Shown piece by piece: positions 1-58,748 of a stretch of 58,748 bases of DNA. The position numbers and the translations under genes were made by a program. The notes under the pieces were generated by a model that worked only from the letters and a program-made list of their open reading frames with translations, did no database searches and was not told where the DNA came from. How positions within the stretch are numbered: position 1 is the first letter of the stretch; each line of letters starts with the position of its first letter. The stretch lies in sequence record SRR22947727_255; one strand, 5' to 3'.

Positions 1-541
1 CATCGTGAAGAGATATTTCGCTGTAATCATGACCTGGCGTAAATAGAACATTAATTTTTCTTTTTAGTGAAGTGATTTTGCCTTCTGTTAAAAGGACATC
101 CGGCCTTGTTAACTTTCCAGCGTACATTGGTGTTGTAATTGATTTGAGATCATCAATAAAATCTGCAGGAGCACTCTCACTCTTTGCCATGCTAATTAAA
201 TCTTTAAATCTCACCGACCAGTCGTTATATTCGTTGAGATATTCAATACTATTTTCGTAAAGGGCGAGAGGTATATCAAGTTCTCTTAAGCTACCCGATA
301 GGCCAATATGATCAAGATGCATATGGGTACCGATTAATAATTTAATATCATTAAACCTTATTCCAATCTCATTTAGATGACCATTAAGTAGATCAAGATA
401 CTCTGAACCATTTACGCCACAGTCGATCATGACATATCCATCATCGTCTTCTATAAGATAAACATTCACATTACTTGGTGTGCTCCATGGGAGCCTAAGG
501 GGGATATGGTAAATCCCATCAGGCATTTGAAAACTATTCAT
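1..541 (-). CDS. MBL-fold metallo-hydrolase, truncated by the window edge (absent from ORF track)
   Basis: Manual translation from ATG 541: MNSFQMPDGIYHIPLRLPWSTPSNVNVYLIEDDDGYVMIDCG...THMHLDHIG...TPGHD. It has the HxHxDH and TPGH motifs and stays open to base 1. Confidence 0.9.
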   Translation of the reverse strand, partial: MNSFQMPDGIYHIPLRLPWSTPSNVNVYLIEDDDGYVMIDCGVNGSEYLDLLNGHLNEIGIRFNDIKLLIGTHMHLDHIGLSGSLRELDIPLALYENSIEYLNEYNDWSVRFKDLISMAKSESAPADFIDDLKSITTPMYAGKLTRPDVLLTEGKITSLKRKINVLFTPGHDYSEISLHD

Positions 542-542
542 A

Positions 543-629
543 TTAATTTGTTATTAGCCAAATCCCAAAAGATACAAGGATAAGTAAACCAGTAAGTAAT
601 GATGAAAGGATTAAGAATCTGGTTTGCAT
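543..629 (-). CDS. 28-aa single-pass membrane micro-protein (absent from ORF track)
   Basis: MQTRFLILSSLLTGLLILVSFGIWLITN*. A TAATAT -10 lies 6 nt before the ATG, and the stop is 1 nt before the MBL hydrolase ATG. Confidence 0.65.
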   Translation of the reverse strand: MQTRFLILSSLLTGLLILVSFGIWLITN

Positions 630-664
630 ACGTTTATATTATCAAATTAATGGAGTATCTTAAG

Positions 665-693
665 TTGGTAAATGTATTCTTTTTTACTAGATT
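665..693 (+). promoter_or_regulatory. Sigma70-type promoter of the lpdA operon
   Basis: TTGGTA (665-670), 17-nt spacer, TAGATT (688-693). Confidence 0.55.
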
Positions 694-792
694 TAATAGT
701 GACAATAACTTTGACTACTTTTAATGGGAACCCCTGAAAAAAGTACAGTTATTATCTCGATTTGATAGAAACCCTATCTAGAAAGAGGTAAT

Positions 793-2160
793 TTGAAAAA
801 ATTAACCATTATTGGCGGAGGGCCAGCTGGATACGCAGCTGCACTATATGCAAACAACTTCGACCTTGAAGTAACTCTTGTAGAGTCAGATATTCTTGGT
901 GGAACTTGTCTAAACAGGGGATGCATACCTGCAAAATACTGGCTTCACCTAGCAGAGCTTAACCATGAAATTAATAATGCTTCTGATTATGGTATTCAAG
1001 TTGAAACTTCTGAAATAGATTGGAACAAATCAGCTATAAAAAGACAAGATATCATTTCTGGGCTAGTTGATGGAATTGGTATGTTGCTTAAAAGTAAAAA
1101 AGTGAACGTCATTAATGGCTGGGGTAAGATAAAAAACGAACAGTCTGTCCTAGTTAAAAAAGAAGATGGCTCTGAAGTAATTATAGAAACAGATTATATA
1201 CTTCTTGCTACTGGCAGCAAACCAAGAGAATTACCAAGTTTACAATTTGATAATGATTTTATCATAAGTTCAGATTCTGCCCTTAACTGGGAGAAGCCAC
1301 CAAAGAATGTTTGTATTGTCGGTGCTGGAGCTATAGGTTGTGAATTTGCAAGTGCTCTCATAGACCTGGGTTCAAATGTGACTGTTGTTGAACTAGAAAA
1401 AGAAATACTTCCAGGACTTGATAAAAGAACTTCTGGAGAGTTAAGAAAACAACTCACTAAAAGAGGTGTTTCTTTCAAAATGGGAACTTCAATTGATTCT
1501 GTTATAAATAAAGAAGTTCTTTTCTCAGATGGGGAAAAAGAAAACTTTGATACGATCCTGGTAGCTATTGGACGAAGTCCTCTCACTGAAAATATTGGAT
1601 TAGGAGATATCTCTGTAACTACAAAAAATGGTTACATAGACGTCAACCTTGAAACAATGCAAGTAATAGGTACTAAGAATATCTTTGCAGCAGGTGATAT
1701 TATAAGCAATTCACCCCAACTAGCACATGTAGCTTTTGCAGAGGCAATGTCAGCAGTTACATATATTGCAACTGGAAATACAAGCCCAATTAACTATTCT
1801 GCGATTCCTTATGTTGTTTATACAAATCCTGAGCTTGCTGAAGTCGGTTTAAATTCTGATAAAGCAAAATTAGAAGAAATTGATATTAATCAAGCTCAAC
1901 ATAGTTTTGCAGGAATTGGAAGAGCTATGATACAAAATCAGAATCAAGGCTTGGTCAAAGTCTATGCACAAAAAGATGGCCCCCTAGTTGGTGCAAGTAT
2001 ATGTGGTCCAAGCGCTGGAGAAATGATTCATGAATTAATGTACATGGTTGGCTGGGAGGCACTTCCAGATGAGGCTGCTGAATTTATACATGCTCATCCA
2101 ACTTTGAGTGAGGCTGTCGGAGAATCATTACTATCTTTAAATGGAAAGGGACTGCACTAA
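793..2160 (+). CDS. lpdA: Dihydrolipoamide dehydrogenase (E3)
   Basis: GGGPAG FAD motif, GGTCLNRGCIP redox disulfide, GAGAIG NAD motif, HAHPTLSE; TTG start after AAAGAGG. Confidence 0.96.
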   Translation: MKKLTIIGGGPAGYAAALYANNFDLEVTLVESDILGGTCLNRGCIPAKYWLHLAELNHEINNASDYGIQVETSEIDWNKSAIKRQDIISGLVDGIGMLLKSKKVNVINGWGKIKNEQSVLVKKEDGSEVIIETDYILLATGSKPRELPSLQFDNDFIISSDSALNWEKPPKNVCIVGAGAIGCEFASALIDLGSNVTVVELEKEILPGLDKRTSGELRKQLTKRGVSFKMGTSIDSVINKEVLFSDGEKENFDTILVAIGRSPLTENIGLGDISVTTKNGYIDVNLETMQVIGTKNIFAAGDIISNSPQLAHVAFAEAMSAVTYIATGNTSPINYSAIPYVVYTNPELAEVGLNSDKAKLEEIDINQAQHSFAGIGRAMIQNQNQGLVKVYAQKDGPLVGASICGPSAGEMIHELMYMVGWEALPDEAAEFIHAHPTLSEAVGESLLSLNGKGLH

Positions 2161-4166
2161 TGGAAATAAAGAAAATTGAACGACTTGGACATTCTGCATC
2201 TTTATCAAAAGATGAACTTTGGGATATCTATAAATCAATGAAGACTCAAAGAATTCTTGAAGACAGACTCTTAAAAATGTACAAAGGTGGTCAACTCTCT
2301 GGAGCCGTCTATCCAGGTATTGGCCAGGAAGCCTCAATGGCAGGTATCGGAACTGGTATGAAACCACAAGATGTTTTTGGAGGAACACATAGAGATCTAG
2401 GAGTACAAATAAATAGAGGGGTAACACTTAAAGAAATTGCTCTTAACTTTTTTGGTAAAAAAGATGGTCCATCAAAAGGTCGAGATGGAAACAGTCATTT
2501 TGGTGTTGTTGATAAAGGAACATTAATGGTTGTCTCACCATTACCAGATTCAGCACCTGTTGCAGTGGGAGTGGCATTAACAGCTCAGATTGAGGATAAC
2601 GATGTTGTAGCAGTTGCAAACTGTGGTGAAGGTGCAACAGCAACCGGAACTTGGCATGAGAGTATAAATATGGCGGGTGTTCACAATCTTCCAATTATTT
2701 TCACTGTTCAAAATAATCAGTTTGCTTATTCCTCTCCAAATGAAACAGAATTTGGGACACCAAATGTTGCAGACAGAGGTTTAGGTTATGGAATTGAATC
2801 TGTCATTATTGATGGGAATAACATATATGAAGTTATTAACGCAATGCATAAGGCTCGTGATAAAGCAAGTTCTGGTAAAGGACCAACGCTAATAGAGTTA
2901 GTAACCTTTAGACACTACGGCCATGCTGGCCATGACCCTGCAGAATATGTTGGAGATGAAGTAAGAGATTTTTGGATGGATAGAGATCCTGTTTTGAGAT
3001 TTGAAGAATCACTATCTAGAGAAGAGCTTTTTACAGAGGAAGACTTTATCCAACTGGCTGAAAAAATTGAAACTGAAGTTAGAGAGACTTTAGAGTGGGC
3101 TAAAGATCAGGAAGATCCGGACCCCAAAGAAGAAATCCAAGATATCTTTGAAACTAGATCGATACCTGTGGCTACTAATGATGGTTCGAAAACTAAGACT
3201 ATGAACGTTATTGAAGCAATTACAAATGGACTCGATGAAGCTATGGACAATAATAAAGATGTATTCATGATGGGAGAGGACATAGGTGCATTTGAAGGAG
3301 CTTTTAAAGCCACAAAAGGTTTACATGAAAAATATGGCTCATCTAGGGTTTTAGATACTCCAATTTCAGAGGGCGCATTTATGGGTGCAGCAGTAGGTGC
3401 AGCACTTTATGGAAAAATTCCGATTGTCGAACTTCAATTTTTTGATTTTGTTTATCCAGCACTTGATCAGATTACTACCGAAGCCGCAAAGTATTTCTGG
3501 AAGGCTGGAAAGCCAGTTCCGATGGTTGTAAGAGGACCAACAGGAGCAGGAACAAGATCGGGTCCCTTTCATTCGATAAGTCCAGAGTCACTTTTGGCCC
3601 ATCACCCTGGTATAAAAGTAGTTGCACCAGCTAACCCCTATGATGCAAAAGGACTACTTATAGCATCAATTAATGATCCCAATCCGGTAATGTTTTTAGA
3701 ACATAAAAAATTGTATAGAAAACCTGATCTAAAAATGGAAGTGCCAATTGGCCTATATGAAGTAGAGATAGGAAAGGCAAACATTGTTAAAGACGGATCA
3801 GATGTAACTTTAGTAGCTTGGTCTGGAATGGTCCCAACGGCACTTGAGGCTGCAGAAACAATAAACAATGATGGTATTTCAGTTGAAGTTATTGACTTAA
3901 GAAGTATTTTTCCAATAGATGAAGAAACAATATTAAAATCTGTTGAGAAAACATCTAATCTGGTTATTTTACAAGAAGATGTTCCATTTTCTTCTATTGC
4001 ATCTGAGATATCCTCATTCGTCGCCGATAAAGGGTTTTGGACATTGGACAATCCGATTGTAAAAGTAACGTCACCAAATACCCATATTCCTTTTGCGCCA
4101 GTATTGGAAGATAGCTTTATTCCTAGTGTTGAAAATGTTATAAAAGCTATTAAAGAATTACAATAG
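2160..4166 (+). CDS. 2-oxoacid dehydrogenase E1 with fused alpha and beta subunits (branched-chain/pyruvate type)
   Basis: Alpha half has the GEGA...NN TPP motif and RHYGHAGHD. Beta half has GEDIG..GAFKAT, DTPISE and HSISPE. One continuous ORF. Confidence 0.92.
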   Translation: MEIKKIERLGHSASLSKDELWDIYKSMKTQRILEDRLLKMYKGGQLSGAVYPGIGQEASMAGIGTGMKPQDVFGGTHRDLGVQINRGVTLKEIALNFFGKKDGPSKGRDGNSHFGVVDKGTLMVVSPLPDSAPVAVGVALTAQIEDNDVVAVANCGEGATATGTWHESINMAGVHNLPIIFTVQNNQFAYSSPNETEFGTPNVADRGLGYGIESVIIDGNNIYEVINAMHKARDKASSGKGPTLIELVTFRHYGHAGHDPAEYVGDEVRDFWMDRDPVLRFEESLSREELFTEEDFIQLAEKIETEVRETLEWAKDQEDPDPKEEIQDIFETRSIPVATNDGSKTKTMNVIEAITNGLDEAMDNNKDVFMMGEDIGAFEGAFKATKGLHEKYGSSRVLDTPISEGAFMGAAVGAALYGKIPIVELQFFDFVYPALDQITTEAAKYFWKAGKPVPMVVRGPTGAGTRSGPFHSISPESLLAHHPGIKVVAPANPYDAKGLLIASINDPNPVMFLEHKKLYRKPDLKMEVPIGLYEVEIGKANIVKDGSDVTLVAWSGMVPTALEAAETINNDGISVEVIDLRSIFPIDEETILKSVEKTSNLVILQEDVPFSSIASEISSFVADKGFWTLDNPIVKVTSPNTHIPFAPVLEDSFIPSVENVIKAIKELQ

Positions 4167-4170
4167 AGCT

Positions 4171-5451
4171 ATGGGTGAAATTGTAAAAATGCCTCAACTG
4201 GGGGAAACGGTAACAGAAGGAACGATTTTAAGGTGGCTTGTTGCTGTGGGTGATGAAGTCAAAGAAGATGATCCGATACTTGAAATTTCAACTGATAAAG
4301 TAGACACAGAAGTCCCATCACCATTTTCAGGAAAAGTTACCTCTTTACTAGTAGAAGAGGGTGAAACAGTTGAAGTTGGAGTCGGGCTAATGGAACTCGG
4401 TGGAGATGACTTAATAAAAGAAGATGCTGCAAAAGTAGTTGAGGAGGCCATAGAAGTAGAGTTGCCAAAAGAAGATTTAACATCCAACATAGACAGCTCT
4501 AAAACTGACATAGTAACAAAAGCACCTAAGGATTTAAAACTTTCACCAATAGTAAGAAAGCTTGCTGGAGATAACAATATCGATTTAACACAAGTTACTG
4601 GAACTGGAAAAAATAATCGTATAACACGTAAAGATATCGAGGCTTTATTGAAGTCTGAACCCATACCATCAGTTCCCGAAAAGAATCCTCAAGAAGAAAA
4701 GAATGTTTCCTCAGAAAATGATAAACAAAAAGTAACTTCCACAGGATCCATTCCTAGGCTGAGAAAAAGAATTGCTGAAAATATGATTCTTTCAAAACAA
4801 ACCTCTGCCCATGTAATGACTTCTGTAGAGGTGGACTATGAAAATATATCAGTTCTAAGAAATAAGATAAAAGGTGAATTCAAGCAAAAAGAAGGTTTCT
4901 CTTTAACATTCTTACCATTCATATCTGTTGCAACTATTAATGCTTTGAGGGAGTTCCCTGTTGTAAATAGTTCCTTCGATCTTGAAAATAATACGCATGA
5001 CCTTCATGATTTTATTAATCTTGGCATTGCAGTCGACTTGAACAGAGAGGGTTTACTTGTTGGAACGATAAAGGATTCAGATTCCTTCAATTTACGTGGA
5101 TTAGCAAGAAAGATAACAGAAGTTTCTTCCATTCTCAGAAATAAAGATTACGGACTTGAGGACGTCACAGGTAGTACATTTACAATATCTAATAATGGAT
5201 CTTTTAATTCATTTATTACATCTCCAATTATTAATCAGCCAAATGTTGCAATTCTTTCTACAGAATCCATTAAGAAAAAACCTGTGGTCATAGAGTCTGC
5301 AGATGGATCTGACTCTATTGCTATCAGAAACACGGGAGTTCTTAGTCTTACCTGGGACCACAGAGTTTTTGATGGTTCAACAGCATTGTTGTTTTTAAAT
5401 AGTATTAAAGATAAATTAGAAAATCATCCATGGGCAGATGATCTTAATTGA
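4171..5451 (+). CDS. Dihydrolipoamide acyltransferase (E2), one lipoyl domain
   Basis: STDKVDTE lipoyl-lysine motif, LSPIVRKLA...GTG E3-binding domain, DHRVFDG catalytic motif. Confidence 0.94.
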   Translation: MGEIVKMPQLGETVTEGTILRWLVAVGDEVKEDDPILEISTDKVDTEVPSPFSGKVTSLLVEEGETVEVGVGLMELGGDDLIKEDAAKVVEEAIEVELPKEDLTSNIDSSKTDIVTKAPKDLKLSPIVRKLAGDNNIDLTQVTGTGKNNRITRKDIEALLKSEPIPSVPEKNPQEEKNVSSENDKQKVTSTGSIPRLRKRIAENMILSKQTSAHVMTSVEVDYENISVLRNKIKGEFKQKEGFSLTFLPFISVATINALREFPVVNSSFDLENNTHDLHDFINLGIAVDLNREGLLVGTIKDSDSFNLRGLARKITEVSSILRNKDYGLEDVTGSTFTISNNGSFNSFITSPIINQPNVAILSTESIKKKPVVIESADGSDSIAIRNTGVLSLTWDHRVFDGSTALLFLNSIKDKLENHPWADDLN

Positions 5452-7076
5452 GAAAGCTAAACGTACGTTGGCTTGGAAACCTTCCATACTCTGAGGCTTT
5501 AATCCTACAAAAAGGATTAAAAGAATCTGTAGCAGGAGAACATAATCCTTATGATTATTTACTGCTTTTAGAGCACAATAATGTCATTACCATTGGTCGA
5601 ACAGGAGATACAAATAACCTACTACTTGATAGTGAGGAACTAGAAAAAAAAGGTATTGAATTTTTTGAAACTGACAGAGGTGGTGATATAACTTTTCACG
5701 GCAAGGGTCAGCTAATTGGATATCCGATAATGAGACTTCAAGATCCTAAGAAAGTCATACCTTTTGTAAGAAGTCTTGAGCAAACAATAATTAAAACTCT
5801 TGATAGTTTTGATATAGAGGCTTTTTCAAAGGAAGATGATACTGGTGTATGGACATCAGAAGGGAAAATAGCATCGATAGGAGTAAAAGTTAGTAAATGG
5901 ACAACATATCATGGTTTCGCACTAAATATATTTGATAAACTTGAAGGCTTTGACTTCATAAACCCATGTGGAAATCAAGAGGAGAAAATAGCATCAGTAC
6001 ACACTTTCAATACTGAGATTTCATTTGATGATGTTGTGAATAAAATTACAGAGACTTTTACCGCTGAATTTGGCTACAAAGATGTAGGCATACAAATGTC
6101 ACAATTCACTCCAACCCAACTTAAAAAACACAAAAAACATGAAATTGATGAGATGCTTGATAAAGGTGTTTTTCAAAAAAATAACAATCTTGTACCAATT
6201 ACCATAAAAGGATTATTGCCTAATGAACCAGAAAGACCAGAATGGATGAAGGTAAAAGCAAACCTAGGAAAAGATTACAGAGATTTAAAGAACTTAATCT
6301 CAGAAAAAAAACTCAATACTGTCTGTGAAGAAGCCTCATGTCCAAATATATATGAGTGCTGGTCTATGGGCACAGCAACATTTATGATCATGGGAGATAC
6401 CTGCACCAGAGCTTGTGGATTCTGCGATGTTAATACTGGGAAGCCTAATGACCTTGATGATTTAGAACCATTGCGTGTTGCAGAAAGTGTTCTGACTATG
6501 GAGCTTACACATGCTGTAATAACCTCTGTGAATAGAGATGATCTTCCAGATGGTGGATCAAATTTTTTTGCACAGACAATAAATGAAGTTAAGAGGTTAA
6601 ACCCTTCAACAAGTGTAGAAGTTCTTATTCCAGACTTTAAGGGAGATAAAGGGGCTATAGATAACATTATTGAAGCAAGCCCGGAAGTTTTAAATCATAA
6701 TTTAGAAACAGTTCCACGACTTCAGCGTGAAATAAGAACTGCAGCATCATATGGTCGATCTCTTTCGTTATTGCAATACGCAAAAGAATCAGCATTCTTA
6801 GGTAAGACAAAAACGGGTCTCATTGTCGGAATGGGTGAAGAGTTTGAAGAGGTAATTGCCGTTTTAGAAGATCTCTCCCAAATTAATGTAGATATTGTAA
6901 CAATTGGTCAATACTTGAGACCAACAGCAAAACATAGACCAATTCACAGATATGTTGATAAAGAGGAATTTATAAAATACAAATCAATTGGAGAATCTTT
7001 TGGAATTCCTCATATTGAGTCAGGACCACTTGTTAGGTCCTCATATCACGCAAAAGACTCTTTTGCCTCTGTGTAA
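5448..7076 (+). CDS. lipB-lipA: Fused octanoyltransferase LipB and lipoyl synthase LipA
   Basis: N-half has LLLEH, RGGDITFHGKGQL, KIASIG, HGFALN and INPCG. C-half has CEEASCPNIYEC, CTRACGFC and RSSYHA. Confidence 0.94.
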   Translation: MRKLNVRWLGNLPYSEALILQKGLKESVAGEHNPYDYLLLLEHNNVITIGRTGDTNNLLLDSEELEKKGIEFFETDRGGDITFHGKGQLIGYPIMRLQDPKKVIPFVRSLEQTIIKTLDSFDIEAFSKEDDTGVWTSEGKIASIGVKVSKWTTYHGFALNIFDKLEGFDFINPCGNQEEKIASVHTFNTEISFDDVVNKITETFTAEFGYKDVGIQMSQFTPTQLKKHKKHEIDEMLDKGVFQKNNNLVPITIKGLLPNEPERPEWMKVKANLGKDYRDLKNLISEKKLNTVCEEASCPNIYECWSMGTATFMIMGDTCTRACGFCDVNTGKPNDLDDLEPLRVAESVLTMELTHAVITSVNRDDLPDGGSNFFAQTINEVKRLNPSTSVEVLIPDFKGDKGAIDNIIEASPEVLNHNLETVPRLQREIRTAASYGRSLSLLQYAKESAFLGKTKTGLIVGMGEEFEEVIAVLEDLSQINVDIVTIGQYLRPTAKHRPIHRYVDKEEFIKYKSIGESFGIPHIESGPLVRSSYHAKDSFASV

Positions 7077-7096
7077 CTAGGACCTATACTATTAAA

Positions 7097-9019
7097 ATGT
7101 TCGATAAAGTCACAACCTCATTGAGAATTCTTGCAGCTGCAGGTGTTGAAGAAGCGGCATCTGGCCATCCCGGAATGCCATTAGGAATGGCTGATGTTGG
7201 AACAGTCCTTTATAAAAAGTTTTTAAAAGTGTCAAATGAAAACCCCTCTTGGATAAATAGAGATCGGTTTATTTTGAGTCCAGGTCATGGATCAATGCTA
7301 CTTTATTCTTTACTTCATTTAAATGGCTTTGATTTAACAAAAGAAGACTTAAAGAATTTTCGACAGTTTGACTCAAAAACACCTGGCCATCCAGAATTTG
7401 ATTTATCTATAGGTATAGATATGACAACAGGTCCTTTGGGTCAAGGGTTTTCAACAGGAGTTGGTTTTGCAGTTGCTGAAAGATACCTCTCAGAACTTTT
7501 AGGAAAAGATATCATCGATCACTTTACTTATGGGATAGTTTCTGATGGAGATTTAATGGAAGGGATCTCTTTTGAGGCCGCCGAACTAGCCGCAGTTTGG
7601 AAACTTGGTAAGTTAATTTATGTGTTTGACAATAATAATATTTCAATTGACGGAAGGGTGTCAAAAGTATCGATCACTGATCAAAAAAAGAAATTTGAAG
7701 CAATTGGCTGGCATGTTCTTGAAGTCGATGCACATAACGAAGACGAGATTAGTACAGCCTTAGAGGATGCAAAGCTAATTACAGATAAGCCCTCAATAAT
7801 CATGGCTAAATCAATCATTGGTAAATTTGCACCAAACAAACAAGACACAAGTGGAATTCATGGATCACCGCTTGGAGCTGAAGAGATGGAAGAATTTAAG
7901 AAAAATCTGAAATGGCAAGGAGATTTATTTGAGCATGATTCAGATGTTTATGACTATTTTGCTGAGAAGAGAGATGAAGATAATCATGCACATAGTGATT
8001 GGGAAAAATTATTCCAGGAAAAATACAAAAGTGATGCAACATTTATGCAAAATTGGGATTTACTAATATCCAATGAGATGTCTACAGATTACAATTATGA
8101 AAATTTAACACAGGCAACACGCATTGCAGGATCTAATATATTAAATGAAATTGGAAAATATACTAATAATATTCTTGGTGGCTCTGCAGATCTAACAGCT
8201 TCAACCAAACAGATCATTGGTGATTCTACATTCTCAGAGTCTGATTTCTCCGGTAGAAATTTAGAGTATGGAATAAGAGAGCACGCTATGGGCGCAATAG
8301 TGAATGGCATCACACTACACAGTCATTTAATTGGCTATGGTTCAACTTTTCTAGTTTTCTCTGACTACATGAGGCCAAGCATACGACTTGCGGCTCTTAT
8401 GGATATTGATTCAGTATATATTTTTACACATGACTCAATATATCTAGGTGAAGATGGTCCCACACATCAACCAATAGAACACCTAATGGCCTTAAGATTA
8501 ATACCCAATTTAGATGTTATACGTCCATCTAATAGTATTGAAGTTGAATATGCTTATAGGTATGCATTTACAAAATCGGGTAATCCAAAGGCTATTGTTC
8601 TAACGAGGCAAAACCTGGAGTTTCTAAAATTTGAAAATGATTACGAAGATTTTACAAATGGTGCATCAATAGTTGCAGATGGAAAAGAAATTACAATATT
8701 TGCATCAGGATCAGAATTAGAGTTAGCATTTAATGTGAGAGAATATCTCAAAGATACATCCGTAAGAATTGTGAGTACTCCAATTTTAAATAAATTAGAA
8801 AAAGCTGAACCCGAAGCCATTGAGAATCTCAAAGTTAGTAATTTAAATTTTACGATTGAACTGGGGAGATCTATTGGCTGGGAAACATATTTAGGAGACA
8901 TAACAAAAGCGTTTAGTATTGACCAATTTGGGATATCAGCACCAATTAAAAACTTACAAGAGAATTTTAATTTTACGGTAGAACATATTGGTGATGAAAT
9001 TAAAAAGTTTCTAAATTAA
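7097..9019 (+). CDS. tkt: Transketolase
   Basis: SGHPG, TTGPLGQG, DGDLMEG, GIREHAM, THDSIYLGEDGPTHQP. Confidence 0.97.
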   Translation: MFDKVTTSLRILAAAGVEEAASGHPGMPLGMADVGTVLYKKFLKVSNENPSWINRDRFILSPGHGSMLLYSLLHLNGFDLTKEDLKNFRQFDSKTPGHPEFDLSIGIDMTTGPLGQGFSTGVGFAVAERYLSELLGKDIIDHFTYGIVSDGDLMEGISFEAAELAAVWKLGKLIYVFDNNNISIDGRVSKVSITDQKKKFEAIGWHVLEVDAHNEDEISTALEDAKLITDKPSIIMAKSIIGKFAPNKQDTSGIHGSPLGAEEMEEFKKNLKWQGDLFEHDSDVYDYFAEKRDEDNHAHSDWEKLFQEKYKSDATFMQNWDLLISNEMSTDYNYENLTQATRIAGSNILNEIGKYTNNILGGSADLTASTKQIIGDSTFSESDFSGRNLEYGIREHAMGAIVNGITLHSHLIGYGSTFLVFSDYMRPSIRLAALMDIDSVYIFTHDSIYLGEDGPTHQPIEHLMALRLIPNLDVIRPSNSIEVEYAYRYAFTKSGNPKAIVLTRQNLEFLKFENDYEDFTNGASIVADGKEITIFASGSELELAFNVREYLKDTSVRIVSTPILNKLEKAEPEAIENLKVSNLNFTIELGRSIGWETYLGDITKAFSIDQFGISAPIKNLQENFNFTVEHIGDEIKKFLN

Positions 9020-11982
9020 CAACCGGTATATTTTTTCATCTCTGATTTAGTTCTAGCACCTGCAACTCCATCGGGAATAAGCCCAACTTTTCTTTGGAAT
9101 GCCTTTATAGCTTCTTTTGTATAAGAACCCATTTCCCCGTCAATAATACCTGGATTAAATCCATTATTTGATAGATAGGTCTGAATTCCCTCAACGGAAT
9201 TAAGGTTTGCATCTCGATTATCACGAGCAATACAGGTATTAGTTACACATCCTGTATAACTCCTCATAGACGCTTTTGTTTTATTGCCCACAATTCCATC
9301 TGCTAATAATCCATTTATTGTTTGAAAAGCTTTTATAGCTGCCACTGTTTGTGGTCCAGATTGTCCATCAATTGGTCCTGGCTTAAAACCGTTGCTTGTT
9401 AAAAACTTTTGTATTTCGAGTGTATTCCTTAAATCAGCATTTGAGTTATCTTTAGCAACACAATCATCATTTCCTTCATTTGGATTTGATACAGCTGTTT
9501 GAGCTGCTGGATTAACTTCACCTCCAACTGGCTCCCAACCACTTTGGAATGGTGTTTGGTTGTACACATCAGAACTTATTAAAGATTTAGATACAAGTTT
9601 ATTAATCATAAATGAAACTTCACCAATAGACGTTTTTCTACTAGGACAGAACTTATCACCAAGGGAACTACATGCTGGAATAATATCATTAGCTGCCAGA
9701 GTATAAATACTAGACGTCCACTTACTTGCACCTTCATCAGAATATGGATCAGAACTACCTGTAAGACCGGTAGCCGAACCAGCCTTTATAGCTTTAGTTA
9801 ACATACAGGCAAATTCATCTCTAGTTACGGCCTCTTTTGGTAAATATTGAAAAGGGCTTCCAAAACAAACTTGCATACCGTAATATGGCATACCATTTAT
9901 AGCTTGTTGATAAATACTTTGATCATCATCACTATATGCATTTGGAGCATCTAGAGGTATGCCTCCGGTAACTGCAACAACGGCAGCTGCTTCTTCTCTT
10001 GTAATAGTTTTATTTTGGCAAGCGGTGGAGCTCTGAGAACATTTATCGAGTAATCCAGCTTTACTTAAATAGAGAAGACCACTACTTGAGGTAGCATATT
10101 GTGCAGTATCTCCAGATGATGTAACAACACTTCCACCAGTTGAGCTGCTGGATGTAGCAGTTGTATTAACTGTTACTGGGCCAACACTTAGAGTGGAGAC
10201 ATCTGAGGCACTTGAAGTTTTAAAATAATGAGAAGTAAAACCTAATTGAGATTTTATGTTTCTTCCAGATTTTTTTACAGTCCTTGCTGCTCCATTTTTG
10301 TATCCTTTCATTGTGACTTCAGTTGCAGCACCTGAAGTTGCAACACCTGAAACATACATATCTGTAATAGCATCAAAACAGGGAGTATCACCACATAAAA
10401 TATTCTTAGAGAGCTGATAGGTACTGAAATCATATGACCAAGCTGCTTTTGAGTTACCCACTCTATTATCGATTGACCAAGGATCATCTACAGTTTGAAG
10501 ATATGGCCATACTGTTGAAGATCCAAATCCTACTGCATTGTCATTAGTTTTACCTCCTGTGGAGGATGAGTAAAAAGCCTGAATCACTCCGCTTCTTGTA
10601 TATCCACCACCATAGGTAATGACTTTTCCGGATGTATTATTTACAGCTTGAACCCAATTTGGACCTGCAATCTCTTTTAGGTAACCATAGTAATATTGAC
10701 TCGATGCAGTAGAACCAATATGACACCAACAGTACGCTTTTTGTTTCTCAGATAATCCAGCATCGTAAGCGGTTTGTTGACTTGGGATATTCTCATCTAA
10801 GTAATGAAACACTGCATAACTTCGGCCAACTAATGCCTGAGCTTCCAGTGCTTTTACATTCCAATGAGACGGCATTTCAGCCAGTCCATATAAATATTTT
10901 TCTAAATTTACCGCAAGAACGACATGAAAACCTGTTGAAACTGATTTAGATCTAAGTTTTAACTCACCATGCTTATGCTCCCTAGGTCCAACTCGTATTC
11001 TTCCACCTTCAGACCATTTAATCGTTATATTGCAACTAGCAGTTTGTTTGGAAACCAATGGATGGCCGGAAAAATAACAACCATTACCAGAGTTAATGAC
11101 TGAGATAGTTGCGCCGCCACCAATTTTTATAGGTCCCCAAACAGATTCACAAGGACCATCACTGGCAGCATCACCTTTAATAGCTGCTATGGTTCCATCG
11201 TCTATTGCACCCGATTGGTTTATACCCTTAGAAGCTTGATAGTTTCTAAGGGCATTTGCAGTTTTATCACCATAAGCACCGTCTACGGGTCCTGGCTCGT
11301 AGCCTCTAGAGGCTAAGAATCCCTGTATACCTGCAGTTTGAGAAAGACCTTCTTGACATATGAATAATGTTGGAGGACTTGAAGATGGCAGAGTAGTTAG
11401 AGAAATATTTTTTGCATTCCTTGCTAAACCAACCCAAAGTGCTGACTTATCAGTTGCAATTTCTGGAGAGGATAATGAAAGTTCAGAAAGTTGTTTGTCT
11501 ACAGTGTCTTTAAAGTAGTAGTTAACTACCTCATCTGAAGTACACGAGCTTGTGTTAGCACAAAACGATGCTCCAAGTTCTGTTAGACCTTTGGCACCAT
11601 ACTGACTTAACCCAACTCCGTGACCCCAACCACTTCCTGTAAATGTAAATGACTCTTCGGAGTAGGAGCGCATTGCTTGTTTCGTCGCAGGACCAACAAC
11701 ACCATCAGGAGCTAATCCTGATGCAGCTTGAAATGTTTTGATAGCAGAGGTTGTTCTATTTCCAAAATCTCCATCAATTGGTCCAGGATTAAAGCCGTTA
11801 CAGTTTAAATAAGTTTGTATGTCTTTGATTGAGTCCAATGGCGCAACTGCATTCGAAGCACAGCTGAAAGAGTGGTTTGGAATGGGTAGGATTTGGGCTG
11901 AGGCAGTATTTTGCCCCATGAGGAAACATATGAAAGCCAGTACTCCAATTAAAGATATTTTTTTGAATATGCCCTGAATCAT
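9016..11982 (-). CDS. Secreted SpoIID/LytB-family lytic transglycosylase with four peptidoglycan-binding repeats and SLH-like repeats
   Basis: Signal peptide; GWGHGVGLSQYGA; LEKYLYGLAEMP...ALEAQAL; four copies of IQxxLxxxGxxPGxxDG...T..A...Q; TREEAA/TRDEFA SLH-like segments. Confidence 0.85.
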   Translation of the reverse strand: MIQGIFKKISLIGVLAFICFLMGQNTASAQILPIPNHSFSCASNAVAPLDSIKDIQTYLNCNGFNPGPIDGDFGNRTTSAIKTFQAASGLAPDGVVGPATKQAMRSYSEESFTFTGSGWGHGVGLSQYGAKGLTELGASFCANTSSCTSDEVVNYYFKDTVDKQLSELSLSSPEIATDKSALWVGLARNAKNISLTTLPSSSPPTLFICQEGLSQTAGIQGFLASRGYEPGPVDGAYGDKTANALRNYQASKGINQSGAIDDGTIAAIKGDAASDGPCESVWGPIKIGGGATISVINSGNGCYFSGHPLVSKQTASCNITIKWSEGGRIRVGPREHKHGELKLRSKSVSTGFHVVLAVNLEKYLYGLAEMPSHWNVKALEAQALVGRSYAVFHYLDENIPSQQTAYDAGLSEKQKAYCWCHIGSTASSQYYYGYLKEIAGPNWVQAVNNTSGKVITYGGGYTRSGVIQAFYSSSTGGKTNDNAVGFGSSTVWPYLQTVDDPWSIDNRVGNSKAAWSYDFSTYQLSKNILCGDTPCFDAITDMYVSGVATSGAATEVTMKGYKNGAARTVKKSGRNIKSQLGFTSHYFKTSSASDVSTLSVGPVTVNTTATSSSSTGGSVVTSSGDTAQYATSSSGLLYLSKAGLLDKCSQSSTACQNKTITREEAAAVVAVTGGIPLDAPNAYSDDDQSIYQQAINGMPYYGMQVCFGSPFQYLPKEAVTRDEFACMLTKAIKAGSATGLTGSSDPYSDEGASKWTSSIYTLAANDIIPACSSLGDKFCPSRKTSIGEVSFMINKLVSKSLISSDVYNQTPFQSGWEPVGGEVNPAAQTAVSNPNEGNDDCVAKDNSNADLRNTLEIQKFLTSNGFKPGPIDGQSGPQTVAAIKAFQTINGLLADGIVGNKTKASMRSYTGCVTNTCIARDNRDANLNSVEGIQTYLSNNGFNPGIIDGEMGSYTKEAIKAFQRKVGLIPDGVAGARTKSEMKKYTGC

Positions 11983-12019
11983 GATTCTATTTTAGATAAC
12001 CTCAGAGCAATTGTGTCAC

Positions 12020-12358
12020 TTAGAGCGAACTTTTCCATTTTTTATACATATACTTTCCGAGAACCAATGAGAAATAAATCATAAATACTATATATGTAAC
12101 AGGAAATAATTCTCCTTGCCTACTTGCAAAAACTTGTGGAGATAGAAGAAAAATGCTTAAAAACATAAGGATGGAAAGGTACTTATATGACGAATAAGCC
12201 TTTAGAGAAAAGAATGATAATGAGGTGAAAATCAGAAGTGAAATTACAAGATTTTTACTTAATATCGTATCTAATTTACTCCATCCAGTTACTAAGAGTA
12301 TTCCAAGACCTAAAAGTAAAGATATAAATATGTCTATTTTATTTTTTTCATTAGCCAT
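12020..12358 (-). CDS. Small hypothetical membrane protein (about 4 TM)
   Basis: Hydrophobic ORF. Start moved to MANEKN (12358) so it no longer overlaps the divergent gene. Confidence 0.65.
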   Translation of the reverse strand: MANEKNKIDIFISLLLGLGILLVTGWSKLDTILSKNLVISLLIFTSLSFFSLKAYSSYKYLSILMFLSIFLLSPQVFASRQGELFPVTYIVFMIYFSLVLGKYMYKKWKSSL

Positions 12359-12381
12359 ACATACATTATTGTAAAAGGAGT

Positions 12382-13023
12382 ATGAATTTGAGCACATTTA
12401 TCTATCTTGTTTTAATATTGAGTATTCCTTATTTTTGGTACATCAGATACTCAACTAACCCTAAAAAAGGCTTCAGCATGCTATTCATCGGGGTAATTTC
12501 TTTAATTTTATTTATAAATTTTAATCTATTTGTAATAGCTGGCTGTGCAGTTCTTGGATCAGTTTTACTCCACAAGAACAATAATTTAAGTCACTTCTCT
12601 TTTTTTACTAGCTTTATAGTTTTATTCACCAGTGCATTTAATACAGGTGCAGAAAACTTAATTTGGACTATTTTACCCATAACACTTGTCAGTGGCATCT
12701 TTTCACTGATGATGATTGGTCACTGGTTTTTAGTTGACCCAACAATTACTAGAATCGGTATGAAAAATATTGCTAGATCATCAATATTCATTGCAGCTGT
12801 TCTTTGCTTATTGCTTTTAACGGGATTTGCTTCAGAAGAATTATCAATTTTTTATAGAAATATTATTCTGGGTTTATACGTATCTTCGGGAATACTTTCA
12901 TTAGGTTCATTAAAATCATTAAATGAGAAATCATACACTGGAGTTATGGCTGCTACAGGTCTAAGTTATCTTTCACTTCTTGTCTCACTTGGTGGCACAG
13001 GAACCCTTATACTTTTGCCTTGA
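12382..13023 (+). CDS. Hypothetical polytopic membrane protein (GHWFLVDP and AATGLSY motifs)
   Basis: AAGGAG SD; several hydrophobic helices. Confidence 0.75.
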   Translation: MNLSTFIYLVLILSIPYFWYIRYSTNPKKGFSMLFIGVISLILFINFNLFVIAGCAVLGSVLLHKNNNLSHFSFFTSFIVLFTSAFNTGAENLIWTILPITLVSGIFSLMMIGHWFLVDPTITRIGMKNIARSSIFIAAVLCLLLLTGFASEELSIFYRNIILGLYVSSGILSLGSLKSLNEKSYTGVMAATGLSYLSLLVSLGGTGTLILLP

Positions 13024-13038
13024 CACTATGCTAATAAT

Positions 13039-13581
13039 ATGAAAATCTATACAAAAAATGGTGATAAAGGAAAAACAAGACTTCTTTATGGAGATTCTGT
13101 ATCTAAGGACAATTTAGCACCAGAAGCTTATGGCTCTGTAGATGAACTTGTTGCTTCACTTGGGATTATAAGAGCTGAAGACGGACTTCCTTCTGAGGTT
13201 AAAGAAATTATATTACAAATACAAAGAGAGCTATTCATTGTCGGAGCTGAACTAGCAACAACCAAAGAAAATAGAAATAAACTTGAAACTGGTAAAACAT
13301 TAGTTGAAGAAAAAATGATAACAAATCTTGAGGAAATGATTGACCAACTTGAAGATAAGAATGGTATTCCTGACTTTTTTGTAGTGCCCGGAGAGAATGC
13401 AATCTCTTCTAAAATTGACTGGTCTAGGGTTGTTTCAAGAAGGGCGGAGAGAAAATGTGTAACTTGGCAAAATGCATTTGAAATAGAAGACTCTATAGTA
13501 GTAAAGTACCTCAACAGGCTTTCAGATTATCTATGGATGCTTGCGAGAGATTTTGAAAAAGATTGGACACCGAGTAATTAA
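13039..13581 (+). CDS. ATP:cob(I)alamin adenosyltransferase, PduO type
   Basis: IYTKNGDKGKT, YGSVDEL, RRAER, YLNRLSDYL. Confidence 0.93.
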   Translation: MKIYTKNGDKGKTRLLYGDSVSKDNLAPEAYGSVDELVASLGIIRAEDGLPSEVKEIILQIQRELFIVGAELATTKENRNKLETGKTLVEEKMITNLEEMIDQLEDKNGIPDFFVVPGENAISSKIDWSRVVSRRAERKCVTWQNAFEIEDSIVVKYLNRLSDYLWMLARDFEKDWTPSN

Positions 13582-14937
13582 ATGAAAATGGATATATTAT
13601 TTTTTAGTAAAAAGTTTGAGAACAAAGATGAATTCATAGTCGATTCAAAAACATTCAGTGAGTACATAACAACTCACGGCTTTGAAGGAAAACCAAAAGA
13701 AGTCCTTTTGATGCCTCCATCTTTGTCTTCAAGAGGAAATGAAACAGTTCTTGTCTCTTCTGAGGATATTGAAAGTATGGATCTCGTAGAGTTAGGTTAT
13801 TTAATTGGAAAAAGAATACAAAGTAGTGCAACAATCGAAATCATTAATTTTGAGGGAAACAAAGAACTTTTAATTCAAGGGATAATGTTTTCAGAGTACA
13901 ACTTTGACTCCTACAAAACAAAAAAAACAAAAGAAAGTATCCAGCTCAATTTCTCTGAAGACTTAGATATTCAAAGTAATGAATTAAAAAAAGAAGCTGT
14001 ATTTTGGGTTAGGGATATGATCAACACACCACCTCTTGACAAAACTCCTGAATTTTTTATGGAAAATATAAAAAATTTAAATACCGAGATAAATCTCGAC
14101 ATTCATGACGAAGAATGGCTTGAAGAAAATAATTTTGGAGCTGTTCTCGGAGTTGCTAAGGGATCTGAAAGAAAACCTTACTTTTTAGTGGGCGAATACA
14201 ACAAAGAGGCAGATTTTCAAATTGCACTAATCGGGAAAGGTGTAATGTTTGACTCAGGCGGGCTTTCATTAAAATCTCCAGCTGGAATGGAGACAATGAA
14301 AACTGATATGGCAGGAGCAGCAACTGCTTGGGGAGTAATGAGTTTAGTTTCAAAACATAAAATAAATGTAGGCTTAACAGTCCTCACTCCAGTTGTAGAG
14401 AATATGCCCAGCGGTAGTGCCATTAGACCAGGGGATGTTTTAACTGCAAGAAATGGTAAAACAATTGAAGTATTAAATACTGATGCAGAAGGAAGATTAA
14501 TTATGGCTGACGCTCTTGCATATGCCTCTGAAAAAAAACCAGATTTAATTTGTGATGTAGCAACCTTAACTGGTGCATCTTATGTAGCGTTAGGATTAGA
14601 TATTGGAGCTATTTTTTCAAATAATAAAGATATAGAAAATATTTTTATCAAGTCTACAGAAACATCCGGAGAAGAATTTTATCCTCTGCCCCTGCATGAA
14701 GGATATAAAAAATTAATAGAATCTGATATTGCAGACATGAAAAATACTGGTGGACGCTTTGGAGGAGCAATAACGGCAGCACTTCTTCTTGAAAATTTTG
14801 TAGAAGACTTAGATTGGGTTCACCTTGATATAGCTGGACCAGCTAGAGCAAGCAATAGAAAAGGTGCAACAGGGTTTTCAGTATTGACTTTATTCGAATT
14901 CTTTAAAGAATTAGCTAAGACTCATTCTGAGAGTTAG
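13582..14937 (+). CDS. pepA: Leucyl aminopeptidase (M17)
   Basis: GKGVMFDSGG, MKTDMAGAA, NTDAEGRL, HLDIAG. Confidence 0.95.
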   Translation: MKMDILFFSKKFENKDEFIVDSKTFSEYITTHGFEGKPKEVLLMPPSLSSRGNETVLVSSEDIESMDLVELGYLIGKRIQSSATIEIINFEGNKELLIQGIMFSEYNFDSYKTKKTKESIQLNFSEDLDIQSNELKKEAVFWVRDMINTPPLDKTPEFFMENIKNLNTEINLDIHDEEWLEENNFGAVLGVAKGSERKPYFLVGEYNKEADFQIALIGKGVMFDSGGLSLKSPAGMETMKTDMAGAATAWGVMSLVSKHKINVGLTVLTPVVENMPSGSAIRPGDVLTARNGKTIEVLNTDAEGRLIMADALAYASEKKPDLICDVATLTGASYVALGLDIGAIFSNNKDIENIFIKSTETSGEEFYPLPLHEGYKKLIESDIADMKNTGGRFGGAITAALLLENFVEDLDWVHLDIAGPARASNRKGATGFSVLTLFEFFKELAKTHSES

Positions 14938-17824
14938 CAACAATAAAAATTAGGCTATCTCCTGTAGAAACTGTTCCACCTTGTGCTACATTTGTTCCAA
15001 TAACCTTGCCCTGACAATCTGGTATCTCAGATTCTTCAAATGAATTTTTCAAGAACAAGATAACACTTGTTTCTCTCATAAAGTCTTTGATTAAAACTTC
15101 TGCTTCATCTTTCGTATAGGTACAAGGAGGTATATTCGGAATCGCAGCTGTAAATTTTGTACCAGAAACTTCAAGTACAACTTCTGTCCCCTCAGGCATC
15201 TCTTCTCCACTTTCAATACTCTGGGTAAGAACTAATCCCGGGGCCTCTTCAGAATCAATAAGCTTTATTGTTGGTAATATATATCCAGAAAATGCAATTT
15301 CTTCAGCATCGATGATATTAAGTCCTAGTAACTGAGGTATTTCAATTGTTGGAATTTCATAATATTTATCAATATCACTTGGATCAGCTGGCCACTCTTC
15401 AATTGGTAAATCCTCAACAACTTTCTCCATAAATTCTTTCCAAATAGGTGCTGGTACTCGTCCACCAGAAACACTTGATACAACTTCCCCATTAATCTCA
15501 ACATTTGTAAGGGGGAGCTGTTCTTCTGCAAAGCCAATCCATACAGAGGAGGTATATTGAGGAATAAATCCAATAAACCATGCTTCTCTAAATCCTTGAT
15601 GAGTCCCAGTTTTACCAGCAATAGGTCTGTCATCAAGTACGGCTCTAGTTCCCGTACCGTACTGAGCTGCTACTTCAAGAGTTTTTCTTACTGCTGCTGC
15701 TGCTCCAGGGTCAGGAATCGTTACTCTTTGGGATGAGATGTGTTGATAAAGTATCTGACCATTAGAGTCAGTTATTTTATCAATTAAGTACGTAGGTGCT
15801 AAGTATCCATTATTTGCGAAGGAAGAATATGCTGAAGCCAGTTCAATTGGAGTTACAGCTCCAGCACCAAGAGTTAACGAGATTACAGGATCTAATTCTG
15901 ACTCTATGCCAATTCTGTTGGCCGTACTGGACAGTTTTTCTCCACCAAGCTCTGAGGCAAGTTGTGCAAACACTGTATTCACAGATTTTCTAGTTGCTTC
16001 TTCCAGTGAAACCATTCCTGAGGTGTCTAGGAGTTTAATAGATCTATTGTATTCTGATTTATCTACACATGGTTTGAAGATAAATTGAGTTTCACTTTCA
16101 AGGTTAATTTGAATTAAATTAGCTTGTTCTTCAATCAAGACAGGATCGCTAACTGAGACTAAGGTTCGTCCTTCATCATCTTCTGTGATCACATTTTCAT
16201 CTTCGGTATAGATTACAATACCTCCATCTTCTGAATATTGACCTAGTGCAATGCCTATTGCTAATAATTTATCGACCTCTTCTTCAAGTTCAGCTATCTC
16301 TGACGAAATAGGAAACTGATCAATAAAATCTTTGTTTTTTATCTCTTCCGCATGAAAACCTACACATTGAAGTTCAATGGCTCTGTCCTGTGCAGGAAGT
16401 TTATTTATAAACCTGTCAGCTTTAATTGACGTGCCATAATTTCTTACAACCCATTTAGTACCAATACCATCAGGAGCACATGGATATCCACAATCAATTT
16501 CAACAGGGCTTCTTGAGTCTCTTGTACTGTATAGCTTTGCTCCAGACTCCAATGCTGCAAGCAAGGTAATTGGTTTAAATGCTGAACCAGGATTTCTCTT
16601 TCCTTGTGTAGCAAGATTATACTGTTCTTCTTCGAAAGGTAGACCAGAAGCCATAACCTCAATGGCTCCAGTTTTATTATTGATTAATGTAATTACTCCC
16701 GTCGGCTTAGGTTCTGATTCTTCTAGAATTACATCAGCTTCAGTATCTATAATTTCTGATGGAACCCATTTATTCAAAACCTCGTTAGCGTGATTTTGTA
16801 ATTCTAAATTAACTGTTATATTTATAGTCAAACCACCACCACCAGTACACGAAGTATCATCTGATGGACATCCAAAAAGAGCTTTTTTCCTTTCTTCTTT
16901 TGTAGATCCAAGAACTGCAAATTTTGGTTCATTAAGTAATCTTCTTTTTACCTCAGCAGAAACGTGTTCAGCTTTATTTGAAAGTGTATTTGGCTCTGCA
17001 ATTGTAAGCGGGGCCAACCTTGCAGACCTGTGCTGAATATCTACAATAAATCCTTCTTTAAGCATGACATCTAAAACATCGTTTCTTCTTTCCAGTACTC
17101 TTTCTGGATATTTTCTAGGGTTGTAATATGCTGGACTTCTTATGATGACCACTAGTGTTGCTGCCTCATCTAAAGTAATATCACCAACATCTTTGTTGAA
17201 ATATTCAAACGAAGCTGATTGGAGGCCATAAGCTCCAGAACCCCAATATATGGAGTTAATATAATATTCTAAAATTTGATCTTTTGAATATCTTCTTTCT
17301 AATTCAGCTGCTACTACGGCCTCTGCAACCTTTCTTCTTATGGAGATTTCATCACCTACAAAAGATTGTTTAGCGACTTGAGATGTAATAGTTGAGCCAC
17401 CCCTAGTAACTCCTCTTAAGTTATCAACTACAGCACTTAATATCGCTACAAAATCTACACCTTCATGTTGATAATAATTACTATCTTCTGCAGCAAGGAG
17501 TGTGTTGATAACAAAAGGAGGGACATCTGATAATTTGATCGGATCCCTATTAAGACCATCATGAAGTTCGTCTAATATCTGATTATCTGAAGTAACTATT
17601 ATCGAAGGTTCAGATAATGATACAAAATCTAAAACCATACCCTCAGCCCTTGGTAAGAATTTTTCTTCCAAACTGGTTACTACTTCCATTGCAGATTTTA
17701 TAGGTAAAAATGTGAAAAAAGCAAACCACCCTGAAAGCAATAGAGCACTAACTAAAAGACCAAATCCAGCTATATATCTAATTCCATACCTGGATTTATT
17801 TTCTAAATTATGGATTTGTGCCAT
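14915..17824 (-). CDS. Class A penicillin-binding protein (transglycosylase/transpeptidase) with C-terminal PASTA-like domains
   Basis: EDSNYYQHEGVD, GGSTITSQVAK and RKVAE in the TG domain; SAFK, SVN and KTGT in the TP domain; N-terminal TM. Confidence 0.93.
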   Translation of the reverse strand: MAQIHNLENKSRYGIRYIAGFGLLVSALLLSGWFAFFTFLPIKSAMEVVTSLEEKFLPRAEGMVLDFVSLSEPSIIVTSDNQILDELHDGLNRDPIKLSDVPPFVINTLLAAEDSNYYQHEGVDFVAILSAVVDNLRGVTRGGSTITSQVAKQSFVGDEISIRRKVAEAVVAAELERRYSKDQILEYYINSIYWGSGAYGLQSASFEYFNKDVGDITLDEAATLVVIIRSPAYYNPRKYPERVLERRNDVLDVMLKEGFIVDIQHRSARLAPLTIAEPNTLSNKAEHVSAEVKRRLLNEPKFAVLGSTKEERKKALFGCPSDDTSCTGGGGLTINITVNLELQNHANEVLNKWVPSEIIDTEADVILEESEPKPTGVITLINNKTGAIEVMASGLPFEEEQYNLATQGKRNPGSAFKPITLLAALESGAKLYSTRDSRSPVEIDCGYPCAPDGIGTKWVVRNYGTSIKADRFINKLPAQDRAIELQCVGFHAEEIKNKDFIDQFPISSEIAELEEEVDKLLAIGIALGQYSEDGGIVIYTEDENVITEDDEGRTLVSVSDPVLIEEQANLIQINLESETQFIFKPCVDKSEYNRSIKLLDTSGMVSLEEATRKSVNTVFAQLASELGGEKLSSTANRIGIESELDPVISLTLGAGAVTPIELASAYSSFANNGYLAPTYLIDKITDSNGQILYQHISSQRVTIPDPGAAAAVRKTLEVAAQYGTGTRAVLDDRPIAGKTGTHQGFREAWFIGFIPQYTSSVWIGFAEEQLPLTNVEINGEVVSSVSGGRVPAPIWKEFMEKVVEDLPIEEWPADPSDIDKYYEIPTIEIPQLLGLNIIDAEEIAFSGYILPTIKLIDSEEAPGLVLTQSIESGEEMPEGTEVVLEVSGTKFTAAIPNIPPCTYTKDEAEVLIKDFMRETSVILFLKNSFEESEIPDCQGKVIGTNVAQGGTVSTGDSLIFIVANSQNES

Positions 17825-17900
17825 TGTCTAATTCTAGTGTCTATAAAAATCAATTTAACGTTAGGAGTAGTAATAGGAATACATGTAATATAGATTAACA

Positions 17901-18947
17901 ATGGATTATTCACCAGGACTTAGAGGCATAATAGCTGGAGAAACTGAAATCTCCACAGTAGGAATGGAAGGAACCTCACTTCGATACAGAGGCTACGATG
18001 CAGTAGGTCTTACCAGCACGAATACTTATGAGGATGTTGCATCATTAATCATCGATGATGACCTGGATGGAGAATTATTTAAAAAGTCATTTTCCAACCA
18101 CTACAAAAAACTCTCAGTGGACTCAAAACTAATTGAACTAATTAATAGGTTAAAGACAGAACAGCATCCTATGGATGTAATAAGAACAGCTATTTCATAT
18201 ATTGGTGAAGCTGATGAGAGTAACAAGTTAGATGCTGCGAGTAAGGTTACTGCAATAGCTTGTTTAGCGATTGCTTCATATAACAAAGAATCATCAGAGA
18301 TGTTAGACCAAAAATACACAGTAGCAAGTTCACTTCTACCAAATAGCTCTACAGAACAACAACTTGAAGCATTGGATGATATGTTAATTCTTTATGCTGA
18401 ACACGGCTTTAATGCTTCTACTTTTGCTGCTCGTGTCACTGCTTCAACAAGATCAGATTTAATAAGTGCAATTGTTTCAGGAGTAGGAACTCTGAAAGGA
18501 GAGCTACATGGTGGAGCAAATGAGGCAGCCGTAGAATTAATAAACAGTTTCAATACTCCAGAGGATGCAAAAAATGGCGTTTACCAGCTACTTGAAGATA
18601 AAAAGAAAATAATGGGTTTTGGTCACGGCGTTTATAAAATCCAAGATCCAAGAAGTCCGGTTGTAAAAAACTGGGTTGAAGTTCTGTCAACTTCAGACGA
18701 ATCTATTAACAAATATGAAATAGCCAAAACTATAGACTTAATTATGGATTCTGAGAAAAAATTATTTCCAAATGTAGATTTTTATGGAGGATTGCTACTC
18801 TCTGAATTAGGGTTTGCTGTTGATGTATTCACACCAATTTTTGTTGCTGGTCGTTCTGTTGGATGGTCAGCTCACTATTTTGAACAAAGAAATCAAGACA
18901 CTCTAATTAGACCGGCCGCAAAATATACAGGAATTCAAGAAAGATAA
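17901..18947 (+). CDS. prpC: 2-methylcitrate synthase / citrate synthase
   Basis: EHGFNASTF, LHGGANE, MGFGHGVY, PNVDFY; adjacent to prpD. Confidence 0.85.
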   Translation: MDYSPGLRGIIAGETEISTVGMEGTSLRYRGYDAVGLTSTNTYEDVASLIIDDDLDGELFKKSFSNHYKKLSVDSKLIELINRLKTEQHPMDVIRTAISYIGEADESNKLDAASKVTAIACLAIASYNKESSEMLDQKYTVASSLLPNSSTEQQLEALDDMLILYAEHGFNASTFAARVTASTRSDLISAIVSGVGTLKGELHGGANEAAVELINSFNTPEDAKNGVYQLLEDKKKIMGFGHGVYKIQDPRSPVVKNWVEVLSTSDESINKYEIAKTIDLIMDSEKKLFPNVDFYGGLLLSELGFAVDVFTPIFVAGRSVGWSAHYFEQRNQDTLIRPAAKYTGIQER

Positions 18948-18954
18948 TCACAAC

Positions 18955-20331
18955 TTGAATGAGTCATCTTTTAATAATTTAATCACAAATTATTTAGAAA
19001 AAGAAGTTCTCTTAGATGATGAAACCTTAATTTCTACAAAGTTAGCACTTCTTGATACAGTTGGTTGTATTTTTGATGCTGCTGACGGATCTAAACCAGT
19101 GGCTTTTGCAACACGTGGCGAACACCAAAAAATAAATAATCCTTTTAAGTACGCACAAAATATAAATAACAAGAGAGATATGGGAAGATATTTTACGACC
19201 TTGATACGTTGGCATGATTATAACGATACTTTCTTAGCTAGAGAATGGGCTCATCCATCAGATAATATAGGAACACTGTTTGCATATTTTATGTCAAACT
19301 CTGGTTCTTTTAGAGATTTATCTGAAGCTATTGTGAAAACTTATGAAATACAAGGCGCTCTATCACTGGGAACATCCCTAAATAAAGAGGGTTACGACCA
19401 TGTATTTTTTGTAAAAATTGCTTCTGCGGCTGTGTATTCTTACTTGCTTTCAGGTGGTAATAAAGATATTGTCACCAGAACAATTAATAATGCCCTTTTA
19501 GATGGACCATCTTTGAGAAGTTACAGACACACACCAAATGTTGGGAGAAGAAAAAGCTGGGCCGCTGGTGATGCAGTATCAAGAGCAATTGAACTATCAG
19601 AAATATCATCTATTGAAGATGAAAGATATGATGGAATTTTAAAAGATCAAACTTGGGGATTCGAAAGTATTTATTTTCAAGATGAAACGATGAAGTTTGG
19701 TAAAACACTCGACAATTGGGTTATTAATAATGTTCTCTTTAAAGTCCTTTATCCTGCTGAATTTCATGGGCAGTCTGCCGTTGAAGCCGCTGTACAACTT
19801 TCAGAGGAGTATCTAAACAACAAAGATACTTTAAAAAATATTTTAATAGAAACACATGAACCTGCAGTAAGGATTATTAGTAATAAGAATATATTAAATA
19901 ATGCCTCTGATAGAGATCACTCCTTGGAGTATATGGTGGCGGCCGCACTATTATTTGGTGACGTAACAAGTGATAGTTATGAAGATACCTTCGGAGGATA
20001 TAAAGATATCGAGCAATTAAGAAAAAAAATTATTGTAAAAGAAAATCCTGAATTCACTGAAACCTATTACAAATTTGAAAAACGAGAGATTGCTAACAGT
20101 ATCTATCTTGAGTATGAAGACGGTAGTAAATCAGAAAAGATAACTGTTAGGTATCCAATTGGGCATCCCAAAAGACGCCAGGAAGCTATCCCTCTTATTA
20201 GAGAAAAATTTATTAAGAATACTTCAGGTCATTTAGATCAAGACCAGGCAATTAATCTATGGACATCTATATATGATCTAGAAACAGATGCTGAATTTAG
20301 TCAATTGACTAACCTTTTATTGAATGAGTAA
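18955..20331 (+). CDS. prpD: 2-methylcitrate dehydratase
   Basis: DYNDTFLAREWAHPSDN, RKSWAAGDA, PAEFHGQSA, DRDHSLEY, YPIGH. Confidence 0.93.
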   Translation: MNESSFNNLITNYLEKEVLLDDETLISTKLALLDTVGCIFDAADGSKPVAFATRGEHQKINNPFKYAQNINNKRDMGRYFTTLIRWHDYNDTFLAREWAHPSDNIGTLFAYFMSNSGSFRDLSEAIVKTYEIQGALSLGTSLNKEGYDHVFFVKIASAAVYSYLLSGGNKDIVTRTINNALLDGPSLRSYRHTPNVGRRKSWAAGDAVSRAIELSEISSIEDERYDGILKDQTWGFESIYFQDETMKFGKTLDNWVINNVLFKVLYPAEFHGQSAVEAAVQLSEEYLNNKDTLKNILIETHEPAVRIISNKNILNNASDRDHSLEYMVAAALLFGDVTSDSYEDTFGGYKDIEQLRKKIIVKENPEFTETYYKFEKREIANSIYLEYEDGSKSEKITVRYPIGHPKRRQEAIPLIREKFIKNTSGHLDQDQAINLWTSIYDLETDAEFSQLTNLLLNE

Positions 20332-21184
20332 AACTATATATTTACTGGTAGGTGGTGAAGCCACAAGACTTAAGCCATTATCAGAGGGAATCCCTAAAGC
20401 ATTGTTAACTGTAAAAGGCACTTCCATAATTGATTTAATTCTTAATAACCTTGAGCAAGCTGGTTTTGATCAATTTAAGTTGATATGTTCCATTAAGCAT
20501 AAGGAGCAGTGGGAACAGTATCAAAATCAAGCTAAAAGATCTATCAAATTATTATTTGAAACAGAAAAATTAGACACTGCGGGTTACATTGTTCAAAATA
20601 TAGAGGCATTTGAGGAAACTTTTTTTTGTATGAACGGTGATTTACTTTTAGACATGGATTTTCAAACATTCATAAGTTATATTGAAAATGTATCAAATTC
20701 AACTATATGTTCTGTTCAAGTTGATAATCCATCAAGGTTTGGAGTACTACATCTTGATAAAAATAAGATTATTAATTTTATTGAAAAGCCAGATGATTTA
20801 AAATATGGCAACAATATCAGCATGGGTTTTTATTACATTTACAAAAAGGATATATTGAAAATCAAAGAATATTTAAACATTCCAGCATCCTTTGAAAAAG
20901 ATGTTTTTCCTTCTTTGGCACAAAATTTGCGTTTAGATTGTTATAAGGTTGATGGCAATATGATTGATGTTGGAACAAGGGAATCATACATAAAAGCACA
21001 TACAGATAGAAACGATAACTGGATTGCAGAAAATGTAACCTTAGGTTTAAATACCAAAATTGAAAACAGTGTAGTTTTTGAGAATTCTCAAATCGGTAAT
21101 GATGTGAAAATATCTAATGCGATAATTCTTAAAGATAGCGTTATACCTGATGGTACGATAATTACTAAAGAAATATATAAATGA
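20324..21184 (+). CDS. NDP-sugar synthase, mannose-1-phosphate guanylyltransferase-like
   Basis: GGEATRLKPL...PKAL, NGD, FIEKP, short C-terminal hexapeptide region. Confidence 0.8.
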   Translation: MSKTIYLLVGGEATRLKPLSEGIPKALLTVKGTSIIDLILNNLEQAGFDQFKLICSIKHKEQWEQYQNQAKRSIKLLFETEKLDTAGYIVQNIEAFEETFFCMNGDLLLDMDFQTFISYIENVSNSTICSVQVDNPSRFGVLHLDKNKIINFIEKPDDLKYGNNISMGFYYIYKKDILKIKEYLNIPASFEKDVFPSLAQNLRLDCYKVDGNMIDVGTRESYIKAHTDRNDNWIAENVTLGLNTKIENSVVFENSQIGNDVKISNAIILKDSVIPDGTIITKEIYK

Positions 21185-22116
21185 AAACAGAAAAAGCACT
21201 GATTACAGGTGGAGCGGGTTTTATTGGCTCTCATCTTGTTGATGACCTAATTAAAGATGGATATGAAGTTATGGTTGTTGACAATCTTTTAAGTGGCAAA
21301 AAGGAGAATATTTCTAAAATAGTAAGTAACAATGTTTACTTCGATGACATTGGCTCTGATAAAGTATTACAAAATATAATTGAATTTGACCCAGATATAT
21401 GTTTTCACTTAGCTGCTCAGTCTTCAGTTGTCATCTCTGTAGATAATCCAATGTTAGATTTTGAACACAACATTTTGCAGCCACTCAAACTTATAAAAGT
21501 TTTACTAACGACAAATTGTAGGAAGTTAGTGTTCTCCTCATCGGGCGGCACAATTTTTGGCGAACCAGAGATTATCCCAACCTCTGAAAAAGATTTTGCT
21601 GGAGAACCTGAATCCCCATATGGAGTTGCAAAGAAAAGATTAAATGAATTTATTGAATTATTGTTGGAGGATATTCCAACTATGTCCTATTCTATACTCA
21701 ATTTTTCAAATGTTTATGGACCTCGACAAGACCCTAATGGAGAAGCGGGTGTTATTTCTATCTTTACAAGCAAAATGATGAATAATGCTGAGCCTATAGT
21801 GTTTGGTGATGGCAAACAAACAAGAGATTATATTTATGTTCAAGATGTTGTTGATGCATTAATCAAATCTTCTAGAACTGATGAGAACTTATTTTTAAAT
21901 ATTGGTACTGGGGTAGAAACTTCTGTAAATGAATTAGTTTCTACTTTAAAAAATACGATTGGTTATGAAGGCAAGGTTCTATATCATCCAAAAAGAGACG
22001 GAGAGCTTTTAAGAAGTGTACTTGATAATTCAAAAGCAAAAAAAGTTTTAGGTTGGGATCCCAAATTTTCGCTTAATGATGGGATCGTTGAACTGATTAA
22101 ATGGCTTAAAGCTTAG
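21181..22116 (+). CDS. NAD-dependent epimerase/dehydratase (GalE-like)
   Basis: TGGAGFIGSH, YGVAK, NVYGPRQ, GKQTRDY. Confidence 0.9.
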   Translation: MKTEKALITGGAGFIGSHLVDDLIKDGYEVMVVDNLLSGKKENISKIVSNNVYFDDIGSDKVLQNIIEFDPDICFHLAAQSSVVISVDNPMLDFEHNILQPLKLIKVLLTTNCRKLVFSSSGGTIFGEPEIIPTSEKDFAGEPESPYGVAKKRLNEFIELLLEDIPTMSYSILNFSNVYGPRQDPNGEAGVISIFTSKMMNNAEPIVFGDGKQTRDYIYVQDVVDALIKSSRTDENLFLNIGTGVETSVNELVSTLKNTIGYEGKVLYHPKRDGELLRSVLDNSKAKKVLGWDPKFSLNDGIVELIKWLKA

Positions 22117-22817
22117 AGAAAAAAATCTTCGTCAGCATCTCTAATAATTTCATTTATTCCTTTTTCAGAGAAATTGTAGGAGTAGCCTCGAATTATTGCT
22201 ACGGGCACTTCATCAACCTTGTTCATGACCAATTCTGATGCAGCTGCTAGTTCGTCAATGATTGCAATTTCAGTAGCCATCAAGTCATTTCCAAATGAAT
22301 CAGTAGTTCCGATATAGCTTGATAATGGTTCAATACCTGAACAACCAATTGCGACATTAGTTTGCCCCTTTCTCCAAGCTCTTCCGAATGTATCACTAAT
22401 AATTACCGCTACATTGACACCATACTCAGCATTAATTTTACGCCTGAGAGCACGGGCAGTTTTATCTGGATCTTCAGGTAAAAGTAAAGCATAGCCTTTG
22501 TCAATATTTGATTTATCAATACCTGCATTTGCACATATAAAACCATGTTTTGTTCTTGCAATCAATGTTTCTCCACGTTTTCTTAGAATTTCAGTTGATT
22601 CATTCTTTAAGACTTCAGATATATCATTCGTTTCTAAATCAATGGCTCTATCTTCTATTTTGGAAATAATTTTCTGAGTTACAACTAAAACATCATTTTC
22701 CATAAACTTTTCTTCAATATCACTGAAAGCAATATCTAAAGTTTCAATCAAATTATCATTTTTTTTAAACTCGGGTAAACCAAAAATAGGTATGATCTTT
22801 ACTATATTTTCATTCAT
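22113..22817 (-). CDS. cofE: Coenzyme F420:L-glutamate ligase, short form
   Basis: QKIISKIE, ICANAGIDKSN, SDTFGRAWRKGQ, DELAAA. Confidence 0.93.
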   Translation of the reverse strand: MNENIVKIIPIFGLPEFKKNDNLIETLDIAFSDIEEKFMENDVLVVTQKIISKIEDRAIDLETNDISEVLKNESTEILRKRGETLIARTKHGFICANAGIDKSNIDKGYALLLPEDPDKTARALRRKINAEYGVNVAVIISDTFGRAWRKGQTNVAIGCSGIEPLSSYIGTTDSFGNDLMATEIAIIDELAAASELVMNKVDEVPVAIIRGYSYNFSEKGINEIIRDADEDFFL

Positions 22818-23703
22818 CACTAATTATTTCATTTGCTAAGTTAATAGCAATTTCCTTATCCGAGAATAAAATATTCTTTGTTTTAACATTTTTTTCAGAC
22901 TTTTCATTTTCATGAACGATATAGTTATTTGCAATATCTTTATAGAAAATTTTTAATCCCTCTATATTAGGTTCAAGTCCGAAAGCTTTAAAATTCTCAT
23001 CAGAGGGACCCTTTAAGGCTTTGTTATCGATAAAGGGGCTAACAACTGTTACATTCCTATTACTAGAGATCAACTCTTTTATAATGCTAATACTTAATAT
23101 TGGTCCAATTGAAAGAATTGGATTTGAGGGTCCGATAACTATTTGATCAGCTTCCATGAGAGCTTTTCTCACTTCATCTGTAATGGATGCACTTTCAGCA
23201 CCTTTATATACAACTTCTTTTAATTCAGGTTCCGCTTTTCGTTCAACGAAGTATTCTTGAAAGCTTAATATTTCATTATCAGATGTTGTCAAAGATGTCT
23301 TAATTTGATCATTAGTCATTGGTAGTAAGGCACAGTTTAAGTTATAAAACTCAGTTAAAAACTTAGTAATTTCTGTAAGAGTATGCCCATCATGTAACAT
23401 CTGATTTCTTAATAGCTTAAGTGCAAGATCTTTGTCTCCAATTGAAAATTGCTGGCTTTTATAATTCTTGAAATAATCGCTTACATTGAAAGTATCGTCT
23501 TTTTGCCCCCACCCAAATTCGCCTTCAATACCTGCAAGAGCATACATTACAGAATCCACATCAGGCGAAAGTTTTACACCATGAATAATTTCATCATCAC
23601 CTGTATTAACAATTATTGATAGGTCTATATTCTTGTGGGCATAAAACCCTTTTGCCAGCTTTGCCCCCCCAATTCCTCCAGAAATGTAAACTAACTTTTT
23701 CAT
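22810..23703 (-). CDS. cofD: 2-phospho-L-lactate/PEP transferase of F420 biosynthesis
   Basis: SGGIGGAK, VNTGDD, SPDVDS, IGDKD, FQEYFV, PSNPILSIGPIL. Confidence 0.93.
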   Translation of the reverse strand: MKKLVYISGGIGGAKLAKGFYAHKNIDLSIIVNTGDDEIIHGVKLSPDVDSVMYALAGIEGEFGWGQKDDTFNVSDYFKNYKSQQFSIGDKDLALKLLRNQMLHDGHTLTEITKFLTEFYNLNCALLPMTNDQIKTSLTTSDNEILSFQEYFVERKAEPELKEVVYKGAESASITDEVRKALMEADQIVIGPSNPILSIGPILSISIIKELISSNRNVTVVSPFIDNKALKGPSDENFKAFGLEPNIEGLKIFYKDIANNYIVHENEKSEKNVKTKNILFSDKEIAINLANEIISDE

Positions 23704-23745
23704 CTCGAACCTATATCTAGTAAATATTCATGTAACATTTTATTA

Positions 23746-24000
23746 ATGGTAGACAAAGAAATTATAGAAGCAATTGCTGAATTAAGTGAATCTGAATTAA
23801 AACGTCTTAAACTTTTAATAGATAATAAATTAGACCTTGATATAAATAATTCGAAAATCTCTTATCGCAGTAAGGATATAAAATGCGGAAGAGAATCCTG
23901 TAATTCTTGTCCACACGGTCCTTACTGGTATGCAGAGTGGACAGAGAACGGTAAGCGAAAAACTAAGTATTTAGGAAAAATATTGAATGAAGTTATTTAA
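23746..24000 (+). CDS. Small Cys/His zinc-ribbon protein (DUF6788-like)
   Basis: KCGRESCNSCPHGPYWY...GKRKTKYLGK. Confidence 0.75.
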   Translation: MVDKEIIEAIAELSESELKRLKLLIDNKLDLDINNSKISYRSKDIKCGRESCNSCPHGPYWYAEWTENGKRKTKYLGKILNEVI

Positions 24001-26173
24001 AAACAAACCTGTAACTCACCTCAATCAGATCTATTTTTACTTAGTTGCATTTCTCATCCTCAGGCTAGACCTTGTGTTTCTTAATACAATGCCGACAGGC
24101 GGAGATATGGGTGCCCATGTTGTACCTATAAAGTATTTTATTGAGAATTTCGCATTGAACCTCCAACTAAATGGTTGGTCAAATGACTGGTTTGCGGGTT
24201 ATCCCTTATACTATTTTTATTTTCCATTTCCAGCCATAGTCACTTTTCTATTTAATTTAGTTTTTCCTTATGGTGTAGCTTTTAAATTGATGGTTATCGG
24301 TTCAATATTGTTAACAATTTACTCTTTTGAAAGATTATTCAGAAACATGCAATCTAATTTTTCAATCTTTGGCTACATTGCTGGTTTAACATATATTCTT
24401 ACGGAGTCTTTTACTATATATGGAGGAAATCTTGCATCAACACTAGCTGGGCAGTTTTCATTCACATACTCAATTGCTTTTGCTAATTTGGCTATTGCTC
24501 ATTTAACTAAGTCAAATAAAAATAATAGACATGTTGTAAGTGCGATATTTTTTGGAATGAGTTTACTTAGTCACTTGATTCCTTTCCTTATATATGCTCT
24601 TATCTACTTATATTTTTGGATCAAAACCAAAAACACAATAATAGAAAAGTTTTCTTCTGGCTTAATTTTTTTATTTATAACAATCAGATTTACAACCTCA
24701 TTAATAACTAATTTAGAGTACACAACCAATATGAGTTACACGCCGTTTACAAAATTAAGTGACTTAGTAAAAAGTGATGTTACGCCTTATATACTTGTTA
24801 TTTTTATTATTTTATTATTTAATATAAAGTCAGTGATGTCATTCAAGGTGACATCACTTTTTGAGTGGTTTATTGTAATTATTTCTGTCCTTTTATATTT
24901 CTATGTACCAGAAGGAGCTTTGTGGAATGGGAGAGTTGTAAGTTTTCTTAATCTTGGTGTAGTGATTATGTTTTTTAAATTATTTGAACATAGTGTTACA
25001 AATATTTTTAGATACGAACAAGGAGAAATTATATTAAAAATATTGAGTGCGATTATATTATTTTCATACCTGCTTACTTTTGTAGACAAATGGAATATCT
25101 CTGGCTATAAAATATTTTTATATCCCCTAATATCTGTACTTACTTTTGGTTTTGTATATTTCTTTTCTTCCTCTATCAATCTTTTTAAATTGACTTTTAC
25201 TGCTTCAATTATCTTCACCATCTCTTTTTTACCATACTGGGTAAGTTGGAATTTTAATGGCTATGAAAACAAAGATCAGTGGGGTGATATAGAAAATCTT
25301 TACAGTAGTTTAAACACCCTTTCTCCCGGAAGAATTATGTGGGAGCCAAACTCAGATCTAAATAAATATGGAACACCTATGGTCCTAATGACAATACCTC
25401 TTTACACTCATCACTCAAGTATGGAGGGGTTATATTTTGACTCAAGTATCACAACACCATTTCACTTCATAGCTGTATCCGGTTTAGCAGAGAGGCCATC
25501 TAATCCTGTCGGAGGGCTGAGATACATCAATAATAATTTTGAAAAAGGTCAGGAATACCTTGAAGATTTAGGAGTTGATTATTTTGTATCGTACACTGAT
25601 TTAATCACAACAAAAGCAATAGAAAATGATAAACTTGAATTTCTTTTTACCTCAGAGCCTTTTACGGTGTTTAGTATCGAATCAGAAAAAGTAGAACTAG
25701 TAAATCAAGAGTTAGTTGCATTTGAAAAAATACCGTTTATTGAGCGTACTTTAAGTTCTTTATTCAGAAATACAGAATATGATAATTTTTTTGCTGAAGC
25801 ATATGATAACTTTGACGAGCTTGAAACACAAAGGATAATTGAGCTTCCAAGTGTAAATTACAATGTTATGAGCAGTAATGAGGATGTAGTAAACATTAGT
25901 AATTTCAATATGACTTCAAACAGTATTACATTCATTACAGATAGGCCAAATGAACTTCACATGATTAAAACTTCTTATTTTCCCAATTGGAAAATAAAAA
26001 ATGGAGATGGCCCCTACAGGATATCTCCATCATTTATGGCAGTTATTCCTAATTCTGAAAATGTAGAATTAAATTTTGTAAGAACTGGAATCGAAACGTA
26101 TTCTTTCTATACAGCGCTAGCTTCATTATTATTATATGTAATCTTGTCAAAAAAAAGGAAAGCTGTTGAATAA
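23987..26173 (+). CDS. Polytopic membrane protein, PTPS-related family / probable GT-C glycosyltransferase
   Basis: TGGDMGAH and GWSNDWFAGYPLYYFY N-terminal motifs, many TM helices, soluble C-terminal domain. Confidence 0.75.
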   Translation: MKLFKNKPVTHLNQIYFYLVAFLILRLDLVFLNTMPTGGDMGAHVVPIKYFIENFALNLQLNGWSNDWFAGYPLYYFYFPFPAIVTFLFNLVFPYGVAFKLMVIGSILLTIYSFERLFRNMQSNFSIFGYIAGLTYILTESFTIYGGNLASTLAGQFSFTYSIAFANLAIAHLTKSNKNNRHVVSAIFFGMSLLSHLIPFLIYALIYLYFWIKTKNTIIEKFSSGLIFLFITIRFTTSLITNLEYTTNMSYTPFTKLSDLVKSDVTPYILVIFIILLFNIKSVMSFKVTSLFEWFIVIISVLLYFYVPEGALWNGRVVSFLNLGVVIMFFKLFEHSVTNIFRYEQGEIILKILSAIILFSYLLTFVDKWNISGYKIFLYPLISVLTFGFVYFFSSSINLFKLTFTASIIFTISFLPYWVSWNFNGYENKDQWGDIENLYSSLNTLSPGRIMWEPNSDLNKYGTPMVLMTIPLYTHHSSMEGLYFDSSITTPFHFIAVSGLAERPSNPVGGLRYINNNFEKGQEYLEDLGVDYFVSYTDLITTKAIENDKLEFLFTSEPFTVFSIESEKVELVNQELVAFEKIPFIERTLSSLFRNTEYDNFFAEAYDNFDELETQRIIELPSVNYNVMSSNEDVVNISNFNMTSNSITFITDRPNELHMIKTSYFPNWKIKNGDGPYRISPSFMAVIPNSENVELNFVRTGIETYSFYTALASLLLYVILSKKRKAVE

Positions 26174-26645
26174 GATATTTCATTATATAAAAAAACTACC
26201 TTTTATTAAGGAAGATAATGTACTTGCCCAGTTGATTAGAACATATATTGTCGGTGGAGTAAATTTATTGATTGGGTTATTGTTTAATTATATTTTTCAA
26301 TTTTTTATTTTTAATAATATCGAGATTCCACTAAGAACCTACCTGACAAATATAGGATCCTTCTCCTTGGGTGTAATAATTTCCTATTTTTTATCAAGAA
26401 AGATTATTTTCAAATTATCTCCAAAAAAAGGAAATTTCAAAGAGTTTATCAGTTTCTTAGCTACAAACTTAATCAACCTAATCCTTCCTTTACTAATATG
26501 GTATGTGATAGATAGATACAAGCCTTCGATTCAAGAAAATGAATTACAGTTTTTAGTTTCAACAGTGTTGATACACGGTAGTATTTTGCCAATAAAGTAT
26601 CTATTTTATAAATTTTTTGTTTTCAAGGATTCTTTAGATAGTTGA
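26166..26645 (+). CDS. GtrA-family lipid-linked sugar flippase-like protein
   Basis: Four TM helices with QLIRTYIVGG, SYFLSRKIIF and YKFFVF patterns. Confidence 0.75.
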   Translation: MNKIFHYIKKLPFIKEDNVLAQLIRTYIVGGVNLLIGLLFNYIFQFFIFNNIEIPLRTYLTNIGSFSLGVIISYFLSRKIIFKLSPKKGNFKEFISFLATNLINLILPLLIWYVIDRYKPSIQENELQFLVSTVLIHGSILPIKYLFYKFFVFKDSLDS

Positions 26646-27340
26646 GATCTTAAGCGAAGCAAACTTTTGATTGTCCTTGGGATTCTTTTATAGATAACAG
26701 AGACACTGGGTCTTATTTCATTTATGACAGCCGGGACTTCATGAATTAGTTCACCGCTCCTCTCTATTCTTATCAATAGTTCAGTATCAAAAAGATCTTG
26801 AGTCGATACAACATTTGCAATCTGGTTTTTAATTGATTCATTTCTTACTGCTTTCATACCATGGGTATCTGATAATTTAGTATTAAAAAGTAACTTTAAA
26901 ATCCCTACAAAAGTTAAGGTAGCAATTCTTCTAATGAGCCTTCTACCGTCATTTGATTTAACAAGTCTTTTAGATGCAGTAATGGCAGCGAAGGTATCAT
27001 CGAGTTGTAATGCTTCTTCAAGAAAATCTTCCGAAAAATAGTCTATATCGAAAGATATTACTATTTCATTGTTAGCTTCTATAAAACCTTGTTTCAAAGC
27101 ATTCCCGTAGTTGGCTTTTGATAAAATAGTAACTTCACATTCTTTTTTATCTGAAATAAAATTTTTAATAAGAGACAATGTTTCATCTTTGGAACCATTC
27201 TCTACAAATATTATTTCGAATTCCAATTTTTTCCTCTTGCAAATATCATAAATTTGAGCTGCAGAGTTCAAGATGATATCTTCTTCGTTAAAGATTGGGA
27301 TTACGACAGAAAAGTTTTTTACAGTAAACTTGTGACTCAT
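26606..27340 (-). CDS. GT2 glycosyltransferase, polyprenol-phosphate glycosyltransferase-like
   Basis: SVVIPIFNE, VENGSKD, DID (DxD), DTHGMKA. Confidence 0.88.
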   Translation of the reverse strand: MSHKFTVKNFSVVIPIFNEEDIILNSAAQIYDICKRKKLEFEIIFVENGSKDETLSLIKNFISDKKECEVTILSKANYGNALKQGFIEANNEIVISFDIDYFSEDFLEEALQLDDTFAAITASKRLVKSNDGRRLIRRIATLTFVGILKLLFNTKLSDTHGMKAVRNESIKNQIANVVSTQDLFDTELLIRIERSGELIHEVPAVINEIRPSVSVIYKRIPRTIKSLLRLRSQLSKESLKTKNL

Positions 27341-27361
27341 TATCTGTACAATAACTTAATA

Positions 27362-28702
27362 ATGGTTGAAAATAAACTAGATTTAATATTTAAAGCCTAC
27401 GATGTAAGGGGTGTTTATGGGGATACCCTCACAGAGCAAACCGCTTACAATATTGGAATTGCATTTAGTAAATTTGTTAAAACTGACAAAATTATTATTG
27501 GCCATGATGGTAGAACTTCAAATCTTGCAATATTTAATGCTGTAGCTTCGGGTATTGAGAGTAACGGTAAACAAGTACACTATATTGGCACAGTCCCAAC
27601 GGATGTTGTATATTCTTTATCTGGCTTGATGAATTTACCTGGGTTGATTATTACAGCCTCTCATAATCCTAAAGAATGGAATGGGTTTAAATTTTGTAAT
27701 TCAGGAGCTTCTCCTATTGGCATAGAGTCAGGTTTACTTCAGATTAAGGAACTCGCATCTGAAAGCCAAGAACTAAATCTGTCAACCACTCAACACGAAA
27801 ATGAAAATGTAATTCCAACTTACATGAACCATCTCAAAACAATTGTTAATCCTGACGATATTAACAGTTCAATGAAGTTTGGAATAGATGGGGGAAATGG
27901 TGCAATTGGTTCTGTAATAGAAAGCCTCACCTCAACGTACAATCTAAATTATGATGGAATCTATATGGATGTGGATGGAAATTTTCCTAACCATCCAGCT
28001 GACCCATCAAATCCAGATAATCTAAATGAACTTGTGGAACTTGTACTCACTAACAAGTATCAATTTGGGGTTGCATTTGATGGCGATGCAGATAGGGCAG
28101 TTTTTTCTGATGATAAGGGAAATATTATTTCAGGAAGTATTATGACTGCGATTATTTCTGATTGGTTATTAGAAAAAAGAGGGGAAATAAAAGTTGTCTA
28201 CAATGTAAACGTACCTCCATCAGTAATAAAATATCTCACGGGTAGAGGTATCAATATGGTTAGATCAAAGGTTGGACATTCATACATAAAACAAATTATG
28301 CGGAATGAAGATGCTGATTTTGGAGGAGAACACAGCGCGCACTTCTACCTAAGGGAAAACTTTTATGCGGATTCAGGAATTGTTACTCTTCTAATATTTT
28401 TACAGATATTATCAGAAAAAAAACAAACACCCTCAGAGCTAATCTCTAGTTATAACTTTTTCCCCTCATCAGGAGAGATTAATTTTACTGTAAAGAATGT
28501 ACAGGAGAGTATCCAGAAAGTGCAAGATAATTTTGAGAAAAGTTTTGATACATTAGATGGAATTTCTTATTTTGAAGAAAATTACTGGTTTAATATACGA
28601 GGATCCAATACTGAACCAAAATTAAGACTTAATGCTGAAGCAGAGAATATTGATCTACTGGATAGTTTAGTTAAAAAAATAAAGAATATAATAGAGGAAT
28701 AA
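27362..28702 (+). CDS. Phosphomannomutase/phosphoglucomutase
   Basis: FKAYDVRG, TASHNP, FDGDADR, GEHSAH, RGSNTEP; start corrected to MVENKL. Confidence 0.94.
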   Translation: MVENKLDLIFKAYDVRGVYGDTLTEQTAYNIGIAFSKFVKTDKIIIGHDGRTSNLAIFNAVASGIESNGKQVHYIGTVPTDVVYSLSGLMNLPGLIITASHNPKEWNGFKFCNSGASPIGIESGLLQIKELASESQELNLSTTQHENENVIPTYMNHLKTIVNPDDINSSMKFGIDGGNGAIGSVIESLTSTYNLNYDGIYMDVDGNFPNHPADPSNPDNLNELVELVLTNKYQFGVAFDGDADRAVFSDDKGNIISGSIMTAIISDWLLEKRGEIKVVYNVNVPPSVIKYLTGRGINMVRSKVGHSYIKQIMRNEDADFGGEHSAHFYLRENFYADSGIVTLLIFLQILSEKKQTPSELISSYNFFPSSGEINFTVKNVQESIQKVQDNFEKSFDTLDGISYFEENYWFNIRGSNTEPKLRLNAEAENIDLLDSLVKKIKNIIEE

Positions 28703-29697
28703 TGACAAATATTGCATATGAGTTAGGAAACCAAGTTCAAGAAAAACTAGAAACTTCAGGGGGAATAAGTTCTATAACCTATGAATCTCTCTTAGTTATG
28801 GGAATGGGGGGATCTGGAGTTTCGGGAGATGTTCTAAAATTATTATCTGACACAGTGACTTCTACCGAAGTAACAGTTATTAAGAATTACAATATTCCTA
28901 ACAACTTGATAGAAAAAAAACCATTTTGTTTGTTTATCTCATATTCAGGCAACACAGAAGAAACCTTATCTGGATTAAATGAGGCTATTAAAAATAATTT
29001 TGATTGGGCTGTAATTTCAAGCGGAGGAAAATTAATAGAAAAAGCAAAAAATAATAACAAAGAATTTATTCAAATACCATCAGGACTCCAACCACGTGCA
29101 GCTTTTGGGTATCTCGCCCAGGCAGTGTGTTTGTTTTTAGACAATAATGAAAATACAAACTTTACTTCAAAGATACGAGAATCTGGAACACACTTGAATG
29201 AATTACTCTCTGATTCTGAAGATTCTGAAATTGAGCACCTTGCTAGTTCATATGCCAAGCAGATTATGAATAAAACATGCATTATATATGGAGGAACTGG
29301 ATTAACTGAGCTAGTTAGTTCAAGATGGAAAACGCAAATTAATGAGAATTCAAAGGCCAAAGCCTTCATTGGTTCGATGCCGGAAGTGCACCATAATGAA
29401 ATTCTTTCATGGCAAGCTGATAAAGATGGGAGTATGGAAAATTTTATTTTAATTTTTCTAAGAAGCCCATTTGAACATCCTCAAATCAAGAAAAGATTTG
29501 AGTTATCAGAAAAATTATTGGGTGACAAAGTTCAAATTTTGAATATTTTCACAAAAGAGTCGAAAGATGAACTAAAAATATTAATGGAACTAGTATTACT
29601 TGGAGATTTAACAAGTATCCATTTGGCTGATAATTTAAATATGAGGCCAGAGGATATAGACACAATAGAAGAACTAAAAAAACTACTGAAGGGATAA
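28702..29697 (+). CDS. Bifunctional phosphoglucose/phosphomannose isomerase
   Basis: GMGGSG, SYSGNTEET, QPRAA, RWKTQINENSK, PEVHHNE. Confidence 0.92.
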   Translation: MTNIAYELGNQVQEKLETSGGISSITYESLLVMGMGGSGVSGDVLKLLSDTVTSTEVTVIKNYNIPNNLIEKKPFCLFISYSGNTEETLSGLNEAIKNNFDWAVISSGGKLIEKAKNNNKEFIQIPSGLQPRAAFGYLAQAVCLFLDNNENTNFTSKIRESGTHLNELLSDSEDSEIEHLASSYAKQIMNKTCIIYGGTGLTELVSSRWKTQINENSKAKAFIGSMPEVHHNEILSWQADKDGSMENFILIFLRSPFEHPQIKKRFELSEKLLGDKVQILNIFTKESKDELKILMELVLLGDLTSIHLADNLNMRPEDIDTIEELKKLLKG

Positions 29698-29699
29698 TA

Positions 29700-30944
29700 A
29701 TGTCATCAATAAAAGATACTAAATTGGCGCAAGAAGGAAGCCAAGAAGTTGATTGGGCTGCAAGACAAATGAAAGTCTTAGAAGATATAAAAACAGAATT
29801 TTCTCAAAGCAAACCATTAGAGGGATTAAATATAGGTGCGTGTATGCATGTTACAAAAGAGACTGCAAATTTGATGTTAACCCTTAAAGCAGCAGGGGCA
29901 AATGTAGCACTATGTGCTTCCAACCCACTTTCAACAAAAGATTCAGTCGCGGCATTTCTTGCAGAAAGCGATGTAGAGGTCCATGCGATTCATGGTGTCT
30001 CTAATGATGAGTTTTTTACACACTTAAATGCAGTTCTAGATACGAAACCAGATATCACTATGGATGATGGAGCTGACTTAGTTTCATTGTTGCATACTGA
30101 AAGGGCAGATTTACCTGTAATGGGGTCTATGGAAGAGACGACAACTGGAGTTATAAGGTTGAAGTCTATGGAGAAAAATAATAAATTAAGATTTCCAGTC
30201 GTTGCAGTAAACGACTCTGATACAAAACACCTTTTCGATAATCGATTTGGAACTGGGCAAAGTGCTATGGACGGGGTAGTGAGAGCTACAGATCTATTAA
30301 TTGCTGGCTTAAATGTTGTTGTTATTGGTTTTGGTGACTGTGGAAAAGGTGTAGCTGAAAGAGCTTATGGTATGGGTGCAAAAGTAACAGTTGTAGAACC
30401 TAATTCAGTTAGAGCACTAGAAGCTTTAATGCATGGTTATGAAGTTAAAACAAGTATTAATGCTGCCAAAATTGCAGATGTAATCATTTCAGTTACGGGA
30501 AATATGCACGCACTAGATAAGCAACATTTTGATGTAATGAAAGATGGTGTTGCTCTAGCTAATGCAGGTCATTTTGATGTAGAGATTAACCTTGCAGCAT
30601 TAAAAGAAAACAGTACTCAAGTTGATAGAGTTAGAGAACATGTCGAAAGCTATAAATATGATGGAAAAGAAATACTTATCTTAGCTGAGGGAAGATTAGT
30701 TAACCTTGCCGCTGCAACAGGCCACCCTGCTTCAGTAATGGATATGTCTTTTGCTAATCAGGCACTTGCTGCAGAATGGATAAAAGACAACTACAAAGAA
30801 TTAGAGCCGAAAGTTTACACTCTCCCTAGCGAAGTAGATTTAAAAATTGCCGCAACGAAACTAGGACTCATGGGCGGAGAATTAGAAATTCTCACTGAAG
30901 AGCAGGTCAATTATCTTGATTCCTGGGAGCATGGCACCAGCTAA
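29700..30944 (+). CDS. ahcY: Adenosylhomocysteinase
   Basis: SNPLST, EETTTG, KHLFDNRFGTG, GHFDVE, GRLVNL, GHPASVMD. Confidence 0.97.
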   Translation: MSSIKDTKLAQEGSQEVDWAARQMKVLEDIKTEFSQSKPLEGLNIGACMHVTKETANLMLTLKAAGANVALCASNPLSTKDSVAAFLAESDVEVHAIHGVSNDEFFTHLNAVLDTKPDITMDDGADLVSLLHTERADLPVMGSMEETTTGVIRLKSMEKNNKLRFPVVAVNDSDTKHLFDNRFGTGQSAMDGVVRATDLLIAGLNVVVIGFGDCGKGVAERAYGMGAKVTVVEPNSVRALEALMHGYEVKTSINAAKIADVIISVTGNMHALDKQHFDVMKDGVALANAGHFDVEINLAALKENSTQVDRVREHVESYKYDGKEILILAEGRLVNLAAATGHPASVMDMSFANQALAAEWIKDNYKELEPKVYTLPSEVDLKIAATKLGLMGGELEILTEEQVNYLDSWEHGTS

Positions 30945-30946
30945 AT

Positions 30947-33559
30947 TTGAGTATTTTTAAAAAAGTCTTATCTGTTGGAAGTGGAAAACTCTCTACTGAG
31001 CTAAATAAAAAAGTAGAAGAGATAAATTCTAAAGAACAAGAGCTTGAACAATTTACCGATGAAGAAATTAAACAGGCTTTTCATGAACTTAAAAAACGTA
31101 TTGGAACGAATGATGTTTACTCACTTGAAGTCGACGCTTTTGCATTAACTCGAGAAGCTGCAAAAAGAACCCTAGGCCAGAGGCATTATGACGTACAGTT
31201 ATTTGGTGGAATGGTACTTTTAAGGAATAAGATTGCTGAAATGAAAACTGGTGAAGGCAAAACCTTAGTTTCTACATTACCTATCGCTCTGAGAGCACTT
31301 TATGGTAAGGGCGTTCATGTTGTAACTGTAAATGACTACCTAGCAAAAAGGGATGCAGAATGGATGACTCCTATTTATAACTTTCTTGGTTTAGAAGTTG
31401 GACTTGTTTATGCAAATCAAGAATATGAAGAAAAAAGAGCGGCATATCGGAAAGACATAACTTACGGTACAAATAATGAATTTGGTTTTGATTATCTAAG
31501 AGACAATATGGCTCAAACAAAAGAACAACTTACACAAAGTAACCTTTTTTATTCTGTAATTGATGAAGTTGATTCAATTTTAGTAGATGAAGCAAGGACA
31601 CCATTAATAATTTCAGGTCGTGTTGAAGAGTCTACCAAATGGTATATCCAATTTTCAAAACTAGTAAAAGGGATGAAACAAGATGTTCATTACGAAATTG
31701 AAGAAAGTAAAAAGCAAATTCATCCAACTGAAATTGGAATTGAGTTGGTAGAGAAACAACTTGGAATTAATAATTTATACGAATACACAGAAACAAACTT
31801 TATACATTACTTAACGGCCTCGTTAAGAGCAAAAGCAATCTATGCAAAAGATGTTGATTACATCGTCGAGGACGGACAACTTAAAATTGTAGATGAATTT
31901 ACCGGAAGGGTTCTTGAGGGTAGACGGTACTCAGATGGCTTACATCAAGCACTTGAGGCAAAAGAAGGTTTACAAATTCAAGATGAAAATCAAACACTAG
32001 CATCAATAACATACCAAAACTACTTTAGAATGTACGAAAATCTTTCTGGTATGACGGGTACAGCTAAAACTGAAGAAGATGAGCTTATTCAAATTTACAA
32101 TCTTGAAGTCATTGATATTCCAACAAATGTTCCAATTGCAAGAGACGATAAACAAGATGCTGTTTATAAAACAAGAAAAGCGAAAATTAATGCTGTAATT
32201 GAGGATATAAACGATAGGAATAAAGAAGGTCAACCAATACTGCTTGGGACAGTCTCGGTTGAGTCTTCAGAAGAACTTTCAAAAGCGTTGACAAATAAAG
32301 GGATTAAGCACTCTGTCTTAAATGCTAAAAATCATGAACAAGAAGCATCTATAGTAGCTCAGGCTGGTCGTTTAGGTTCAGTAACTGTTGCAACAAATAT
32401 GGCTGGAAGAGGTGTCGATATAAAACTTGGTGGAAATCCTGAAGAGATGGCATTTTTAACAGCAAAAAATGAAAATAAACTCGAAGATGATAAATATCTC
32501 CAACAAAAGACTGATGAATATGAAAAACAAAGTATTGAAGAAAAAAATAAAGTACTGAGTTTAGGAGGTTTGTATGTTTTGGGAACAGAAAGACATGAGT
32601 CTCGTAGAATTGATAACCAATTAAGAGGGAGGTCGGGCAGGCAAGGAGATCCCGGAGAATCAAGATTTTACATTAGCCTCGAAGATGACTTAATGAGAAG
32701 ATTTCAAGGTGAGAGAATTCAATCGATTATGGACAAACTTAACCTACCAGACGAAGAGAGAATTGAGCAAAACATGGTCACAAAAAGTATTGAAAGGGCT
32801 CAAGCTCAAGTTGAGTCTCTAAACTTTGAGATAAGAAAAAATGTTCTCAAATTTGATCAAGTATTGAACCAACAAAGAGAGGTTATATATAAATGGAGAA
32901 GGAATCTATTAACATCGGATGATATATCTGACCTACTAAACGAGTGGTTTCAAGATATAAAAGAAAATGTATCACAAAATGTGGAACTTCATAAAAAATC
33001 ATACGAATCTCTTGAACAATTTAAAGACCAAGTTGACGAGGAGTTAAACGAACTTTTAAGTGAAGATAATAAGAATGAGCTCTTATCAAATTTAAAAATA
33101 GACGACTCATTGAATATAGGGGAAAACCTCGAGGCACTATTTATTAAAAATGAACAAAAGGATAGTATGAATTTTTGGAATCTTGCAAGAGCTGCAGCCC
33201 TATCCTTTATTGACCAAACATGGAAAAATCATTTAAGTGAGATGGATTATCTTAGATCTGGAATAGGACTTAGAGCAATGGGTCAAAGAGATCCATTAGT
33301 TGAGTATCAAAAAGAAGGTTACGATTTATTCGAGGAATTAATTTTTAATGTAAAGACCTCTGTTGTTAGGCTATTACTTAACTTTGATGGGATAGGAGTC
33401 AGCAGTGCTCAAAAAACCAAAGCTAATCCATCAAATCTTGAGTCAAATGATGAAGGCAGCAAAGATTTTGGTAAGATTGGAAGGAACGACCCTTGTCCAT
33501 GTGGATCGGGAAAAAAATATAAAAAGTGTAAGATGGTTAATTTATGTTCAAAGAATTAG
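30947..33559 (+). CDS. secA: Preprotein translocase SecA
   Basis: MKTGEGKT, DEVDSILVDEARTP, ATNMAGRG, GRNDPCPCGSGKKYKKC. Confidence 0.98.
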   Translation: MSIFKKVLSVGSGKLSTELNKKVEEINSKEQELEQFTDEEIKQAFHELKKRIGTNDVYSLEVDAFALTREAAKRTLGQRHYDVQLFGGMVLLRNKIAEMKTGEGKTLVSTLPIALRALYGKGVHVVTVNDYLAKRDAEWMTPIYNFLGLEVGLVYANQEYEEKRAAYRKDITYGTNNEFGFDYLRDNMAQTKEQLTQSNLFYSVIDEVDSILVDEARTPLIISGRVEESTKWYIQFSKLVKGMKQDVHYEIEESKKQIHPTEIGIELVEKQLGINNLYEYTETNFIHYLTASLRAKAIYAKDVDYIVEDGQLKIVDEFTGRVLEGRRYSDGLHQALEAKEGLQIQDENQTLASITYQNYFRMYENLSGMTGTAKTEEDELIQIYNLEVIDIPTNVPIARDDKQDAVYKTRKAKINAVIEDINDRNKEGQPILLGTVSVESSEELSKALTNKGIKHSVLNAKNHEQEASIVAQAGRLGSVTVATNMAGRGVDIKLGGNPEEMAFLTAKNENKLEDDKYLQQKTDEYEKQSIEEKNKVLSLGGLYVLGTERHESRRIDNQLRGRSGRQGDPGESRFYISLEDDLMRRFQGERIQSIMDKLNLPDEERIEQNMVTKSIERAQAQVESLNFEIRKNVLKFDQVLNQQREVIYKWRRNLLTSDDISDLLNEWFQDIKENVSQNVELHKKSYESLEQFKDQVDEELNELLSEDNKNELLSNLKIDDSLNIGENLEALFIKNEQKDSMNFWNLARAAALSFIDQTWKNHLSEMDYLRSGIGLRAMGQRDPLVEYQKEGYDLFEELIFNVKTSVVRLLLNFDGIGVSSAQKTKANPSNLESNDEGSKDFGKIGRNDPCPCGSGKKYKKCKMVNLCSKN

Positions 33560-34648
33560 TTACTTCAATAGAGGCATTAGTTGAAAGACTTTCTTCTGCT
33601 AAGGAGTATCTTTGACTTCGAAGCTAAAGAAAAAAAATTAGAACTCCTTAATAGCCAGATGGCTGATACTGGTTTCTGGTCAGACAACACCAAAGCAAAG
33701 GCAATTACAAAGGAAGCTGCTGCTTGTGAAAAAATTTTAAACCTTCTTTTAACCCTAGATACAGAGATAGTTGATTTACAAGAATTACTTAATCTTAGTA
33801 AAGAAGAAGATGATGTACTTAAAGATATTCAAAAACAAGTTAAAAGCTTTGAAGAGAAACTAGTTAATTTAGAAGAGGAATCTTTTTATGGCGGAGAATA
33901 CGATGATTTAAATGCAATGATCTCAATTAATGCAGGGGCCGGAGGGGTAGATGCAAATGATTGGGCTCAGATACTATACAGAATGTATACACGATATTTT
34001 GATGACAATGGCATGGAGTATACAATCGAAGAACTTTCAAATGCGGAAGAAGCAGGTATAAAATCAGTCTCAATTACGGTTTCCTCATACAGAGCATATG
34101 CAACCTTAGAGAGTGAAAGAGGAGTGCATAGGCTTGTCCGCATAAGTCCATTTGATAGTAATAAAAGGAGACACACTAGTTTTGCTGGTGTTGACGTAAT
34201 CCCACTTATCGAGAATTCGGATGAAGTCGAAATAAAAGATGATGAAATAAGAATAGATGTATATAGAGCTTCCGGAGCTGGAGGCCAACATGTAAACACA
34301 ACGGATTCAGCAGTAAGAATAACTCATCTTCCAACAGGATTAGTAGTCTCATGCCAGGCTGAGCGATCACAACTTCAAAATAAAACAAGAGCTTTGGAGT
34401 TGCTAAGAACAAAAATCGCACTCAAAGAAAAAGAAGACCAAATGAAGGAACTTAATTCGATAAGAGGAGATCAAGTTGAGGCAGGATGGGGAAGGCAAAT
34501 TAGATCGTATGTAATGCAGCCGTATCAACAAGTTAAAGATTCTAGGACAAACACAGAAGTAGGGAATATCCAAGCTGTTTTAGATGGAGAAATTAACATA
34601 TTTATTAAAGACTATCTAAAATGGCGTAGACGGGGATTAAATGATTAA
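33544..34648 (+). CDS. prfB: Peptide chain release factor 2 with programmed +1 frameshift at 33610-33616 (about 367 aa)
   Basis: Frame 0 reads MFKELVTSIEALVERLSSAKEYL, then AAGGAG-TAT-CTT-TGA-C. The +1 frame carries the SPF and GGQ motifs. Confidence 0.97.
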
Positions 34649-35318
34649 ATTAGAAAATGTATCGCTAGTTTTTCAAGGTGGAAGCGTTGCTTTATCAAAT
34701 ATTTCCACAGAAATAAAAGAAGGAGACTTTGTATACCTCATAGGGCATTCAGGAAGTGGTAAATCTTCCTTTTTAAAACTTTTATATAGAGATATGTACC
34801 CAACTAAAGGGATAATTGACGTAGTAGATATGGAGGTCTCTTCACTACCTAAATGGAAAATCCCAGTATTAAGACGAAAACTTGGAATAGTAACACAAGA
34901 ACCACAGTTACTTGAAGATAGAACTACATTTGAAAATATTAGTTTTGCACTTGAAGTATTAGGGTATGATGCAGCTGAGATAGATGCAAAGACCAGCACT
35001 CTTATTGATTTAGTAGAGCTTCAAGATAATGCATATAAATTTCCATATCAACTTTCTGGTGGAGAACAGACAAGAGTTGCTATAGCAAGGGCTTTAGCAA
35101 GCAATCCATTAGTTCTTCTCTGTGATGAGCCAACAGGTAATTTAGATCCAGATCTTAGTATCCAGATAGTGTCGTTACTTGAAAAAATCAATAGGGCAGG
35201 GACAACCATTTTAATGGCTACTCATGACTCTTCTATTGTGAATAGAAGAAAAAAGAGAGTATTAGAGCTTTCTGATGGGAAGCTGATCAGAGACGAAACA
35301 GAGGGCACTTATGTTTAG
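34641..35318 (+). CDS. ftsE: Cell division ATPase FtsE
   Basis: GHSGSGKS, LSGGEQ, DEPTGNLDP; adjacent to ftsX. Confidence 0.93.
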   Translation: MIKLENVSLVFQGGSVALSNISTEIKEGDFVYLIGHSGSGKSSFLKLLYRDMYPTKGIIDVVDMEVSSLPKWKIPVLRRKLGIVTQEPQLLEDRTTFENISFALEVLGYDAAEIDAKTSTLIDLVELQDNAYKFPYQLSGGEQTRVAIARALASNPLVLLCDEPTGNLDPDLSIQIVSLLEKINRAGTTILMATHDSSIVNRRKKRVLELSDGKLIRDETEGTYV

Positions 35319-35326
35319 GGAGTCTG

Positions 35327-36202
35327 ATGAATAAGTTATCTTATGTAATTAAAAATACCTTTATAAATATGAGAAGGAATCCACTTTTAGTTGTAGCTAC
35401 AGTCTTGGCAGTCTTGGTGTCCAGTTTCTTAGTTTTTACAACCTTGTCTGGAAGAGCGGTTGTAGAAAATAATACATCCAGATGGCAAAATGGTGTACAT
35501 GTCGTAATTTTTCTTGATGACAGAGTTACAACAACTGCACATAAGCAACTTCAAGAGTCGTTAGAAAGCTATCCAGAGGTGAGAATGGTTGATTATTTTT
35601 CAAAAGATGAGGCAGCAGAAGAATTTAAAATTCTTTTCAAAGATCAACCTGAATTAGTTCAAGAAGTCGACTTTGATATACTCCCCTCATCTCTAAGGGT
35701 GAACTTAAATAATCCGTCTGACTATACCCTGATTATCGAAAGAATGGAAGGGAATCCAGCGGTTAAAGAGATTAGGGCTTCAGGAGAAGCGATTGAAAGA
35801 TTATTAAGTCTTACAAACACTTTAGTTTTAGCTGCAACAGTTTTTGCTATATTAATTGCCTTTGCTGCATTTATATTAATTATCAATACGCTAAGACTTA
35901 CTGCTTTTGCTAAACGGAAAGAGATCAAAGTTATGAAGTTAATTGGGGCTTCCTCAACATATATTCGTCTACCGTTTATGTTTGAAGCTATTTTTGAGTC
36001 TTTACTGGGCACAAGCATTGCAGTTGGGCTTGGTTGGGGATTTATACAGTACTCAAAGGATTCAGTAGTAGCAGAGAGTATATTTGATATAACAATCTCT
36101 GATACATATTTAATCAACCTCACCCTTGGACTCATACTTACATCAATCATTTTTGGTTTTTTTGCAAGCTACGTAGGCATAAGAAAAGCACTCAATGAAT
36201 AA
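35327..36202 (+). CDS. ftsX: Cell division permease FtsX
   Basis: NTLRL...EIKVMKLIGA...IRLPF motif, four TM. Confidence 0.92.
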   Translation: MNKLSYVIKNTFINMRRNPLLVVATVLAVLVSSFLVFTTLSGRAVVENNTSRWQNGVHVVIFLDDRVTTTAHKQLQESLESYPEVRMVDYFSKDEAAEEFKILFKDQPELVQEVDFDILPSSLRVNLNNPSDYTLIIERMEGNPAVKEIRASGEAIERLLSLTNTLVLAATVFAILIAFAAFILIINTLRLTAFAKRKEIKVMKLIGASSTYIRLPFMFEAIFESLLGTSIAVGLGWGFIQYSKDSVVAESIFDITISDTYLINLTLGLILTSIIFGFFASYVGIRKALNE

Positions 36203-37568
36203 GAAATGGATAGCCACTTTATTAATTGGTGTTTTCTTATTTCAAACTCTTTCTTTAGAAAGCTTAAATGCCATAACAGCTGAGGAGCGCCTAGAAGAAG
36301 TTGAGAAACAACTACAGGCCGTTGCTAATCAGATTAACCAGTATGAAGGTGAAAAAACAGATTTGGAAAAAGCTATCATCTCAAACGACTCAGCATTGAG
36401 ACAGGTTAATAGAGAACTCTCGGAAGTGCAAAGTAGACTTATAATTGCTGAAAAGGCTTTAGCTGATGCAATCGCTGGGTACGATACGTCATTAGACAAC
36501 TTAGCTCTAGTTCAGCAAAATATCGTCCAGGAACAAACAAAATTAGGGAAAATCAAATCAGAAATCACCAACGTCAAAGATGAGTTATTTGCTACGCAGA
36601 TTGAATTAAATGATGCCAGAGAGGGACTCCAAGAACAAGCTCTAACTTTATACATAAATGGTGTCATGAGTCCAACTACAGCATTGTTTATTGATTTAGA
36701 TGAGCTATCAGATTTTTTAGCTGCTTTAGGATATGCATCATCAGTAGTTGACTCAGCATACAAAATTGTTGAAACCTTAAATGTTTTAGAAAACTTAGCA
36801 CAAACGCAGACATCATTTTTAACAGATAGAGAAACAGATAGACAAGATATTATTAACAATCTTCAAGTTGAAGAGGAGAAAAAAACAGATATATCTATTG
36901 AAGCTGAAGAGTATGCGGACGAAGTAGAGGCAAGTAAAGATCTTGTAGAGTCAGAAAAGAAAAAAGTTGAATCTAAAAAGTCACAAGTTTTATCTGAAAG
37001 AAGAAATGCACAAAATCTATTAGCTCAAGCTAATAAACAACTTGAACTTTTAGATAAAGAACATGCAGATCTTGAAAAGCTTGAAGACGCAATTCAAGCT
37101 GACATTGAGAGACTAAGTACACTTGGTGGACCTGCACCAGATGAATTGACTTGGCCAATTACTGGTAGCTACGTATCAAGTGGATATAAGTGGAGAAGAT
37201 TTAGAGGTGTTACTAGCTTTCATGGAGCTATAGATATTCCTGCAAGAACTGGTACACCTATTAAGGCAGCAGCAGGTGGAGTTGTAATCCTTGCTAGATA
37301 CTACGGCCTTGCCGGCAATTCAGTATTTATTGACCATGGTGGAGGAATGACAACTTTGTATTTTCATATGAACAAAATTAATGTATCACCCGGTCAAACA
37401 GTGATAACTGGAGATACCATTGGTCAGGTAGGTAATACTGGTAGGTCTTCTGGACCCCATCTTCATTTCGAGGTGCGACTAAAAGATCCAGGCTCTGTAT
37501 CATGCTCTTTACCATATCTTGATCCTACGAGTAGAGGTAGAATGAATCCCTACTGTTTCTTGCCCTGA
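36195..37568 (+). CDS. Coiled-coil M23 peptidase (EnvC-like partner of FtsEX)
   Basis: Signal peptide, long coiled coil, intact HGAID and HLH zinc ligands. Confidence 0.9.
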   Translation: MNKKWIATLLIGVFLFQTLSLESLNAITAEERLEEVEKQLQAVANQINQYEGEKTDLEKAIISNDSALRQVNRELSEVQSRLIIAEKALADAIAGYDTSLDNLALVQQNIVQEQTKLGKIKSEITNVKDELFATQIELNDAREGLQEQALTLYINGVMSPTTALFIDLDELSDFLAALGYASSVVDSAYKIVETLNVLENLAQTQTSFLTDRETDRQDIINNLQVEEEKKTDISIEAEEYADEVEASKDLVESEKKKVESKKSQVLSERRNAQNLLAQANKQLELLDKEHADLEKLEDAIQADIERLSTLGGPAPDELTWPITGSYVSSGYKWRRFRGVTSFHGAIDIPARTGTPIKAAAGGVVILARYYGLAGNSVFIDHGGGMTTLYFHMNKINVSPGQTVITGDTIGQVGNTGRSSGPHLHFEVRLKDPGSVSCSLPYLDPTSRGRMNPYCFLP

Positions 37569-37569
37569 T

Positions 37570-38001
37570 ATGAAAGTATTTGCAGAAAATAGAAAAGCTA
37601 GAAATTCTTATGAATTTAGTGAATATATTGAGGCAGGGATAGTACTAACTGGGTCAGAGACTAAGAGTATTAGAAATGGAGGAGTTTCAATAGTAGATGC
37701 TTTTGCAATCATAGAGAATGAAGAAGCAATTATTAGAGAAATGAACATTGAGCAGTACAAGTTTTCAAACGAATTAGATTACAATGCAAAATCACCTCGT
37801 AAGTTACTTCTACACAAAAAAGAAATCAAAAGACTGATAGGTCTAACCTCGATTAAGGGTAATACCTTGGTAGCTATGAAAGTTTACGAGAAAAACGGTT
37901 TCATTAAAATTGAGCTCGCCTTAGGTAAGGGCAGAAAAGATTACGACAAGAGGAAAAAGCTTACTGAAAAACAACACAAAAAAGATATGAAGAACTACTA
38001 A
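37570..38001 (+). CDS. smpB: SsrA-binding protein
   Basis: NRKA, EAGIVLTGSETKS, RKLLLHKKEI, GRKDYDKR. Confidence 0.97.
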   Translation: MKVFAENRKARNSYEFSEYIEAGIVLTGSETKSIRNGGVSIVDAFAIIENEEAIIREMNIEQYKFSNELDYNAKSPRKLLLHKKEIKRLIGLTSIKGNTLVAMKVYEKNGFIKIELALGKGRKDYDKRKKLTEKQHKKDMKNY

Positions 38002-39524
38002 AAAGTTTCTACGGTTTCTGTTCCAACTCTAACGTCAGCTGCCCCTATCCATGCTTTATCTTTATATATTGCTGAAACTGGTCCATAGGCTTTATCAAAT
38101 TTTTGGTCAATCTGAGTAACTAAGTGACCCTTCGACTCTAGATGTTTAATATCTATATTTTCAAATGCTCCCTCAACGGTTAATTGAGAATCTGTATTAG
38201 ATAAGAAGTCATTTAAAGCCCAGCGACCCTTTTGCATAGTATCCCTAAGAGGAGTTTTGTCCTTTAAGTAAGGGAGTATGACCTGTGCAAGTATTTGTGG
38301 TTGATACCTACCCCCACGAGTTCCAAGTAGTAACTCTAACTTATTATCTTTTGTCCACAGAGTTGGAGATAGTGTATGTAATGGCTTCCTTCCAGCCTGA
38401 AGGTAATTTTTATGCCCTTTTTGTAAGTTAAATCCACACCCGCGATTATGTAGAAAGAATCCATAACTGTCTACACCAATGCGACTTCCAATACCATGAA
38501 AGTTGGACTGAATGAGTGATACACCTAAACCTGATGAGTCTCTTACAGTCATATATGCTGTGCCTCCACCACTTGGTTCAGGAAAGGAAAATTTCTGTGT
38601 TTTTTGATCATCATAGAGCTCAATCTTTTTTTCAATATAATCAAGATCGACGCCTTTGAAGTCAAGAATGTCATCCTTATAGTCGTAAGTAATATTATCT
38701 CTGTCTGCTGCAAATATACGATAACTCTCAATAAGCATGTGTAAGGATTCTTCATATTTTTCGGATAAAAGCTCATAACCCTTCAATGTTGAAAGTGTAA
38801 GATAACTTTGTGTGGACGGAGGAGTAGTCCATCCGTCATAGCCAAATACATTCATTCGCAGTGGTTTAACCCATTCTGAGGAGTAGTTCTTAAGATCCTG
38901 GGGAGAAATATTTCCACCCACAACCTCAGATATTGAAGATGCAATTTCTCCTTTATAAAATACATCAGGGCCCTCATTTGCAATCAGCTCTAGGGTTTTA
39001 CCAAGATTTACACGTCTTATGTGGGCACCAGCAGTTAAAGGAAGTAAATTCTTATAAAAACTCACTGATGATCTTTGTCCGCCAAGGTCACTCTGATGGA
39101 TATCTAAACTTTGTGCAAGCTCTTGATTTATTTCAAAACCTTCATGGCATATTTCGATACCAGTTGCAAAGATTTTTGACATTTCCAATGAACCATATTT
39201 TTCATGAAGTTTAAACCATCCATCCACAGCACCTGGCACTGTGACCGACATTGGATGATTGAGGGGAATAGTATCGCCTGGAATAGATTCTCCGTCAACC
39301 TTAGAACCCGCATACCCTGATGCATCTAGACAATCTGGATCAACTGATCCATCTCTCCAAATAAGAGCAAATAAATCTCCACCTACCCCGCATGTCTCAG
39401 GGGCGACTACACCTTGAACAATATTTACAGCTATTGCGGCATCTACGGCATTACCACCACTTTGTAATATATTTTTTCCCGCTCTTGAGGATAGGTGATG
39501 AGGTGATACGACTATAGAACTCAT
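37998..39524 (-). CDS. ggt: Gamma-glutamyltransferase family protein
   Basis: GGNAVDAAIA, GVGGDLF, catalytic Thr in GTAY, NRGCGF, KPLHTL; start corrected to MSSIVV. Confidence 0.9.
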   Translation of the reverse strand: MSSIVVSPHHLSSRAGKNILQSGGNAVDAAIAVNIVQGVVAPETCGVGGDLFALIWRDGSVDPDCLDASGYAGSKVDGESIPGDTIPLNHPMSVTVPGAVDGWFKLHEKYGSLEMSKIFATGIEICHEGFEINQELAQSLDIHQSDLGGQRSSVSFYKNLLPLTAGAHIRRVNLGKTLELIANEGPDVFYKGEIASSISEVVGGNISPQDLKNYSSEWVKPLRMNVFGYDGWTTPPSTQSYLTLSTLKGYELLSEKYEESLHMLIESYRIFAADRDNITYDYKDDILDFKGVDLDYIEKKIELYDDQKTQKFSFPEPSGGGTAYMTVRDSSGLGVSLIQSNFHGIGSRIGVDSYGFFLHNRGCGFNLQKGHKNYLQAGRKPLHTLSPTLWTKDNKLELLLGTRGGRYQPQILAQVILPYLKDKTPLRDTMQKGRWALNDFLSNTDSQLTVEGAFENIDIKHLESKGHLVTQIDQKFDKAYGPVSAIYKDKAWIGAADVRVGTETVETF

Positions 39525-39565
39525 TTGATAAGTATAGTTTATAAAATAACTCACTATGAAGTTAC

Positions 39566-39590
39566 TTGTATAAACGTCATGTTTATACAA
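39566..39590. promoter_or_regulatory. Perfect 10-5-10 inverted repeat (candidate operator) between divergent ggt and trxA
   Basis: TTGTATAAAC-GTCAT-GTTTATACAA, overlapping TACAAT (39586-39591). Confidence 0.6.
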
Positions 39591-39616
39591 TGTATTTACA
39601 TCACAAAGGAGAAACA

Positions 39617-39925
39617 ATGAAAGATATAAACGCCGAAGAATATGCGGCATTACAAAACTCTGAAACACCAGTAGTTATTGACTTCCACGCAACATGGTGT
39701 GGTCCGTGTAAAGTATTAAGCCCAATCTTAGAAGAACTAGAGGGAGAAGTTGAAAATGTACAGTTTGTTAAGCTTGACGTTGATCAATTTCCTGAAATCG
39801 CAGGAGCAAACCAAGTAATGGGTGTGCCAACTGTCGTTATTCTCAAAGGTGGGGAAGTAAAAGAACGTTTCGTTGGAGTACAACCAAAAGAAACAATAAA
39901 AGAAAAAATAACTGCCTTAAGTTAA
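39617..39925 (+). CDS. trxA: Thioredoxin
   Basis: WCGPC; AAGGAG SD before ATG 39617. Confidence 0.95.
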   Translation: MKDINAEEYAALQNSETPVVIDFHATWCGPCKVLSPILEELEGEVENVQFVKLDVDQFPEIAGANQVMGVPTVVILKGGEVKERFVGVQPKETIKEKITALS

Positions 39926-39927
39926 TA

Positions 39928-40191
39928 ATGCTAAAACTTGTTCTCTTTTTACAAGTTTTAACTCTTATAATCTTTGCCTTATTTGGATTTTTTGTATTTC
40001 AACAAATACAAGTAGTCTCAGAAGACCTAAACGATGCTCTATTAGTTATTGATGAAGTTAGTGCAATTCTTCCAAAATTAGATATTGCATTAGACAGTAT
40101 CAATCAGTTGCAAACTGCGTTTGAAAGTTTAGAAAGTTTAAGCAATGTTTTATCCTTATTGACAGACCCATTTAGTTCAGGAGATCAATGA
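39928..40191 (+). CDS. Hypothetical membrane-anchored helical protein
   Basis: N-terminal TM followed by an amphipathic helix; tightly coupled to both neighbours. Confidence 0.7.
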   Translation: MLKLVLFLQVLTLIIFALFGFFVFQQIQVVSEDLNDALLVIDEVSAILPKLDIALDSINQLQTAFESLESLSNVLSLLTDPFSSGDQ

Positions 40192-40439
40192 AAAATATAA
40201 TGATGTACAGCACCGACTGGTGTGGAGATTGTGTGAGATCTGAAGCCTTGTTAAAGTCCTTAAATGTTTCATTCGATATTGTAAATGTTGATAAAGATGA
40301 TGTTGCAAATTCATATATACAAGAACTTCAAAAAGGTGCGAGAAGAATACCCACAATAGTTTTTCCAGATGATACTTTTTTGGTTGAGCCAAGTGATGTT
40401 CAACTTGAGCAAAAACTCAAAGATCTCGGAACAATATAA
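40188..40439 (+). CDS. Mycoredoxin/glutaredoxin-like protein
   Basis: MYSTDWCGDC...GARRIPTIVFPD..LVEPS, the Mrx1-like pattern. Confidence 0.88.
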   Translation: MKNIMMYSTDWCGDCVRSEALLKSLNVSFDIVNVDKDDVANSYIQELQKGARRIPTIVFPDDTFLVEPSDVQLEQKLKDLGTI

Positions 40440-40441
40440 AC

Positions 40442-41236
40442 TTGACTACTGACAACTTAAGTGCGAATCAGTTAACGAATTTCGTAGATAAATTACTCGA
40501 TCAAACTGGCAAGATAGCTCTAAATTACTTTAGACAAACGAGAAATCTTTCACTAAAAAGTGATCAAAGTCCTGTTACGCATGCTGATCGTGAAATTGAA
40601 ACTCTGATAAGAAAAAATATTCAAAAAGCCTATCCCACCCATAACATAATTGGTGAAGAGTTTGAAGACTTAAATAATGAATCGATCTTTACTTGGATTA
40701 TTGATCCCATCGATGGTACTCGTAGTTTCATTGCTGGAAAACATGATTTTGGAACACTTATCGGCTTGAAACAAGGAGATGAAGTAATAGGAGGGGTTAT
40801 TGATTGTCCAGCTCTTAAAGAAAGATGGATATCTTTCACAGAGAATCAAACTACTGTAAATGGAAATATAACAATTTGCCAATCCGTAGAAACACTTGAG
40901 AATGCTTTGATGGCAACCACATCGAGTCATGAATTTGGTATGAAAAAATGGAAGGCATATCAATCACTTGAAGATTCGGTAAAGGTAACTACCACAGGTA
41001 GCGATTGTTACAACTATGGACTTTTAGCGAGTGGCTATCTAGACATAGTCGCTGAAAGGTTATCAGCTCCTCATGATTATTTACCCCTCATTAAAGTTGT
41101 AGAAGGAGCAGGAGGAGTTATCACTGACTGGGAGGGGAATAAACTTGTCGATAATCAAAAGAATGTTTATGTTCTAGCATCAGCTTCTAAAGAATTACAT
41201 CAGTTAGCATTAAATAAGTTAACGGAAGTAAAATGA
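40442..41236 (+). CDS. hisN: Inositol monophosphatase family, probable histidinol-phosphatase
   Basis: KSDQSPVT, GEE, WIIDPIDGT, DCYNYGLLASG, EGAGG. Confidence 0.75.
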   Translation: MTTDNLSANQLTNFVDKLLDQTGKIALNYFRQTRNLSLKSDQSPVTHADREIETLIRKNIQKAYPTHNIIGEEFEDLNNESIFTWIIDPIDGTRSFIAGKHDFGTLIGLKQGDEVIGGVIDCPALKERWISFTENQTTVNGNITICQSVETLENALMATTSSHEFGMKKWKAYQSLEDSVKVTTTGSDCYNYGLLASGYLDIVAERLSAPHDYLPLIKVVEGAGGVITDWEGNKLVDNQKNVYVLASASKELHQLALNKLTEVK

Positions 41237-42171
41237 AAATCTTAATATGCGATAAATTAGACGCTTTAGCCTTACAAGAGTTAAAAGAGATGGGTAATTG
41301 TGTAGATATATCAACTGAAGAAAATAAAAGAGAAAAATTACTCAGCCATATTCCCGATACAGACCTGGTGTTTATTCGAAGCGCAACTTCTATAGATGAG
41401 GAAGTTATTAAAGAAGGAGCAAACTTAAAAATTATCGCAAGATGTGGTGTGGGGCTGGACAATGTGGATATTCCACAAGCTACCAAAAAAGGTGTACATG
41501 TAACCAATTCTCCAGAAGCAAATATTATTTCTGTTGCAGAGTTAACTGTTGGCTTAATTATCGCTACCGCGAGAAATCTCGTAAAAGGAAACAATTCCCT
41601 AAAGCAAAAAAAGTGGGATAGAGCAGCCTTGACTGGAATAGAGTTACACGGAAAAATTCTAGGTTTTGTGGGATTTGGAAGAGTAGCAAGGTTAGTGGCG
41701 ACAAGAATGCAGAGTTTTGGAATGCAAATTGTATTTTTTGATCCATACGTCCAAGAATCAACCGAAAATGAAACAAAAATGGAATTAGACGATCTTTTAC
41801 AACAAGCTGATGTAGTTTCTCTTCATGTTGTTAAGAATAAAGAGACCATGAATCTTATTTCTAAAGAGAAGTTATCACTTATGAAGCAAGATTCAATAAT
41901 CGTGAATACATCCAGGGGAGGTGTTGTTGATGAATCCGAAGTTTTACGTCTTGTTGAAGAAGGAAAACTTTTTTCAGCAGCTCTTGATGTTTACGAACAA
42001 GAACCTCCAGCATATACAGCAGAATTAACTCAGTCATCTTCAATCACACTTCCACATTTGGGTGCTTCAACACGAGAAGCACAGCTCAAGGCAGGTTCAG
42101 ATACAATTAAAAATGTTAAGAGTATTTTAAGTGGAGATTTTTCTGCATCAGTCAATGCTACGGATTTCTAA
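41233..42171 (+). CDS. serA: D-3-phosphoglycerate dehydrogenase-like hydroxyacid dehydrogenase without ACT domain
   Basis: RCGVGLDNVD, GFGRVA, NTSRGG, PHLGASTREAQ. Confidence 0.75.
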   Translation: MKILICDKLDALALQELKEMGNCVDISTEENKREKLLSHIPDTDLVFIRSATSIDEEVIKEGANLKIIARCGVGLDNVDIPQATKKGVHVTNSPEANIISVAELTVGLIIATARNLVKGNNSLKQKKWDRAALTGIELHGKILGFVGFGRVARLVATRMQSFGMQIVFFDPYVQESTENETKMELDDLLQQADVVSLHVVKNKETMNLISKEKLSLMKQDSIIVNTSRGGVVDESEVLRLVEEGKLFSAALDVYEQEPPAYTAELTQSSSITLPHLGASTREAQLKAGSDTIKNVKSILSGDFSASVNATDF

Positions 42172-42249
42172 AAAACTAGTTGTCATAGAAATAATTAATG
42201 TGCATAATTAAAATACGATTTAGTTGTTTTAGGCTGGCACCAAACTAAC

Positions 42250-43422
42250 TTAATCTTCTTCCAAAGAAACGAATGTATCAAATCCATACTTCATATCTAT
42301 GATTTCATATAACGGCCATCCATAAGGAGTGCAACCATCTGTAGTTTTGCTTTGTTGCATCATTACTGGTGCTAGTGCTCCATCTTTAGGACAACCAGTA
42401 TGACCCCAACCTAAAATATGACCAGTTTCATGATTTATTAAATAAAGTCTGTATGTTCTCATATCATTACCAAAATCAATAGCACCACTTTCCCAACGGA
42501 AATAGTTAATGATTATCTCTTCTTCATTCCTACATGAGTAAATACCATTAGTTTCCAAAGGGGCACAAAGCTCATCTGTTTTATCTGGAGATGAAAAAAT
42601 AAAAGTAAAATCAGCTTCCTCTTCGCTGACAAGTAAAAACTTTTTTTCAGTAATATTACTCCAACCTCTTGTGTCATTGAGAATTGAAGATATTAACTTT
42701 CCCATACAATCTGGACCAACCGGAATGCTCGTTTCAATTTTTAATGCGAAATTTATGAAGTTGTCATCTCTAACCTGTATTTCTTCAGGATATAACCATT
42801 CATCATCACTGCTGACTAATCCTCTGTTGATACAACCACTTTTTAAAAAGTTATAGGATATTACCTGTGCTTGTAGAAGTTCATCACTGTTAGCAAATAT
42901 AGCTGTTCTCTTAATACTTGATTTAAACCTTTCTTCATATAATGAGGTGATTAGCACTGTTTCCTGTTCAAGATTTTCAATAATGTCTGTATATTTGATT
43001 ACTTCTAAAAGTTTATTTATATTGTTTTGAGATAAATCTTTTGTATTTCGTACTAGAAAGTTAGTAGCTTCTTGAGCCAGTTCTTCATAGACATTCTTTT
43101 CTTTTAAAATCAGCAAGTTTGCTTCATAAGTATCTTTCAAACATTCTGGTTCAGAATAGGCAAGTTCAATCTTAGTCTTGCAGTTTGTAATATTCGAAGT
43201 ATAGATGTTGACAATAAAATCCTGAAGGCTTTCATCTGGAAATGGAAAATTTTCTACAAGTTGAGTGGTCGAGGTACTTTCAGTCGATTTAATAGTAACA
43301 GTGGGTACTTCTTCTGCTGCGATGACAACTTCACCGTCTGAATTTGAAAAGTATGTCAATGCTGAGATTGATACAACCGTTAAGAGTGTAAAAAGTATTA
43401 CTAATTGTGTCTTGTTATTCAC
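42250..43422 (-). CDS. Membrane-anchored DUF3152-domain zincin-like protein
   Basis: LNDTRGW, YSCR, YLINHETGHILGWGHTGCP, APVMMQQS. Confidence 0.85.
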   Translation of the reverse strand: MNNKTQLVILFTLLTVVSISALTYFSNSDGEVVIAAEEVPTVTIKSTESTSTTQLVENFPFPDESLQDFIVNIYTSNITNCKTKIELAYSEPECLKDTYEANLLILKEKNVYEELAQEATNFLVRNTKDLSQNNINKLLEVIKYTDIIENLEQETVLITSLYEERFKSSIKRTAIFANSDELLQAQVISYNFLKSGCINRGLVSSDDEWLYPEEIQVRDDNFINFALKIETSIPVGPDCMGKLISSILNDTRGWSNITEKKFLLVSEEEADFTFIFSSPDKTDELCAPLETNGIYSCRNEEEIIINYFRWESGAIDFGNDMRTYRLYLINHETGHILGWGHTGCPKDGALAPVMMQQSKTTDGCTPYGWPLYEIIDMKYGFDTFVSLEED

Positions 43423-43457
43423 TATCTAATTTTAGCGACAAAAAGTTCAAATCAGCT

Positions 43458-44021
43458 TTAATTAATTTTGTAACCTTTTTCATCTATAAATTCTTCTGGT
43501 TCTAGTCCCAAACCATCAGCAACACGATTTATGTAATTAAAATAAGAAACTATTTGGACTATCTCTGAGATTTCCTTATCGCTTAAATCATAATTTGAAA
43601 GGGTATCAATATCTAATTTAGTAATAGTGCTTGGCTGTAAAGTTAACTTTTCAGCAAATAAACACATTGCAGTTTGTATTTCACTTATAGAGCTATTTTT
43701 CCAATTAGCTGCTATCTCGTCTACAAGCTTTTGGTTTTGGGTCTCCGACCGGAGATCATATAAATGAGAACGTACTCAATACTCACATTCATTTGCTAAT
43801 GAAGTTACTACGGCTAATAATTCCCTATCAAATCTATCTATCTTAGAATTTCCATACATAGTGGAACCGTACAACCTCATAGAATCTTCTAAGATTTCAG
43901 GTGTCTGAGATTGAATAGTTAACACTTTCCATATACGACCAGCTCGTCTGATTCCCTTTTCATATTCCTTTTTCAACAAACCACTGGAGTTTTCAAAATT
44001 AAAAATGTTTATAAATGCCAT
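43458..44021 (-). CDS. AhpD/CMD-like peroxidase, predicted selenoprotein (CxxU, Sec82), 187 aa
   Basis: The two track ORFs are in one frame and joined by a single TGA (43776-43778): RELLAVVTSLANECEY-U-VRSHLYDL...FAEKLT...YFNYINRVADGLG. A hairpin follows the TGA. Confidence 0.85.
43742..43778 (-). promoter_or_regulatory. Candidate bacterial SECIS element
   Basis: UGA, 20 nt, then UCUCC-GGUC-GGAGA: a 5-bp stem with a G-initiated loop 26 nt after the UGA. Confidence 0.75.
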
Positions 44022-44051
44022 ATTTAATATTTTTGCTTTAAAATTGAAATT

Positions 44052-44492
44052 ATGCAACTACCTGATGAATTAAAAATAGCAATAGATAGAAACGCATTTT
44101 GTGCAATGGCAACACATTTAAATATGAATGAAATTCAAAACCATTTAATGTGGATTGATTATGTCGGTGAGAATCTAGTTATCAATACTGAAAAAGGTAG
44201 GCAAAAGACCCTCAATATTAGGAGCGACAAAAATATCTCACTTGTTATATTTGAGCCCCAAGCGATGTACTCCAGTTGGGAAATCAGGGGAGAGGTCCAA
44301 GAGGTCATAGATGACAGCACAGCTAATAATCACATTGATAGGTTATCAAATAGGTACACCGGGCATCCATACAATAGAGATAATGATGTAAGTTGGGAAG
44401 AAGCTCAAATCAAAGATAGAGAGATGTGGAAAATTAAAATAAACAAATTAATATCAATGGTCCGACCTCAGGCTAAATCTGATCCTGAGTAA
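44052..44492 (+). CDS. PPOX-class (FDOR) F420-dependent oxidoreductase
   Basis: MWID...INTEKGRQKTLNIRSDKNISL...EIRG...HIDRLSNRYTG pattern. Confidence 0.8.
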   Translation: MQLPDELKIAIDRNAFCAMATHLNMNEIQNHLMWIDYVGENLVINTEKGRQKTLNIRSDKNISLVIFEPQAMYSSWEIRGEVQEVIDDSTANNHIDRLSNRYTGHPYNRDNDVSWEEAQIKDREMWKIKINKLISMVRPQAKSDPE

Positions 44493-45115
44493 AACTTTAA
44501 GTAGGGATTTTCTTCAAAAAGTTTTTTATTTTCTTCTGAAAGCTGAGAGACAATTAATTCCTCAGCTTCAAAGGTGAGATTTCCACCGCGTGATTCAATA
44601 TGCTCATTTTTAAGAAAAATTGATTTAGGTGTTTTTTTGAGGTATCTCTTAAAATTTTCCTCTGAAATCCTTAATTCTTTAGCTAGAGAAAGTTCGACTT
44701 TAACGGAAACTGGCAGAACGTTACACGCAAAGACATACAACGAGCCAAACATTGCCCAATCATAATCTGTTATTCTTCTGCTTTTCTCAAAGCTAGTAAA
44801 GTCATGTTTCATAAAATATTTATAGGGACTGTGGTTAATTCCAGACTTATCACCAAGCATTTTAAAGAGATATCTATCTAAAAGCTTTACATCTAGGGAG
44901 GCAGTCAATCCCTCTAAACCTTTTTTAGTTAAAGAAAATTGGTCTTGATGGGTTTCAATCCTCAGATTATTAATTATTATTTTTCCAAAATAATTCTCAA
45001 TCTCTACAAATAGTGATAGATTTTTAGGGATAAAGATGAGGCCTTCATTATCATCACTATTTAATTCCACAGTCAACTTTGAAGTTAATGCAAAATCATT
45101 TCCTTGTATTTTCAT
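44468..45115 (-). CDS. Hypothetical protein with possible C-terminal HTH
   Basis: 215-aa ORF containing RRITD...LAKELRISEENFKRYL...GGNLT. Confidence 0.65.
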   Translation of the reverse strand: MKIQGNDFALTSKLTVELNSDDNEGLIFIPKNLSLFVEIENYFGKIIINNLRIETHQDQFSLTKKGLEGLTASLDVKLLDRYLFKMLGDKSGINHSPYKYFMKHDFTSFEKSRRITDYDWAMFGSLYVFACNVLPVSVKVELSLAKELRISEENFKRYLKKTPKSIFLKNEHIESRGGNLTFEAEELIVSQLSEENKKLFEENPYLKFYSGSDLA

Positions 45116-45160
45116 AAATTACCTTGGTTAAGTTTAACTTTATAACCATAATAGTTGTAT

Positions 45161-45500
45161 GGGGGTGAACTGGCTTCGACTTTGAAGTGAGTCTCTCAGT
45201 AGCGAGCCGAGGGACCTAGGGCCTCGTTAAAAACGTAGGAAAACAATATAACTGCCAAACCTAAATTGGCTTTAGCCGCTTAATGCGACTCGTCGACCAT
45301 CGGGGCTCCCACCTCGGATGGTATCGGCGTCGAAATGTGGGATGCTAAGTTAAGCTACCGATTAACTTTTAAGATTAAGGTAGAAAACTTTTGAGAATAT
45401 GTCTCTGGTGTCTTTCTCAAAAGTATTAACACCAGATGCGCTCGGAGAAGCTGTTAGGTAGCTTAAAAGGACCGGGGTTCGACTCCCCGCACCTCCACCA
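45161..45500 (+). ncRNA. ssrA: tmRNA
   Basis: 5' GGGGGTGAACTGGCTTCGAC and 3' GGGGTTCGACTCCCCGCACCTCCACCA; G3.U pair in the acceptor stem; tag ORF 45254-45283 AKPKLALAA*. Confidence 0.97.
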
Positions 45501-45502
45501 AA

Positions 45503-46690
45503 GTGAGAAGTAGTAAAAAATATGACTATATTGTTATCGGTGGTGGCATCGTTGGGCTTTCTACTGCTTTAAAGCTGCAAGAAGCTAATAAAAAAATTCT
45601 TATCCTTGAAAAAGAAAGGTCTGTTGGCCTGCATCAATCAGGACGTAACTCTGGAGTGCTACATTCTGGGATCTACTATAAACCTAATTCATTCAAATCT
45701 AATCTATGCATACGAGGTAGAGAACTAATGCTTAAGTTTTTAGAGTCAAATAATATCCCGTATAGGCTCGAAGGCAAAATTGTTGTAGATGAGAATATGC
45801 AAAAAATAGAATCTCTCTTTGAAAGATCGAAATTATTATCAATGAGTGGAGTGCAGGTATTGGAGAAAGATGAACTTATTGATAAAGAACCTAATTCCAA
45901 AATTCTACAGGGATTATTTGTACCTCAAGCTGGGGTAGTTGACTATAAAACTGTGACAGAAACGATGGCTACCATTTTTAGAAATAAAGGTGGAGATGTT
46001 GAATACTTTCAAGAAATTGTGAATATAACAGAAAATAACGATGCAAAGTTAGTTAGTAGCAAAAAAGAAACTTTTACTGGTGATTTCTTGATAAATTGCG
46101 CTGGATTGTTTTCTGATAAAGTCGCAAAACTAGATGGATTAAACCCGAAGGTTAAAATCATTCCTTTCAGAGGTGAGTATTATGAAATTGTTAATGAAAA
46201 GAGTCATCTCCTTAACAATATGATTTATCCAATAGCAGATCCAGATTTACCATTTTTAGGAATACATTTAACTAAAACTGTTGATGGAAGAATAGAAGCT
46301 GGCCCAAATGCAGTACTAGCTTTTTCAAGAGAAGGATATTCGTGGACAAAATTTAACTTATTTGAAACTCTAGAAACTATTACTTATAAAGGAATGGTTA
46401 AGCTTGGGAGAAAATATTTCAAGACTGGAATTGATGAAATGTATAGGTCTCTAAATAAAGCAGCATTCGTTCAAGAGGTTAAGAAATTATTACCTGGGAT
46501 TGAATCAGAAGACTTGGTTCAAAGACCTGCGGGTGTGAGAGCACAAGCTGTATCTGATGATGGAAGTTTGTTAGATGATTTCTTATTTGAAGAGGGGTAT
46601 AAATCACTGCATGTTCTGAATGCTCCTAGTCCTGCTGCTACGGCATCACTTGCTATTGGTGAATATATAGCATCTAAAGTTTTGAATTAA
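45503..46690 (+). CDS. lhgO: L-2-hydroxyglutarate oxidase
   Basis: HQSGRNSGVLHSGIYY, PFRGEY, PFLGIH, GVRAQA, NAPSPAATASL. Confidence 0.92.
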   Translation: MRSSKKYDYIVIGGGIVGLSTALKLQEANKKILILEKERSVGLHQSGRNSGVLHSGIYYKPNSFKSNLCIRGRELMLKFLESNNIPYRLEGKIVVDENMQKIESLFERSKLLSMSGVQVLEKDELIDKEPNSKILQGLFVPQAGVVDYKTVTETMATIFRNKGGDVEYFQEIVNITENNDAKLVSSKKETFTGDFLINCAGLFSDKVAKLDGLNPKVKIIPFRGEYYEIVNEKSHLLNNMIYPIADPDLPFLGIHLTKTVDGRIEAGPNAVLAFSREGYSWTKFNLFETLETITYKGMVKLGRKYFKTGIDEMYRSLNKAAFVQEVKKLLPGIESEDLVQRPAGVRAQAVSDDGSLLDDFLFEEGYKSLHVLNAPSPAATASLAIGEYIASKVLN

Positions 46691-48446
46691 ATTTTTTACC
46701 TGTTTGGACATCCCAAAGGTTTGCATAAACTTTTTTTAATTTAACGAGTTCTTCGTGAGTTCCACTTTCTACAATTTGTCCATTTTCAAGTACATAGATA
46801 ATATCCGCATTTCTAATGGTTGAAAGTCTATGCGCAATAGCTATCACAGTTCGCCCCTCTTTCAAGGTATCCAATGATCGTTGAATTGCTGCCTCTGTTT
46901 CGTTGTCAACCGCAGATGTTGCTTCATCTAGAATCAAAATCTCAGGATTTTTTAAGATAGCTCTAGCTATAGAAATTCTCTGTCTTTGGCCACCAGATAG
47001 TTTTTGACCACGTTCACCTACGATTGTATCTTCTTTGTTTGGCAGAAGATTAATGAACTCGTCTGATTCTGATAGTTTGGCTGCCTTCCAAATATCACCA
47101 TTGCTAGCTTCTAGATTTCCATATGCAATATTCTCAAAAACTGTTCCTTCAAATAGAAATATATCTTGACTCACTAAACCAATGGTTTTTCTTAGGCTGT
47201 GGATATTCAAATCTTTAATATCTATGTCATCAAATTTTATTTTTCCAGCTTTCACATCGTAGAGTCGTAGGAGTAATTTTATTAATGTAGATTTTCCTGA
47301 ACCCGTACTTCCTACAATCGCTGTAGTACTACCTTTTTTAATATTTATTGAGACATCGTTTAATACAGGAAAGTTATCTACATAAGAAAAATTAACACCT
47401 TCTAAAGATATAAATTTCTCAATACTTCCAGCTTCTATTGAACCATTTTGGATATCGGGCTGAGTGTTTTTTAGTGCGTTTATTCGTTTAAATGAAGCCA
47501 TTGCACGTTGGTATAGGTCAAATGTATCTCCTAGTTCAGTAAGGGGCCAAAGCAGTCGTTGAGTTATAAAAAGCAAAACTGAATACATGGCAACATTAAT
47601 TTCACCATCCAAAGCCATGAATCCTCCGATTAAAAGTGTTGCGGTGAAGCCAAATAAAATAGCTATTCGAATTATTGGGATAAAAGCAGCAGAAAGCTTT
47701 ATAGCATGATAATTTGCACTTTTTACTTCCATTGAGGATGTAAGAATACGATTAAATTCTTTTTCTTCTCTGTTGAAACTTTTAACTGTTAACACTCCAG
47801 AAAGGGAATTTGAAAGATTTGCATTTAAGGTCTCGATTGTGTTTCTTATACGTGTGTATCTAGAAGCAATTGTTTTAGTAAATTTAAATGAACCAAATAT
47901 AATGATCGGGATCGGAATGAAGGCAAATATTGCTATTAGTGGGGAGATGTAGAGAAATGTTCCTCCAATGACAACTACAGTAGTTAAAGTTTGCAACAGC
48001 TTATTAGCTCCGGTATCTAGAAATTTTTCTAACTGATTTACATCATCATTCAACACAGCCATTAATCTTCCTGATGATTTGTTTTCAAAATACTGAAGAT
48101 CTAATCCAAGAACATTTTTGAATGTGTCTGTTCTTAAACTGTGCTCTACGTCCTGTGAGATATTTCTCCAGGTTACTGCTGCAACGTAGTCAAAGGTTGA
48201 TTCTAAAGCCCAAATGATAAATGTTAAAAAAGCAAGAACTATAAGTTGTTGTCTTCTATCTTCGATTCCAAGGCTACCTAAGAAAGAGTCTGAACCTTCA
48301 ACTACGATATCAATTGCAATTCCAATTAGAACAGGGGGAGCTAAGTCAAAAAGTTTATTAAGTATGGAGTAAAGTATCCCTCGACGAACCTTTGTTTCTT
48401 GTTCTTTCGAATAGAGATAAAGATTTTTTAAACTATTCTGCTTCAT
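46674..48446 (-). CDS. ABC exporter, fused permease and ATPase
   Basis: TM domain followed by GSTGSGKST, LSGGQRQR and DEATSAVD. Confidence 0.93.
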   Translation of the reverse strand: MKQNSLKNLYLYSKEQETKVRRGILYSILNKLFDLAPPVLIGIAIDIVVEGSDSFLGSLGIEDRRQQLIVLAFLTFIIWALESTFDYVAAVTWRNISQDVEHSLRTDTFKNVLGLDLQYFENKSSGRLMAVLNDDVNQLEKFLDTGANKLLQTLTTVVVIGGTFLYISPLIAIFAFIPIPIIIFGSFKFTKTIASRYTRIRNTIETLNANLSNSLSGVLTVKSFNREEKEFNRILTSSMEVKSANYHAIKLSAAFIPIIRIAILFGFTATLLIGGFMALDGEINVAMYSVLLFITQRLLWPLTELGDTFDLYQRAMASFKRINALKNTQPDIQNGSIEAGSIEKFISLEGVNFSYVDNFPVLNDVSINIKKGSTTAIVGSTGSGKSTLIKLLLRLYDVKAGKIKFDDIDIKDLNIHSLRKTIGLVSQDIFLFEGTVFENIAYGNLEASNGDIWKAAKLSESDEFINLLPNKEDTIVGERGQKLSGGQRQRISIARAILKNPEILILDEATSAVDNETEAAIQRSLDTLKEGRTVIAIAHRLSTIRNADIIYVLENGQIVESGTHEELVKLKKVYANLWDVQTGKKFNSKL

Positions 48447-48455
48447 TCATTTAGA

Positions 48456-48860
48456 TTACTTAGTGCTTAAATTATTAATACCGTCTCTTATTTCTTTTAG
48501 TAAAACAACTTCTTTTGATTCCGATGCAACTTCTTCGGTTTCATCATCTCCAACTACGTCTTCAAAGTGGTTGTATGCTTTTATTACAAGAAACATAACA
48601 AAAGCAATAATCGTATAGTTAATTACTTCACCAAGAAAAGCACCCACACTTCCTGCATTAATTCCAGAGGTCGGGTCTATGTCACCAAACAAACCCAGAT
48701 TCTCTAAGTTTGGCAAATTTAAAAATAATCCGATTACTGGCTCAACAAGACGTTTAGTAAAAACATCAACTAAAGACTTAAAAGAGGCACCCATCACAAA
48801 TGCAACTCCTAGTTCAACAACATTTCCTCTATTAATAAAATTTCTAAATTCTTTTATCAA
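48456..48860 (-). CDS. mscL: Large-conductance mechanosensitive channel
   Basis: EFRNFINRGNVVELGVAFVMG...LLKEIRD. Confidence 0.93.
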   Translation of the reverse strand: MIKEFRNFINRGNVVELGVAFVMGASFKSLVDVFTKRLVEPVIGLFLNLPNLENLGLFGDIDPTSGINAGSVGAFLGEVINYTIIAFVMFLVIKAYNHFEDVVGDDETEEVASESKEVVLLKEIRDGINNLSTK

Positions 48861-48917
48861 AATTACTCCCTAACTTTTTTATCTCAATATATAAGAATAG
48901 TTGTATTCTTATAAGCT

Positions 48918-50282
48918 ATGAGAAAAAAACTAATAACTTTACTAGCTTTTATTTTGATTACTTCCTGTGCCTCAGAAGATATTGAAGAAACAGCTACACC
49001 TGTGCCAGAGTCTACAACATCTAGTTCCACAACAACTACAACTTCAACAACAGTACCTGAAAGTACTGTATTTGCTCTTGATGAATATGGAATTGAATTG
49101 ATTGAAATGAAGCCAGAAATGAAAGAGCAGTTTGATGATCTGATTGCTTTTGTTGAAAAAAGAACAGGTCTAACTTATACGGAATACCCTAAGTATGAGT
49201 TGTATACGAGTAATGGTTACCAAGAATATAATGAGCTTTCCTTTTTAGACAACTTTGAAGAAGACTATGAAGAGGGCGAGTGGGAGAGAGCTGTACTTTC
49301 AGAAAACATGTGGGGATTAAGCACTGCTTCTCCAGAGGCAATGAAAAATCTTCTCGTCGAGTATCAGAGATGTGCTTCATCAGGATCATATAACTTGGTG
49401 GACAAAGTACTAAGAGTTCCGGTAAAAACAAATCAACAGAAATTCAATCTCTGGGAGCAAAGCGTACTAGTTCATGAACTAACTCACACACTACAGGGAC
49501 AGGTAATAGATCTTGCTGGGTGGTATGACGAAATGAAAGAGAAAGATGATTTTTCTGACTATGCCGGGAGAAGATCCATTATGGAAGCTCAAGCTGATTT
49601 AGTTCAGGCAAGATGGGAATCTGGCCTTGATCAATATGATAGGACTGCCATGAATTCACAACAGCCTAATTTTGTTTGCAGAGTTCAACTACCTACTTAC
49701 TTTTATATTCCAAATGAACTGTATTACTCTTTTGGTCCACAACTAGTTAAACAAATTAATAATCAAGGTGGGATGGAAGCTATAAACGAGGCTTTATATC
49801 AACTACCAACTGCAGAACAAATTTATGAACCTGAAAAATATTTCTCAGGAGAAGTGTATGAAAATGTAATTATTGAAGATTTAATTGTTACTGACTACAA
49901 CTTAGTTAAAGAGGGAACAATAGGAGCATTAGACATACCTTATATCCTCCAAGACACAATTGGCAGAGTAGCTTCTGTAAAGGCTGCAATTGGACTTGGT
50001 GGAGGTGCTTGGAAAGATTATGTAAATTCATCTCAACAACTAATGATGTCATTGAAAATGACTGGAGACACTCCAGAAGATTTAGAAGAAATCTACAACG
50101 CTTATATAGCTTGGGCAAATGCTCAGGAAAGATTTACAAGCGTTGAGTCTTTCGAAGGTGGCATGCTCTATATTGGGGAAACGAATGTCTGGATTTCTAA
50201 TGACAGTACTCATGTAAGAATGTTACTGACCCAAGATTTAGAAATATTTAATGAAATTACTACACAGATAAGTCGTTTTTAA
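48918..50282 (+). CDS. Lipoprotein with Thr-rich linker and zincin metallopeptidase-like domain
   Basis: Lipobox ITS-C, STTSSSTTTTTSTT linker, HELTH...EAQA. Confidence 0.8.
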   Translation: MRKKLITLLAFILITSCASEDIEETATPVPESTTSSSTTTTTSTTVPESTVFALDEYGIELIEMKPEMKEQFDDLIAFVEKRTGLTYTEYPKYELYTSNGYQEYNELSFLDNFEEDYEEGEWERAVLSENMWGLSTASPEAMKNLLVEYQRCASSGSYNLVDKVLRVPVKTNQQKFNLWEQSVLVHELTHTLQGQVIDLAGWYDEMKEKDDFSDYAGRRSIMEAQADLVQARWESGLDQYDRTAMNSQQPNFVCRVQLPTYFYIPNELYYSFGPQLVKQINNQGGMEAINEALYQLPTAEQIYEPEKYFSGEVYENVIIEDLIVTDYNLVKEGTIGALDIPYILQDTIGRVASVKAAIGLGGGAWKDYVNSSQQLMMSLKMTGDTPEDLEEIYNAYIAWANAQERFTSVESFEGGMLYIGETNVWISNDSTHVRMLLTQDLEIFNEITTQISRF

Positions 50283-50286
50283 AACT

Positions 50287-51102
50287 TTGGGCACTCTATT
50301 TATATGTGCAACACCGATAGGAAATCTTTCTGACATTTCCAAAAGACTCGCAGAAACTTTGAGTAAAGTTGACTGTATTTATGGTGAAGATACTCGAAGA
50401 GTTCTTAAGTTACTAAATCATCTAAATATAAAAAAGCCTGTGTATTCATATTTCCTTGGGAATGAGATAGAAAAGTTAAATGAAATTGAAAATTTACTAG
50501 ATTCTGGTCAAGATGTCGCCTTACTTTCTGATGCGGGAACTCCACTGATTGCTGACCCGGGTTCAGAGTTAGTTGCCGCACTAGCACATAAGAAAATAAA
50601 AATTGAATCCATCCCTGGACCTTCAAGTGTTATTGTAGCTTTGACACTGTCAGGCTTTGATCTGAGTAGGTTTCGATTTGTTGGATTTATACCCCGGTCT
50701 GGAAAAGAACGATTATCATTCATCTCTGATTTAGTTACTTCGGACACCACAACGGTGTGTTTCACCTCGCCAAAAAGATTGTCGAAGGATTTGGGAACTT
50801 TTGTTAAAGAAAGAATCACTAACGAAATAGTTATTTGTAGAGAGCTCACTAAAAAATTTGAGACTATTTATCGAGGTACCGCAAAAGAATTATTAGAAGA
50901 GTTCAAAGGAAATGATGTTAAAGGCGAGATTACCATGGTGATTGAGGGTTTACAGAAACAAACAAGACTTGACCTTGATATAGAAAGTGCTGTTGATAAT
51001 TTATTAAAATATGATATTCCAAAACGTGAAATTGCTAAGACGATATCTTTAATTGCTGATATTTCAACTAATGAAATCTACGAAAAGATTAAAGACCTTT
51101 AA
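50287..51102 (+). CDS. rsmI: 16S rRNA C1402 2'-O-methyltransferase
   Basis: TPIGNL, EDTR, SDAGTP.I.DPG, RELTKKFE. Confidence 0.95.
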   Translation: MGTLFICATPIGNLSDISKRLAETLSKVDCIYGEDTRRVLKLLNHLNIKKPVYSYFLGNEIEKLNEIENLLDSGQDVALLSDAGTPLIADPGSELVAALAHKKIKIESIPGPSSVIVALTLSGFDLSRFRFVGFIPRSGKERLSFISDLVTSDTTTVCFTSPKRLSKDLGTFVKERITNEIVICRELTKKFETIYRGTAKELLEEFKGNDVKGEITMVIEGLQKQTRLDLDIESAVDNLLKYDIPKREIAKTISLIADISTNEIYEKIKDL

Positions 51103-51328
51103 TTTCTGAAATACAGCTATCACAAAGTAATTTGTCACTTACCTGAGTACTCACATCTTTAGTATCACAAATAGAGCAAGTTTTATATCCTTTAGTAATT
51201 ATTAGTTTTGCATTATCCACAGTCATAGAGATCTCATCATTATGCTTAATGCCTAATGCATCTCTTATTGTTTTAGGGATAACGACTCTCCCAAGGTTAT
51301 CAATCTTTCCTTTATTACCTTTACTCAT
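51089..51328 (-). CDS. AbrB-family transcription regulator with C-terminal Cys4 motif
   Basis: IDNLGRVVIPKTIRDALGI...CSIC...CDSC; AGGAG SD. Confidence 0.88.
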   Translation of the reverse strand: MSKGNKGKIDNLGRVVIPKTIRDALGIKHNDEISMTVDNAKLIITKGYKTCSICDTKDVSTQVSDKLLCDSCISEIKGL

Positions 51329-51358
51329 ATATATTTATGCTCCTATTCTTATATAGTA

Positions 51359-52126
51359 GTGAAAGAAACAGCAATTAAACAAGAACCTAAATGGGTCGAT
51401 ACTCATTGTCACTTACAGTTGACTGATTATGATTTGGCTGATCTGAGTTTTGAATTCTTAGAATATCTTATACTTCCAGGCGTTGATGTTGATTCCTCTA
51501 AAAAAGCAAAAGAGTTTTCATCAAATTTACCAGTTCCAGCATATTGGGCAGCAGGATTACATCCCCATGATGCAAAAAATCTTATAAGACAAAAAGAAGA
51601 TCTCTCGAAATTAATTAATGAAGCAGATCTAATTGGTGAAACAGGTTTAGATTACTATAGAGACCATTCCACAAGAGAAGAACAACGTGAAAATCTAATA
51701 TTTCATCTTGAGATGGCTCGAAAACTTTTAAAACCAGTAATTATTCATTGCCGTGATAGTTTTAAAGATACTTATGAAATCATAGCTAAATACAGTGGTG
51801 AGTTTCCTGTCATACTGCATTCTTGGACAGGTGGTAATAAATGGACCAAGAAATTTATTGAGTTAGGAGTATATTTTTCGCTGTCAGGAATATTAACTTA
51901 TGAAACAGCAAAAGATCTCAACTTATCAGTAAGAAAAATTCCTTTGGACAGGCTTCTGCTTGAAACGGATACACCATATTTGGCACCTGGTATTCATAAA
52001 GGCAAAAACAACAAACCAGAGTATATTGTTGAGACTGCAAAACATTTAGCACAACTTAGGGAGATAACCCTTCAAGAGCTTTCAGAGATAACGATTAAAA
52101 ATACAAACACTGTGTTAGGTAAATAG
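51359..52126 (+). CDS. tatD: TatD-family nuclease
   Basis: DTHCH, GLHP, GETGLD, HCR, LETDTPYL. Confidence 0.93.
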   Translation: MKETAIKQEPKWVDTHCHLQLTDYDLADLSFEFLEYLILPGVDVDSSKKAKEFSSNLPVPAYWAAGLHPHDAKNLIRQKEDLSKLINEADLIGETGLDYYRDHSTREEQRENLIFHLEMARKLLKPVIIHCRDSFKDTYEIIAKYSGEFPVILHSWTGGNKWTKKFIELGVYFSLSGILTYETAKDLNLSVRKIPLDRLLLETDTPYLAPGIHKGKNNKPEYIVETAKHLAQLREITLQELSEITIKNTNTVLGK

Positions 52127-52132
52127 TAAATA

Positions 52133-52924
52133 ATGAGCGAAGCATATTGGATAAAAAAAATAGAGGGTAAACCTAATTTTAAATTAGGACAAAATTTCCT
52201 CATAGACACAAATATTTCAAGAAAAATAACAAAGCTTGTACAAGGACAACTTGCAGATCCAATTATTGAAATTGGACCTGGTACAGGATCCTTAACCAAT
52301 GAATTGCTCAAAGATAATTATAGATTAAGAGTTCTTGAAATAGATAAGAACTTAGCTGCAATTACAGAGGAACGTTTTTCTGAAATTCCTAATATTGAAG
52401 TAATTACTCAGGACGCAATGGAGTACGACTACTCAAAATTAACAGGTCCTTGGTGGATACTTGTTTCCAACCTTCCTTACTACATAGGAACAAGGCTACT
52501 TGTTAAATTAATAACTGAAGTTCCAGTAATTCACAGATATGTTGTTATGGTTCAAAAAGAAGTTGCCGAGAGAATCACCGCACAACCCAATACAAAAGAG
52601 TATGGCGCACTATCAGTTGTCTGCTCATTATTCACTACCCCTAAGCTGCAATTTGATGTTAGTAAAAACTGCTTTAGTCCTGTACCAAAGGTCACATCAA
52701 GTGTTGTTACTCTACAACGAGAGAGATTGATAGATGAAGAGGAACGCTTAGAGGCCTTTAATCTTGCAAAAATTGCATTCCAGCAAAAAAGAAAAAAAAT
52801 TAAATCAGCATTGCAAGAATACTTCAGTGTTGAAGAACTAGAAAAATTAGGAATTAATCCTGATGACAGGCCACAAAAATTAACTCCTGAACAATATTTG
52901 TTATTAGCGAAGAGTTTAAAGTGA
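52133..52924 (+). CDS. rsmA: 16S rRNA adenine dimethyltransferase
   Basis: LGQNFL, EIGPG, NLPYYI, QKEVAER. Confidence 0.96.
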   Translation: MSEAYWIKKIEGKPNFKLGQNFLIDTNISRKITKLVQGQLADPIIEIGPGTGSLTNELLKDNYRLRVLEIDKNLAAITEERFSEIPNIEVITQDAMEYDYSKLTGPWWILVSNLPYYIGTRLLVKLITEVPVIHRYVVMVQKEVAERITAQPNTKEYGALSVVCSLFTTPKLQFDVSKNCFSPVPKVTSSVVTLQRERLIDEEERLEAFNLAKIAFQQKRKKIKSALQEYFSVEELEKLGINPDDRPQKLTPEQYLLLAKSLK

Positions 52925-53751
52925 AACTTCACAGTTCTGCAAAAATTAACTTAAACCTAATTATTGATAACAACATTGTTAACGGTCTACATACTCTATC
53001 AACCCTAATGATTCCAATTAATCTTTTTGATGAAATTGAAATAAAAGAAATTGATACTGACGACGATATCATTGAATTTAGTCCTCAAATCAAAATGAAT
53101 GGTGAATCAACTATTCACAAGGCTTTACAATGTTTACGTATTGTGAACAATTTCGAACAGAAGTTCCATATAAAAGTTAAAAAAAATATACCAGTAGAGG
53201 CAGGACTAGGCGGCGGTAGTTCTAATGCAGGGAGCATTATTAAATATATGGCTACAAGGTACAACCTGATTATTCCCGAGCAGGCTGTAATAGCAAGGAG
53301 CATTGGAAGTGATGTCCCTTTTTTCGTTAATGGATCATCCGCTCAAGTTACTGGGTTTGGAGAAGAGGTAAGATCTGTAAAATTAACAGAGCCTTTTCAC
53401 TTACTAATTGCCACCCCACATGAAACACTTTCTACTGTTGATGTTTTTAATTCGTTTGATAAACAGGCAGTAGAGGAAGAAGTTGATACTAAATTTTACA
53501 AAGATATAGCAATTAAGAATAACCTTTGGAATGCTGCAGTAGGAATTGAGCCAAAACTACTTGAACATAAAAAATATCTCGAGAGCATTGTCGAGAGTGA
53601 ATTCTTTATGTCTGGTAGTGGCACTACCTTATTTTGCATGGGTGAGGAAAATGAACTTACTGATAAGAAGGAAAAGATAAATATAGAACCATTTAGACAC
53701 CTAGCTGTAACAAAAAAAATTGATTGTAGCTTGTTACAGGAAGCAGATTAG
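52921..53751 (+). CDS. ispE: 4-diphosphocytidyl-2-C-methyl-D-erythritol kinase
   Basis: AKINL, IPVEAGLGGGSSNA, GSDVPFF, MSGSG. Confidence 0.93.
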   Translation: MKLHSSAKINLNLIIDNNIVNGLHTLSTLMIPINLFDEIEIKEIDTDDDIIEFSPQIKMNGESTIHKALQCLRIVNNFEQKFHIKVKKNIPVEAGLGGGSSNAGSIIKYMATRYNLIIPEQAVIARSIGSDVPFFVNGSSAQVTGFGEEVRSVKLTEPFHLLIATPHETLSTVDVFNSFDKQAVEEEVDTKFYKDIAIKNNLWNAAVGIEPKLLEHKKYLESIVESEFFMSGSGTTLFCMGEENELTDKKEKINIEPFRHLAVTKKIDCSLLQEAD

Positions 53752-53768
53752 AATAATCCTAAGGTCAG

Positions 53769-53840
53769 TGGGAGATGGTGTAATTGGCAACACATTTGGT
53801 TTTGGTCCAAACGTTGAGGGTTCGAGTCCTTCTCTCCCAG
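53769..53840 (+). tRNA. tRNA-Gln(UUG), CCA not encoded
   Basis: Acceptor stem TGGGAGA/TCTCCCA, anticodon arm TTTGG-TTTTGGT-CCAAA, T-loop GGTTCGAGTCC. Confidence 0.96.
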
Positions 53841-53848
53841 CAAATTAA

Positions 53849-55222
53849 ATGAAAATATCAGGAGTCATATTAGCTGCAGGTAAAGGGACTCGTATGAAGT
53901 CTGACTTACCCAAAGTATTGCATTCCGTTTTAGGTAAACCTATGATTACTTACGGACAGAATGCTATAAAACATTTGAATAACAAGTATGTAGTAGTTGG
54001 TCACCAATCAGATTTAGTTATTAAAGAATTAGCAAATGAATTTAAACCAGTAATACAAGAAGAGCAATTGGGTACGGGACATGCGGTTCTGACACTATTA
54101 AATAGTAATGAATTTAAAAATGATGATTCAGAATACATCGTTATCATACCCGGAGACGCACCTTTACTTCTTAAAGAAAGCATTGATAAGTTAATCTCTG
54201 AATCAACAAAACGTAAAGTTGCTTTGGGAATTATTACAGCTGAGGTTACTAACCCCAGTGGTTATGGAAGAATCATTAAAGATGGAAATACAATTTCAAA
54301 AATTGTTGAAGAGGCTGATTCATCTGAGGATGAGCAAAAGATAAATGAAATCAATTCTGGGATGTACTGCTTCAATAAGAATTTTTTACTTGAAAATATC
54401 AAAACGCTAAATAGCAATAATGAACAAAATGAAATATATTTAACAGATTTAATTGAGATAGCTTTTCAAAATAAATTGGATACAGTTATAGTACAAGTAA
54501 GCGAAGATACTATTAAAGGTGTGAACTCTATGAGTCAACTAAACGAAGTTGAGACGTCCTTAAGAGAAGAGTTAATCACTTCACATATGGAAAACGGCGT
54601 CTACTTTCAAGACCCTACTTCAACCTATATAGACAAAGGTGTTGTGATCAAAGCTGGATCAAGAATAATGGCCAATACGCATCTCACTGGTACAACAGAA
54701 ATTCATGATAATTGTGTAGTCGGTCCAAATACAATGATCAATGATTCAATAATTGGAGGGGGATCATCAGTAATCTTTTCAGTACTTGATGGGGTAACAA
54801 TAAAAGGTACCGGTACAATCGGCCCTTACGCACATCTTAGAAGAGGCTCTATCTTGGAAGAGGGAGTGAAGGTTGGTGCCTTTGCTGAAACAAAAAATTC
54901 AAATGTTGGTAGTGGCAGTAAAATTCCACATCTTTCTTACGTGGGAGATGCAGACCTAGAAGAGAATGTTAATTTTTCTGCTGGTTCCATTACTGTAAAT
55001 TATGATGGAAAAAATAAACACAGAACAGAAATTAAAAAGGATGCTTTTGTTGGTTCGGATGTAATGCTTGTCGCACCAGTAACAGTTGGAGAAGGGGCAA
55101 TGATAGGAGCAGGTTCAGTCATAACTAAAGATGTACCGCCAAAGGCTTTAGGTATTGAGAGAAATCAGCAAAAAAATATTGATGGGTATATGGATAGAAA
55201 AAAACCAAAGGATGAAAATTGA
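53849..55222 (+). CDS. glmU: Bifunctional UDP-GlcNAc pyrophosphorylase/acetyltransferase
   Basis: LAAGKGTRMKS, QLGTGHA, HLSYVGD, NYDG, hexapeptide repeats. Confidence 0.96.
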   Translation: MKISGVILAAGKGTRMKSDLPKVLHSVLGKPMITYGQNAIKHLNNKYVVVGHQSDLVIKELANEFKPVIQEEQLGTGHAVLTLLNSNEFKNDDSEYIVIIPGDAPLLLKESIDKLISESTKRKVALGIITAEVTNPSGYGRIIKDGNTISKIVEEADSSEDEQKINEINSGMYCFNKNFLLENIKTLNSNNEQNEIYLTDLIEIAFQNKLDTVIVQVSEDTIKGVNSMSQLNEVETSLREELITSHMENGVYFQDPTSTYIDKGVVIKAGSRIMANTHLTGTTEIHDNCVVGPNTMINDSIIGGGSSVIFSVLDGVTIKGTGTIGPYAHLRRGSILEEGVKVGAFAETKNSNVGSGSKIPHLSYVGDADLEENVNFSAGSITVNYDGKNKHRTEIKKDAFVGSDVMLVAPVTVGEGAMIGAGSVITKDVPPKALGIERNQQKNIDGYMDRKKPKDEN

Positions 55223-56196
55223 TTGAACAACCAAGTAAAAAGAAAATGCTTTTGTTTGCAGGATCATCAAACCCAGAGCTTGCAGAGAAAGTAGCTGGAG
55301 AACTTGGTACCTCCCTAGCTTTAGTTGACAAGAAACAATTTGCTAGTGGTGAAATTTACATACGACTTGAGGAAAGTGCAAGGGGGGCTGACTGCTTCGT
55401 AATGCAGAGCCACTCTAATGGAGTCAACTTCACAATCATGGAGCAACTTTTACTCGTCGATGCATTAAAAAGAGCATCTGCAAAAAGAATAACGGCTGTA
55501 TTGCCCTTTTATCCCTACTCAAGACAAGATAAAAAAGCATTACCAAGAGAACCTATCTCAGCAAGATTGATTGGTGACCTTTTTATCACAGCTGGAGCAG
55601 ATAGGCTAGTTTCAATTGACTTACACACTCAACAAATACAGGGATTTATAGATGAGCCTTTCGATCATTTGACCGCACTTCCTCTCTTCGTAAATTACTT
55701 TAAGGACAAATTTAAAGAACCTGTATCAATTATCTCCCCTGATGCTGGAGGAGTGAAGAGGGCCACAACTTTTGCAAAACATTTAGAGGCATACGTCGGG
55801 TTTGTACACAAAAAAAGAGATCCGAAAATTCATAATGTGGTCGAGGCATTCACTGTAATTGGTGAAGTAGAGGACAGGCATGCAATATTAGTTGATGACA
55901 TTATTGATACAGGTGGCACCATAGCCGCAGCAGCAAAGATATTAAAAGAAAAGGGAGCCAAAACTGTAAGCGTTGTAGCTACTCATGGAATCTTCTCTGA
56001 TCTTTCTGTGGAAAATTTAAAAAATGCTCCTATAGATGAGATAATAACTACAGATACTTTATCTCAGAATGGAAATATTGAAGAAATAGGAAATGTAAAA
56101 GTACTCTCAGTTTCCTCAATAATCGCAAATGCATTAACATCTATATTTGCAGATGATTCAGTGTCAGCACTTTTCATGGGCGAAAACGTTTTATAA
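55219..56196 (+). CDS. prs: Ribose-phosphate pyrophosphokinase
   Basis: YSRQDK, DLHTQQIQG, SPDAGG, VDDIIDTGGT. Confidence 0.97.
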   Translation: MIEQPSKKKMLLFAGSSNPELAEKVAGELGTSLALVDKKQFASGEIYIRLEESARGADCFVMQSHSNGVNFTIMEQLLLVDALKRASAKRITAVLPFYPYSRQDKKALPREPISARLIGDLFITAGADRLVSIDLHTQQIQGFIDEPFDHLTALPLFVNYFKDKFKEPVSIISPDAGGVKRATTFAKHLEAYVGFVHKKRDPKIHNVVEAFTVIGEVEDRHAILVDDIIDTGGTIAAAAKILKEKGAKTVSVVATHGIFSDLSVENLKNAPIDEIITTDTLSQNGNIEEIGNVKVLSVSSIIANALTSIFADDSVSALFMGENVL

Positions 56197-56205
56197 GGAG
56201 AAAAA

Positions 56206-56433
56206 ATGGCTAAAACACAAAAAGTTAAAATTTCACTACAAGCATCGTTAAAAGAATATGAATTCGAGATAGAAGATAAGAAAAAGTTCACAGCTGAAAT
56301 TGAAGCCCTCATAAAAGATAATGGTATCTACTGGTATACGGACGAAGATGGGGAAGTAGGCATTAATGCTGGAAACATTAATTCAATTGAGTTTGCTCAA
56401 GAGCAAGACAAAAGAGAAGCTGGATTAGTTTAA
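56206..56433 (+). CDS. DUF3107-like small protein
   Basis: AAGGAG SD; VKI...E...TDEDG..I....I..IEF pattern. Confidence 0.6.
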   Translation: MAKTQKVKISLQASLKEYEFEIEDKKKFTAEIEALIKDNGIYWYTDEDGEVGINAGNINSIEFAQEQDKREAGLV

Positions 56434-56714
56434 AGGTTTAGAAGCGATCCGTTCTTACGATACTCTCTTCGAAGAGATTTTCTTTCTTCTTCAGTCGTTC
56501 CACCCCAGATACCTGAATCTTGGTTAGTTCTGATAGCATATTCAAGACAGTCTATTTTGACAACGCACTCATTGCAGACAGCTTTTGCTTCATTTGCCTG
56601 CTTGATAGCTTTCATAGACGAACCCACAGGAAAGAACAATTCAGTGTTAGCATAAACACATGAACCCTCTTCCATCCAGGCTTCCTGCTCTAGGTCAAAA
56701 TTTAGTATTTGCAC
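56430..56714 (-). CDS. whiB1: WhiB-family Fe-S regulator (WhiB1-like)
   Basis: C...ELFFPVG...AKAVCNEC....CL...NQDSGIWGGTTEEER. Confidence 0.9.
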   Translation of the reverse strand: MQILNFDLEQEAWMEEGSCVYANTELFFPVGSSMKAIKQANEAKAVCNECVVKIDCLEYAIRTNQDSGIWGGTTEEERKSLRREYRKNGSLLNL

Positions 56715-56728
56715 TATCTTCCTTACTT

Positions 56729-56744
56729 TGTGAAAACTTTCACA
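56729..56744. promoter_or_regulatory. CRP-family binding site upstream of whiB1
   Basis: Exact TGTGA-AAACTT-TCACA, just downstream of a minus-strand TACAAT (56749-56754). Confidence 0.75.
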
Positions 56745-56781
56745 ATCTATTGTAGTGATGTGTGGGAGTTAGGAAAGTATT

Positions 56782-57438
56782 TTGACATTTATTTTTGGAC
56801 ACAGAGGATTACCCAATATCTATCGAGAAAACTCAATAGTAGGTTTAAATAAAGCATTTGAATACTGTGATTTTATAGAGACCGACTTAAGGATAACTAA
56901 AGATAACAACATTATTTTTTATCATGATTCCTTCATAAAAGGTTTTTTTATTCAGGATTTAACACTAAATGAAATAGAACTGCTGCTTCCAGACATTGAT
57001 CTAAACGATATGATTTTTAATTCAAGGGAACAGCTCAACGGTAATGTAAACTTTGAAATAAAAACAGACGATACTGATAAAGAGTATGTCGAGACTATCA
57101 TGAAGAAAATTATTGGTATGACAAATTATAAAGATATCATTACATCTTTTAATTGGGAGTCTATTCACAACTACAAAAAAAGTTTCAATTGTCGATACGG
57201 GATTATCTTAGATAGTGAGGACGATCTTTTTGAAGCTCAAGCAATTTCAAATCACGATGACAAGATGATGTTTATGGTCAGTAATAGTGTCATCAATAGC
57301 AGGAATTTTAATCTTCCTTATGAGAGATCAGTAGTGTGGACTGTTAACGATGAGAATGAATTCCAGAGGTTAATGGAATTAGGGTTATTTGGAATTATCA
57401 CTGATATTCCTGATACAATGCAGTTATATAAAAAGTAG
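56782..57438 (+). CDS. Glycerophosphodiester phosphodiesterase
   Basis: GHRG...ENS, ETD, HD, EIK, WTVND, IITD. Confidence 0.9.
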   Translation: MTFIFGHRGLPNIYRENSIVGLNKAFEYCDFIETDLRITKDNNIIFYHDSFIKGFFIQDLTLNEIELLLPDIDLNDMIFNSREQLNGNVNFEIKTDDTDKEYVETIMKKIIGMTNYKDIITSFNWESIHNYKKSFNCRYGIILDSEDDLFEAQAISNHDDKMMFMVSNSVINSRNFNLPYERSVVWTVNDENEFQRLMELGLFGIITDIPDTMQLYKK

Positions 57439-57444
57439 GAAATA

Positions 57445-57891
57445 ATGGCAGTAACAGATGATTTAAGTACCTCTCTTAAAGAGGCAATGAAAGCAAAAGA
57501 TAAAACTAAGCTAAATGCTATCAGGCAGATTCAGACAGAGATAGCAAAGAAAAAAGCTGAAAAAGGTGAAGAGGCCACCGATGAGCTGGCTCTTGGTGTT
57601 ATCTCTTCATATGTCAAGAAAATGACAAAAGCTGTAGAGGAGTATCTGTCTCTTGGCGAAAGAGGCCAAGATATGGCTAATCAGATACAGCTTGAGATTG
57701 ATTTTCTCAGTGAATGGCTTCCAGAACAACTGAGCGAAGAAGATGTTGCAAAACTTGTTGACGAAGTCTTGTCAGAACTTGGTGAAGTCGATATGTCCCA
57801 GATGGGAAGAATTATTGGAGCCGTGATGGCCAAGGGAGACGGTATAGATGGCTCTCTTGTCAGTAAATTAGTAAGGGAAAAAATTTCTTAA
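57445..57891 (+). CDS. GatB/YqeY-domain protein
   Basis: LKEAMKAKD, LPEQLSEE, MGRIIGAVM. Confidence 0.92.
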   Translation: MAVTDDLSTSLKEAMKAKDKTKLNAIRQIQTEIAKKKAEKGEEATDELALGVISSYVKKMTKAVEEYLSLGERGQDMANQIQLEIDFLSEWLPEQLSEEDVAKLVDEVLSELGEVDMSQMGRIIGAVMAKGDGIDGSLVSKLVREKIS

Positions 57892-57946
57892 TAATTTATC
57901 ATAAGAATAAATTTAATTTTCACGATTTAGAATTAATATTCGTTAG

Positions 57947-58748
57947 ATGAAGACATTTAAATTTATACTTGTTGGAGTTCTTACAGTAAATATTGCTCTA
58001 GGTTTATTAATTTATTTTTTAAACATAAACCTCTTTTCAATATTACAAATTGAAAATACTCGCTTTCAAATCCAAGAGCCGAGGTATAATCTAAATGCAT
58101 ATTCTTCCAACCAAAACTATGAATCATCTAATCAAATTTTTTTCTTATATGATTCTGAATGTAAGAAATACGGTCCATTTGAACTTCAAGAAACTTCACA
58201 GAAAATTCAGAATGGCTTACTTGCTTATTGCAATAAAGAAATTGTAAACGAAAATGTAGTTTTAATTAATTTACATGAAAGACGAGAAGCTGGGAAGCCA
58301 ACTATTAAAAGTAATGTTAGTAATTTAATTTACTCTTTCCCTGGTTTCGAAGGAGATGAAGAAACTAATACCCGTATTCAACTCGCTGTCTACCAATTAC
58401 CTACTCCACTTAGAGAAATTCTTAATTCTGAAATCCAGGTTCTGAATGGATGCCATCCCTATGGAGAGGCTTTATATAATAGATGCGTATATGGCGTTTT
58501 TGATCCGGTTGGATATGGCGCTGATGGAAATTATGGAAATGAATGGAAAATGACTATCTGGATTTCTGATCGAGGACTAGAGTCTGGACGATTAAAAGAT
58601 ATTCTCATTCATGAAGCAGCACATGCTTATTCCTATTTAGTTTTACGGAAATGTGTGGCTTCAGATGGTTCCAGCTTTAGAAATTTAGCTCATGAAAGAT
58701 TTGGAAATGATGAAAATTTAGCAGACGTATTCGTACTTTATTATGGGG
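57947..58748 (+). CDS. Membrane-anchored zincin-like protein, truncated by the window edge (absent from ORF track)
   Basis: Manual translation: MKTFKFILVGVLTVNIALGLLIYFL...DILIHEAAHAYSY...DENLADVF, open to the end of the window. Confidence 0.8.
   Translation, partial: MKTFKFILVGVLTVNIALGLLIYFLNINLFSILQIENTRFQIQEPRYNLNAYSSNQNYESSNQIFFLYDSECKKYGPFELQETSQKIQNGLLAYCNKEIVNENVVLINLHERREAGKPTIKSNVSNLIYSFPGFEGDEETNTRIQLAVYQLPTPLREILNSEIQVLNGCHPYGEALYNRCVYGVFDPVGYGADGNYGNEWKMTIWISDRGLESGRLKDILIHEAAHAYSYLVLRKCVASDGSSFRNLAHERFGNDENLADVFVLYYG

Follow-up and report, generated by a model that had tools for sequence, protein, structure and literature searches.

The closest described relatives of the gene analysed here belong to the AhpD-like selenoprotein family of Zhang, Gladyshev and co-workers. 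An "AhpD-like protein" family with a CxxU motif is described from the Sargasso Sea, where it comprises 27 sequences of COG2128 (PMC1088965, 2005). In the GOS data the family appears as "AhpD-like 1" and is counted among the most abundant ones, 299 of its selenoproteins having been found across 37 samples (PMC2398784, 2008). An earlier reading of the DNA, made from the sequence alone, had stated that AhpD-like selenoproteins are known from marine metagenomes, and these two reports agree with it. A 2026 review lists the family in a table as TIGR01926 with CxxU (PMC13188914), and a 2026 database paper uses it as a browsing example (PMC13326102). The sections of PMC1088965, PMC2398784 and PMC13188914 drawn on here assign none of the AhpD-like sequences to Actinomarina. 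A preprint on Actinomarina (10.64898/2026.04.03.716425) describes selC, selA and selD, along with a selB that is divergent, in each of 84 complete genomes. It locates selA where a hypervariable region has its right edge, and predicts about five selenoproteins per genome. It calls most of these selenoprotein families uncharacterised, and the word AhpD occurs 0 times in its main text.

Three further systems serve as references. Bacterial SECIS elements are described as stem-loops just 3' of the UGA, having an apical loop that is small and includes a G (PMC1088965). In the SECIS of E. coli fdhF, three nucleotides are described as conserved: U17, which bulges from the stem, and two nucleotides of the apical loop, G23 and U24. 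SelB contacts U17 and G23 (PMC8659212). The proton relay of M. tuberculosis AhpD is reported to consist of Glu118, Cys130, Cys133 and His137 (PMC6300522).

We analysed a 58,748-nucleotide stretch of DNA from sequence record SRR22947727_255 (the window). It contains one intact gene in which, with a probability of roughly 0.93, a UGA, codon 82, specifies selenocysteine in an AhpD-like oxidoreductase. The gene resembles the published family in its TIGR01926 membership, its CxxU motif and its surface-ocean lineage, and nothing essential differs. It is a genuine selenoprotein gene. Its family is known, and use of selenocysteine by its lineage has just been reported. The find is an ordinary one, because both the AhpD-like CxxU family and selenocysteine use in Actinomarina are already in print, and it leaves the current understanding of selenocysteine decoding unchanged.

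Reading frame and predicted active site

The gene is a single frame of 187 codons with one in-frame TGA (Table 1). Under translation table 11 this frame is cut into two ORFs, one of 93 and one of 69 residues, separated by the TGA and 36 open codons; the two same-frame fragments noticed in the sequence-only reading were checked as these ORFs. Translation with TGA as U from the ATG at 44021 yields a protein of 187 residues. Both the motif NECEY-U-VRSH and, close to the C-terminal end, FNYINRVADGLG are present in it, in agreement with what had been claimed. The start was placed at this ATG because the sequence MAFI is kept at the start of all 31 orthologues, while residues upstream of it are not conserved.

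Table 1. Features of the AhpD-like selenoprotein gene, in window coordinates.
Feature	Position	Strand	Remarks
Complete CDS, AhpD-like (TIGR01926 / CMD) selenoprotein	43458..44021	minus	187 codons + TAA stop; ATG at 44021
Table-11 ORF, upstream part	44057..43776	minus	93 aa, TTG start
Table-11 ORF, downstream part	43667..43458	minus	69 aa
Glu67, 12 residues before Cys79; position of M. tuberculosis AhpD Glu118	43821..43823	minus	invariant in 31/31
Cys79, first residue of CxxU	43785..43787	minus	invariant in 31/31 genus sequences (TGT 29, TGC 2)
In-frame TGA, U82, second position of CxxU	43776..43778	minus	TGA in 31/31 genus sequences
His86, 4 residues after U82; position of M. tuberculosis AhpD His137	43764..43766	minus	invariant in 31/31
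SECIS-like hairpin UCUCC/GGAGA with GGUC tetraloop	43742..43755	minus	21 nt after UGA; fold and conservation
5' arm of the stem, UCUCC	43755..43751	minus	
Apical loop, GGUC	43750..43747	minus	
3' arm of the stem, GGAGA	43746..43742	minus	

The read-through protein matched the Pfam family CMD (PF02627) with 39.9 bits (cut-off 23, E 4e-10) and the NCBIfam model TIGR01926, "peroxidase-related enzyme", with 126.2 bits (cut-off 81.8). The model for AhpD proper, TIGR00777, gave 15.9 bits. Because this score lies far under its cut-off of 191.95, we assign the gene to the peroxidase-related branch and do not consider it an AhpD orthologue. NF041238 (AhpD_rel_CFYUT) likewise has CxxU in an AhpD-related domain; by score the gene is not a member, with 51.3 bits against a cut-off of 175 and a match confined to positions 214-341 of the 357 in the model.

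In a sequence search, solved AhpD-like structures aligned with the protein over residues 10-177 (E 3.7e-25 to 1.4e-15). The best match was PDB 6k40 (E 3.7e-25 over residues 10-176), and the others were 2oyo, 3c1l, 2pfx and 2prr; homology to 6k40, 2oyo and 3c1l is nearly full-length. In 6k40 (NRCVYC) and in 2oyo, the residue opposite U82 was the second Cys of CxxC, as expected from the earlier proposal that the TGA stands for the second Cys of the family motif CxxCxxxH. The active-site motif reads E67-x11-C79-x-x-U82-x-x-x-H86. Its spacing is that of the M. tuberculosis AhpD proton relay, with Sec in place of the second Cys.

Judged by these alignments, the region encodes an AhpD-like protein (TIGR01926, carboxymuconolactone-decarboxylase fold) with a predicted thiol/selenol oxidoreductase activity. 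U82, together with C79, H86 and E67, would cycle between a selenol/thiol and a selenenylsulfide state. This cycle may serve to reduce a peroxiredoxin partner, or may act directly on peroxides. A predicted peroxide/thiol redox enzyme fits the lifestyle of a lineage of the sunlit surface. One neighbouring gene belongs to DUF3152, another is PNPOx-like and a third matches no family; no AhpC partner gene was found among the immediate neighbours.

The hairpin 3' of the UGA

The sequence-only reading had described a stem-loop, UCUCC-GGUC-GGAGA, that begins 21 nt after the UGA and is made of codons that stand out in this DNA. The stem-loop is present (Table 1). It is encoded by CTC CGG TCG GAG, comprises 14 nt with a stem of 5 bp, and has a folding energy of -6.2 kcal/mol. 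For bacterial SECIS elements, a spacing of 16-37 nt is commonly quoted.

Folding energy was ordinary compared with shuffled sequences. For a 71-nt stretch the z-score was +0.38, with 125 of 200 shuffles folding as well, and for a 23-nt stretch it was -0.73, with 34 of 200 shuffles folding as well. The hairpin stands above chance because of its conservation and the rarity of its codons, not because of folding energy. An alignment of 31 sequences has 90 degenerate columns with an invariant residue, and only three of these use a single codon: codons 91 (CGG), 92 (TCG) and 93 (GAG). The loop of the hairpin and its 3' arm consist of these three codons. At other columns with an invariant Arg or Leu, as many as six codons occur. 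In the 37 long ORFs of the window, CGG accounts for 1.4% of Arg codons, TCG for 4.3% of Ser and CTC for 7.1% of Leu, which places the hairpin codons among its rarest; GAG accounts for 28.7% of Glu.

Within the genus, the stem varies only between CTC and CTT, a change of one C-G pair to U-G. RNAalifold, run on 27 distinct sequences, predicted the UCUCC/GGAGA helix and nothing else. At the same offset, a helix of 7-8 bp occurs in 17 Sec forms that come from GC-rich relatives with 41-50% identity. It reads GACCUCC-loop-GGAGGUC, in which the loop is GGUC or has six bases starting with CGG or CGU.

In a count over 41 distinct sequences, four pairs of the stem are kept in 41, 41, 41 and 39. No variation occurs at 25-36 or 26-35. 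At 27-34, 36 sequences have C-G and 5 have U-G, and at 24-37, 24 have U-A, 14 have C-G, 1 has U-G and 2 have no pair. Paired cells amounted to 80.5%, compared with 33-52% when the partners were slid. Covariation was modest, with a compensatory change in one core pair only, and that pair broken in 2 of 41 sequences. The covariation score of 0.214 was matched by 0.213 when the 3' partners were slid by +3, a setting in which 45.7% of cells were paired. Note that kinship of the sequences inflates the shuffle control. With a single covarying pair and a +3 slide that scores alike, the case for the hairpin rests mainly on the frozen synonymous sites and on one compensatory pair.

Some of the conservation at the nucleotide level could be due to the peptide DLR[SA]E, which is encoded here and is itself conserved. 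Sec forms have this peptide, and Cys forms have others in its place. In the latter, Leu90 is replaced by Tyr or Phe, and as a result the 5' arm of the hairpin is disrupted. With DLR[SA]E confined in this way to Sec forms, the gene is a clear case of a protein sequence dictated by an RNA signal.

Compared with the hairpin of E. coli fdhF, which we read from NC_000913 and folded, the window hairpin has the same GGUC apical loop, and both are located within the coding frame, directly 3' of the UGA. Unlike fdhF, the window hairpin has a stem of 5 bp, no bulged U equivalent to U17 and no lower stem. Counted from the U of the UGA, its loop occupies nucleotides 29-32, versus 22-25 in fdhF. The stem of only 5 bp and the position of the loop, 7 nt farther from the UGA than in fdhF, were counted against the hairpin. 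An Rfam scan of 43400-44100 returned only a chance snoRNA match (E 8.3); Rfam is not known to represent bacterial SECIS elements well (preprint 10.64898/2026.04.03.716425).

Selenocysteine might be inserted at codon 82 although the 14-nt hairpin is not the whole or the true SECIS, SelB recognising a larger or a different structure. We consider this unlikely. Such a reading would attribute the conservation to the DLR[SA]E peptide or to another role, and it draws on the short stem, on a folding energy that is ordinary among shuffles and on covariation that is limited and equalled by one sliding control. It also draws on the selD hairpin of the genus, which has a similar stem (CUCC...GGAG) but a different loop and lies 10 nt after the selD UGA. 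What speaks against it is that codon choice is fixed beyond the residues encoded, at three columns that all fall inside the hairpin and use rare codons. In addition, the helix is the only one found by RNAalifold and recurs with 7-8 bp at an unchanged offset in GC-rich relatives, the Leu to Tyr or Phe replacement in Cys forms disrupts its 5' arm, and its loop is that of fdhF.

That the 14-nt, 5-bp hairpin with its GGUC loop is a complete SECIS, shortened from the element of 7-8 bp that the GC-rich relatives have, is a tentative proposal to which we give somewhat less than even odds. If it is correct, the hairpin would rank among the smallest natural bacterial SECIS elements. The short hairpin could be a useful test case for the least that SelB needs for recognition in an AT-rich, streamlined genome, and the gene could serve to model a very short SECIS.

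Selenocysteine machinery in Actinomarina

No selA, selB, selC or selD was seen in the window, where a tRNA scan gave only tRNA-Gln and tmRNA; the sequence-only reading had noted the same absence. Its further suggestion, that this streamlined actinobacterium uses selenocysteine, is supported by the genus, which carries tRNA-Sec, selA, selB and selD. Among 64 genus genomes, tRNA-Sec was found in 59, including all 12 assemblies that are at least 90% complete. selA was found in 52 (51 over the cut-off) and selB in 49, and the two genes are adjacent in genus genomes. selD contained a TGA in 24 of 25 cases.

The genome nearest to the window, G001 (3 contigs, 90% complete), has 46% of sampled 31-mers in common with it and contains the same 901 bp at a reported identity of 100%. 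The search for sel genes proposed in the sequence-only reading gave a divided result in this genome. A tRNA-Sec with anticodon UCA (75 bits) adjoins hflX, and selD contains one in-frame TGA in the motif SGSG-U-ACK. No match to selA or selB was obtained with TIGR00474, PF03841, TIGR00475, PF09107 or protein queries from the genus, and the locus lies off a contig end.

These results in G001, which keeps the TGA-containing AhpD-like gene, the TGA in selD and tRNA-Sec, could be taken to mean that the strain has lost selA and selB. The UGA would then be read otherwise, by near-cognate suppression inserting Cys or Trp or by an unknown form of recoding, or Sec would be charged and delivered by an undescribed route. 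We regard a strain truly devoid of both genes as very improbable. A second genome, G049, whose AhpD-like gene is 99% identical to that of the window, has selA (4959-6254 of L064) and selB (6251-7921). A 16-kb query around these two genes had a single match in G001, at positions 1-380 of contig C3, corresponding to query positions 15619-15998 with 94% identity. What G001 misses is a whole block of 15.6 kb, including glnII-, phoB-, erpA- and CorC-like genes, and contig C3 starts exactly where homology resumes, 7.7 kb beyond the position of selB in G049. Since C3 starts beside this locus, the missing selA and selB of G001 probably reflect an assembly gap. The preprint's finding that selA, selC, selD and a selB of divergent sequence occur in every one of 84 complete Actinomarina genomes, with selA at a hypervariable region's edge, also argues against a loss.

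Two other genomes raised the same point. In G011, about 0.9 kb separates the end of contig C5 from where selA would begin. G010 consists of a single contig, which ends inside a gene for a B12-dependent ribonucleotide reductase, beside glycosyltransferases; because its end falls inside this gene, the contig is not closed. From the mapping of contig ends and the unclosed contig of G010, we rejected a real loss of selA and selB in G001, G010 and G011.

We conclude that the Actinomarina lineage has a complete bacterial Sec system, and infer that the same holds for the strain from which the window derives. The sequence-only reading had held that, should the genome lack the sel genes, an unexplained recoding route or a split-gene strategy would be implied. 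No such route is needed, because the genus has tRNA-Sec, selA, selB and selD. The AhpD-like gene identifies one of the approximately five selenoproteins per Actinomarina genome.

The SelB of G049 contains a SelB-wing_3 domain, the winged-helix domain that binds SECIS elements. Decoding of the UGA as selenocysteine would proceed as follows. As the ribosome nears the UGA, a complex of SelB, GTP and Sec-tRNA(Sec) would bind the GGUC-looped hairpin through the C-terminal winged-helix domain of SelB. The hairpin-bound complex would deliver Sec-tRNA(Sec) into the A site, and translation would run on for 105 codons.

Conservation of the UGA and selection on either side of it

The sequence-only reading had raised the possibility that the TGA is private to this assembly. 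To place the codon among relatives, 64 species genomes of Actinomarina were searched for the AhpD-like gene, which was found in 54; the 10 genomes with no match are all incomplete. Exactly one TGA occurs in each match that reaches the column, that is, in 53 of the 54 gene-bearing genomes (52 full-length matches and 3 fragments of genome G080). The only match with no TGA, in genome G022, covers residues 1-37 and ends short of the column. All 30 extracted loci, with amino-acid identities of 71-99%, contain CEY-TGA-[VI][RT][SA]H.

A draw of 401 genomes from the class gave 138 with a match. Among the best 34 of these matches outside the genus (at least 41% identity), 31 have one TGA and 3 have none. 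The three, from genus g126, have Cys at the U82 column and have lost the first Cys (STRYC); more distant relatives likewise have Cys at the U82 column. The TGA is therefore shared well beyond this assembly, and the alignment of homologues shows TGA in the Sec forms and Cys in the PDB chains, in g126 and in distant relatives.

Selection was estimated on both sides of the TGA, relaxed selection downstream having been named beforehand as an outcome that would speak against a selenoprotein. Over all pairs of 31 sequences (Nei-Gojobori), dN/dS was 0.07 upstream and 0.14 downstream, at dS values near saturation (1.3-1.4). For the 52 pairs with a whole-gene dS of 0.05-0.8, the values were 0.049 and 0.091. 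Both halves are under purifying selection, and given this selection the downstream half is clearly translated and constrained.

These data bear on the view that the locus is a pseudogene or a split gene, in which the protein is cut short at residue 81 by a nonsense mutation, and what lies downstream either decays or has its own expression from an ATG at 43667. Table 11 does yield two ORFs, and gene callers would annotate them so. This view is already contradicted, and we regard it as extremely improbable: the same TGA recurs across the genus and in most of the best class matches, the 36 bridging codons and the remainder downstream are under purifying selection (dN/dS 0.09), and the TGA column is that of the catalytic Cys of the family. 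For an intact selenoprotein gene, the consequence is mainly one of annotation, as it should be recorded as one whole gene and not as two fragments.

A similar correction applies to public protein collections, which print Trp at the catalytic selenocysteine: 37 full-length relatives (184-190 residues) carry W at the U82 column. This W is best read as a product of gene calling with code 4 on short contigs. The least probable of all the readings, that TGA is a sense codon throughout the genome (code 4 or 25, Trp or Gly), finds its support in these entries, but is opposed by homologues that lack the TGA and have Cys at the column, not Trp or Gly, by the existence of tRNA-Sec, selD, selA and selB in the genus, and by the use of TGA in the window itself. 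TGA ends 8 of the 37 long non-overlapping ORFs, from which it follows that it is not a sense codon in this organism, and the AhpD-like frame is the only credible TGA read-through in the 58.7 kb.

selD as a second selenoprotein gene

In the genus, selD itself encodes a selenoprotein with the motif GxG-U-xCK (L001 and L119-L138; see table). A conserved hairpin, CUCNC-loop-GNGAG, begins ~10 nt 3' of its UGA. Codon choice is invariant for GAG and CTT (19/19 distinct sequences), and one G-C/U-A switch was observed among the distinct genus sequences. The stem resembles that of the AhpD-like hairpin, whereas the loop (CAA, CUA or ACCAA in selD) and the spacing from the UGA differ.

Residues at the selenocysteine column

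Among close class relatives, Cys at the column of U82, the selenocysteine of the AhpD-like protein, was found only in genus g126. In these forms the motif has lost its first Cys (STRYC). DYRDE or DFRDE stands in place of the DLR[SA]E of the Sec forms, and the hairpin is therefore decaying there. The sequences of the g126 forms suggest a Sec-to-Cys conversion with a shift to a one-Cys mechanism.

Full-length public predicted proteins of this family (P0002-P0045, P0056, P0059, P0060 and P0063) carry Trp at this column. The Trp is best read as the product of code-4 style gene calling at a TGA on short contigs and, for metagenome protein sets, as systematic mis-translation. In two relatives of 42-45% identity (P0057 and P0058), Arg occupies the Sec/Cys column of the predicted protein sequences, which read CDYR and CHYR.

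Apparent absence of sel genes from genus assemblies

In several genus assemblies, contigs break at or beside the selA-selB operon, which repeatedly makes sel genes seem 'absent' from these MAGs. The break positions agree with a preprint (10.64898/2026.04.03.716425) in which selA borders a hypervariable region. The genus member G010, a single contig of 1,012,864 bp (loci L141 and L142) ending inside a ribonucleotide reductase gene, carries selD with TGA as well as tRNA-Sec. A search of this contig found no AhpD-like gene, selA, selB, or erpA- and CorC-like genes. In its first 8 kb, no more than three ORFs reach 120 aa, and there is no Rfam match.

Surroundings of the gene in the window

Features located in the window and in related genomes
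Feature	Location	Strand	Remark
Contig break at/near selA-selB	G001:C3 start
Contig break at/near selA-selB	G011:C5 end
Contig break at/near selA-selB	G079:C39:10-1278
Contig break at/near selA-selB	G008:C7:3-800
Contig break at/near selA-selB	G076:C12:2-1024
selD, nearest genome	G001:C1:911738-912664		L001
selD, further genus loci			L119-L138
Cys-form homologues	G276, G282, G321		L084-L086; genus g126
DUF3152 protein	window 42250-43422	-	Zn-peptidase-like HExxH; neighbour
PNPOx-like flavin-binding protein	window 44052-44492	+	neighbour
215-aa protein	window 44468-45115	-	neighbour; Pfam search
tmRNA	window 45161-45500	+	tag AKPKLALAA; tRNA/tmRNA scan
tRNA-Gln	window 53769-53841		tRNA/tmRNA scan

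The PNPOx-like gene starts only 30 nt from the selenoprotein gene, on the opposite strand. The 215-aa protein had no Pfam match, and none of the three neighbours is an adjoining peroxiredoxin partner gene. The tmRNA gene lies ~1.1 kb from the selenoprotein gene. Elsewhere, at window position 13021 (+), 222 open codons and a further 185 in the same frame are separated by one TGA (...LILLP-TGA-HYANN...); the two stretches are probably adjacent genes.
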